Source of the DNA: Octopus vulgaris
Taxonomy: Eukaryota
Direction of reading: 5' to 3'
DNA: 64,000 bases
Assembly (NCBI GenBank): GCA_951406725.2
Contig: OX597814.1
Location: 25,048,001 to 25,112,000 of the forward strand
The translations under genes and the position numbers were made by a program. Shown here piece by piece: positions 1 to 64,000 of this stretch. The notes beneath the pieces are model-generated. The model did not search any database. It had not been told where the DNA came from and worked only from the letters and a program-made list of their open reading frames with translations. The first letter of the stretch is position 1; each line of letters starts with the position of its first letter.

Positions 1-71
1 TGTGATGGTGTCACAGAAAAAAAATACTGAATACTGGTGGTTGTGCAACATAAAATTCACTTACCCTCATC

Positions 72-524
72 ATGAGTGCTGAAATATCAAATAAAAATAG
101 AAATGAGAACGGTGTGAATGAGGCTGGAACAACTCTCACCCAGCTGTGCCCCATGGGTGAACAGAGTGGGTCTAATCCTCATCAAACAATTGCTAAAAAG
201 TGGATGAAAGAAATGAATGTGGTTGTAATGGAGTGCTACTTTCTAGATAATCCAAGAAATAATAGTGAAGTGGTAATAGCGATGGTAATTGGAACATTAG
301 GAGCAATTTCCAACGGATCTAAAAAACATATTAAGAATATTGGAGCTGCTATCAGGCTGGAGGTGATCCAGAAGACAGCATTGTTGGGTACAGCTCACAT
401 TCTAAGAGAGTTTTGGCTCTTTGAGTCACAGGACATGGTACTACTTGAAACCTTTGGTGATTCGTTGTTGTCTGCTTTCAAGTAAAGAATAACCGGTAAG
501 AAAGAACTATCTGAGGAGAATCTT
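72..524 (+). mobile_element. Internally deleted R4/Dong-like RLE non-LTR retrotransposon relic (N-terminus fused to C-terminus), followed by (TAA)n
   Basis: ORF 72-485 has an N-terminal KKWMKEMNVVVMECYF motif and a C-terminal VIGTLGAIS...IQKTALLGTAHILR motif, typical of the two ends of R4-clade ORFs. No RT lies between them. Confidence 0.7.
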
Positions 525-532
525 TAATAATA

Positions 533-606
<74 letters not shown>

Positions 607-608
607 AA

Positions 609-1000
609 TTTGACAAGCTCAGAAAATATAAAGACCTGCTCATTGAAACTGAGAAAATGTGGCATCTCAAGGCGGTTACAATACCAGTGATCGTAGGAAT
701 GATCAAGAAGGGAACCGAAAATTATATGAGAATGATCCCTGGCTTACCATCCCTGCAAGAAGTGTAAAAGATTGTCTTAACTGGTACATCACATGTATTG
801 AGAAGAGCATTGTGAGAACTATTACTACCCATGTATTTTAATTTAACTTTATTTCTATCAAAAAAAAAAAAATTAACGAACTAGTGAGTTTAGTTTAATG
901 GCCTACCAATGTATACTATGAGTTTCTTTGCCCTAGGAGTCGGGAAGACACTCGGCAAGAAATGGAAGCAAATTTGAAAGAAGAAAAAAACCCCATAAAT

Positions 1001-1002
<2 letters not shown>
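609..1002 (+). mobile_element. 5'-truncated R4/Dong-like element (RLE C-terminus plus 3' UTR) embedded in (TAA)n/(GAA)n
   Basis: Translates KLRKYKDLLIETEKMWHLKAVTIPVIVG...LPSLQEV*KIVLTGTSHVLRRAL*. The 3' UTR recurs inverted at 59515-59656, and (TAA)n lies on both sides. Confidence 0.75.
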
Positions 1003-1038
<36 letters not shown>

Positions 1039-1393
1039 TAATAATGAAGTATTGCAAGGCATTTGTTAAGCTATTTGTTAGTGATAGATATAGTTGTTAT
1101 TGCAGCTGTATAGAATTTCTAGAAATCAGATGAACTAAGGATGAAATGTCCACATTTTATTCTTCAAACTGATTCTCTAGTTTTTCCTGGACGTTCTATA
1201 AGTATCTATAGACCTTATCACTAGTAATAAGATTCTTGAAGCATTTTTATGTAGCATAGATTATCATAATATCATTATCGTTGTAATGGTTCATATACTA
1301 ACAAGCCTTATCCACCCTAGCTCTAGCAACAAATACTAATGACTAATATATACTTTACAGTATTTATGATATTATTTTAGTTCTAGGATACTC

Positions 1394-1630
1394 TCTCTTT
1401 ACTTGTTTCAGTCATGTGACTGTGACCATGCTGGAGCACCGCCTTTAGTCGAGCAAATTGACCCCAGGACTTATTCTTTGTAAGCCTAGTACTTATTCTA
1501 TCGGTCTCTTTTGCCGAACCGCTAAGTTACAGGAACATAAGCACACCAGCATTGGTTGTCATGCGATGTTGGGGGACATGTACAGACACACAAACATATA
1601 CACACACACACATATATATATATACATATA
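1394..1630 (-). mobile_element. tRNA-derived SINE family A, 3' half
   Basis: Matches the 3' half of full copies at 12631-13127 and 33520-33920 (CTCCAGCATGG...GACTGAAACAAGTAAAAGAG tail). Confidence 0.85.
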
Positions 1631-1825
1631 TATACTCTTTACTCTTTTACTCTTTTACTTGTTTCAGTCATGTGACTGTGGCCATGCTGGAGCATCACCT
1701 TTAGTCGATCAAATCGACCCCAGGACTTACTCTAAGGACTTATACTAAACCTAGTACTTATTTTATTGGTCTCTTTTTTGCCGAACCGCTAAGTTACGGG
1801 GACAAACACAGACACACAAACATGC

Positions 1826-1855
<30 letters not shown>

Positions 1856-1862
<7 letters not shown>

Positions 1863-4800
1863 GAAAGGGCTTAGTAAAATAAATTACTTTGCCACATACT
1901 GAACTCATTAGAAATAGTAGCTAAAAAAACTTTTTTAAAACTATTTCTAATACTTAAAGAAAATCTCTCTCATATAGTGTTTGCTCAATTCAACTCACGA
2001 AAGTATGGGGGTAGAGACATTAAAAAATCAAATGCAAAGGTTATTTGAGAACGTACGTTTCAAGATTAGTCAACTCGACATTTCTATCATCAGCTCAGAA
2101 CTCCTTGGTTTGGATTTGAAAACACTGAAAGTGGGAGCATACCCTTTCGGCTTCTTATCGCTTCTGAAGATCTGCTCGAAACTAACAGTGCCAGCAAACC
2201 CAAAATATGCAAGCGAAGAATTTCTGCTCTCCCCTTTCCACCAGCGTGGGTTAAAATCAGTAAACACTATGCTTTTTCGGTAAAATCCGAAGCATTAAAT
2301 AGAGAAAGATGAATTATAATTTCAACAATTGAGGGTAAAATTAATTAATTATTAATCAATCTCACCAAGTATTCAGTATGTAAAGGGACCATTTAAGGCG
2401 AATTCAAATTATTACATTATATAAAAGGGCTTAGTAAAATAAATTACTTTGCCACATACTGAACTCATTAGAAATAGTAGCTAAAAAAACTTTTTTAAAA
2501 CTATTTCTAATACTTAAAGAAAATCTCTCTCATATAGTGTTTGCTCAATTCAACTCACGAAAGTATGGGGGTAAAGACATTAAAAAATCAAATGCAAAGG
2601 TTATTTGAGAACGTACGTTTCAAGATTAGTCAACTCGACATTTCTATCATCAGCTCAGAACTCCTTGGTTTGGATTTGAAAACACTGAAAGTGGGAGCAT
2701 ACCCTTTCGGCTTCTTATCGCTTCTGAAGATCTGCTCGAAACTAACAGTGCCAGCAAACCCAAAATATGCAAGCGAAGAATTTCTGCTCTCCCTTTCCAC
2801 CAGCGTGGGTTAAAATCAGTAAACACTATGCTTTTTCGGTAAAATCCGAAGCATTAAATAGAGAAAGATGAATTATAATTTCAACAATTGAGGGTAAAAT
2901 TAATTAATTATTAATCAATCTCACCAAGTATTCAGTATGTAAAGGGACCATTTAAGGCGAATTCAAATTATTACATTATATAAAAGGGCTTAGTAAAATA
3001 AATTACTTTGCCACATACTGAACTCATTAGAAATAGTAGCTAAAAAAACTTTTTTAAAACTATTTCTAATACTTAAAGAAAATCTCTCTCATATAGTGTT
3101 TGCTCAATTCAACTCACGAAAGTATGGGGGTAAAGACATTAAAAAATCAAATGCAAAGGTTATTTGAGAACGTACGTTTCAAGATTAGTCAACTCGACAT
3201 TTCTATCATCAGCTCAGAACTCCTTGGTTTGGATTTGAAAACACTGAAAGTGGGAGCATACCCTTTCGGCTTCTTATCGCTTCTGAAGATCTGCTCGAAA
3301 CTAACAGTGCCAGCAAACCCAAAATATGCAAGCGAAGAATTTCTGCTCTCCCCTTTCCACCAGCGTGGGTTAAAATCAGTAAACACTATGCTTTTTCGGT
3401 AAAATCCGAAGCATTAAATAGAGAAAGATGAATTATAATTTCAACAATTGAGGGTAAAATTAATTAATTATTAATCAATCTCACCAAGTATTCAGTATGT
3501 AAAGGGACCATTTAAGGCGAATTCAAATTATTACATTATATAAAAGGGCTTAGTAAAATAAATTACTTTGCCACATACTGAACTCATTAGAAATAGTAGC
3601 TAAAAAAACTTTTTTAAAACTATTTCTAATACTTAAAGAAAATCTCTCTCATATAGTGTTTGCTCAATTCAACTCACGAAAGTATGGGGGTAAAGACATT
3701 AAAAAATCAAATGCAAAGGTTATTTGAGAACGTACGTTTCAAGATTAGTCAACTCGACATTTCTATCATCAGCTCAGAACTCCTTGGTTTGGATTTGAAA
3801 ACACTGAAAGTGGGAGCATACCCTTTCGGCTTCTTATCGCTTCTGAAGATCTGCTCGAAACTAACAGTGCCAGCAAACCCAAAATATGCAAGCGAAGAAT
3901 TTCTGCTCTCCCCTTTCCACCAGCGTGGGTTAAAATCAGTAAACACTATGCTTTTTCGGTAAAATCCGAAGCATTAAATAGAGAAAGATGAATTATAATT
4001 TCAACAATTGAGGGTAAAATTAATTAATTATTAATCAATCTCACCAAGTATTCAGTATGTAAAGGGACCATTTAAGGCGAATTCAAATTATTACATTATA
4101 TAAAAGGGCTTAGTAAAATAAATTACTTTGCCACATACTGAACTCATTAGAAATAGTAGCTAAAAAAACTTTTTTAAAACTATTTCTAATACTTAAAGAA
4201 AATCTCTCTCATATAGTGTTTGCTCAATTCAACTCACGAAAGTATGGGGGTAAAGACATTAAAAAATCAAATGCAAAGGTTATTTGAGAACGTACGTTTC
4301 AAGATTAGTCAACTCGACATTTCTATCATCAGCTCAGAACTCCTTGGTTTGGATTTGAAAACACTGAAAGTGGGAGCATACCCTTTCGGCTTCTTATCGC
4401 TTCTGAAGATCTGCTCGAAACTAACAGTGCCAGCAAACCCAAAATATGCAAGCGAAGAATTTCTGCTCTCCCCTTTCCACCAGCGTGGGTTAAAATCAGT
4501 AAACACTATGCTTTTTCGGTAAAATCCGAAGCATTAAATAGAGAAAGATGAATTATAATTTCAACAATTGAGGGTAAAATTAATTAATTATTAATCAATC
4601 TCACCAAGTATTCAGTATGTAAAGGGACCATTTAAGGCGAATTCAAATTATTACATTATATAAAAGGGCTTAGTAAAATAAATTACTTTGCCACATACTG
4701 AACTCATTAGAAATAGTAGCTAAAAAAACTTTTTAAAACTATTTCTAATACTTAAAGAAAATCTCTCTCATATAGTGTTTGCTCAATTCAACTCACGAAA

Positions 4801-5158
4801 GTATGGGGGTAAAGACATTAAAAAATCAAATGCAAAGGTTATTTGAGAACGTACGTTTCAAGATTAGTCAACTCGACATTTCTATCATCAGCTCAGAACT
4901 CCTTGGTTTGGATTTGAAAACACTGAAAGTGGGAGCATACCCTTTCGGCTTCTTATCGCTTCTGAAGATCTGCTCGAAACTAACAGTGCCAGCAAACCCA
5001 AAATATGCAAGCGAAGAATTTCTGCTCTCCCCTTTCCACCAGCATGGGTTAAAATCAGTAAACACTATGCTTTTTCGGTAAAATCTGAAGCATTAAATAG
5101 AGAAAGATGAATTATAATTTCAACAATTGAGGGTAAAATTAATTAATTATTAATCAAT
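1856..5158 (-). repeat. 560-bp tandem array, ~5.9 near-identical units, each with a hammerhead-like motif (retrozyme or Penelope pLTR-like)
   Basis: Period of 559-560 is visible in the sequence and ORF track (1981, 2541, 3100, 3660, 4220, 4779). Only a few substitutions and 1-bp indels separate the units. Confidence 0.95.
2046..2097 (-). ncRNA. Minimal type I hammerhead ribozyme-like motif, copy 1 (also 2606-2657, 3165-3216, 3725-3776, 4285-4336, 4844-4895)
   Basis: Minus strand reads UGAG-CUGAUGA-U AGA AAU GUC GAGUU GAC UAA UCU U-GAAA-CGUACG-UU-CUCA. It has the core motifs, stem I UGAG/CUCA, stem II AGA/UCU plus GUC/GAC, and palindromic ACGUACGU as stem/loop III. Confidence 0.7.
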
Positions 5159-5161
5159 TAA

Positions 5162-5287
5162 TAATTTATTTTACTAAGCCCTTTTATATAATGTAATAAT
5201 TTGAATTCGCCTTAAATGGTCCCTTTACATACTGAATACTTGGTGAGATTGATTAATAATTAATTAATTTTACCCTCAATTGTTGAA

Positions 5288-5289
<2 letters not shown>
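5162..5289 (+). repeat. Inverted 128-bp partial copy of the 560-bp unit
   Basis: Reverse complement of unit segment ~2319-2446, abutting the array and followed by (TA)n. Confidence 0.9.
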
Positions 5290-5350
<61 letters not shown>

Positions 5351-5359
<9 letters not shown>

Positions 5360-5751
5360 TAAAAGGAATTCCAACCTTGTCTGATTTTCACGTTTTATTT
5401 ACAATCTTATAATGATATAAGATAATATAATATAATAAAATAAAATAAAATAATAGAATGTTAAATGTTCATTCTGATTGAACTAGTACTTTCATGCATT
5501 AAATTCTGCAATCTCCAGAAATGCTTCACAATTTTTGACTGTCAAAAATTGTGAAGCATGACTGTCACCACTACTACATGAACCTGAAGATTGCAGAATT
5601 TAATGCATGAAAGTACTAGTTCAATCAGAATGAACATTTAACATTCTATTATTTTATTTTATTTTATTATATTATATTATCTTATATCATTATAAGATTG
5701 TAAATAAAACGTGAAAATCAGACAAGGTTGGAATTCCTTTTATTAATATAT
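5351..5751. repeat. Fold-back element with 168-bp inverted arms (5351-5518, 5584-5751) and an internal perfect hairpin, between (TA)n tracts
   Basis: The arms are reverse complements with one mismatch seen. The spacer holds a 19-bp-arm palindrome at 5521-5559. Confidence 0.92.
5579..5623 (+). ncRNA. Minimal type I hammerhead ribozyme motif
   Basis: UGAAC-CUGAAGA-U UGCA GAAUUUAA UGCA U-GAAA-GUAC-UA-GUUCA: perfect 5-bp stem I, 4-bp stem II, 1-bp stem III with palindromic AGUACU, CUA cleavage triplet. Confidence 0.8.
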
Positions 5752-5777
5752 TCTTCTATACACAATCACACACACCC

Positions 5778-5836
<59 letters not shown>

Positions 5837-6042
5837 TAAATTAGAGACAAAACCACTATTAGGCAAATCAAACAATGAAAAACTTAAGCCAATACATAAG
5901 ATTATTTAATTTATATTATTTAAATATATAACAAAATTATTAAAAAAATATAATTAATATCACACTACAATCGTTTCATGCCTGCTAACTTCTTCATCTG
6001 ATTTTTCCCTGTAAGTTTGGATTTATTCCCTAATATTTATTA

Positions 6043-6080
<38 letters not shown>

Positions 6081-8883
6081 TACGACGGGCTTCTTTCAGT
6101 TTCCGTCTACCATATCCACTCACAAGGCTTTGGTCGGCCCGAGGCTATAGTAGAAGACACTTGCCCAAGGAGCCACGAAGTGGGACTGAACCCGGAACTA
6201 TGTGGTTCATAAGCAAGCTACTTACCACACAGCTACTCCTACACCTATAGGGACATCCTTATAATGAATGCATCATCCTCCTTAATCACAAACATTATAA
6301 TTCTTTATGTGATATTGTCCAATAAATTCCCTTAACATTGATTGTGTTATGATCTCTATAACTTTCATAATTTGTATAAACTCTTTGAACACTTCCTTGC
6401 TTACTCCGAAATAATTTTTTAATCATTAGGTTATGTTTTGGATATCTATCGAACTGTATAATTTTGATTGACTTACTTTATTCTAAGTAATATTGTGACA
6501 ATTTTGGTCAATATAAACATTAGGTTAACGACTTTCTACTTATTTACCGGGTTATTAGTTTTGATTTACGTTCTGTAGTAAGAACTGACTCTCCAACTGA
6601 TGAATTCTTCCTAAATAATTAAATGATACCTAAATATTTCCCTATTCTACATTCATATGTTCAGGAACTCCTAAGTTTATAAATTTATACTTTTAAATTA
6701 GCATACAGTGTTACATACAAAAATTTTGTTATTTTAAGGCACACATTTATTTATTCATTAATACCAATCACCCCTCCAGTCACAGTGCTGACCAATTGTC
6801 TCTCTAGTTTTTCACTCTATCTTTTACTCTCTCTCTCTCTCTCTATCTGTCTCTCTCTCCCTTTTTTTCTTTTTCTTCTTTTCCCCTCTACTTCATTTAG
6901 TTTATTTTGTTCCATTAGTTCTTTCCTTTTTCCTCATCTGTTTTCCCTTCTCCACTTTTAGCATGATTAATTCAGTGAATTAAAACAATACCAATTATAC
7001 AATAAATGGGTATTGAGAATATTGTCCATGACTACCTTTGAACTTGTCTTGATTAATGTTTGCTTAGCGCTTACCATTGACTATATCGGATGAGTTCTGC
7101 CTCTATTCACCTTTGTGGGTGAGGTTATTTAGATTAATTATGTAGTTATAGATCTTGATACTCCAGTTGACTTCACATTTACGACCTTGTTCAACCATTG
7201 TTTCTTGTGAGACTGCTCAGAGGACAAATTGACCTTAATTTTCGTAAATGTTGCTATTCTGATTAGAAATTTCACTTGTTGATAATCTGTTGATTATAAG
7301 ACATCGCTCATCTGTTTACCTGATTGCCTGATGATTTGGGACTTATATTACGTATTACACAATCTAATTAATTGTATATGTTTATATTAAAATAAAAACT
7401 CCTAATGAAACAATGAAACAAATGTAGCAGAAAACAGACATTAGTCTTATATTTATATATGTACACATACACATATGCACACACATACACACACATATAC
7501 ATGTATGTATGAGCATGCGTGTGTGAGTGTGTATGTGTGTATATGTGCATCTGTATTTATGTATATATGCATGTGTGTTTGCATGTGCATGTGTGTGTGT
7601 GCCTGTATATATAATGTAATAGTTGTAATACCTTTTCTGAAAGCCCTCAGTTATGTGTATAATATTAACGAAGATATATTTAAGGCCTAACTGATTTTTT
7701 TAAAAAGGCCTCACATGTTAGTCTTAGATTAGGGTAACCTCCAGCAACTAACTGATACATAAAATTAAAAAGGAAATTATTCATTTATTAAGAAAGCAAT
7801 AATACAAATATCAACTGCTCTTGCACAAGAAAAGTCAATGATGTTTCACTTGACAATCTAAAACACAAATTCAGTGAAAGAATGCAAATTAAGAATCAGA
7901 GGGAGATTTTCAGAACATGGGTTGCTGTGCTCTACTATGGTGAAGCTTGAGTTAGTTGTAGACAACTTAAGAATTGAGATTCAGTGCCATAATCTTTAGA
8001 GCTGTAATCTTCTTGAGAGACTTAACATGAGGCACTTAGATGTGAGAAAGACTTTGAATGAATAAATTTATTAGCGGTTTTTCTTATAAACAAAAACACT
8101 TCTTGGAATTTGATTGGTTACGAGAGTTATTAGAATTGAAAAGGTATCAAGGAATGAATGAGTGAGAAATTTCTGGAGATGGAATTAAAAACAATGTAGA
8201 AGTATCAAAACAGAACAATGATGCCAAAGAATGTAAAATAACATTCTCATTAGCAACCACAACTTTACAATGGCAAAATTAAAATTAAAGAAAAAATTGG
8301 AAGTGACTGGCAAAGCAAATATTGCATTAACAATTGTGGGCAGGTAAAAACAAAATAGATTATTTAATTTAATGTAGAAGTAGTGTTATAGAGATAGTAA
8401 ACTGATAATATAATATCAAATTTAATGAATCATTTTATGTGAAAGGAAACTTCCCAGATGGTTAGCTTTCACACAGTTCTCTAATGGCATAGCTTTATTA
8501 GTGGATAAAATTAAACAGACGGATCTCATTTCACACGTCACAGTAGGAAGGATAATTTAATAAATTAAGTGGAGCATTTTCTATTTAGCATGTGAATTAG
8601 TCAATTTGATATGTTAATTAGGTCACTACAAGATTTGATTGTATCAACTCTAAAGACTACTTGTTAAGTAAAATGGATCTTGATTCTTAATTAACGAAAT
8701 AGCACCTGAGCACCATCACCGTGACAAGGGAAGTGAAATACCATCACCCTCCACAGGAAGGTGAGAAACAAGAAGACTAAGCATAAGAAGTTCAAAAATA
8801 CATTTGAGCTTGAAAGGTGAAGAAAAAGAACTGACAGAAATGATTATTTAACTTTCAACCATCATTACCATCATCACCACCAC

Positions 8884-8931
<48 letters not shown>

Positions 8932-9789
8932 ATTCATCACCATTTACCTTATTTTCCAAGACAAATATTGATTGGAAGGGTTAATAATTTTCTGTGTTTC
9001 ACATCTCTTTCATTGATTTTTCTTTTCTTCACCCTCTCTACTTTCATGGTACGATAACGTGTTTATACTCCACCTTTCAGGTAATCATACTGCTGAAATG
9101 CTTTGTTTAAAAAACATTCATGTGAAAGTTACAAATAATAACAAAAATGTTGGTTTTTACTCATTGTGAACATGTTGCAATAAGTTTTAATAATAGCTAT
9201 AAAATTCAACATGATTTTTCCTATCATTGTATTCATACTGCATTTCATGATAGTGAAGCATATCAACATATGTTCAATGTATACAATGTACTTCAAGCTT
9301 CAGTGTGAGTGTGGAGTACATAAAACAAATTCTTCCTTGACTTAAAGAAAATAGTGTGGTATTTTTAGAATGTAAAAGGAAAATGCAGAATAATATAAAA
9401 ATGATGAACAATATTTTCCTAAAGTAAGATAAGTGATAGATGTGAAGAGAAATGAAATTTTGTGATGTTAAAACATTTCAGTTTGACGTCATAAGAATCT
9501 ATAAACATTCAAGAGAACATGGAATATCTCATTTTTTGGAATTGGTTCTTGAAATGCATATAAAGTTATAAATAATAGCCTGTAGATATTCGGTTGGAAA
9601 TCCTTTTGAATAGAAAACATCAAAGGTTACCCATAGGACATGAACTCACACAGTAGATATGACTGGTATTCTGTGCAAAAGAGCTTTTTAAATTTAATAT
9701 TTATATGTTATTATTTAAAGCTTTACATTTACTTCAAGAACCAGTTCCAAAAAAGAATTTTTCTACATTTCAACTTTTGTGATCCAGGC

Positions 9790-9994
9790 TCGTTGCCAGT
9801 ACGGCCTGACTAGCCCCCATGCCGGTGGCACGTAAAATGCACCCACTACACTCTCAGATTGGTGTGCGTTAGGAAGGGCATCCAGCTGTAGAAACTCTGC
9901 CAAATCAAGATTGGAGCCTGGTGCAGCCATCTGGTTCACCAGCCCTCAGTCAAAATCGTCCAACCCATGCTAGCATGGAAAGCGGACGTTAAAC

Positions 9995-10048
<54 letters not shown>
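9790..10048 (+). mobile_element. RTE-type LINE 3' UTR or derived short element with (GAT)n tail
   Basis: Same sequence as the 3' end of the RT-bearing element at 25600-27278 (GTTAGGAAGGGCATCCAG...CCCATGCTAGCATGGAAAGCGGACGTTAAA(GAT)n). Confidence 0.85.
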
Positions 10049-10049
<1 letters not shown>

Positions 10050-11359
10050 TGCTTAAAAGCAGGAATACAAAAAAAATTTTGGCATAAATTCTCATTATGC
10101 ATATCATGAATGACCAACTCAAATTGTGCCATACAAACCAACCAAACAAGTACATCTTCTCTGAATATCCTAGATGTGTGCTGTTCACCTACCAAAGACA
10201 AAATTCATCATAAACATTAAGCTAACTCAATAAAATAATAATGGATCATAATGGAAACTAATTTTTCTGTCTCTAATTATAAATTGCTGTGACAGTTGTT
10301 CTGAGATTGCTCTACACACACCACACCTTATTCTCTCCTGAGACTCCACTGGGTACATGGCAGGATAATGGAAATATGACAAGTTAAGGATGAGTAACAT
10401 TCCACTAGCACACATCCCGGTGTTCATTAAGTTATATGTATTATTTTATTGAAAATATATAAATAGAAACAGATTTTCTTTATAATCCAGTTCTTGGAGT
10501 ATTGTGATACAATCTGATCATAATTTCTTTTCAAACCTACTAATAAACACTTAGAAACAAGGGCGATATCATGTTTATTTTTTTGGCACAGTATGTTCAG
10601 CATGATAGCACAGAAGAGAAATTGTGTCAATAACCATGATATACCACTGCGACCAAGGAATAGTCAGTTTGCATCATTCTACCAGCATGGTTTCAATGTT
10701 ATAGTCATAATATTGAACTTCTTAAGCCATGTTACTTAGGTATAAGCAAATTCTATAAGGTTATATATTTTATTTCCATAAGATGTGGCGATTTTATAAA
10801 ACTGATAGACAGAGTTTTCTGAAAGGAAAGAGTCTCTGTAATAAGTTAGAATTTTATCCAGTATAGTACTAAATGATAAATAAACTAGGGCTTAGCATCC
10901 ACTCAAATGGTAGCAGAAATCTTCAAGTATATCTAATCCAAGTGTCAGCTGTTGGTGTATCATTGGGCCATAGATTAAGCTTATTACCCAAAAACATGTA
11001 GTGTCTAACTGCAATGCTTCCATCTGCAAAACTGTACTAAAAGGATTTGGCCAATTTGAGTCTAAGGTACAAGGCTCTTTCCCAATGTGCTATGCAATAA
11101 GATCACATATAGAACCACAGGATTGCAAAATGAGCATTTTAACCAGATAGTCATGGGGAACTTCTTAACAACTATGACAAGAAAACAAAAATAGTAAAAC
11201 CAACTAATTACAATGTATGGAATGGCGATAATGAACAATAAATGTCAATGGATTGACATTAGTAGACATGTAAAACTTTGGTTTTTCTTTTAGGGGTATG
11301 AAACTATTTACAGCTTTGAATAGCTGCTAACTACTCCTCCTCCTCATCATCATCATCAC

Positions 11360-11416
<57 letters not shown>

Positions 11417-11491
11417 CATCATCACAATCATCATCATCATCATCATCACCATCATCACAATTATCACCATCACCATCAGCTTCTTCTTCTT

Positions 11492-11523
<32 letters not shown>

Positions 11524-12159
11524 CGTTTTATACAGATTAGCTCAAATTAAAGGTCTTCTAGCATGACCATGGCACAATGTATTTAGGACTAGATGAGCCA
11601 ATGTTTCTTGCACAATGGTAAGCTGTGACTTAAGAAAGATATGGCTTTTAAATCTAGCAAACAGAATTACTTACTGGTTCATCCCCATTCTCGTTGTTGT
11701 GTTTGTTTAACATTAAGTCAACCCTGATCAAGCACACCCATAATCAAAGGCATTCCAGCCATGAGTAGTCTATCTTTTTGTATATCTAAGACTACAGCAT
11801 CCAATACATTTTCCTGTTTTTAGGTGGCAATGCATGAATTAAAGGTGAACCAACTGGGTATGCAATCAAGAAGAAATTCGTTTGTTGGCTTTTTCACAAT
11901 TTTCTCTACAGACATCTACTTGCAGAATTTCAGGATGAACATCAACCAATCTCAAAGTCTATCATCTTTAGAATAAAATATTAATGAAAAGCAAATAATG
12001 AAAGTATTAGAGAGTATTATGATGGAACATAATAATGGACTCCTAAACTCAGACAAGTTATTCAGCACAAAAATTAAGTGATATTATGTAAACTTACTCC
12101 CTAGACAAACATGATGTAGTAGTATAAAAAAAATAAATTTTTAAATGCACTCTTTTAAA

Positions 12160-12390
12160 GCCTATCTAGGCTCAAAGGCCCAGTTTCCTGGTTTCAATGG
12201 TGTAAGTGTTCTCAGCTAGAAGGGACGCCAGTCCATCACAGTGTTACTCATTTTTGCCAGCTGAGTGGACTGGAGCAACGTGAAATGAAGTGTTTTGTTC
12301 AAGAACACAATACGTCGCCCGGTCCAGGAATCAAAACCACAATCTTACGATCATGATACTGACACCCTAACCACTAAGCCATGCGCCTCC
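12160..12390 (-). mobile_element. tRNA-derived SINE family B
   Basis: Head GGAGGCGCATGGCTTAGTGGTTAGG (A box) and GGTTTTGATTCC (B box-like), related to 19407-19730. Confidence 0.8.
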
Positions 12391-12630
12391 ACTGTAGTAG
12401 TATAAAGCAACTAGAAATGTACATAAATGATTAACTTACTAAAAGTATCAGCTAAGTTTCTCTCAAATCATGACTAACCATTTTAGAAAAAGAAAATACC
12501 AAAAGATAATAATCTAATCCTGGAAATATCAGCTCTGGGGGAAAAAAAGAGATGAAAAGTCATGGTCTGGATGATTATGAGTGATTTGGGATCCAAAAGC
12601 AACATGATAAAATAACATTGACTATCTCTA

Positions 12631-12868
12631 GGTGCAAGAGTTGCTATGTGGTAAGTAGCTTGCTTACAAACCACATGGTTCCAGGTTCAGTCCCACTGCG
12701 TGGCACCTTGGGCAAGTGTCTTCTACTAGAGCCTTGGGCTGACCAAAGCCTTGTGAGTGGATTTGGTAGACGGAAACTGAAAGAAGCCCATCGTATATAT
12801 CATTATCATCATCATCGTTTCACATCCGTTTTCCATGTTAGTATGGGTTGGTCAATAATATATATATA

Positions 12869-12908
<40 letters not shown>

Positions 12909-13127
12909 CTATGTCTGTGTTTGTCCCCCCACCTCAACATCGCTTGACAACCTATGCTGGTGTGTTTACGTCTCCGTAACTTAGCAGTTCAGCAAAAGAG
13001 ACCAATAGAATAAGTACTAGGCTTACAAAGAATAATTTTTGGGGTCGATTTGCTCGACTAAAGACGATGCTCCAGCATGGTCGCAGTCAAATGACTGAAA
13101 CAAGTAAAAGAGTAAAAAAGTAAAAGA
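12631..13127 (+). mobile_element. SINE family A, full length, with a short RTE-tail fragment in the internal microsatellite
   Basis: A box TTGCTATGTGGTAAG, B box GGTTCAGTCCC, CCTTGGGCAAG motif, internal (TG)n, GTAAAAGA tail. Confidence 0.88.
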
Positions 13128-13944
13128 ATATCTTAAATATTAACTGACCATGGATTACAATAAATAAGGAATATTACATTAATTGATTATAGGCATTCAT
13201 ATATATATATTATTTTATATCCATTTCACACCTAGCAAATATTTATTTTCATCAGTCTTAGAATGTAATAAAGTATTGGTGTATCTCAGGCATCATAGTT
13301 GTTAGTCTAGTACAGAGAGACAACAGGGTAGGTAATGCTGTTAGTAGGATGGTGAGAGAGGGTGTCAGAGAGCAACGGGATGCTATGCTAAGAGATGTTA
13401 AGCTAAGTTGGGAGGAATGAAGAACAGGTAGAAGGAAGTGATAATTGAGAAATTAGCAATTAGCAACGGGGGAAACCAAAAGCTAAGAATGAAAGATGAC
13501 AGAATTATTGAAAAATGAAGAACAAGTGAAAAGCTGACAAGAAGCTTAACTTCTCTTAGCATTGAATCCCTTGTCTCTCTGTGACACCCCCTCTCACCAT
13601 CCTACTACACACACACACATATATTATGATGATTTACTTTTCTTTACTACTAACCATGAGAAATGCTTTATCAAGTCTACATTTCTTCACCATAGCCTAC
13701 AAATATTTCCTTACAGACACAATGTTCAATTCATTCTTGTGCAAGATTTGTTGGTTTGCACTAATTTCTTTAAGGAATCATACATTTGAAAGATGCAGTT
13801 TTCACAAGGCAGCAATTTTCTGGTGTTTTCTCTGATTCTTTAAACTTTGCATAAGGTTTTATTGTCTAGGCTATTAAATCAGATAATGTATGCATTCACA
13901 TAAATACTTATATTTCTGCAATAAATGTGTAGATGTTATATGCA

Positions 13945-14690
<746 letters not shown>

Positions 14691-15663
14691 TCATAAATAA
14701 AGTTGCATCTATTCCCAACATGGCAGAGGCATGCATACATTTGTATTAAGAAGGATTTTTTTATGATTATTCAAATGTACTTTGAAATGTTTTGATATGT
14801 TTTCTTTCATGTACTGGAGTCATCATATATCATAATATTTTACTTAATGGATATACAAACATATGAATGTTATTGAAATCATAACTGTGAACTGGAAAAT
14901 GATTTCTCTCAATGGGAGATCAATTTAGAATCCTCAGGGATTGAATTGTGGCAGTGCTCATTTACACTAGCAAGTCTTGATTTCATATCTGGTTAAATCT
15001 GTTTAACTATATTTGTGATAACGGCATACTGCTTTGGTTTTCTTTACAGAATTGTAAAGTAGATACTAATTCTGAATATAAATTAAATTATGGTAAAAAA
15101 AAAATTCTGTCTTAAAGAAATAAGCAATCCAAATGTCATGTGTAAATGCTTACAATAGGCCTCACAACAGACCTGGAGTGATTGCATGAAAAAGAAATTA
15201 GCAAAAGTTAAAAATAATACAGTTATTTAATACAGAGAAAAAAACACTTTTTATTTTGAGTAAAGTTTATCAAATCAAATACAAGAAATCAAAGCAGAAA
15301 ATACGACTTCTGGTCTGAGATGTTGCTTATTTTTGCTTTCAGTTTAAATAATATAAAGAACTACATAGAAATACTTAGATATAAATCAATTGAATTAAAT
15401 TCAAAACTATCCAACAAATTATCACAGAGAGAAAGGAACCCAAATACCTATAGTTGCTGAAAATAAAGTAAGAGAAAATTAAAAATTAAAATATTGTAGG
15501 AAAATAAAAAGAAAATGAAATTATATTGATCTCTTGAATCATTGAAAATAAAAGAAACAAACTTGAAGAAATTTCCTACAATATTGACAACGTTAAGTAG
15601 ATTTACTAAGAAAAGTGTATCAACTACAACAGTCAGTCAAAGCTATTGCAGAAACAAATCAAA

Positions 15664-15727
<64 letters not shown>

Positions 15728-17252
15728 CTTCAGTAATGATTGAAGTAGGGCACAATTGTTTTCAGCTCTTGGAATCAAGATAAATACTGAACAGCAAATG
15801 ACAAACAGTAAGTCATGCAGTTTCTCTGACAGTAGAAAGAGGTCAACTTGTTGAATTACTTGAGAAAAAAGAAATGAACTGATATTAAATATAAAACCTA
15901 CAGAGAAGCTTGATATAGAGAAGACATTTGAAATAAAAGAAACCTTAAAGAAGATAAATAGATAATACTTGAACTTTGTTGAAAAAATGTACAGTCTTTC
16001 TAAAATTAACTACTAAATATAAATAATACAGATAAATAGATACATAAATTAATTAGGACACAATGAAAAGGATAGAAAAAGAAATTTGGATTACCAGGAA
16101 AGTAAGGGAGATGATTTCCTGAAGGAAATAGAAACAATATCACTGAAGTATGGCTTGGAATAAAATGGTTGCTGAAGTTGAAACAAGATTAAGAAATACG
16201 AATTAAAAAAAAATCAACTTCCATGTAGTAGAAATACTTTGAGAAGAAAAGTAACAACTGTCAGACAAAATTAAAAACAAAACGAAGCTAAATAAGATTT
16301 GTTATTAGATCAATACTAAAATAATTAATTAAAGAAACCACAAAATTATTTATTTAAGAATTCACTTCTCAGTGTGCAATGAAAGAAAAAGGCAAGTTTA
16401 ATAAACAACTTTATCAAATATATAGATATTATATTTACAGTCATGAAAATAGAAGTTATACCAGACATGGCATTTCTTATTCTATTTTGTATATGTCTCA
16501 ATAAGAAAGAAGAAATCAATAATTTTTTTGTAAAGTGCCAACCTTTGACAAGAAATAGGAGAACAGAACCAATGTTTGACATAGTTAAATAGATAATGAA
16601 ATAGAGGAAGTACAAGTTCTTAGATGAACTTATGAAGAGCACTGGGCTACTAGAGACATCAATGTTTCACAGGATTTAATTCCATTCTGCTACATCCTGA
16701 GAACAAGTTCAGTATGATTTTTTTAATTTCATAAAATAACTACCATGTTTTGTTAAGCCTCAGGCCATCTACCACTGAGATGTCCTTTGATCAAAAACAT
16801 TCCAGCCTTGAACATCCTGTTTTTTCTTTCTCCTTGCCAGGCGCAGAATACTTCAAACTAAATTCCTGAACATGTTTCTTTTTTAAAAAGGTGATTTGAC
16901 TGTTATTTCAAATAGATTGAGAGAATATGTAGAGAATCATTAACTAGATAATGATGTGTAGTGTATGCAGCAAAGAAAAATGCACCCATTGTACATTGTA
17001 AAGATGGTCATGAAAGGAAGATCATTCACCCCAAATAACATGTTCAAGTACCAGTCTAAGAACATTGGCACCCAATAAGAAATGACTTTCATCATGGCAA
17101 CCCATATATACATCTTATCAACATAGAAGACAAATGTTAGATGATGATAATGATGATGATGATGAGGAGGAGGAGGAGGAGGGTGATAATGATTGCTAAA
17201 CCAAAAAGGGGAATATATAGTTATACACACACACACACAAACACACACAAAC

Positions 17253-17305
<53 letters not shown>

Positions 17306-17827
17306 TATACATACATACATACATACACACACACATACTTATATGGATGTGTGTGTTGTAAAAATTTTCTCTGCTCTTATTATAAAGCCACTTATTTTGC
17401 TCACTAAAAATAACTTTAAAAGCCACTCATGTGATATATGTCATTTATATAAATTTAAATAAATAATATTGCCACTCGAAAGCAATTTAATTAAAAAGCT
17501 GAAAATTGCATATGTAAATGAAAGTAAAAATATTATTTCATGAGCTTACATAAAATTAAATCAGTTAAGCCTGAATAAGATTTGCCTAAGAGAATGGAAG
17601 ATGCAGACATACATATACATATGCATACACACATACAAAGATATCAATAAGAACATATTCATGTACACGTGTAAGTAATTATATGTTTAGAATATTATTT
17701 TTAATTATACAGTCACCTTCAAGCCTGTATACACTCTGTATCTCTTTCTCTCTCTCTCTCTCTACATAAATATGTGTGCACGTGTGAATACATACATAAG
17801 CATACATGCATACATACATATATACAT

Positions 17828-17874
<47 letters not shown>

Positions 17875-18172
17875 TACATACATGAATACGTACATACACA
17901 TACAAATATAACATACACACACACCCATACATACATACATACGTACATACATACATACATACTTAAGTGTTCGTCAGTTTACAATCATTTTCCGTGTTGG
18001 CAAGAGTTGGACATTTCTTCTTCAGTACAGTACTACATTGGTTATTACAATCCTTTGCTACTCTTTTGTAAAGTTCTGTAACCTAAGATCAGCCTTGCAC
18101 ATCCCATGCATTCAATACCCTTTCGTCCATCCATCTCTCTGTCCCTCCAGCTAGCCAATAATATATGTGTGT

Positions 18173-18299
<127 letters not shown>

Positions 18300-18337
18300 T
18301 AAATGGAGTTTAACACAGGTATAATTCAAATACTTTT

Positions 18338-18425
18338 ACTTCTAACACATGTTTCGAAGATTTCACTGACATTATTCAAAAGGAATAAATGGTGTAAAAT
18401 AATGTAATCTTCTCTTCAGGGAAGT
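18338..18425 (-). ncRNA. Hammerhead-like motif with long stem II, in a ~170-bp insert between (TAGA)n and (TA)n
   Basis: Minus strand ACUUCC-CUGAAGA-GAAGAUU...AAUCUUC-GAAAC AUGU GUU-AGAAGU: 7-bp stem II extended by ACAUUAUU/AAUAAUGU. Stem I has a C.A mismatch next to the cleavage site. Confidence 0.6.
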
Positions 18426-18809
18426 GAAGAAATGAAACTCGTCAATAAGATATTTTAACACTCATCTATTTATATATATATATATATATAGACACACACA
18501 CATATATATATGGACACAGACATATATATATATCATATTTGATTCGACCAAGCCTGTGCTTGTTCTCAGAAGGCATTTACAGTTTCTTTATCAACTTATG
18601 TTTATTTTTTCATGCTAATATAAGATACAACAGACTACAAATTCAGACATCTCAAAATATTTCTGATGAAAATTTTTAAAGCTTGAGTACGATATATTGG
18701 ACAAGTTGTTAGAGCATCAATGAAAAAGCATGTTTATTCTGGATGAATTAAAATCCCCACAATGTTCCACTTCAGTTTCTTTAATTCTTGTGTAATAAAT
18801 AGAAGGTAC

Positions 18810-18909
18810 CAGCTCAGTGCTTTCAAGCTGTCACAGCCTGAATATTCCACGGGGTCAAGCATAGCAGGATCCATTGGGTGTTTGTATCTGCTTGTAACTG
18901 TATGGGTAC
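18810..18909 (-). CDS. Internal coding exon (100 nt) of an unidentified spliced gene: (S)THTVTSRYKHPMDPAMLDPVEYSGCDSLKALS(W)
   Basis: Acceptor ctaattttttag|GT, donor TG|gtacct. Open frame in unique sequence, phase-compatible with exon 19874-19988. Confidence 0.7.
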
Positions 18910-18952
18910 CTAAAAAATTAGTGAACTTACAGTATATGTTTTTTTTTTGTCG

Positions 18953-19251
18953 CCTTTTTCAAGCCTAGCTAGGCTCATGGGCCCGGTTTCCTGGTTTCTA
19001 TGGCATATGTGTTCCCACCAGCTGGACAGGACGCCAGTCCATCGCAGTGTTACTCAAGAAACAGGAAGAGAGAGTGAGAGAAAGTTGTGGCAAAAGAGTA
19101 CAACAGGGGTCACCACCACCCTCTGCCAGAGCCTCGTGGAGCTTTTAGGTATTTTCGCTCAATAAACACACACAACACCCAGTCTGGGAATCGAAACCAC
19201 GATCCTCTGACCGAGAGTTCGCTGTCCTAACCAGTGGGCCATTATGCCTCC
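18953..19251 (-). mobile_element. SINE family B variant
   Basis: tRNA-like head at 19170-19251. Body shared with 44753-44988, tail shared with 12160-12245. Confidence 0.8.
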
Positions 19252-19406
19252 ACTTACAGTATATGTTACCGAGTCATAATTGCTTCTGAGTGACAGCTGT
19301 ACTTTTAAATGCTTTTCATGACAATAATTTAGTTGTTTAGATAGCATGAAGAAAATAGAATGTTGATATTATTGCTATTGCTTCATATCATATGTTGTAA
19401 ATTAGT

Positions 19407-19730
19407 GAGGGCGTGTGGCTTAGTGGTTAGGGCATTTGGCTCATGATCGTAAGATTGTGAGTTCGATTCCCGGTGACGCATTGTGTCCTTGAGCAAGACG
19501 CTTTATTTCACGTTGCTCCAGTCCACTCATCTGGCAAAAAGGAGTTGTACTTGTATTTCAAAGGGTCAGCCTTGTCACTCTCTGTGTCACGCTGATTATC
19601 CCCGAGAACTACGTTAAGGGTACACGTGTCTGTGGAATGCTCAGCCATTTGCACGTTAATTTCACGAGCAAGCTGTTCCGTTGATCGTATCAGCTGGGAC
19701 CCTCGTCGTCGTAACCGGCGGAGTCTTTTT
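19407..19730 (+). mobile_element. SINE family B
   Basis: TGGCTTAGTGGTTAGG A box, GAGTTCGATTCCC B box, GTGTCCTTGAGCAAGAC motif, ends in a T run. Confidence 0.85.
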
Positions 19731-19873
19731 TTAATGTTGTAAATTAAGGCATTTTGAAAAAACTTACTAAAAGAGTTTGAAAGCTGGATGCTTTTTATAA
19801 TAATTATCTGCTTATTTATCTAACATGAAGCAAAGAGAAAGACATATTTTTCTTCAAAGGCTTAATCCCTCAC

Positions 19874-19988
19874 TGACCATATTTTCCTGCAGATACCGAT
19901 TATAAATGTATAAAGTGAAAATATTCTGCATTAATCTGATCTTTTTTGAGGAGGCTGCCAATGCCACGGAGAAGAGCATTCTTTTTGA
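19874..19988 (-). CDS. Internal coding exon (115 nt): SKRMLFSVALAASSKKIRLMQNIFTLYIYNRYLQENMV+1 nt
   Basis: Acceptor ttttatacctcag|, donor CA|gtgagg. 38 codons plus 1 nt, which joins the GT of the next exon to give AGT and keeps the frame open. Confidence 0.65.
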
Positions 19989-20006
19989 CTGAGGTATAAA
20001 ATATAG

Positions 20007-20417
20007 CTCTTTTACTCTTTTACACTCTTTTACTTGTTTCAGTCATTTGACTGCACCCATGTTGGAGCACCACCTTTAGTCAAGCTTATAGATCCCAGGA
20101 TGTATTCTTTGTCAGACTAGTACTTATTCTATCTGTCACTTTCCCTGAACCGCTAAGTTACGGGGATGTAAGCACACCACCATCGGTTGTCAAGCAATGT
20201 TGGGGGGACAAACACAGACACGCAAACATACACACACACATATATACATATACATGATAGGCTTCTTTCAGTTTCCGCCTACCAAATCCACTCAAAAGGC
20301 TTTGGTCGGCCCGAGGCTATAGTAGAAGACACTTGCCCAAGGTGCCATGCAGTGGGACTGAACCTGGAACCATATGGTTGGTAAGCAAGCTACTTACCAC
20401 AAAGCCACTCCTGTACC
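20007..20417 (-). mobile_element. SINE family A, full length
   Basis: Reverse complement of the 12631-13127 type sequence. Confidence 0.88.
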
Positions 20418-22512
20418 TACTAAAGTAATTTTAGCTATTATGTTTGGGCATTGGTTTGTTATTAAGAAGTTTGCTTAGCAAAAATGTGGCTTCAGGCTTG
20501 GTTTACACCTTCACATCTTAAGCAAGTATCTCTAATATAAACTTGGGTTCACTAATGTCTTGTGAAGTGAAATACAGATGGAAACTGTGTGGAATCTTGT
20601 CATATATGTGTGTGTGTGTGTGTTTGCAAGTGTTGGGTGCTTACATGTTTGTGTTTGCATATGTGTCTGTGCACCTGCCACCTTACATTCACAAACATTG
20701 CTGATATATAACTTAACAGATCAAAAAATGAAGTTTGATATGATATATATCAGACATAATAAATATTCAATCAATATGATCAACTAAAGCCCTCCAAAGT
20801 AATGTTCCAGCATGGCCATAGTCAACTGATTGAAAGAAAGGAAAAGAAAATTAAAGAATAAGAATATTTGCTTGTCACACATTTTTGTTATTTTGCCTGT
20901 TGACAAATTTCTCTATTTACTTTAAATTGTAGCATATTATTCATTTTTCAATAAAAATTTCCATTTTAGTCAAAAAAATATTGTAAAATATCAGAAACTT
21001 TTTTATTTCCTTTTTACTTCAAATGAACTAATATTTAAATTTGAAAATAAACCTGAAAATGTAACACCATAAAACTTGTTTCATATATGTATTTTTTTTA
21101 TGTGAGTATACATTCATTTTCTTATTAATCTAAAAGAAAATATTGTTATAAACACATAGCAGTTTATTTTATTATGATTCTCAAGCTATCAGTGGTCATT
21201 AGTTATAAGAAAAACACGCATCTATTGGAAAACAGTTTATGGAAATGTTCTTTTTTTAAATGTACTTATCTAACTTTAAACATACTTATCTTTATAAGTA
21301 TTACTGAATTTTTAACAACTTATACCTTAAGCTACAAAATGTACAAATTTAGATGTAAATATACCCTAAACACTATTTTGTGTTAATGTCTACTTATGCA
21401 CAACTTTTCTCCACAATTCTCTTGAAGCTAAATATGGTAACCTAGAAATAAGTATGCATAATTACATTACTTTTTATTTAATTTTGTCTTTGTTTATTTT
21501 TCTTCAATTTCTTTCTCAAGCACAATCAATATATCAATGGAAATGTCTGGATATATTTCTTTTATTTCTTTCTCTATTTTGTTGTTATTTCTATAAAAAA
21601 AAAATTGTTGAGACTGTTGTAGGGAAGCTTTGAGCAAAAACGAAAAAGCAAAAAAAATGAACATCAATCAATGAGGGAAAAAGTGAATAACTTACTTTTG
21701 AAACTTAAGCAAATTATTAAGATTAGCTTCAACAAGTTTCAATACATGAAACAATAACAAGATATTGTTGACAGTATAGAGAACTTTTGCTTATAATTTC
21801 TTTGAACTAGGAATTAAAAGTAGGGTAGTAAGACACAGTATGTCTCCTATAAACTAGAAGTGAATAAATCAGAAACTATTTCATATTCTGGTCCTCTGGC
21901 ACAGCAGAAGAATGTCTGTCTAGCAACTGAACAAAGATATAGAAAAAACATTGTAAAGTATTTTTAGAATAAAGACTATCTATAGATACAAAATTAAATT
22001 GTAAACCAAAAACAACCCAATATTTTTACCCTATATTTTCATATCATTTTCATCTTCCTTGGGAAAATAAAAATCACCATCATCATCATTTTCATTGTCG
22101 TGTTTTTTGGCAACATCCTTGTCATTGACATCATCTTCGTCACCACCATCATCATCTTCAGGATGGCCTTTGTCTGAATGTCAACAATGTGTGTGGAAAT
22201 TCCAATATATTTCAGCTAACTGAGTGTTTTGTAAAGTGCACCATTTATTACAGGAGCAATTGTCATACAGCAGGAGAAATCACTCAGTCTTGGAAACATG
22301 AAATGAAAGAAAAATTAAGCATGGCCAGCAGCTAAAACACATAGAACGATATAAACAAGGTCACCATATATTTTTATCAGCTGTTGCTGAGGAGCAAGGC
22401 TGACATAGCATGTGTTCATACATAGACACATATACACATACATGTACACATGTACGTATACATAATTTAATTTATTTTATTTTATTTTCTCTCTCTGTTT
22501 ATTTCTATGTTC

Positions 22513-22548
22513 CTCTCTGTTGAAGAGCATAAGCTCGAAATGTAAAAG
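22513..22548 (+). ncRNA. Degenerate minimal hammerhead-like motif in a short repeat ending at (TA)n
   Basis: CUCU-CUGUUGA-A-GAGC AUAA GCUC-GAAAUGU-A-AAAG. Perfect stem II, core has A6U, loop III is AUGU rather than palindromic ACGU. Confidence 0.4.
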
Positions 22549-22644
22549 ACTTCCTCACATCCTGAGCGTTAAACTAATACATCTGTCTGTTGTTTACTAA
22601 CCCGTCTTCGTCTTTTGATTTGTTTGTTTTTTTTTGTAAATTCC

Positions 22645-22763
<119 letters not shown>

Positions 22764-22826
22764 TGTATATATACATACATTATATATATATATATAAAAT
22801 ATATATAAAAATATATATGATATTTT

Positions 22827-23170
22827 CTCTTTATTGTTTCAGTCATATATACCGCCTTAGTCGAGCAATCGACCCGGGACTTATTATTTGTAAGCCCAGT
22901 ACTTATTCTATCGGTCTCTTTTGCCGAACCGCTAAGTGACGGACGTAAACACACCAGCACGGTTGTCAAGCAATGTAGGAGGACAAACACACACACACAT
23001 CATATATATATATACATAATACGACAGGCTTCTTTCAGTTTCCGTCTACGAAATCCACTCAAGGCATTGTCGGCCCGGGCATGCAGAAGACACTTGCCCA
23101 GATGCCACACAGTGGGACTGACCCAGAACATGTGGTTGGTTAGCAAGCTACTTACAAGCCACCCTGCGCC
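22827..23170 (-). mobile_element. SINE family A (many small deletions)
   Basis: Collinear with other family A copies. Confidence 0.85.
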
Positions 23171-25550
23171 TATACATATACATACACACTTATAGTGTAA
23201 ATACAATAAACAGCACATCAGAAAGGGGCAACATAAAGGAAGATTTAGCTTTTATGGAAAGGGAAAAACAGAACAAAACTAGAGAAAAGGTTAGAAATCA
23301 GGTGGGAATGTTGTGAAGAAGGGATGGAGAGCGAAGTGTGTAGGGGTGTATGCATGTCTAAAAGTGGGCTTAAGGGGAAGTGATAATTGTAATATAGTGG
23401 AGTATATGCATACAGATGTGTACTCATATGCAAGTAGAGTGGAATAGATGTGTGTGAAGGTGAGGGTGTTGTACCAAACTTGATACATTTTACCAATTTC
23501 TTTCGTCTCAGAATTTTTATATTTTTCTCTTTTCCTGTCTCGTCATATTTTAGTTTAAACACACCTCTTCACCAAAAAATGCTTCACACACATGTAATTT
23601 TGCCATACACTCGCACATACATTAATTACAGCTTCCACATTGCTCCTGGTAACCCATTTACTTCACCAATATCTATATTCTCTTGCACACATTCACCCTC
23701 ACAACCATGTTTTTGTACCATACCCAAACCAATACCTCATACCTCCACTAATCTACACCACTATACATCCATACTTCTACTATAGCCCTGGGCTAACCAA
23801 AGCTTTGGTTGACAGAAACTGAAAGAAACTCATTGTATATATATATATACTTACTCGAATTTTTTAATGACCACAATCTTTGTCCCTACTCTGTATGGTC
23901 TATTTCTATGTATGTAAGTTTGTATGTATGTATGTATGTAAGTTTGTATGTATGCATGTATGTAAGTTTGTATGTATGTATGTATGTATGTATGCATCTA
24001 TGTGTGTGTTTTTGTGTCTATGTCTGTCCCCCAAACAATCATGAATCCCACAAAGCACATATCAGTTCATTTAATAAAGGCATTTGTTCTCAGTCAGTAC
24101 TCAACAATTAATTGAAAATCATTTAGGACTATGATATATCTTTGTATGAAATAAGCAAAAAATATTAATCTTAAGAATAACAATATAGACAAGATACTTG
24201 TGTATGCATAAACATACAGATGGAATGTATATTTGCACATTTTATGCCCATTTTTCATACTAGCATGGGTTAGATGAATATATTATCAAGGCTTTGTTTT
24301 ACAATAACTGATACTCTTCTTGTCACTAATACTTACCTATTTTTCTAATAAGTGATCCATTATTTCATTCAGAATCAAAGGCATAAAGTGAGCAGATGAT
24401 TTGTTGCCAGAAGTGACGACCACACATTTGTAGCACTCGTTTAATATAGAGTCCAAATGCAACAAACAGTCATACATACATATGCATACATATACTCATA
24501 TTCATATTTATGATGGACTTCTTTCAGGTTCCACCATCAAATTCGCTCACAAGAACACTGTAGGACCAGTGCTATACAAGAAGACACTTTAAACAAGTTG
24601 CTGTGCAGGGGGAAGAATCTGAAACATTGAAGCTGGAAAGCAAACTTCTCAACAATGTACCCTCGCCTGCACCTATATGTTATCATCATCATCATCATTT
24701 AATTTCTGTTTTCCATGCTGGCAGGTGTTGAATGGCTCAACAAGATCTAATGAGCTGCAGAGCCACATCAGGCCCTAATGTCAGCTTCAGAACAATTTCT
24801 ACGGCTTGATACCTTCTTATCACCAACCACTTTACAGAGTGTACTGGGTGCATCTTTGTGCTACTAGTACTTGTAAGATCTCCAAGTAACTGCCAAGACA
24901 ATGAAACAAAGCCAAAATTAGAAAAAAAGCCCCCTTGATTAAGTGGAAGTATATTTAAAGAGGAGAAAGTGACTTTATGCCACTATTGAAGGCTGAAGCA
25001 TGATAGAGAGAATAGCACAGGTGTCCTGTTATAGAAGAGAAACATGGCTACCACCACATTATATGTGGGTGGACAAGAGTAGTTGGAAGAGAGGTAAAAA
25101 TGATGGTAACAAGTGCCAGAGCATACATATATGTATGTGAGTGTTTGCGTTTATGTATGCAATATATATATATATAATATGCATTATATACATACATACA
25201 TACATACAGACATAAAGACATGCAGACAGACAGATAGATAGATGTTTATATAAACATACATATTCATCACTGCCTAGTTGCTTTTACATTTTCTTTTTTT
25301 ACACTACTTTTGAAACTAAAATAATAGTAAATCAATAAAAAATTGATATTTATTCAACATTCATATGTGGAAGATGCATGAGTTCTGATTAAAAACTAAA
25401 TACTCGATAGAACTACAGTGAATCTCTCAAATTTTTATTTTTAGAATATATGTGTTCCAATATTACGAATATACCCATATAAAGAAAATATCCATGAAAA
25501 TATGTGTGTATTTATGCACACACACACACACACACTCATAAACATAGATC

Positions 25551-25587
<37 letters not shown>

Positions 25588-25599
25588 TTCATGTTGCAA

Positions 25600-27278
25600 G
25601 ACAGTGTGTGAGAGAGACTCATGATGTTGTAGGAGAGAAATGTGACCGTATGGATGATGGTTCACTTGCACTAAACAAGGCTGCAATGAGAGAGGTTTGG
25701 AGATGCCACTATGAAAGGTTGCCCAATAAAGAAAATGAATTAATGAATGGGAGAAAGAGAGTCTGCTGAGTGTCAACCCAACAGAGGGACCAGCTATCCA
25801 AGTTGACAGTACCTTGGTAGATAAAGCAATTAAGATTATGAAGACAGGGAAAGCCCCAGGCCCATCAGGAATCACTGCAGAGATGCTCAAAATATCTGGC
25901 ATTGTCGGCTATAGCCTAGTCACCCGTATAGTTAACCAGGTGATACACAAAGGAGTCATACCCAATGAATGGTGTAGCAGCACCATAGTCAACTGCTACA
26001 AAAGAAAAGGTGATGCTTTAGGTAGAAAAAATTACAGAGGTATCAAGTTTTTCGATCAGGTAATGAAGGTCACGGAGAGGATCATAGCCCAACTAATTAG
26101 GGAGAGAGTCAGTTTAGATGAGATGCAGTTTGGGTTCGTACCAGGGAAAAGCACCACTGATGCTATATTACTGGTAAGACAGCTGCAGGAGAAATACCTT
26201 GCCAAAGATAAACCTCTGTACCTGGCTTTCGTTGACATGGAGAAAGCCTTTGACAGGGTCCCCCGATCACTTACCTGGTGGTCAATGAGGAAACTAGGGA
26301 TAGATAAATGGTTAGTGAGTGCTGTGCGAGCCATGTACAGGGACGCTGTTAGTAAGGTGAGGGCTGGCAACGAGTACAGTGAAGAATTCCGAGTAAAGGT
26401 AGGGGTCCACCAAGGTTCAGTCCTCAGCCCCCTCCTATTTATCATAGTTTTCCAGGCAATAACAGAGGAATTCAGTTCAGGATGCCACTGGGAGCTCCTC
26501 TATGCTGACGACCTTGCAATAATTGCTGAGTCACTATCAGAAGTTTAGGGGAAGTTTCAGGTGTGGAAACAAGGATTAGAATCGAAGGGCCTTAGAGTCA
26601 ACCTAGCTAAAACCAAAGTCTTAATAAGTTGGAAGGCAGGCAAACCACAAATCCCTTCAGGTAGATAGCCTTACTTGATCTGTAGAAAAGGCGTAGGTAG
26701 AAACTCTATAAGATGTACCCAATGTAAGCTATGGCCACATAAGAAGTGCAGCAATATCAAAGGAAGGCTAAATGGAAAGATAGTTTTTGTATGTGGCAGA
26801 TGCTCAGGAGCAATAAATACTGAAAATGAGCAGAGAAGAACTTCCGCTACATTCCAGGGGAAAAAAAATAAAAATAGTTGATAGCTTCTGTTACCTAGGT
26901 TACCAAGTGCCGGTGGCATGTAAAAAGCACCATTCAAGCATGATCGTTACCAGCATTGCCTTACTGGCACTTGTGCCAGTGACACATGAAAAACATTCAA
27001 TGCCAGTGCCGCTGGACTGGCTCCTGTGCAGGTAGCATGTAAAAAACACCATTTCCATATGGCCGTTACCAGTACCACCTGACTGGCCCTCGTGCTTGTG
27101 GCACATAAAAGCAGCCACTACACTCTCAGAGTGGTTGGCGTTAGGAAGGGCATCCTGCTGTAGAAACTCTGCCAGATCAGATTGGAGCCTGATGCAGCCA
27201 TCTGGTTCGCCAGTCCTGAAGTCAAATCGTCCATCCCATGCTAGCATAGAAAGCGGACATTAAATGATGATGATGATT
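25600..27278 (+). mobile_element. 5'-truncated, internally deleted RTE-clade LINE with RT, Cys-rich region, 3' UTR and (GAT)n tail
   Basis: RT motifs GKAPGPSG, NYRGI, QFGF, FVDMEKAFD, GVHQGSVLSPLLF, LYADD. Frameshift near 26545 and an abrupt join to the 3' UTR near 26900. Confidence 0.92.
25814..26548 (+). pseudogene. Reverse transcriptase fragment of the RTE LINE
   Basis: 244-aa ORF covering RT motifs through YADD, with stops upstream and a frameshift downstream. Confidence 0.9.
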
Positions 27279-27310
<32 letters not shown>

Positions 27311-27371
27311 CACTTACACATACATGCATAACAACAAGTCTGTGTATATATTATATATAAGATTGTGTGTG

Positions 27372-27413
<42 letters not shown>

Positions 27414-27455
27414 AATGTAAATATGTATATATATAATGTGTGTATATATATGTAC

Positions 27456-27486
<31 letters not shown>

Positions 27487-27821
27487 TATACATGCATATT
27501 AATGTGTGTACATGTGGATGTATGCACCTTCACATATACACACACACATACATACACTCTTATATATACAAATGTTATCATTGGTGCTGAGTAATTTAAG
27601 GCGTTTGCCTCCCAGTCACATGGGTTTGAGTTCTTTCTCACTAAATGTCACTTTCTACAAATGTTTTCCTCTATAACTCTGCATTTGGTCGTTGGAAACT
27701 GAAAGAAACTCATTATGCATGTACGAGTGTGTGTATATCTGTGTGTGACTGTGTGAGCAAGTTTGTATTTCTTTCATCTACACTAATATCGCGCTTGATA
27801 GTCTTTGTCTGTATGTATATA

Positions 27822-28044
27822 CTCTTTAGTCTTTACTCTTACGCTTCTACTTGTTTCAGTCATTTGACTGTACTGTGGCCATGTTGGAGCACCGCCTTTA
27901 GTTGAGGAAATCGACCCTCCAGGACTTATTCTTTGTAAGCCTAGTACTGCTGAACTGCTAAGTTATGGAGACGAAAACACACCAGTATTGGTTGTCAAGC
28001 GATGTTGGGGGGACAAATACAGACACACAAACATATACACACAC

Positions 28045-28097
<53 letters not shown>

Positions 28098-28268
28098 CAT
28101 ATATACGAAGTGCTTCTTTCAGTTTCTGTCTACCAAATCCATTCACAAGGCTTTGGTCAGCCCGAGGCTATAGTAGAAGACACTTGCCCAAGGTGCCACA
28201 CAGTGGGACTGAACCTGGAACCATGTGGTTCGTAAGCAAGCTACTTACCACACAGCCACTCCTACACC
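27822..28268 (-). mobile_element. SINE family A, full length
   Basis: Collinear with other copies, internal (CA)/(TA)n. Confidence 0.88.
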
Positions 28269-28283
28269 TCCAGTAGATAATGA

Positions 28284-28331
<48 letters not shown>

Positions 28332-28989
28332 CGATTATGTAGGATTCATAAAGAATTAAAGCATATTAACTTATATCATGCCAGTGGTTAGCTAGACGCA
28401 ATCACACGGAGCAGACAGTGTAGTAATCCATTATCAGTTTTAAAGCAACAATGAAAACCAGTCACTGTCATTAGGTAATTTGTATTTCAAATTGTTTACA
28501 GTAATTTGATAAATAGTAGAAACCCTGGCGTGCAATGAAATAATGATAGTAAGAAACAAGCGAATTTGTTTTAAATTTTGTGACAATTGTTTCACTTAGA
28601 ATCATTATCTACTGTAAGCATAATACAATATTATGGATTACATCATGCATTATGTAATGCTCATGCTCATCAGGTATTATCTAATGCAGAGTTGAATATA
28701 GACTTGTCAAGTAATCCAGTGATACTAAGCTAGTTAACTGATTACTTGACAAGCTTCACCCATCCACATGGGTGACACCTCAATCAAAGCTGCATAGGAA
28801 TGAATGGATGAACAGATACTGCAATTGATTGAATATAAATCAACTAAATGCACATTACTGTTACATCATACAACACTAGGACACTATTCAGAAGAGGAGT
28901 TCTGGCCTCGGAAAACATCTAAAAAATTCAACTTTAGACAGATTAGTAGCGACTGTGATTTTGGGGCCTAACTGACCTGAACTCACCCT

Positions 28990-29875
28990 TATAAACCATA
29001 CCATAAGCTTAATGAGAAACTTTCCTATATACATGAACATTCTTGTGAAGCTCCTGCAGTATTTAGAAACCTAATAACTAACATTAGTAACAGAGTTTCT
29101 AACCTCTCTTCCTCAAAAGAAATTTTCAAGAAGGCAGCCTCCTACTACAACAATGCCCTAGCCAATAATGACATTAAGGATAAATTAATATATAACTCTT
29201 CTAATATTAATTGGAATAATAATAATAATAAGCCAAAAAATAAATCTAGGAAAACAATTTGGTTCACCCCACCCTTTTCTCTTAATGTAAAACTAACATA
29301 GGTAGAAGATTCCTGTCTCTCTTAGACAAACATATTCCAGAAAATTGCTGGTACAGGAAAATATTTAACAGGTGTTCAGTGAAATTTTCATTTAGTTGCT
29401 GTCCCAATATGAAGAGTATCATTACACAAGACCAAAACCGAGAGCCAATTGTAATTATCAAGACCCAAGAACCTGTCCACTCAACAACCACTGTATGATT
29501 AAATCTATAATATGTGAAGTAGAAGTTATAGCAATGATAAGAAGAGCTATATCAGACAATGTGAAAGTGAATTTAAAAATCAGTGTGCTGATCACATATC
29601 TTCCTTCCAACACAGGGACAAAAGTAGAGCTACTAAGTTGGCTAGCCAAATAAGGGGTTTGGAACTGAACACCACACTACATACAATAAAATGGAACATA
29701 GACAAAAAATCCGCACCATATCTTAACAGATCAAAATATGTAAGTTATGCATAGCTGAAAGAACTGACATCCTTTTGAGATCTAAGACCTCTAACTCACT
29801 GCTGAACTCTAGATCTGAAATTTTCAGATCTAGAGTTGTAAGCATATGGCTAAGTACCTGTTGATGAATTGGTAA
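28990..29875 (+). mobile_element. Decayed Penelope-like element 3' part: RT thumb, linker, Cys motif and GIY-YIG endonuclease (possibly Naiad-type)
   Basis: Across frameshifts it reads KPYHKLNEKLSYIHEHS...KTIWFTPPFSLNVK/TNIGRRFLSLLDKH...KIFNRCSVKFSFSCCPNMKSII...CNYQDPRTCPLNNHC...SYIRQCESEFK...IKWNI...CKLCIAE...LLNSRSEIF...CKH. Confidence 0.85.
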
Positions 29876-30087
29876 GTGCCTTCCTTTCCAAATTGAATAA
29901 TGGTAGCAATCCCTGTTGTACTCTTTCGCTACAACTTTCTCTCGCTCTTTCTTCTGTTGGCCTGCTCGCTTAGCCAGCGGTGGGGCGGGAGGGACGTCGT
30001 TTGAAGGCTAAAACAATGCGAAGCACATTGTGACCAGCAATGTGTAGCAACATCTGATAGCCTGGTCAGTCACGTGATCACGTGATA

Positions 30088-30123
<36 letters not shown>

Positions 30124-31155
30124 ACATATGTATAGTGTAAATAAGTGTGAATATAAATTTTTTTGCGTCTTCTTGTTTTGATATCTTGTGATAGTTGTAA
30201 ATAAGTGCCACTGTTGTTGAAGCAGTGTCATTCACTTTCAATATTTTATAAAAACATGTCTGCGCACAGGCAAATATCAGCTAGCATGAAAACAGCTATG
30301 AGTTGGCAACAGCAAGGGCATCCAGGCATAGATTATGTACATCAATAATTTCTAACACATACAAGCTTATAAAATTGGATGTTAAAACAATGATGATGAT
30401 GATGATGATGAGAATTATGCTTCACAGAATATCGTCTTTCTTTCTATGATTAGAAAATTTATTGAATGAATCTGTCTAGCTTCCAGTCTTGATTAGTAGC
30501 TATATGATTGCAAATTTCAGCACAAATGTAGTCATATCTAAAATCACTACTCAGACAGCATTTAGATTCTCTTCTAGGAAAATTTGAAAACCTACAAAAA
30601 TAAATTAATTCATTTAATTCATAGTGATCAATTATGCATCTATACATGAATTAGTAGATTAAAGTATAATACAATACCAAAAGATATTCAGTACAATAAC
30701 TATAAACACTTAAAGACAAATTGTACTTAATTTCAATTGCATAAACTAAGAACATTCTGTTTATCGAATACATGAAGACATTATAAAGAAAACCACAACA
30801 GAGCAGAAGATGCATAAAACTCAGCTATAGGTACACATGCATGTGTGTGTGTTTAAGCATGTATGTATGTAAATATGTGTGTGTTTATATCAATATTATC
30901 CTATTCATCATCATCATCCTCATCATCAGCAGCAGCAGCCGTTCAAGAATTTGGACCTGGAGATCTCCATTTCCAGCAACTTCGAGGACCACCTCCCAGT
31001 GGTGTCAGGCATCAACGAAGAGCCCTCGACTACAACAAGATGACCAAAATTTTTTTTTTCCAAGGTCTGGGGTCTCCTGCCCCTAAGCCCTAGACCATCA
31101 CTTAATCACCCTTACCCGTCTTGTTGCTTAACAACAACAACAACAACAGCATCAT

Positions 31156-31229
<74 letters not shown>

Positions 31230-31499
31230 ACAACATCGTAATCATTATCTTATGTCAGCTTTCCTTGCTGCCATGGGTTGGACAGATTGCCATAGTTGAA
31301 CCCAGGTCATATTTGGATGCACTGCTCTCCTAAATGTGAGAGACCTCACCTTGTTTGCAGTTTTGATCAGTTTCTACTACAATACGTATATACATACAGG
31401 CATACATACATACATATATACATACATACATACAAACAGGTATATATATATATAAATATAAGCATACACACACATACACACACACACACACACACTTTT

Positions 31500-32240
31500 C
31501 ATTTATTTCTTTTATGTCTTTCAGCTATGCCCCTGCAGTCATGCTGGAGCAACTCCACTACTTTGTGCATTTTGTCATTTTGTATATGAGGGAGTTTAAC
31601 ACCTCTGTCCTCATCTGCATTTCATGCTGAGATGTTCATTCATCTGGTATTGTGCTATGGGCCTTTGAACTCCAAGCTGTTACGGTACCTGGTTCTCACT
31701 TTAGACAGAGCAGACAGTACTTTTGTTACTATACAGTGGTGTCCAGTATGGGCATTTCTATAACTCTTGATGCTGAAGTTAGGAACTAGCCCTTCCAGAA
31801 TTTTCCACATGTAAATTATTACATGCATCTCACATTTTCACTCCAGGGAGCAAAGTTGTAGTTTTGTTTTAGCCTCCCCCAGTAGTTCATCTATTGTACT
31901 GTAGCAATCGTTTTAGTGTAATAAGGTTTGATCACTTCAAACTTCACAGTTAGTTCGACACAATGCAGAGACCTCAGCTGATATCAATAGTCCAGGTGGC
32001 TAAGAACAAAGGTCTTTCATGAGGCCAATATGACTCTTGGTCTGTTGCCCTAAAGGACCTTAGTATCCATCCTGTCGACTGTCTACACGTTGTTCCCATC
32101 TTGGTAATGGGTAAGTGGAATAATTCATTATTATATATACTGATCCCCAAGTCTCTTACTGTCTGTGACTCTGGGATTGCAGTGCCTTTGGGTTCAGTAT
32201 ATGCAGGATGTGGTGCATTTCTGAGTTGATATCATTGTGG
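31500..32240 (-). mobile_element. Decayed CR1/L2-like LINE 3' region
   Basis: Minus strand SLE*KCEMHVIIYMWKILEGLVPN and RYRNSLEFKA, with a 3' UTR containing GCTCCAGCATG. Confidence 0.7.
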
Positions 32241-33018
32241 CATATATATACATTTATGTAACATAAATGTATATATACATATTATATGTATACACATTTA
32301 TGTTACATATATGGGTGTATAATTTCGTTTGAAAAATATCAAATTCAATTACAAACCTCAAACTAAAAGCAGATGACCAATTCATTTATACATACATATG
32401 CAAAACTACAAAGTTATAGATTTTATACATTTCATACAGGAATATAAGAATACCTGTGTGTCATCATCAGCCAATGTATGTAGAACAAGAAAATGTTACT
32501 ATACCAGGATAAAAAAATTTTAAGTAAAGTTTGATATAAAAAAAATTAGTTGATAATTTCCCTCAGCCATATTGTTATATCTCAGATATAATTTTAAAAA
32601 AAGAGTAAAAGTCAAGGGTTACGTAAACTATATCCTAGCAAAATACAATGCAAATTCCTTAATAAAAAAAAAGCAACATAAAACTGGAACGGAGTCATGT
32701 TTTAAATGATACATATCTAAAAGAAAATTTTTCCCACGTGTACAGAGGTAAATTATTATTATTATTATTATTATTTATTTATATACATGAGTATATAAGA
32801 AAATATAAATATATATATGTATATGTGTATATATATATATATGTACATGTATTTATGAATGTATATACATTTATAAATAAACGAGTGTATGTGCATATAT
32901 CTATATATGTATGCATATATATGTATGCATATATATGTATATATATATATGTATATATATATATGTATGCATATATATATGTGTGTGTATGTATATATTT
33001 ATATATATATATAAATAC

Positions 33019-33049
<31 letters not shown>

Positions 33050-33271
33050 TGCATATTCACATATACACATACGTATAATTATGTACACACATACATATAT
33101 ATATACATGTATGGATATTTGAATCTATAATGTATGTGTATATACAGATATGCTGATATATCATCATCGTTCATCATCATTTTACATCTGTTTTCCATAC
33201 AGGCAACTGCTGGACATATGTGTGTGTGTGAGTGTATGTGTGAGTGTATGTATATACACATATATATATAT

Positions 33272-33495
33272 ATGGGGTGGATGCAGATGTCTTTAAAATA
33301 AAACTGGATCTCTTCCTGTCAGGTGTCCCAGATGAACCAACTTCATGGCAGGAGGTGCAGCTGCATCAAACTCTCTCATGCACCAAATGTCAATTGCTAA
33401 AAAGCATTCGAAAAGTAAAATCATGTAGCAACACCAAATGGCAGTGCCCCAGCATGGCCACAGCTCGTGAGCTGAAACTAGATAAATAAAAAAAA
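33272..33495 (+). mobile_element. CR1/L2-like LINE extreme 3' end
   Basis: VFKIKLDLFLSGVPDEP..NSL C-terminal motif, 3' UTR GGCAGTGCCCCAGCATGGCCACAG...CTGAAAC, A-rich tail. Confidence 0.75.
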
Positions 33496-33519
33496 TGAAA
33501 AAAAAAATATATATATATA

Positions 33520-33682
33520 GGTGTAGGAGTGGCTGTGTGGTAAGTAGCTTGCTTACGAACTACATGGTTCCAGGTTCAGTCCCACTGCATGGCACCTTGG
33601 GCAAGTGACTTCTACTATAGCCTCGGGCCAACCAAAGCTTTCTGAATGGATTTGGTAGATGGAAACTTAAAGAAGCCAGTCG

Positions 33683-33717
<35 letters not shown>

Positions 33718-33920
33718 ATATATGTTTGTGTGTCTGTGTTTGTCCCCCCAACATTGCTTGACAACTGATGCTGGTGTGTTTACATCCCTGTAACTTAGCA
33801 GTTCAGCAAAAGAGACCGATAGAATAAGTACTAGGCTAACAAAGAATAAGTCCTGGGGTCGATGTGCGCGACTAAAAGCAATGCTCCAGCACGGCCACAG
33901 TCAAATAACTAAAACAAATA
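33520..33920 (+). mobile_element. SINE family A, full length
   Basis: GGTGTAGGAGTGGCTGTGTGGTAAG head, B box GGTTCAGTCCC, family A body and tail. Confidence 0.9.
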
Positions 33921-34229
33921 ATATATATATTTCATATGTATGTATATATGTATGTATGTATGTATGCTGCACAAGATCTTCACTCTACAAGTAAGTTTGA
34001 ATTGCTTTATTCTAGGTCAGCATTTTCTAATTCATCTTTAGTAAGTAAGTGGTTCTAAGTTTGATCCCACTGTGCAACACTTGGTCATGGTCTACTACCA
34101 TAGCCTTAGGCTGACCAATAGCTTTAGAATGGAATTTGGTAGACAGAAGCTTTGTAGGGGTCTGTTGCATATGTCTAAACATGCACATGCACATACACAC
34201 ACAGATATATGCATTCTCAGACATGCATG

Positions 34230-34260
<31 letters not shown>

Positions 34261-34377
34261 ACACACACACACACATACACACACATACACACACACACAC
34301 ACTTACACACACTCACACACACACATGATCATGTGCAGTACTGACACTCGTATGGAAAAGTTTCTTGCGTTACTCAC

Positions 34378-34398
34378 CTTTCTTGGTGTGAATATATT
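34378..34398 (-). CDS. Candidate 21-nt frame-preserving microexon
   Basis: ~55-nt pyrimidine tract then caag|AATATATTCACACCAAGAAAG|gtgagt. No stop in any frame, same strand as the two larger exons. Confidence 0.3.
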
Positions 34399-34867
34399 CT
34401 TGACAAGAAAGAGGAATACAGAGAGAGTGGGAAAAGAGAAAGAACGGAGAGAAAGAAAGTGAAAGTAGAAGTGAAAGACTTCATACAACACTGCTGCAAC
34501 TGCACATATAGTTATCCAGAAAATGTGTTTCTAGACAATGAAAGCATATGGTGTCCTGGTGTGGTAGTCTGGTTGCAATGATGCATGCATTAAGAGTGAT
34601 GATTAGATGCAAATAGTAGAAATAAAGATGAATTAGAAAATGCTGACCTAAATGAAACAAACTCAAACTGTGAATATCAAATCTGAATATTAAAAGAAAA
34701 AGAGGAAGTTAGTAGCCTCCACAGATAGACTTGGCAGACTTGGATCTCTTAAATTCTTTTATGAACACACACATATACACGCTGCAGATATACAGACATC
34801 CTTATATATATATATATGCATGCATATGTACATAATACATACATATGTACATACATACATGCATATA

Positions 34868-35257
34868 CTCTTTTAGTCTTTTACTTGTTTCAGTCATTTG
34901 ACTGTGGCCATGCTGGAACACTGCCTTTAGTCGAGCAAATCAACCCCAGGACTTATTCTTTGTAAGCCTAGTACTTATCCTATAGGTCTCTTTTGCTGAA
35001 CCACTAAGTTACTAGGACGTAAACACACCAGCATCGGTTGTCAAGCGATGTTGCGGGGACAAACACAGACACACACAAACACACACACATATATATATAC
35101 ATATACATATATACGACGGGCTTTTTACAGTTTGCGTCTACCAAATCCACTCACAAGGCTTTGGTCGACACTCGCCCAAGATGTCACGCAGTGGGAATGA
35201 ACCTGGAACCATGTGGCTGGTAAGCAAGCTATTTACCACACGGCCACTCCTGCACCT
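34868..35257 (-). mobile_element. SINE family A
   Basis: Collinear reverse-complement copy with a small internal deletion. Confidence 0.88.
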
Positions 35258-35399
35258 ATAAAGTTACATATGTACATAATACATACTTATGTACATGCGT
35301 ACACACACACGTGCATACATGCATATGTACATAATGCATACGTTCTTACATACATATGAAATACTTATTAAAGAAAAGAGACAGTAAAGCCCTTGAAGC

Positions 35400-35876
35400 T
35401 CAAAGATGCAACGGAAAATGTAGATTATGACATATTTCTGTGGAATACAACACACATGTGATTAGCAGCTGCCCAAAAATGTCATCAGAAATTCTACTTT
35501 TCTATGCAACCCGATGATATTGCAAAAACAATATATAATGACACTCAAAATAAATATATAGATATTCTGGAATAAATATAGATATTCCCCTTGTTATTGA
35601 ATACATACACAAACATCAACACAAGGAATACTGGTGGAACATTCCCATCAAGACATCTGTCAAATGTAAACAGAACAGGTCGGATATTGTTGTTTGTGAC
35701 AGACAAGAAAAATTATGTACTGTCATAGAGGACAGCTGTCCTGCTGATATGAATATCTCTTTGAAAATCAAAGAGAAAGAGGGTAACTAAAAACAACTGC
35801 TTTGAAAACTCCAGCTTCTATATCCAGATTATAAATTGACATTTATACCAATAATAATTGGTGCACTTGGTCTTGT
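35400..35876 (+). mobile_element. R4-like RLE retrotransposon 3' fragment A
   Basis: HVISSCPKMS, EYWWNIPIKTSVKCKQNRSDIVV..VIEDSCPADMN..KEKE..FIPIIIGALG (zinc-knuckle remnant and PD-(D/E)xK-type nuclease). Confidence 0.8.
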
Positions 35877-36218
35877 GAAGACTCATGGCTCAGTGGTTAG
35901 AGTGTCGAGCTTATGATCGTGAGGTTATGAGTTTGATTTCCAGACCAGGCTGTGTGTTGTGTTCTTGAGCAAGACACTTTATTTCACATTACTCCAGTTA
36001 ACTCAGCTGTAGAAATGAGTTGCAACAACACTGGTGCCAATCTGTATCAGCCTTTGCCTTTCCCTTGGATAACATCAGTGGTGTGGAGAGGGGAGGCCGG
36101 TATGCATGGGAGACTGCTGGACTTCCACAAACAACTTTGCCCAAGCTTCTGCCTCGGAGAGTAACTTTCTAGGTGCAATCCCATGGTCATTCATGACCGA
36201 AAGTCTTGTGAGCAAGAA
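35877..36218 (+). mobile_element. SINE family B variant
   Basis: TGGCTCAGTGGTTAG A box, GAGTTTGATTTCC B box-like, related to 44529-44750. Confidence 0.8.
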
Positions 36219-36235
36219 CATACATACATACATAC

Positions 36236-37270
36236 AAATGCAGGAAAAGCAGAAAAATGTGACAACCAATGCAAACTTTGTGGTGTTAACACCCAAGGTA
36301 TCAACCAGATTATAAGCAAGTGTCCGAAAATGTCACATGGTATTATCTACCAATGTGACATGATGTTGCAGCTAGGACACTGTATAACGAGATCCATCAG
36401 ATGGATAACCCCCAAGGACAAAGAAATAAAAACCCACAATATGGTGGAAACCAAAGCCATTCATACTAAAGAGGGGTACTGGTGGAATATCCCAGTGAAA
36501 AACCTTAATAAAATGTAAAAACAATAGACCCGACATAATGATTTGGGATACAGAACAGAGACTACAGTTGTGGAAATCAGCTGTCCAGCATCGTCATTAT
36601 CATCCTAATTTAACATCTATTGGCATGGGTTAGACGGTTTGACCAGGGCAAGCTGGAAGCTAGCATCAGACTCCAGTTTGATTTGGCATGGTTCCTGCAG
36701 CTGGATGCCCTTCCTAGTGCCAAACACTCTGAGAGTTTAATGGGTGCTCTTACATGCCACTGGCACATGTTAACATGTATATTAACATAAAGCTAAAGTT
36801 CAGGGGAAAATAAAATACCTATGCTGAACTGTTGAGAAATTTGCAGTTACTCCATTCAGATTACAAATTCAAGTTATACCTGTACTCATTGGCGCACTGA
36901 GATATGTAACACAAAGTGCCTAAGTATTGATCTTGAGAAGTTGGGCTTCTTAAAACCAGAAAGGAGAAAGCTGATTTGAAGATTACAGATCCAATCCATC
37001 ACTGGAACTGTAAAAATCTGTAAAGTTTTCCAGAAGTTTATCTTTTAAGTATATATGAGCATGTCTAGATATGCAAGTATATGCATGAGAATGTATACAT
37101 AAAACAAAACATACAAACTTGCATGTGTGCATATATACATACAAAAATACTCTGTTTATGTTGTTGAAATTCCAATAAAGATGCCTTGGATCTTGGTTAG
37201 AAACAGGCTCTTTCTCTATTTGCAAGAAATCTTGAAATAAAACTGAATAATGACATACACATACATACAC
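36236..37270 (+). mobile_element. R4-like RLE retrotransposon 3' fragment B between (CATA)n tracts, interrupted by an inverted RTE tail (36595-36770)
   Basis: CKLCGVNTQGINQIISKCPKMS, YWWNIPVK, NRPDIMIWD, VVEISCP, TGTVKICKVFQKF. The 3' UTR ends in CATA repeats. Confidence 0.8.
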
Positions 37271-37729
37271 ACGTACATAAGATGAAAACATTTTGTAGCA
37301 TCACCTGTGGAATTCAAACACCATGACTACTGTAAACAATACAGTTGTGTTAACCACTACAATAAAACAATATCTCAACCCTTTACCACCTAAATTAGCT
37401 CTTTAATTAAATAGCTACAATAACATGATAGTGATTTATTGACTGCAATCTAAGTCCACACAGTATTCAAGTTATAGTATTATATACTTAATGATATCAA
37501 TGAATAAGATGGAAAAATGTTGTAACATCACATGCAGGATTTGAACACTACATCTTAGCTTGGTAACAATACTTATATGCTTGTTATCCCTACATCATCA
37601 CATATTTATTGTTCTATACTGAAATGGAGTAGATTGAGTCTTTCTAGTAGAGTACCTCAGCACTTCTTACAGTGCTTTGTCATCTTCCTGAGGTTTCCTC
37701 TTTTGAGATCAACTTTAACTGCTTCTTCC

Positions 37730-38015
37730 CATCATCATCATCATCATCATCATTTAACGTCCGTTCTCCATGCTAGCATGGGTTGGACAGTTCGACCGAG
37801 GATCTGGGAAGCCAGAAGGCTGCACCAGGCTCCAGTCTGATCTGGCAGTGTTTCTACAGCTAGATGCCCTTCCTAATGCCAACCACTCTGAGAGTGTAGT
37901 GGGTGCTTTTTACGTGCCACCATCACAGGTGCCAGGCGAGGCTGGCAACAGCCACAATCGGATTGGTGCTTTTTACATGCCACCGGCATGGAAGCCAATC
38001 AAGGTGGCGCTGGCA
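37730..38015 (-). mobile_element. RTE 3' UTR copy with (GAT)n tail
   Basis: Reverse complement of the 46900-47205 type sequence. Confidence 0.85.
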
Positions 38016-39279
38016 TTCCCATGTTTTACGTTATATTTTACCTGCAGGTTCCTCCCACTTGCATTGCTTGGTACTTCTGTAATGATCTGTCTTCCTCCAT
38101 TTGCATAACATCTTTGTTCCAGTTCAGTCATCTCTCTTCCACACCATATATGTAAGAGGGCCTTGCAGAAACAGTCATTTTATTTATCATTCAGTCCTTA
38201 CTTTTGCTGTACTTTGATGTAACAGGTAGTTCTGTCACCTCAATAAGGGCTACAATTGCATTATTTTCTGTTGCATTAACAATTATAATTCTTTTATTGA
38301 TTAAAACTACTGATGAGTTGCTTAGATAAGTACTATTGATATAATGGCTTCAATTTGCCCACATCCCCGCCTCAACAAAGTTTATTTTCGTACATAATTA
38401 TAATGGTATATCATTGTCATCTATAACAAGGACTATGTAAAGAAAGAACAGAAGGGTTCTTCATTTATAGGGTGAAATATTTCTACAGCTCTTTTATTGT
38501 AACATACAGCTTAATTAAAGGAATGCTTTCTCTTATGAACCTCTCTGTAAATTAGGTATCATTGTTCTTTATACAGTTTAGTGGTTGTTGTTATGAAAAA
38601 GTACATCAGCCAGTTACATCTTTGTCATAGTATGAAAAACATTCATTCAAATATTCAGATATAAACCAATTCTACCCATGTAAGTTTAGCTAAGTGAATG
38701 TCAAAAAATATTAATTAAAAAAAAGGTAATGAATTATGGAGAAAGTGGTCAAATGACAAGAACAATTGAATATTTGAATAGAACCCTGAACCAAAATGCT
38801 AGGAATAGAAACTAGTGGTAGCATGATATTCTGAGTCCTATTCAAAATGTGTGAATATAATTATCAGCAGACACACTAAATAATCTTAGTTACTAATGGA
38901 CAAAGAAGAGCCTATGTACACAAGTAAAAGCAAAATGAATTTAGTCGTTCCCATCTTTCTCAACCCCTCCTCTTTTCTGCTGATTCATCCTCTAATTTAT
39001 TGATCAATGGACATCTAATGAGCATATGTTGCTTTTTTTATTTAATTTTCAGAGCCTTCATAATGGTGTGCTCTTTCTTTCTGTAGCTGATTGTTTGAGA
39101 AATACACAGACACATGTCTAATTTGGATACCACTAATGAACCTGCAACCCGCAGGATATATTGTTATTCTCATAGGCCTTAGCAGTTGAATGAAACAACT
39201 TTTATCTTTATGCACTACATTTCTCACACTTGAAACTGCCTCTCCTATGACATGATGTATCATTTTGAGAAGCTAACAA

Positions 39280-41600
39280 TAGTTGTTTACACAGTTAATT
39301 TTCAGTTGCTTTACTTCTAAATTGAACATATGGATGAGTAAATAAATGTTTAGGAAATATGGAGGAATTCATCTTTGAAAGATGTATTTGGAAGTTCAAG
39401 TCTTTCACAAACCAGTGAATTGTTAAGGTGTCAATAATGAAGGTATCATTTTTGTGTGTATCAAGGGAAAAATTACTTGATATTATCCATCCAAATCTGA
39501 GCTTCCACTCAACATCAAATGCATGGAAAGAAATCAGCAATGTTTAAGTGGGGAATAGAAATATCCATGCTTCTCCCTGTTACTGATGGTTCCAATCAGA
39601 AACCATATGTTTTGCAAACTTTGAGTATCTAGGGCTTACTTCTCCTTAGCATTTACCAGTAAATATCAATTAGATATAAAGCTAAACTTCACCCAAGTCA
39701 ACTCTTCAATTTAATCATGATCATCAGAGATGAGAGTTCATCCCTTTTTCAACCAGACCAATTAGATCAATGCCCATGATGTTCACTTTGAACTTTGTAA
39801 GGCTATAACTGTAAGAAAAACCATTTCTTTGGACCTCAGTGATGGGTGCAAATGATTCAGCATGTTGGTTGGTATGGAGAGTTAACAAGAGATGGATAGG
39901 TTGGATATCATTTTGACCAGGTCAGATGCTTGCTAGCTTAGAAGAGCAGAGTAGATTGAAATAGTAGAAAGTAACAGATTATTTGTGGATTAATGGTTGT
40001 ACTGTGTTGATGTTTAACTTTTGGCAATCAGCCACCACTGGATTCTGTAAATTTATTTTCTGTTCCTAAAGATGAAGCCTAGTCTTTGAAATTCCAGATT
40101 GGTAGCATTGTATATGTGAGGTTGCCCTGAAAGATGGGATCTTTAAATATTGTTGGTTAGTTGCATATTGTGATGATACATTGCATGAACATTCTTTTCA
40201 TGTATGCAATGATTGTATATGTTGTTGAATGTAGGCAGATTGTTATGCATTTGTTGGAATATGTTTTTGAAATCTCTGTCCATGGAATTAATGCATGTTT
40301 TCTGTGAGATGTCTATATTACAGGTGATGAAAACTATATGTCCAAGGTTAAGAAAAATGAAGGAATCAGTCATCTACATATTTGAGTATGGGAGAAAATG
40401 CAGTTAAAAAAGTAATCAGGTCAGCAATAGTAAAAAAAAAAATGTGTGGAAACATAACCATGTTTTGATCCACTGCTTCAATTACTGCAAGTTGGTGATG
40501 CCTCATGACTACCTGTTAGAGTCAAAGAGGTCACAGTGTCATACATGTCTGTAGATTTGGACAGATGCTTATAGATAAGTCATGAATTTAGGGATCATCA
40601 TAGCAAGCTCAGAAGTGAACTGTTTGAAGATAATAGCAGATATATAACTTGGATACCGGTTTCTTATTATGTTGAAGTGATTGCATATATTTTTGTGCTT
40701 GGTAATTGTGTACTAGTAGCAGTGAGATCGGTACAATGGTGGAGAGCTTCAGAGCAGTTTCATTGTGTGTAGTGATAAATGTCCTCAACAGAAAATGAAA
40801 GATGGTATTATGGATGAGAGAAGTAAGTGGAAGGTAAAGATTTAAAACTTAGATGAATACAGACGAATGAATTTAAGCTTAAATAAATGGGAGTCTTTGG
40901 GTGTTGATGTAATTGTTTAAGTGATGGGATTTTACAGTCATAGCTTAGATATTGTGTCTGATGGAGTTATGTTTCTAACAGGAATATAATTCATATTTTA
41001 CATGGTAGTATGAGGATGATAGTTGGAGAGATTGCTTGGATAAGGTTTGGACTGAAACTCATGGACTGAAATTGGTTTAGCGGTGGGATAATTGTCCAAT
41101 TTTTTATGGGACTTTATCAAGATTTTGAAAATAAATAGTTTGGTAGAAGAGAAAGGGAAACTGAAGTTTTATAAGCTGTTACAAACCATTACTTCTGTCC
41201 CTGTGAGTAGCCTAGCTGGAGATCAGTGAACTTTGATGGACCTCACTAAAAAGAAGCATGTGATTAAACCTTTTGTTATTGTATTTATTTTGAGATGCTC
41301 TGTGTTTCTTTCAATTACTTTAAATATAACAAAGGATTTATTAAAATAACTTAGTTATCATTCAGCTAGTGTTAGGAACATAAATTGCGACTAGGGTTTG
41401 GTGGAAGATTTTAATTCAAAACTTATGAAAACAAGACATTTGTACTCAGAACCAGAGCCAGTTTCAGCTGGGTTGGTAACGAAAGGGTTAAATGCCAGCA
41501 TATGTACTAGCCAGTAGGGAAATGGACTGAGATGTTGCTCTTTGTTCTTGTTGCTATGATGTACCTGGAAACTTTTCCCCAACTACTCAGGTTATGTACA
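39280..41600 (-). mobile_element. Highly decayed LINE (CR1/Jockey-like) relic
   Basis: Scattered weak motif remnants only (GDFNVHH-like near 41560, KASGPD-like near 39920, SSIFP...HPY near 39340). No continuous frame. Confidence 0.35.
41268..41487. mobile_element. piggyBac-like MITE
   Basis: TTAA on both sides, imperfect TIRs ACCTTTTGTTA / CCCTTTCGTTA, 220 bp, non-coding. Confidence 0.7.
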
Positions 41601-42609
41601 TCAAAGGACTATATTATCTTCAAACTAAGGGCCTTACTTGAATCCTTTTAACAATATAAAATTTGCTTAAGTCTTTTAATGACTTTAAAATACCATTACC
41701 ACTAGTAGAAAAAGTGAGTTGCCAAATGGGAACATTTAGAGGACAGTGATATAAGATATAGGAGTAGTTCTAATTATTGAAGAGGCTAAGTAGATAGGTA
41801 TATAGGTAAGTAGTCAAATCTTTTGTCTAATCTTCACACTATATTACCTATAGTCAGAATGTGATCTATTATGAATTTGGGAATAAGATTATTCCTGTAA
41901 AATAATAAGGAAACTTGTCATATCTTACAATAAGTATCATTTCTTCAAACTGGTGAAGATAAATAATTTAAAAGTATGCTTTTCATTATCATTTAATTTA
42001 TTTGTATATTTAAAAACTGTTGGACATTTCTATTTTTAAAAAATAATGCTTAATGCATTTTGATTTATTTGAGCTTATTAAAAGAAAATAGTAATTTAAG
42101 CACATACAGTAAATGCCATACAGCAGAATTTGCCTCCCACAGGCTTTTAAGTTTTGGTTGAAATCATTTCCCATTGTTTGCATTACTAGAATTCTTTTGA
42201 AAGTCATAAATGCTATATACTCCCATTTATTTGCTCTATAAATCCAAGGCCTCATACCTTGTCAAAAGAAATAACTTTAAGTACAATTTGAAGGCATTAT
42301 CATTGAATTTAACTCTGATGCTTTAATTTAAGATATTGTATTGATAACAAACACTTAGTTAAATGTTGGCATTTCAGGGTTTTTTTTTTAAACTTTCACC
42401 TACTGTTCATCAAGAATTAAAACTAAACAATTTTTAAGCATCTATTTGGAATTCATACATGAAAATTTAATGAGAATCATCTCATATTTCTGCATTTGGC
42501 CAAACAGGTTGAGCATCTATTGACGAAGGAATATATGATAATTACTTGCAGATACCATCTTAATAAAAAGCAAACTAATGAGATAATAATAATGATAATA
42601 ATAACAATG

Positions 42610-42664
<55 letters not shown>

Positions 42665-43489
42665 TGATGATGATGATGATATGATGATGATGATAATAAT
42701 AATAATAATATTGTATGAATTAATGAATAAATAAATAGATAAAAAATTCTTGAAATTGTTTGATGCTTATGACGTGAATAGCAGAATCATCCCACCAAAT
42801 ATTAATCAGAGGAATTATAAGAAGCTGTTCACCTTCTCATGGCATAACAAGAATAAAGATAAAAACTACTTTACCATAAATTCTATTATCATATCAATAT
42901 TATTATATATATTATTGTTATTATGTATTATTATTTTTGTGTTGTTAATAACACTGCCATTACTACTACCCCACAAACAGTACTTTGAATACTCTTTTCT
43001 CTGAGGCATTTTACCTCCATTTTAAAAATAAAAGATAAAACATACACACAATAAATGATATATCAAGAAGTATGGCTAAATGCAATATCTTTCATGCTTT
43101 TTGAACAACTTATGTGTTAAACTGATTTTCAAATTGTTCTTTCTTCTGTCTCTGCTCAAGGTTTTTGGTCTTATTATCAATTCAAAACTTATTTTCTTCA
43201 TGAAATCACACAGAGATTTAATTCATCACACACAAAAAAAAAAGATGATATAAAATAGAATAGAATAAAAATGCTATAAACCATAAGCCTTCCTTGCAGA
43301 TTTTCACACACTTTTATCAATGAGCTGTTGAACCGTGATGCCATATTTACATTCAAGTAAACACCAGATATTAACAAACAATGAAATATCAAAAAAGCAA
43401 AAGCTGTTTTGCATGGCTCAGCAAACTAAAGATTTCCAAGTGCAAGAGGGAAAAAAAAATCTTATAAAAAAAAAAAGAAAAGCATATTC

Positions 43490-43571
<82 letters not shown>

Positions 43572-44219
43572 TTAATAATAATAATAATAATAATAAACAA
43601 CTAACAACAAAAAGAAGAAAAAGAAAAAAATTTAGTTGCATCATGTGAAATGTATGTTTTCCCTGCTGGAAAAGTAAATAATCAATGGAATTGGTAAGGA
43701 ATACAATTGGTACTTCCAAGAAAGTAAAGCAGCTTGCAAATAGTTTTACAGACATGGGCAATTTTGTTTAGAAATATATGAATATATTTAGTATTTTACA
43801 GCATGTTTGTAATTCTTGATATTGTTTGCAATAGAAGAGAGTTCTAGCTCTACTTATATAAGCAAGATGATCACTGAATGGTGAAGTTACTGAACTAATG
43901 ATGCATAAGATTACAAGTTCAAAACCTGCTACTGTTATTGTATTATATTTCTGAAATAGCAGCATATCATTTTTTTTTCTCTTGTCTATCACTTGTGTTC
44001 AGTAGTAGATGCTACAACCATTGTATGTATGATAGCAAGAAGTTTGTTCCATATCACAATATATTTTTAGCTTTGTTATAACATAATATGGGGGATTGTA
44101 AATGTTTGAGAGAAAAGTCAGGTTGCATTTAACTTAGAGATAGAGAGAGAGAGAGAGAGAGAATAAACTCTCAGTCAGAGTATGAGTGTGTTATATATTT
44201 ATGTGGAAAGCCAGAGTTG

Positions 44220-44262
<43 letters not shown>

Positions 44263-44263
<1 letters not shown>

Positions 44264-44490
44264 ATCATCATCATCGTTTAACGTCTGTTTTCCGTGCTAG
44301 CACGGGTTGGATGGTTCGACCAGGGTCTGGGAAGCCAGGAGGCAGCACAAGGCTCCAGTCTGATCTGGCAGTGTTTCTACAGCTGGATGTCCTTCCTAAC
44401 GCCAACCACTCCAAGAGTGTAGTGGGTGCTTTTTACGTGTCACCAGCACAGGTGCCAGGGGAGGCTGGCAGTGGGCACAGGTGCCAGGGG
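44263..44490 (-). mobile_element. RTE 3' UTR copy
   Basis: Near-identical to 37730-37950. Confidence 0.85.
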
Positions 44491-44528
44491 GTGTATATAT
44501 ATATGTGTGTGTGTGTATGTATATATAT

Positions 44529-44988
44529 GCTCATGGCTCAGTGGTTAAAGTGTTGGGCTCACAATCATGAGGTAGTGAGTGTGATTCCTGGACTGGGTTG
44601 TGTGTTGTGTTTTTGAGCAAGACACTTTATTTCACATTGTTCCAGTTCACTCAGATGCAGAAATGAATTGCCACATCACTGGTACCAAACTGTATCAGGC
44701 TTTGCCTTTCCCTTGGATAACACCAGTGGCATGAAGAGGAAATGCTGGTATTCAGAGTGTGACAAGGCTAGCTCTTCGAAATACAGGCACAACAGAAAGA
44801 GGAAGAAAGAGTAAGAGAAAGTTGTGGTGAAAGAGTACAGCAGGGTTCACCACCACCTCCTGCCAGAGCCTCGTGGAGCTTTAGGTTTTTTCACTCAATA
44901 AACATGCAGAACGCCTAGTCTGGGAATCGAAACTGCAATCTTACAGCAGCAAGTCCGCTGCCCTAACCACTGGGTCATTGTGCCTCCA
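44529..44988. mobile_element. Two SINE family B copies tail-to-tail (44529-44750 +, 44753-44988 -)
   Basis: tRNA-like heads at both outer ends. Bodies match 35877-36100 and 19055-19251. Confidence 0.75.
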
Positions 44989-46163
44989 CTAAGCAGCACT
45001 CTGTCAGTTACCCCATGTTTCCTTCCTACCTCTGATCTCCATGTCTGTCTCTATCACTGTGCATCTCTATTTCTCCCTACACTAGAGCATCATTCACTTA
45101 TTTCTCCTCTAGCTATGGTTTCTTTATACTCCCCTCCTCCCCCTTTTATGTACTGTCACCTATCACCTCCTGCTCCCTGATCACTCCAACCTTTATGTTC
45201 CCAGCCAAACTGTGATTCACTATTGACCATGCTCATATCTTGTTCACCATTCATTACAATGATCTTAATCTCCATCTCTGACTACATGTCACTCTTTTTT
45301 CATACTCGCGTACACACTCTCCCACTCTCAATTCTTTGTCCCTAGTCTCTCTCTAGCCACTTACTTTGTACTTTGAGGACACATCCTGATACCTTATCTG
45401 TACCACTTTTCTCCCTTTTCAGCTTGGGTAGTTGTGTATCTCTTCAACTGCAAGACACTTCTTTTAGTTCCTCTTTTATACTCTAGCCTCTCTACACTCA
45501 ACATAAAGTCACCTCCCTTACATCACCCCTCTTTCCCTCCAACTGTTTCAAGAAGTTCTGTCTTATAAGTTAATCACTTGGTGACCTCACTAGAGCTGTT
45601 GCTATGAAAAAAATATACCCCAGTACACTCTGTTAAGTGGTGGGTGTTAGGAAAGGCATCAAACTGTAGAAACCATGCAGAAGCAGGCACTGGAGCTTGA
45701 CACAGTTCTCTGGTTCACTGGTTTCTATTGAACTGTCCAGTCTGTACCAACATGGAGAATGTTACATGATGATGATGATGATGAGGACCCTGTCTTTTAT
45801 TATGGATCTTCTTAATCTTTTGATCCTGGATCAACCAACCAATATTATCTTTTACTTTGGACATTCCTTAATTTCTCAATGAAGTGGTAACTAATAATAT
45901 CCTAGATTATGGATATTCCATATTTCTCTGTCTCTCTGATGATGGAATACCTGACTGACATGTAAATCTTTAATCAATAATATAAGATCCACAAGCTTAG
46001 TTATTCTTGAAACAGATGTAAGAAACTTTACCTATTTACTATTGCTACTCTGCACAATGTTTAAATTATCAATAAAATGTTCTAAAGTGATACATGTTTT
46101 GCTTGTTCATTCTGTTTTTAATATATATCTATATAATAATATCTATAAATCTTTCTACCTCTA

Positions 46164-46287
<124 letters not shown>

Positions 46288-46318
46288 CTACATGTCCATA
46301 CACACACAGACATATATA

Positions 46319-46359
<41 letters not shown>

Positions 46360-46381
46360 ATATATATATATACATACATAT

Positions 46382-46412
<31 letters not shown>

Positions 46413-47203
46413 AGAGAGACGTTTGCGCTGGTATGGCCACGTTGCGAGAATGGATGAAGATAGTTGTGTGAAAAAGTGCCACACCCTAGCTGTTGAGGAA
46501 ATCTGTGAAAGAGGCAGACCCCGGAAAACCTGGGATGAGGTGGTGAAGCACGACCTTCAAACTTTAGGTCTCACCGAGGAAATGACTAGAGACCGAGACC
46601 TTTGGAAGTATGCTGTGCATGAGAAGACATGGCAGGACAAGTGAAACCATCACCCATGGCCTCAGTCCACTTATGCATACCTTTCCTTCTTGGGACACAA
46701 AACCCTACTTGTGAAAACCTGTTGAGGCAAGTGAAAATCAAAAAAAATAAATAAATAAAAAGTCAAAAATGAAAACATCAAAAATCAAAATTGATCAACA
46801 TGAATGGAAATTGTTGCTGTGATATCAGTGCTGGTGGCACATAAGAGAACCATCAGAACGTGGCCGTTGCCAGTGCCGCCCTGACTGGCTTCCATGCCGG
46901 TGGCACGTAAAAAGCACCATCCGATCGTGGTCGTTTTCCAGCCTCGCCTCGCCTCCGTGCCAGTGGCACGTAAAAAGCACCATCCGACTGTGGCCGTTTG
47001 CTAGACTTGTCCGGCACCTGTGCAGGTGGCACGTAAAAAGCACCCACTACACTCATGGAGTGGTTGGCGTTAGGAAGGGCATCCAGCCGTAGAAACATTG
47101 CCAGATCAGACTGGGCCTGGTGCAGCCTTCTGGCTTCCCAGACCCCAGTTGCACCGTCCAACCCATGCCAGCATGGAAAGCGGACGCTAAACGACGATGA
47201 TGA

Positions 47204-47205
<2 letters not shown>
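46413..47205 (+). mobile_element. RTE LINE 3' end: ORF C-terminus, full 3' UTR and (GAT)n, inserted in (TA)n
   Basis: [21 protein letters not shown]...[16 protein letters not shown]...DRDLW, the canonical RTE C-terminus. Confidence 0.9.
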
Positions 47206-47246
<41 letters not shown>

Positions 47247-47289
47247 CATACATATATATATAAGTATGTATATACATATGTATATATAT

Positions 47290-47378
47290 ATCTTATAATT
47301 AAGGGCTAAAGAAGGATATTCTATAGCCAATACTGTATTGGCTATAGAATATCCTTCTTTAGCCCTTAATTATAAGAT
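47290..47378. repeat. Perfect palindrome, 44-bp arms, 1-nt spacer, adjoining (TA)n
   Basis: 47290-47333 is the exact reverse complement of 47335-47378. Confidence 0.95.
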
Positions 47379-47511
47379 GTTTATACTTCAACCGTAATGG
47401 TTTTTTAATATACTGCCACGCTTTTTGATGGAATCCTTTTCTGTAGAGAAAGGGACTTCATCCTATATTGTTAGTATGTATATATATATATATGTGTGTG
47501 TGTGTGTATGT

Positions 47512-47547
<36 letters not shown>

Positions 47548-48381
47548 GCACATACATACATACAAACACACATACATACATACATACATACATACATACA
47601 TACATACATACATACATACATACACACACACATGTATGTATGTATTTATGTATGGACATGTAGATTAAATCATCTGAAGCTGGAGATGAGATTAGCAATT
47701 AGGGAATGATGAATATTATTTAACATGCCTCAGAACATATGAATTAATTATATATAAGGAGGTGCATGCATGCTTACGTGTTTCTAACAACATGAACACC
47801 GAACGAAATACAACTTTGTAAAAATGTTAATTCCGTTGTTAAACCCGAATGTTCTCTCCAGCAACTAAAACATAAAAATAAATGTTTTAGATAAAGGCAA
47901 CAAGTTTATTGTTTTTGAATAATTGTTGTTTTGGAAATAATCATTGTTTTGGAAATAATTATCTTTACAGTGAGTTACTTAATGTTTCTTTATATGAAGA
48001 AAGCGTTAAAGCAATTTTTTTTTGTTTTTGTATTCGGTTTGCAAGATTCTTGATGTGAACTGGTGAAACTGATTTTCTTCTATCTCAGGTGGGACTTTAT
48101 GCCAATAATAAGTGCACACACTAGTTTTGTTTCCCTTTTTTATTTTCGTTGTTCATTTGGTTAACCATCTAACTGATTAACTAATCGATTCTTTGATTAT
48201 CACTTGGTCAACAATCAGCTACGTTTGCCATAGTCTTTTGGAGGTCATTTGTGACCTCATCAATGACATACCCTCTCTACTCCAGATCTACTTCATGTTT
48301 GTCTGCCTGACTCTTAGATTGCAGTTTCACTATTTATATTGATGTATGTGAGAATGTATGTGAGAGAGGGATGAATGCATA

Positions 48382-48903
48382 CCTTAAATCCTCGAGTATA
48401 ATCCGCATTTTTTTCCCAAAATTTAAAGGTCAAAATCCCTAGTGCATACTATATACAAGGTTAGAAATGAAAATTATTTTCTTAGCAATGTCTGAGTCTC
48501 TATTTGCTGTCCGGCAATGTTTATTCAGATACATTTTGTGATGTCGGGCGCGAAAATACCTTAAGCTAAGCCTGAAAGCAATGAAGTCATAAAAGAATCA
48601 TCCATAACTTGCAGTAAGCAACATTTATTAAAATAAAAGTATTCAGAACACAGAATAACATGTAACAAAAACAATTTGCAAACATATTTACATTCCCATA
48701 TAACAGTTAAGAACATCACCATTATTGTATTACACATGTGCAGAAGTGTTTGTTCGACTAGGTACTGCTGGCTTAATTACGCACAACTCAAGTTAGAGAA
48801 GGGGTGCGTATCATACACAAGGTTTAGGTTCAGCAGAAGTATAGCCCTCTAAATATCCCCTGTGTATTATACTCAAGGGCGGACTATACTCAAGGATTTA
48901 TGG
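48382..48903. mobile_element. Tc2/pogo-like MITE
   Basis: TA flanks, TIRs CCTTAAATCCTCGAGTATAATCCGC / CCATAAATCCTTGAGTATAGTCCGC, subterminal TATAC(A/T)CAAGG repeats. Confidence 0.8.
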
Positions 48904-49190
48904 TAACTCCAGTAATAATCTTTATGGTTGATCAACTTACTAAAAATGGAAGAGCACAATGATTAAAGCAATCCCAGATATAGAACAACCTCTCTAATGA
49001 TGGTGCTAGCATAAAATGCACCCAGTTTGATCTGTAAAGCAGTTGATGTTAGGAAGGCAATCCATCCATAGAATCCAAGCCAGAAATGAAATTGAAGAGT
49101 GAGACCTGGCTGTATAACCTGTCTAGTAGAACAATAACTACAAACAAAAACTGAGTCAGACATTAATGAACTGATTCAAGCCAAAATATA

Positions 49191-49418
49191 TTTCTTTACT
49201 ACCCACAAGGGGCTAAACACAGAGGGGACAAACAAGGACAGACAAATGGATTAAGTCGATTATATCGACCCCAATGCGCAACTGGTACTTAATTTATCGA
49301 CCCCGAAGAAGGATGAAAGGCTAAGTCGACCTCGGCGGAATTTGAACCCAGGACGTAGCGGTAGACGAAATACGGCTACGCATTTCGCCCGGCGTGCTAA
49401 CGATTCTACCAGCTCGCC
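49191..49418 (-). mobile_element. tRNA-derived SINE family C with Nin/Deu-like central domain
   Basis: Head GGCGAGCTGGTAGAATCG, B box GGTTCAAATTCC, domain GCCTTTCATCCTT..GGGGTCGATAAATTAAGTACCAG. Confidence 0.8.
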
Positions 49419-50282
49419 CAAAATAGAAACAACAACAGCAATGATGATTACAATGAAGACAGTTATGACGACAATGAGGATTAACCTTAGGCTGATGATG
49501 ATGATGAGGGGGGGGAATGGTATAGCTACAATCAAATGATAGAGCGGGTGTGAATATGTTGTGGTTCCTTTCATTTGTCTGTGTCTTACAGTAAATAAAG
49601 GATTTGAGCATCATACCTTCAAAAGTTTACCTTTTCATTAAGGCCATCTTAGAGGCAATTTCCATTTCCTATTTCTTTGTTACATGTAAACAGTAGCAGC
49701 AATTCACAAAACTTCACCTCAAACCAGTTTGAAGAACTTTGAATTAATCAATATCAGAACCCTATCTTTGATGTAATTCTTACATGGACTGACTACCAAA
49801 TACACAGAGAGATAATTACTAAGTATGGTAGTTCTTAATTATTATGTTTTAGTAAAGATTATTAATTGGAATGATAACTATAAATCTGATGCAGAGTTAA
49901 CCGTTAGCTGTTGGCAGCAGTAATAACCATCTAGTGACAGAAACAATTATCTTGATGATTATCTTGGGCGAGAAACATTTTCTTGGAAAATAGTTGTAAA
50001 TAACTCGAGGTTTGAGTTATTCTATTGCTTGATTTATTTTTCATTTAGCCAAAGCAGGAGACAGAATTCATGATTGAGTTGGTTTCTCCAAGGCTGGTAA
50101 GGCTTAGGCGGTTGATATTCAATTTAAACTTCTGGGGATTGTTGCTTCTGAATAATTTAGTATGACCATGGCTGAAAAAATTTGAACATGTAATATAGTG
50201 TTGAGTAGTATAGTGTAATATAGTGTTCATCATCATCATCACCATCACTATGACTACCACCACTACCACCACCATGACCACC

Positions 50283-50335
<53 letters not shown>

Positions 50336-50394
50336 CTTCTTCTTCTTCTTCTTCTTCTTCTTCTTCTTCTTCTTCTTCTTCTTCTTCTTCTTCT

Positions 50395-50782
50395 TTTAAT
50401 GTCCATTTTTCAATGCTAGCATGAATTGGACGCTTTGACAGGAGCAGGCAGGATCAGGAACCACACCAGGTTCCAGTCTATTTTGGTATGGTTTCTACAG
50501 CTTGATGTCTTCCTAACACCAACCACTTTACGGGTTGTACCCTGTGCTTTTTAAGTGGCATTAGCACTAAGTGCTTTTTACCACCACTCATGTCAATGTT
50601 TTTTACATGACACCTTGGCTTTAGGATCTCAATTCTGTTGTGGTGGGTGGGTCTTCTTGAGTACAGCAATGCACCACATATCTTGCTTCTCTGTCATCTC
50701 CTTCATAAGGCTCAGCGGTTTGAGATAGGCCTTCAGTACTTCATCCCATGTCTTCTTGAGTTACCCTCTTCCACAACTTCCC
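50395..50782 (-). mobile_element. Older RTE 3' end
   Basis: Minus strand RG*LKKTWDEVLKAYL plus the GTTAGGAAG-type UTR, ending at (GAA)n/(CAA)n. Confidence 0.7.
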
Positions 50783-53700
50783 TAGTGTAACATAGTTGTG
50801 TAGTATAGTGTATAGTAATGTAGTGTGGAGCTGTATAGTGTTATGTAGCAAGATCTCAAATGCTGCTAGTCAGCCCTCACACCTGCACTGATTGAGCAAA
50901 CCTATAATTAAGAGTAATCAAGCATTGACCATGCCGAATTATTTTCATCTGTGGTATATCTAGGACTGTATTGTCTATTTTTCAAAAGCACATTGCTGAG
51001 TGATTTGCGAGAGATTTAGCTGCTGTTTCAAGCAGATTGAGCAACTTGGTTGAACAGTGAACCCAATGGATATAACTACTTAGATTTAAAGGTAACTGCT
51101 GTCTTAAAGATATAATAATTACAACCTTGAAGATTGAAGGTAAGAGGGACTGCAGATTATATATATTCATTTATTCGTTTCTCTTCTTTTACTTGCTTCA
51201 GTTATTGAGCTATAACCATGCAGGAGCACTGCCTGAAATGGTTTTAGTTGATCATATTGAACTCAGTAATGATTTTAAAGTCATGAACCAATACGTTATG
51301 CAACATATATATATATATGCAAAGGCCATCATTTCCAAACTGGCACAGGAACCAATACATGCAACACACACACACTCACATACACATATGCGCCCGCACA
51401 CACATGCCACTTACTCATTCACAGAGATTACAGATTTTTTGTTTCTTAAGAACTGTTGGAATTGGCAAGTGCAAACATTCTTTGCTAAAGCAATAAAATA
51501 AAAAATATAGCTAACTACTCTTACTGAGTTCTCTTTGGATTTGGGATTTTTTCCTGAGCTTTGATTCAAGAATTTCCTCTTGTGTATGGGGGATGCTCAT
51601 GTATATGACAGGATTCTGTATAGTTTCCCCCCTTCCAGTTTTACTCACTAACCTAAGATGTTGACGTGCTGCAAAAAAGTATCTGCAAAACAAACTTCTT
51701 AACCACACAGCAATGCTTGTACCTTTTCTATCATCATCATCATCATCATCATCACCACCATCACCACCACCGTCGCCGCCGCCGTAACCGCCCCCCCACC
51801 ATCATCACTATCACTACCACTGACTTCACCACTACCATCATCTGTATCAACGTCATTATCAGCAGCAACAGTAAGAACTTTATTATTATTATTATTATTG
51901 TTGTTGTTGTTTTTATTATTATTGATTATTTTGCTAACAACATTTTCAGATAGTCCAGATTAAATCAGAATATTCATCATTGTCATTACAATGGTCATCA
52001 TTACCATCTTATGCCACTTCAGATTAAAACCAGATATTTATCAACATCTTCTCATCTTCAACATCATATCTCTTGTCTTTTTTTAAGACATTATTATCAT
52101 TGTTGCTCTCTCCATCAACATGTTGAATCTCATCTTCATCCATATCATCATATTCCTCATCTCCACCCGCTCTCCACTCTAAATAACATTTTTTGTGTTG
52201 AACAAAATATCAATTTTGAAAAGGCACTCACCTCTTTATTTATTTCAGCGATGAAATGATATTGATTGGCAGAAATGTATAAGTTACTCAAGTATTTTGG
52301 ACTATCAGCTGAATAATTAGCAATTCATACATTGTCACTAGTTCTGTTGTGTCTATGGTCAAGTCTCATAGAAATATAGAACTACTTGAGTTAGTAACAA
52401 AGCATGTAGTAAGTTAAACCAAGACGGTGGTTGCCCCCAACAATTCTTGAGAGAAGACAAATGCAGAAGATGGAAAACTTCAAATCACAACCCTTACTAA
52501 ATTGTGAATATGACTGCAGCTCATGTTTGTTATCGACAGACCTTGAAGTAATGATAAAATAGTCTGACTCTCATTTGAGTGCTAATGATAGCAGAAGGTT
52601 AGGGATAAAAACCATGACTGAAATATCAGAGTGAAACCTCACAGATGGTTTCTTGATAAACCCTGCCAAGTCTCCAGCAACTCTTGAATCTAGTGTCATC
52701 TTCAACTGTCCTGACTATATCTTGGCACTGGATCCAGATGTGTGAAGATGAGAAAGTGTGGATGATGTAGAGCAAGTTCTTCCCACTTGAAGCTAGGTCT
52801 TGTAGAAGTTATGGCTTCAGGTCAAACTAATATTAATGTCTTAGAACTACAAACAGACAATAGACTTCTTTGCTATAGCAGTTAGGGTACTACATACATT
52901 TATGACAATGAAATACTACCACTTCTGGAGAATCTTCACTTGCAAGGTATATGTACAATGTAGTATAGGTGGGAGTAGCAGTGTGTTTCTTTGATTCTCC
53001 CAAATTTGTATTTCCCCTTTTGTTGAAGTAATGTAAAAGACTGTTAGAGTACTGTTGTAGCAAAAGGACTTTTCCCTACAACAACTGGGGTATCACATAT
53101 ACCTGCAACAATGAAACCCCATTGTTTCTATACGTTGTTCCCTCGCTTACAAGAATAATATGGAAGACAAAGTGTAGCTGGAAGCAGATATGATTCTCTG
53201 GACCCCGTGCAGCTACATCTTTTGTTGAATTGCAGTGTAATTAGAGATGTGGTCTTTATTGATTACCAATGGATGGACATTAAATAAATAGCTAAGTGTT
53301 TGAAGAATCCCACTTGTGCTGGCCGCAGCTGTCCTATAAAACTAATAAATGTTTTACTAGTTTGTAGTATTGAGTTAAACATTATTTAAAGAGGTAGGTT
53401 CTCTCACTTCACCATTTTTAGCTTATTGGCTGAGGCTATACTGGAGTATTACAATCATTACTTTCATTATCTCTGCCAAGCTGACTTCCTTAGGTAAAAT
53501 ATATTTGAATGAAGTTTTCATTGATGTTCCTTCAGGCTAAAGAGTCTAGTGCCTGGCCGTTTGAACATGACTGAGAGCTATTTGCAAAATTTTTATGACA
53601 ATCAAGAAAGTAACAGAAGGGATCAAAGCCAGATGACACGTTTCACTATTTTAATTTTTCTTTTACTTTAAAATCTTTAAAATATAAACCCTGTCCAACT

Positions 53701-54413
53701 ATCAATTTAATTCAAGAAGACTCAAATGAACCATACTTCTATCAGTTCTTTAAGGATTTATTTACATATGCTAACATAGCTATCTTAACCAATTATGCTT
53801 TCAAATAGAACTTTACTTGAATATTGAAAGATTTATGAGTGTTTATGAAACACAAATTCTCCCTAATCTAACCTCTTTTAAGCTTGTTATGACAGCAGCT
53901 ATCTCTTTTATTACCTCATATCTCATCAGAACTAGAAAAGTCTGGGCAGTTAAATTCAGTTAACTACATCTAAGATATGGAGTCACTCAATCACCTAAAG
54001 AGTAACACATAAACCTTGAATTGTCTTTTTCACAACTATAACACCAGCACTCACCTCCAAGGAATTACTTTGAGAGTTAATTTTTTTCTGCAAATAATTT
54101 GCCAGCAGCAGCAACATTCCCAACTTCCTACGCAATCGCTGAGCCTGGATGTGCATTCATCCATCTGTTGATGCTCTCGGTGTCAGGGGTTGACCCGGCT
54201 TTCTCTTCTGCAGGTCTTACGAATAGCAAAGGACCACATTTCGGACTTCTCCCACTACAAAGGCACAATCTTGCGAGCTCTGGGACGAAGACCGCTTCGA
54301 TCAACAAACAAACAAACAAACGCTCAACAAGCAGCAACAACAAATTCAAAATTCCACAAAATCTTTTAAAATCCATAGCCTGAACATCTATTCAATAATA
54401 TTTCTCAATAATA

Positions 54414-55665
54414 TTGTGTTGACCAAAAAGTCCATTCAGTTTTTTAAATGATAATAAGATTCTAGTTTTAAGCACAAAGCAATTTATTCAATCAATGATA
54501 TAATTATAATTTTGTTTCAGTATTTTCTGCCACCATGTGAGTAGATCTATCATTTTCTGCTCAAAGAATTTCCTGTCTACTAGTGAAAAACTCTTCCAGG
54601 TCATTTTTTTTACATCCTCTTCTGAGGTGATGTTATGTTCTTCCAATGACTTTTAAAAAGACTAAACCAAGCAGAAATATGAAGGTGCAAAGTTGGATGA
54701 ATTTGGAGGGAGCATCAAAACATCCCAGTCAATCTCTAGTAACTCCTATTGCATCTTTAAGGAAATGTGCAGTCTGGAATTATCATGATGGAATACAATG
54801 CCCTTATGATTAACTGGATGCTTCTAGTGGCTCACTGCATTTAATTTGTCCAGCTGATCTAGTACACATCCAAGTTAATGTTCCAGTCCATGGGAAGAAA
54901 CTTGTAAAAGACAACACACTTCCAATTCCACCAAATCGAAAGCATACCTTTTTTCAAGTGAAGTCCTGCCTTGAAGGTTGTTTGTGGTAGTTCACCACAC
55001 TTCTCTCTGATCGCTTGTGCTTTGCCTTGTTATAGACGACTCACTTTTTATACCCTGTCACCATTCTCTTAAAAAAAGAATGGTTTCTTCCTGTTTCTAC
55101 AAGAAATCTTAGATGGAAATCCAGTGGGTGAAGTTAGCCTCATTCAACTGATGTGGGACCCAAACAGCAAGCCTGCTGATGTAACCAAGTTGATGCAGAT
55201 GATTTTCAACACTCAATTTGAGTATTTGGGGAATATTTAGATCATCCTAGTTGTATAACAAGGCTTGATATTGCTGTTTATCCCAGTCATCCTGAGCACA
55301 GTACATAGTGAATTAAAAAATTTCTGAACTGAAATCTTGAAAACCACTTCTGGTAAATATTTTCCATAACAGCATCGTCTCCATACACAGCACATATCTT
55401 CCTTCAGGTTTCCACTGATTTCTTGCCTTTTCTAAAATAAGAAAATATGAGGTATAAATAATGTTCATTTTGGTTGTCTGTTTTCAGAATTACCTGAAGC
55501 ACACAAAATACAACCTGTCTCATTGTAAGTTTGTGTCAAACTACATTGCAGTGTCAAGCATGTAACGATTGTGCATGTGCAAGGGACAGACTTAAGTTTG
55601 CAACTTATTATAGTGCTTGAAGTTTAGTTTTGGCAGAAACTGAATGGACCTTTCGGCCAACCCAA
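54414..55665 (-). mobile_element. Full-length but decayed mariner transposon (~1.25 kb)
   Basis: TA flanks, TIRs TTGTGTTGACCAAAAAGTCCATTCAGTTT / TTGGGTTGGCCGAAAGGTCCATTCAGTTT. Minus-strand WVPHQL, VTGYKK*V and PPNSSNFAPSYF motifs with stops. Confidence 0.88.
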
Positions 55666-57240
55666 TATTTACTGTTCCTTCTAGAATGCTACTTTTGTAA
55701 ATCTTGTTGCAGAAGACATTATAATAGTGGTTTTTATAAACAGATGTAAATATATGAAATTTACTGGAAATAGAAAGGGTCATTTTTATGATCTTGGAAC
55801 AGATAAATGATAAATAAAGTGAAATGTTTCTGGTTAGAAATTGAAAATGGCTACTTGACTTTTCAACTGAACTGCGATATCCTTCTAAAGGGTTAGAATA
55901 ATGACTTACGATATGGGAACAAGTTTATAGCAAAAGAAAATGATAGCTTTCTTTATGGCATTTCTAATGTAAGTTTACTAAAACGGCTTCAAAATGAAAT
56001 TGCAGCCAGGTTATGAAATCAGTTTGCCAGAACTACTCTCTTTAATAAGAAGAAAGCAACTCCCCGTGGTAAAATTAAAATTAAAGTTTTGTGTTTAACA
56101 GGTGATTTTTCTGAACGTAAATGGAGGGAATGCATTATGCCATCACAGTTGATAGCCATATTTCAGAAATGTTTCCTCATATTAAGTACTAAATTTTTTG
56201 CATAAATGCTCTAAAACCAAAAGTTCAAAACTAGCAACAGGCAATATATTGTGTTCAAAGACAACACATAATTTTCTTCTTTTGCTCATTTCATTACATC
56301 AGTTAACTGAGCTGGAAAATTGGTTCTAGTGCCATTTCACGAATTACTAACTATAACTCTCAGGGAAGGTCTCCAATATTTAAAAGAAGAATATGAGAAT
56401 AAAAATTGTAAATAAATATCCACTCCAAGGATGTAGGAGAATAACTGAATTTTTAGACCTATCTTAATAACTTAGCAGAGAGGAAAATGGATTTTGAAAG
56501 GAAGTCTCTAAATGAACAGTTTACTTGGAAAAGACAGGGACATTTGTGAGCCAATTCCATTGTGAAACTAACTGTGAAAATCAGGAATAAATGGGTAGTA
56601 ATAATTACTTTGAAATGCACAAAGGCCATCATTCCAACAGAAGCCTGTCAAAGAGATGTGCAAGGCATTTGGTAGAGAAAGATTTATTGACTAAATTAGC
56701 TTAACCTCTGATGCTCAACACATTAGCTGTACAGGAACTATTAAAAATTCAGGAGTTATTGTGTTCAAGACAGGAAATCATTGTGAATCAAAACTAATAG
56801 AGATAATTATGAAAGCAACAAGAGCTTCCTTCATGAATGTGTTAGAGTTTGTGGAGACTAAGCAGTCTGGTTTAATGTTTAATGGTAAGATCACCAGTTA
56901 TATTAGAAGTGTATGACTGGGTATACTATGAAACAGCTACTTAAGTTATATACCTTGTGAAATAAATGATAACATCCTACATTCTCCAATTTAGTGAAAA
57001 TATTCAATAAAGCTGCCAGTAATATGTGGTTGACAGCACATAATCTATCTGTAACTGAAAGATACTTACATATTTTGAAATTATAGACATAAAGGAGGTA
57101 CTCCAGCATGGCCGCAGTTAAATGACTAAAACAAGTAAAAGAGTAAAAGGGCTTGAAATAATGTATATACATACATACATATATGTATATGTGTATGTGT
57201 GTAGGTATGTATATATATATATATATATATATTTCATTTT

Positions 57241-57575
57241 TTCTTTTATTTGTTTCAGTCATTTGACTGTGGCCATGCTGGAGCACTGCCTTTAGTCAAG
57301 CAAATCAACCCCAGGACTTATTTTTTGTAAGCCTAGTACTTATTCTATCGGTGTCTTTTGCTGAACCGCTAAGTTACAGGGATGTAAACACACCAGCATC
57401 AGTTGTCAAGCGATGTTGGGGGGACAAACACAGACACACAAACCTACACATACACACACACAAACACAAACACACCATATATATACATGATGGGCTTCTT
57501 TCAGTTTCCATGTACCAAATTCACTTGCAAGGCTTTTGGTCATCCTGAAGCTATAGTAGAAGACACATGCCCAAG
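57241..57575 (-). mobile_element. SINE family A lacking its head (plus an opposite-strand tail at 57096-57149)
   Basis: Family A body, truncated where mariner sequence begins. Confidence 0.85.
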
Positions 57576-57896
57576 TTCCTGTGGTTTTTTTAAATTTTGG
57601 AATTAATTGCGTTTTTAAATTTTGGAATCTATTTTGTTTTTTTCTAGTTAATTTTAGTTTATTTTCAGATCATTAAAATGTAATGTCATGGTAAGAAAAA
57701 TGAGCATTTTTGACACCTCCTTCTTTTTGCTTTTAATCAAGGTTCTAAGGCCACAAAAGCTGCTCGCGACATTTATTCTGTGTATGGAGAGGATGCCATA
57801 GCTGAAAGAACTGCTCATGATCGGTATGCCAAGTTCAAAAATGGAAATTTTGCCCTCAAAGATGCACCCCATTCTAGCCGTCCAGCTGAGTTCGAT
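57576..57896 (+). mobile_element. Mariner 5' fragment (N-terminal HTH)
   Basis: EHF*HLLLFAFNQGSKATKAARDIYSVYGEDAIAERTAHDRYAKFKNGNFALKDAPHSSRPAEFD. Confidence 0.8.
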
Positions 57897-57899
57897 TAA

Positions 57900-58400
57900 T
57901 GGCTTGAATATTGGCAGAAAGGAGTATCTGGACATCCTGAGAAACTCTGTTTCTTGGGATGGAGCAAAAGTTTGGGCTTGACAATGTGGTACTTATCCAG
58001 GTTTCTGCCCATGCCATGGGTCAAAAGCAACACAGGCCTTTCTTGGTGAGAAGGTGCCATTTTTTGTGAGGGCTAGCATCTGGCCCAGTGATGGCCCAGC
58101 TCTCAACTTTCTCAATTACTTTTTATGGGGTGCACTTCAAGCAAGGACCAATGCTTCACCACACTCAAGTGTCAACAGTTTGAAGACTTGCATTGTGCAT
58201 GCGACACACAAAATCAAAAAGGTGGAGGTTGCAGTAGCTGCAAAACAATTTTGTTCTTGTGTGGAGGCAGTAATTGCCCAAAGAGCTGCCACATTGAGTG
58301 ATAAATGTTTTTGTTGCAATAAATGTTACATTAAAATCATATCTGTCTACTACCATTATTTTAGTATTTATAACCAGTTTTATGCATTGTAAAAATTGCC
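57900..58400 (+). mobile_element. Tc1/maT(DD37D)-like transposase 3' fragment
   Basis: IWPSDGPALNFLNYFLWGALQARTNASPHSSVNSLK...FCSCVEAVIA resembles the WPxxSPDLNPLDY.xWG C-terminus. Confidence 0.7.
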
Positions 58401-58845
58401 TCAATTGTATGTATACATGCATGCATGTATGTATGTATGTACATATATGTATATATATATAGATATGTGTGTATATGTATGTATGTATGTATACATGTAT
58501 GCATATAATTTAACAGCCGGTTTACTTCTATTTTACATGATAATACAGATATATAATATGAATATATTACGGCTGAAGAATTCTTGTAGATTAAGAGTGG
58601 AAGGTAAATGCAATAGAAATTTCATCAAAGAATATTTATATAGAGGTTGAAGAGTTAGTTAAATCAATTCCAAATGATGTGGGCTTCACAATTAAGATGA
58701 AACAAGATTGGGACACAAGAAAATATACTATTACTATATATCATCATCATCAATATTATTATTCCTGTCATTGCTGTTGTTGTTGTTGTTGTTGTTGTTG
58801 TTCTTCTTCTTCTTCTTCTTCTTCTTCTTTTTCTTCTTCTTCTTA

Positions 58846-58898
<53 letters not shown>

Positions 58899-59428
58899 GA
58901 TTCTTGTAGTGTGAAGATGTTGTTTATCATCTCTCTGCAAGATACAATTTATTCAAGCATTACCAAATGAAATTTTCTGTGGAGTACTTCTGAAAAAAAA
59001 AAAGAACTATAATTACTTAGGAATGCCTGTTCTTGATACCCTGGGGTAGACAGTAAAGAAATTTGCTTTACAAACTTAGTAAATTTTAATTATATACATT
59101 ACATTTTCACATCCAAAATGAATGACTACAGGGTGGCCATACTTAGAAGGCCATTAGGAGGAGTGTCCTTGAACTGGAGTTACTCTAGTGCTAGTGGGTG
59201 AGTAGAGTTTTTCTGATTGCAAACATTTCTCTTCTAGTCTACTTCTTCACTTAGGATTGCAGTCCTTGTTCACCCATAACATGATCAATGTACTATGATA
59301 ATTCATTTCAGTATACTGATATTGTTATATCTGACTGTCAAAGCTTCTTTTGCCACTTTTGTGAGTAATTTGCCAACTGTGCATTGCTGACTCCACTCCA
59401 TGTGGATGTGGGATCGAACTTTCAAAAA

Positions 59429-59470
<42 letters not shown>

Positions 59471-59514
59471 CATCATTATTATTATTATTATCATTGTTAT
59501 TATTATTGTTATCT

Positions 59515-59656
59515 TTTTTTTTCCTCTTCTTTCAAATTTGCTTCCATTTCTTGCTGAGTGACTTCCCGACTCCTAGGGCAAAGAAACTCATAGTATACAT
59601 TGGTAGGCCATTAAACTAAACTCACTACTTTGTTCATTTTTTTTTAAAGTTAAATT
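59515..59656 (-). mobile_element. 3' UTR of the R4/Dong-like family at 609-1002, within (TTA)n
   Basis: Near-exact reverse complement of ~840-990. Confidence 0.85.
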
Positions 59657-59663
59657 ATCATTG

Positions 59664-59710
<47 letters not shown>

Positions 59711-59713
<3 letters not shown>

Positions 59714-60335
59714 GAGTGAGAGAGCAGTTCATGCCATCAAAGTGACACTGGGGTAAAATATACGAAGCCCAATATACCCATCATGACTACCCGTCTGATA
59801 AGGATACACCAGGCACATGCATCACAACCATATGTGCGCGACATGGTGATCTCATATCAAGATAACCAGTACATGACCTTGCAGGTGGGGCCCAGTTAGA
59901 ATTTTCTTCAGGTTGAGTAGCCCATCCCGCTCAAAAGGTCCCTGAATAAGGGTTGTTTAAGGATGTTGAAAGAACCACCCATGTTTCCAGAGGTGAATTA
60001 TTCTTTAGGTCAAGAAAACCATCCCACTCAGCAGGGATGTTTGAGGTTGATGAACAAAACACCCATGTTTCCAGAGGTGAATTATCCAAACACCAAAGAA
60101 TTCCTCTCAACACATGGCTATGATGCTCCCCAACTACTTCTGCTCATGATCAGAGATGCACATATCTTCAGCCACTAAGGGACATGCTCAACTGATTACG
60201 GTCAAACAACTGACAAGCAAATCTGTGGTATTGAGCAGAATATTTGCTGTAGCCCATCTTTTATACCAAGACAAAACAATGTACATGATAACACTTCCAA
60301 TCAGTTAAGATCAGAAGCCATGAGAGCCACTGCCT

Positions 60336-60390
<55 letters not shown>

Positions 60391-60930
60391 CATTATTATT
60401 ATTATTATTGAGTGAAAAAGTAGCGCATGCCATCAAAGTGACACTGGGGTACAAATATACAAAGCCCAGTATACCCATCATAACTACCTGTCTGATAAGG
60501 GTACACCAGGCAAATGCATAACAACAATATATGCCCGACAGGGTGATCTCATATCAAGATAAATAGGGCATGAGCTTGCAGGTGGGGCTTCGAATTTTCT
60601 TTAGGTCGAGTAAACCATCCCACTCAGCAGGGATGTTTGAGGTTGATGAACAAAACACCCATGTTTCCAAAGGTGAATTATCCAAACCCCAAAGAATTCC
60701 TCTCAACACATGGCTATGGTGCTCCCCAACTACTTCTGCTCATGATCAGAGATGCACATATCGTCAGCCACTAAGGGGCATGCTCAACTGATTACGGTCA
60801 AACAACTTTCAAGCAAATCTGTGGTATTGAGCAGAACATCTTTTATACTAATACAAAACAATGTACATGATAACTCTTCCAATCAGTTACAATCAGAAGC
60901 CATGAGAGTCACTGCCTGGAACTGCATCAG
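59711..60930 (-). repeat. Two tandem copies (59711-60335, 60407-60930) of an unclassified ~550-620 bp element with (TAA)n tail
   Basis: Copies align throughout and both end at an identical point in (TAA)n on the minus strand. No recognisable ORF. Confidence 0.8.
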
Positions 60931-61000
60931 GTCATATAGTAATAATAATTTGTCTTAGTATAAAAGATGGGCCACAGTAAATATTCTGCTCAATACCACA

Positions 61001-61635
61001 GTGACTGGTGACGGGAAATGGGTTCTTTATAAAAATGTCAAGTGCTGAAGACAGTGGGTAGAGAAAGAGAAACACCAGCACTCCAGGCTAAAGAAGGTCT
61101 TCACCCATGTATGGTGTTGTTATCTGTTTGGTGGGATATGAAAGGTTTAGTCCACTTTGAACTTTTAAAGCCAAACCAAACAATAAGAAATAAGATCTAC
61201 TGTGAGCAGCATTAGAAGAAAAATTATTATCTTTGGTTTTAAGATGAAAGCTGTTCTTCCATCAGGATAATGCTTGGCCACATGCATCGAGGATGACATT
61301 CCAAAGGCTGGAGTTGAATTGGAAACGATATCCCACCCACCATATTCGCTGGACATTGCCCCATCTAATTATTATTTATTCCGCAGTCTTCAAAATCATT
61401 TGAACAGAAACAATATAAATTCTGTAGACAAGGTCAGAACAGTACTGGAGGAATATTTTTCATCACAGACAAGTGAATTTTGGAAGAGGGACCTTGCAAG
61501 CCTACCAGATAGATGGAAAGGCATTGTAGAAAATGAAGGGGAGTATATTTTAGATTAAAAAATAACTTTGTTTATCTTAATTTTGAAAAATAAAAGAAGT
61601 ATAAACTATCTGCATTCTTTATGGGATAACCTGAT
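61001..61635 (+). mobile_element. Mariner 3' half (catalytic domain relic and right TIR)
   Basis: VTGDGKWVLYKN, LSVWWD, HQDNA.PH, HPPYSLDIAPSNYYLFRSLQN, LPDRWKGIVENEGEYI, ending TTATGGGATAACCTGA-TA. Confidence 0.88.
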
Positions 61636-64000
61636 ACTAGGAAATGATTTGATAACCTGTAAGACAACTGGAAAATATAAGATTTTGGGATAACAAACCA
61701 AGTGTTCAGTAGCTCGTTTCCTACACTTGGCACTGTTTTGTATATTTAGCCAAGATACTTGATTCATAAATAGTCTCATCCATTTAGTTAAAAGCAATAA
61801 CTGCTGAGTAGCAATAGTTTATTACGTTAAGTAGTAGAAATACTATAAAATTCTCAACAATTTCAATAGTTTGCCATACTGAGTTCAAATTCTTCTGTGA
61901 GAATGGAGAAGCTAAACTAGTTCTTAGCATCTAGTCACAGTCACCACCTCTCACATTCATCTCACTCTACTATGTTATTAAATCTGGAGGTTTGTTCATT
62001 TTGCTTCTAGACTATGTATAATGGGTAGTGTGCAACAGCCCATTTCACATTTAATTCATTGCATCCTTGAACCCACCCATATTCTTGAATCGAGAAGGAA
62101 AGCAATAACTTATCTAAAGTTAAGACAAAGGAAAAGAAAATTGAAAAAAAAGCAGCTAAATAGTAAAAAGATAAATATTTTGAGTTAGATCTGTAATGCA
62201 TTTCTCATGAAATAGATGAGTGATCTATAGTAGTCATGTAATGTAAGATCATTTGGTGAGAGGAAAAAAAGGAAACGCTATAAAAATAACACTGCATTTG
62301 TCAGATAGTGGATTTAGATTACATTGGTGTGGTTGACTGCTATTTAAATTAACATCTCCACTAAAAGAAATTGTCTCATCTTATCTTTTGTTCAATATGA
62401 AGTAGAAAATGAGATGACATGCTTGAATGGTTGAGAATTGAATATATTTGATCTTACAAAAAGTAGCTTCAGTTGTTCAACTATAATCAACAATGAGCAA
62501 AAAATAAAAATATAAAAAAGATAATAATAAAAACAATAATAACAGCAACAATTCTATGAAATTTGGTTATTTGGTTCTAGAACAATTCAGGGCTACAGTA
62601 ACGAAAACTTGTAAATGCTAACTATTAGTAAATATAACAATACATTATATGTATGAGGTTGTTAAGATGATAGAATTGTATGTGGTTAACAAAAGATGGA
62701 AGACAAAAAATAACTAGAAGAAAAATATAATTGAATAAATGCTATATGTGAATCAAATGGAAGAAAATGTGATTTAAAAATTGAGAGAAATTTTCTGAGT
62801 GGTGACCATGAATTTGAAATGAATCTTTAGATATTGTTATATGTTTTAGTTGACCTTCATTGTGATAAGACACAGTGTTGAAGCTAAAACAATTGCGGCA
62901 TCACAAGGTCATAATAATCATTTACAACACATACTATGTACAGTTAGATTGATATCTGTTTTATTATTATGTTATAGTAATAGTATATACATTTAGAAAT
63001 GGAAGTGTATTAGATATCTATGATCTAGTAACCGATATTCTACTTTACGGTGTCTGTTGTATTATAGATATATTGTATGATGAAAAAATATGTTATTATA
63101 AGCAGAAAGATATTCTAAACACAATTTTACAAATAAATAAAAAGAATATCTATATCTTAATTCTAGTATAGCAGAACCAGTAAATATAGTCAAGATTCAG
63201 ACAAGATAATTCACACTATCCAAAGTTTGTTTCCTGACAGACTAGGGTCAACATTTTCCATTAGTGCCCTAAAATCAATAGCAATTAGATTCAGAGCTAT
63301 AGCATATTGAGTATAATCTAGGATTTAGTTCAAGAGGGAGAGCTTTGGCTCAGAATATTTACAATATCCTGTCTCAGTTAATTTTTCTTTTTCTAGACAA
63401 TAATTACTAATAATAAATTTAGGATAATTAATCTGTTTTAAATGTTTCTGAAATTTGGAAATTAGACTTGTCTTGGAAATTAAACTTAGATATTATACGC
63501 ATAACTTTACAATGGGAAGAATATTGCACCGTTAAACAAATAAAACTGTAACATCAAGAAATTTTCTGCAAATGAAAAAGAGTTCACCTCATAAAAGGAA
63601 ACTTCTGCATAGCATATCTAGCATACAAACTTTAAGCTTAAATTCATTGGGGATCTCTTATTGTGTATTAATGCATTTGTATATTTAGGAACTTAATTTC
63701 GTATCTCATAGTTCAGTTAACTATTAAACAATAGTTACTAGATCATGAATAAATATTGCCTAATATGGAGCATTGCATTATACAAAACTATCAGAAAAAT
63801 AGATCTAAAGCAATTAGCTCAGAAACAACTGGAAAAGATTGCATGAATATATGTTCCAAACAGCAAAAACAAAAGATATTTTTTCTCAAGGGTAAGTTTT
63901 GTACTTATTTTCACTTTAAATAAGTACAAACTCTCTTAGATTATAAAAATAAAGACAAAAGGGCAATAAAATCATTTGAGCAAAAATTTGTTTGTGATTA

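What the first reader, a model, noticed from the sequence alone, without database searches (positions are those of the whole stretch)
1856..5158. Candidate cephalopod retrozyme: six near-identical 560-bp units, each with a minimal hammerhead ribozyme
Seen: ~5.9 head-to-tail units with only a few differences. On the minus strand each has CUGAUGA-stem II-GAAA-CGUACG-UU flanked by complementary UGAG/CUCA (2046-2097 and every ~560 bp). Other hairpins exist in the unit (TTAGAAATAG...CTATTTCTAA, TCGG..CCGA). Known: minimal type I hammerheads with palindromic loop III occur in Penelope-like pLTRs and in non-LTR retrozymes, cleave as dimers, and release monomers that can circularise. Inference: a multimeric transcript would self-process into 560-nt linear or circular RNA, and the array may be a rolling-circle cDNA inserted by a Penelope-like RT/GIY-YIG. 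The U.U pair closing stem II and the GUU triplet are atypical, so activity is unproven.
Basis: partly seen in the sequence, partly recalled or inferred. Interest (0 to 1): 0.85.

Follow-up and report, generated by a model that had tools for sequence, protein, structure and literature searches.

The report
Ribozyme repeat hitchhiking on Penelope retrotransposons
This array is one of several hundred copies of a 560-base non-coding repeat that carries a predicted self-cutting hammerhead ribozyme and sits in TA microsatellites with the two-start, inverted-arm pattern of Penelope-like retrotransposons, so it is likely a retrozyme that borrows their enzyme, possibly through an RNA circle.

Summary
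In detail: 5.9 units of 559-560 bp, over 99% identical, each with the hammerhead motif on the minus strand.

The unit is a dispersed family with 1,468 exact 19-mer matches, extrapolated to about 650 loci. In 40 sampled loci, 63 of 67 RNA-3' ends abut TA repeats. 25 of 29 two-armed copies have one arm starting at site A and the other at site B, 101 nt apart, never A/A or B/B. This is the Penelope-like (PLE) 'tail' signature.

The hammerhead helices covary across divergent sister families. One copy elsewhere has 28S rRNA joined exactly at the predicted cut in both arms.

Against or open: 5' ends do not pile up at the cut, Rfam finds no hammerhead, no autonomous partner was found, and transcription and circles are untested.

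Verdict: a new member of the known animal non-LTR retrozymes, with unusually clear genomic evidence for PLE mobilisation. The scan noted the same PLE-type anatomy before on other DNA (tRNA-bearing, ribozyme-free repeats in other genomes).

The parts
1853..5158 (-). Main arm: 5.9 tandem units of 559-560 bp. The RNA is inferred to be the minus strand, and its 3' end (RT start site A) is at about 1856.
   Evidence: no ORF above 18 aa from ATG on the RNA strand
5162..5294 (+). Inverted second arm (reverse complement of 2315-2446). It begins at RT start site B (5294, equivalent to 2315) and carries the 101-nt tail (about 5194-5294).
   Evidence: 99.2% over 133 bp; same end in other loci
1828..1862 (.). 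(TA)n target microsatellite, left
5288..5356 (.). (TA)n target microsatellite, right
2046..2097 (-). Type I hammerhead motif of unit 1, with the predicted cut between 2050 and 2049. It repeats at 2606, 3165, 3725, 4285 and 4844.
   Evidence: covariation
2050..2059 (.). 10-nt palindrome forming helix/loop III. It is predicted to pair between two units (dimeric hammerhead).
   Evidence: duplex -11.6 kcal/mol against +2.4 for the monomer hairpin
2135..2144 (-). Splice-donor-like motif GG|GUAUG, 49 nt upstream of the catalytic core (GT at + 2142-2141)
   Evidence: same motif 45-50 nt upstream of the core in 12 of 14 representatives; the 2 misses are rearranged junction copies
2315..2415 (-). Tail: the 101 nt between RT start sites B (2315) and A (2416), present once per unit
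   Evidence: fixed ends in 40 loci
1907..1951 (.). Hairpin near start A. Its 5' flank motif is shared by all sister families and is a candidate protein-binding site.

Best explanation
The array is one insertion of a dispersed, non-coding, hammerhead-bearing repeat (a non-LTR retrozyme) that is likely copied into (TA)n microsatellites by the reverse transcriptase and GIY-YIG endonuclease of a Penelope-like element (PLE). Shown: about 650 loci by extrapolation, TA targets, two fixed RNA-3' ends 101 nt apart with one used by each arm, variable 5' ends, both arms of a locus drawn from the same sequence variant, and a hammerhead fold kept through compensatory changes. Inferred: (1) the unit is an ORF-less pseudo-LTR, ordered promoter, splice donor, hammerhead, start A, start B, and is transcribed on the minus strand; (2) the hammerheads cut in pairs and release 560-nt monomers that a host ligase closes; (3) a PLE dimer nicks both strands of (TA)n, and the two 3' ends prime at A and at B on AUAU-like RNA sites; (4) A and B lie only 194 and 295 nt from the cut, so the longer arms must be copied from a circle or an uncut multimer, and I favour the circle for long arrays such as this one (about 55:45); (5) the two cDNAs are joined at their truncated ends, giving head-to-head arms.
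For: Dispersal: 1,446 + 22 exact matches of a 19-mer; 100 listed matches fall in 46 loci. Target: 63 of 67 3' ends have (TA)3 within 16 nt, against 5-7% of background 16-mers. Ends: 25 of 29 two-armed loci are A+B and none is A/A or B/B; of the other four, two were cut by the fetch limit and two have one odd end. Frangieh 2024 (PMC11167929) shows in vitro that a PLE cuts and extends both strands of AT-rich DNA and starts at two internal RNA sites that bound the tail. A coding PLE family in this genome has the same anatomy with a 35-nt tail. A young PLE with a 781-aa open frame is present in many copies. Both arms RNA-templated: in 10 of 26 two-armed loci neither arm contains the other. Within-locus divergence is 0-1.9% against a median of 3.6-8.3% between loci. 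Ribozyme under selection: 94% of cells paired, 9 of 17 pairs with two-sided change, including C3-G8 to U3-A8; slid controls 31-39%. Position 17 is U, A or C in every subfamily seen. One locus (L032) has 28S rRNA, nt ~455-925 in sense, joined without microhomology exactly at the predicted cut in both arms.
Against: 5' ends are not enriched at the cut: 7 loci against 6, 7 and 1 at three control positions (Poisson p 0.19). No PLE with a matching pseudo-LTR was found among 50 GIY-YIG loci, and no PLE ORF lay beside 60 sister-family loci. Rfam has no hammerhead match at E<=10. The window's family lacks the usual G10.1-C11.1 pair. The predicted ensemble forms stem I only about 50% and stem II about 20% of the time. 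The GUA-triplet subfamily does not have significantly longer arms (p 0.10). In the literature, hammerhead cleavage was not needed for PLE insertion in vitro (PMC11167929), and only 1 of 9 Xenopus retrozyme dimers cleaved (preprint 10.64898/2026.07.22.740005). The covarying changes stem from few independent events, and the 20 aligned sequences were picked by a core pattern.
Confidence: 0.8

Rival explanations
1. Same PLE-mobilised element, but the template is the uncut multimeric transcript. The hammerhead is weak, protein-dependent or only trims RNA, and circles play no part in making arrays. This is a variant of the best explanation at step 4, so its probability overlaps with it.
For: 1,446 of 1,468 copies at the cut site continue with the expected base, and ends are not enriched there. 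Unprocessed RNA was the dominant substrate for the anole PLE in vitro (PMC11167929). There is no significant length gain in the GUA subfamily.
Against: Read-through is equally expected on a circle. Arms of 1-2 units dominate (65 of 69), yet near-homogeneous arrays of 6-13 units occur in several subfamilies, which truncation of linear templates cannot lengthen without template jumps. The L032 junction implies that a cut RNA was used as template at least once.
Confidence: 0.35
2. A short PLE-type insertion was later expanded in place by unequal crossing-over, like satellite DNA, so array length says nothing about the RNA.
For: Li, Clavereau and Pollet (preprint 10.64898/2026.07.22.740005, Discussion) propose local amplification of PLE terminal sequence. 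Homogeneity within arrays fits this too.
Against: The window's array belongs to the youngest subfamily (0% from its nearest loci), which leaves little time. Arrays are dispersed, each with its own intact A/B ends and TA flanks, and 31 of 69 arms already exceed one unit.
Confidence: 0.12
3. The array is an assembly artefact or an ordinary satellite with a chance hammerhead-like motif.
For: Near-identical units; no Rfam match; the isolated motif folds no better than shuffles.
Against: Hundreds of dispersed loci with the same ends, compensatory changes across families only 40-60% alike upstream of the motif, and unit-specific differences within the array.
Confidence: 0.03

Closest known systems
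Animal non-LTR retrozymes (coral, mussel, axolotl: Cervera & de la Pena 2020, PMC7229834; vertebrates: Li, Clavereau & Pollet 2026 preprint 10.64898/2026.07.22.740005)
   Same: Tandem, low-GC (33%), non-coding units with one type I hammerhead each; no LTR; dispersed monomers to multimers; PLEs present in the same genome.
   Different: The unit is 560 nt, above the 150-450 nt of the 2020 paper but within the 51-972 nt of the 2026 preprint. Expression and circles are not shown here. The passages and sections I read do not describe TA targeting, paired A+B ends or inverted arms for retrozymes; the 2020 paper mentions long target duplications, which cannot be seen in (TA)n.
Penelope-like elements with C-terminal GIY-YIG (Poseidon of Anolis, PMC11167929; Penelope of D. 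virilis, PMC2377424; PLE minimal hammerheads, PMC4209133)
   Same: Two internal RT start sites bounding a tail present at one end only; inverted 5'-truncated arm; AT-rich target; hammerhead with short helix I, long helix II, an extra base after A9 and a palindromic loop III; splice donor upstream of the hammerhead.
   Different: No ORF; the tail is 101 nt instead of 30-40; G10.1-C11.1 is absent in this family (present in sister families) and there is an extra base before G12.
Non-autonomous Chlamys elements such as MRC1 of Chlamydomonas (Craig et al. 2021, PMC8557442)
   Same: Non-coding PLE parasites forming multicopy head-to-tail insertions; the clade shows microsatellite bias.
   Different: Those resemble their autonomous partner at the 3' end, and the clade lacks canonical hammerheads. 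Here a hammerhead is present and no partner with shared sequence was found.

Membership tests
Non-LTR retrozyme | [quoted passage not shown] | tested here: met
Non-LTR retrozyme | No protein coding, no LTR structure, GC below 50% | tested here: met
   longest ATG ORF 18 aa on the RNA strand and 92 aa on the other; GC 33%; no tRNA gene. PBS/PPT were not searched for specifically.
Non-LTR retrozyme | Dispersed monomeric and multimeric copies | tested here: met
Non-LTR retrozyme | Transcribed, with linear and circular monomer RNAs | not testable with these tools
   No run on record as RNA was listed, and contigs cannot show strand, ends or circles
Hammerhead ribozyme, type I | Core CUGANGA...GAAA...UH with three helices, supported by covariation | tested here: met
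   20 sequences chosen by a core pattern, so only the pairing, not the core's invariance, is tested
Hammerhead ribozyme, type I | G10.1-C11.1 pair closing helix II | tested here: not met
   U.U followed by A-U in the window's family; G-C with a bulged A in sister families
Hammerhead ribozyme, type I | Match to an Rfam hammerhead model | tested here: not met
   the neighbouring PLE hammerhead at about 5578 was missed too, so the models look insensitive to these minimal forms
Hammerhead ribozyme, type I | Self-cleavage 3' of N17 | tested here: inconclusive
   one 28S chimera joined exactly at the site; no excess of 5' ends there; no bench assay
Non-autonomous Penelope-like element | Tail at one end from two internal RT start sites; inverted 5'-truncated arm | tested here: met
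   25 of 29 two-armed loci are A+B
Non-autonomous Penelope-like element | Insertion bias to microsatellites or AT-rich DNA | tested here: met
   63 of 67 against 5-7% background
Non-autonomous Penelope-like element | Sequence shared with the pseudo-LTR of an autonomous PLE in the same genome | tested here: inconclusive
   none among 50 of 150 scored GIY-YIG loci out of 6,136 candidates; no PLE ORF beside 60 sister-family loci

The most novel reading that the evidence does not exclude
The genome holds a fossil of hammerhead cleavage and RNA ligation in the germ line. A retrozyme RNA cut at its ribozyme site was joined to a 28S rRNA fragment, and that single molecule was copied twice, once from each start site, by a two-headed PLE enzyme. 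That would show that PLEs prime both target strands on one RNA, that cut and re-ligated retrozyme RNA is a real template, and that long arrays like this one are rolling-circle copies of a 560-nt circle made from a stripped pseudo-LTR.
Probability: 0.3. Interest if true: 0.72.

Novelty: new member of a known kind. Interest (0 to 1): 0.5.

Why it matters
How animal retrozymes move is still a hypothesis. The papers read argue for PLEs from co-occurrence and pseudo-LTR likeness and say the mechanism is open. This young, high-copy family shows the PLE insertion signature directly, in a strict one-arm-per-start-site pattern with a long 101-nt tail that is easy to map. It also offers natural ribozyme variants (GUU, GUA, GUC; C3-G8 against U3-A8) and intact PLE ORFs in the same genome. 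That makes the circle-versus-multimer question and the role of PLE hammerheads testable in vitro. My searches found no paper on cephalopod retrozymes in the held library.

Tried and rejected
Rfam: no hammerhead hit in 1-8000 at E<=1 or in 2020-2130 at E<=10.

Tandem Repeats Finder cannot see the array, because its period limit is 500.

Pile-up of 5' ends at the cut looked enriched against one control (1 end) and vanished with two more (6 and 7 ends). Denominators at the control sites were not counted and are assumed similar. A further 4 ends among 8 matches lie one base on.

Foreign junctions at the cut against controls: 2 of 7 loci against 0 of 14, p 0.10. The second case (L050) is low-complexity flank and was not counted as a chimera.

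Better triplet, longer arrays: mean 2.0 against 1.45 units per arm, p 0.10 (first-listed matches only).

Private variants shared by all units of an array, as a rolling-circle test, were uninformative with about 60 of 650 loci sampled.

Autonomous partner: not found. Two apparent hits near GIY-YIG genes (L100, L119) were independent insertions of sister retrozymes. The L145 family, a partner candidate, proved to be another tandem unit of about 530-560 nt.

Expression: no RNA holder listed. Contigs of four runs guessed to be RNA cover the unit but cannot show strand, ends or level, so they are not used as evidence.

Earlier findings by place and by sequence: none.

Full report
Observation. The array is as described: 1853-5158, units of 559-560 bp starting at 1856, 2416, 2975, 3535, 4095 and 4655, 99-100% identical. 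The 52-nt hammerhead stretch is identical in all six units. On the minus strand it has stem I UGAG/CUCA, core CUGAUGA, a U.U opposition, a stem II interrupted by a 3x3 loop, GAAA, a palindromic loop III and a GUU triplet, with the predicted cut between + 2050 and 2049. An inverted 133-bp copy (5162-5294, the reverse complement of 2315-2446, 99.2% identical) follows the array, and (TA)n tracts flank the whole. The host was not determined; 'cephalopod' rests on recalled SINE sequences and a 2.8-Gb genome of 227 contigs.

A dispersed young family. A unit search gave 1,583 candidates, of which 40 were scored, mostly 98-100% identical and on many contigs. A 19-mer ending at the cut has 1,446 matches followed by the expected base and 22 followed by another. 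The first 100 listed fall in 46 loci, so there are roughly 650 loci by extrapolation. A motif shared with sister families has 3,664 matches. These sisters are tandem units of about 530-570 nt, some only about 40-60% alike upstream of the ribozyme.

Insertion anatomy. I fetched 40 of those 46 loci (left out were the window, three already held and the last two). All carry the 19-mer, which biases arms to 195 nt or more. RNA-3' ends sit at two fixed places, A (unit base 1, window 1856) and B (unit base 460, window 2315), 101 nt apart. Of 29 two-armed loci, 25 have one arm from A and the other from B, and none is A/A or B/B. Two were cut by the fetch limit and two have one odd end; 11 loci are one-armed. 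63 of 67 3' ends have (TA)3 within 16 nt, against 5-7% of background 16-mers. 5' ends vary. The window fits: long arm from A, short arm from B. In 10 of 26 two-armed loci neither arm contains the other, so both must be copied from RNA (lengths read). Units and arms of one locus differ by 0-1.9%, against a median of 3.6-8.3% to other loci.

Comparison with PLEs. Craig et al. 2021 (PMC8557442, passages) describe PLE insertions as partial tandems with an inverted 5'-truncated copy and a 30-40-bp tail at one end, and report (TA)n preference for the Naiad clade. Frangieh et al. 2024 (PMC11167929, parts 1-2 of 4) show that a PLE protein cuts and extends both strands of AT-rich DNA and starts at two internal RNA sites that bound the tail. 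They also report that hammerhead mutants did not affect insertion. This genome has coding PLEs: 6,136 GIY-YIG candidates, 150 scored, many in 781-aa open frames, with RT and GIY-YIG confirmed for one. A CX4CxxC motif before the endonuclease suggests Neptune or Nematis by Craig's description; no tree was built. One coding family has the same TA-flanked, two-ended anatomy with a 35-nt tail, and a remnant of it lies beside the array. No PLE whose pseudo-LTR matches the unit was found among 50 GIY-YIG loci, and no PLE ORF lay beside 60 sister-family loci. The partner is therefore unidentified.

The unit looks like a stripped pseudo-LTR. A GG|GU splice-donor-like motif lies 45-50 nt upstream of the core in 12 of 14 representatives; the two misses are rearranged junction copies. 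A TATA box precedes it in two sister families but not in the window's family. In Drosophila Penelope a conserved donor lies 46 nt after the start site (PMC2377424, passages), and the intron ends at the hammerhead (PMC4209133, passages). The donor reading is inference: the motif could instead pair with a complementary stretch near start B.

Is the hammerhead real? Rfam finds nothing. The isolated motif is not unusually stable, and predicted occupancy is about 50% for stem I and 20% for stem II. In 20 hammerheads from window and sister families, 94% of cells pair and 9 of 17 pairs change on both sides, including stems I and II and the tertiary C3-G8 to U3-A8; slid controls pair 31-39%. Three caveats apply: the rows were picked by a core pattern, the changes come from few events, and two rows are out of register at stem II. 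Position 17 is U, A or C in all subfamilies seen. G appeared only at truncations, chimeras or a deletion (first 100 of 272 listed). The U.U place varies (U-A, G.U, A.A, bulged A) and recurs as U.U in a coding PLE's hammerhead. Loop III is a 10-nt palindrome that pairs between two units at -11.6 kcal/mol, while the monomer hairpin costs +2.4. This fits the dimeric mode in PMC4209133. The whole RNA strand folds well (z -6.3 as a circle).

Does it cut in vivo? A linear cut monomer would stop cDNA 194 or 295 nt from the starts, yet 55 of 69 arms exceed 300 nt. 5' ends are not enriched at the cut: 8 arms at 7 loci, against 6, 7 and 1 at three control positions, p 0.19. Linear monomers are therefore not the usual template, which fits a circle and an uncut multimer equally. 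One locus points to cleavage. In L032 (G000:C4, about 165.627 Mb) both arms, one from A and one from B, both TA-flanked, end exactly at the cut. They continue without microhomology into the same point of a GC-rich sequence. That sequence is 28S rRNA, nt about 455-925, lying sense and upstream of the cut RNA. None of the 29 two-armed sample loci has a foreign insert over 12 nt (read). From that bound I estimate the chance of any chimera landing on this base at below about 8%. The simplest reading is one cut RNA ligated to an rRNA fragment and copied twice. Two template jumps to one defined rRNA end is the alternative. Joining of 5'-OH to cyclic-phosphate ends by RtcB is shown for retrozyme monomers in PMC7229834 (passages and Discussion). 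It is a single event, unconfirmed by reads.

Mechanism. Shown: dispersal, target, paired ends, same-variant arms, conserved fold. Inferred: minus-strand transcription from a pseudo-LTR promoter, dimeric cleavage, ligation to a 560-nt circle, two-strand priming by a PLE dimer at A and B, and rolling-circle synthesis of the long arm. I put PLE mobilisation of a retrozyme at about 0.8, with or without circles, and the circle as template for long arrays at about 0.55 within that.

Novelty. Animal non-LTR retrozymes are known, and PLEs were proposed as their carriers (PMC7229834). A 2026 preprint (10.64898/2026.07.22.740005, parts 1-3 of 5) supports this by co-occurrence and pseudo-LTR similarity in 35 species, none a mollusc, and found cleavage in 1 of 9 dimers. 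Its supplements are closed and could hold insertion details. Searches for cephalopod or octopus with hammerhead ribozyme listed only unrelated or PLE-clade papers. A search for retrozyme-rRNA chimeras listed three papers, seen as listings only, none on this by title. The library lacks most subscription journals. The scan earlier reported PLE-type insertion anatomy for ribozyme-free tandem repeats in other genomes; I had reached this reading before seeing those notes and did not test them. Verdict: new member of a known kind. The added value is the strict A+B rule, the long tail and the 28S chimera. Interest 0.5.

Noticed in passing
window 5357-5786: An inverted-repeat remnant of the 3' pseudo-LTR of a coding PLE family (90-98% to L182, L183, L195), in the same TA tract. 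Each arm carries a minimal hammerhead (GUA triplet, U.U at the base of helix II), and only one arm has a 35-nt tail.
   Followed up: partly
L032 1328-2330 (G000:C4 about 165.627 Mb): A retrozyme-28S rRNA chimeric insertion joined at the predicted cut in both arms.
   Followed up: yes
L099, L100, L103, L189 and others: A young PLE family with 781-aa open frames in many copies. Its hammerhead has the U3-A8 variant of the core pair and lies about 75 nt from the element's end.
   Followed up: partly
L202, L203 (G000:C1 33.10 and 71.60 Mb): A 545-546-bp subfamily, 90% identical to the window's unit, with a GUA triplet and arrays of 11-12 units; about 250 units in the genome.
   Followed up: partly
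L230-L259: A distant sister family with a near-canonical hammerhead (G-C at the base of helix II, GUC triplet, U3-A8, non-palindromic loop III) that might cut as a monomer.
   Followed up: partly
L204 about 1450: One arm holds a GUA unit followed by a GUU unit, a change at the cleavage nucleotide itself.
   Followed up: no
L222 about 1519: An arm reaches the cut site (plus one base) and jumps back to unit base ~20 on the same strand: a possible template jump or mini-circle.
   Followed up: no
G000:C20 23.96-24.07 Mb: rDNA array with a period of about 18.4 kb, and many dispersed 28S fragments elsewhere.
   Followed up: no
window 25739-26548: A 269-aa open stretch that looks like a LINE reverse transcriptase fragment (the family likeness is recalled, not tested).
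   Followed up: no
window 1398-1815: Two tandem copies of a very abundant SINE-like repeat directly left of the array (the identity as an octopus SINE is recalled).
   Followed up: no
window 240-810: Decayed 3' ends of what look like restriction-endonuclease-type non-LTR elements before (TAA)n and (AAG)n tracts (recalled likeness).
   Followed up: no
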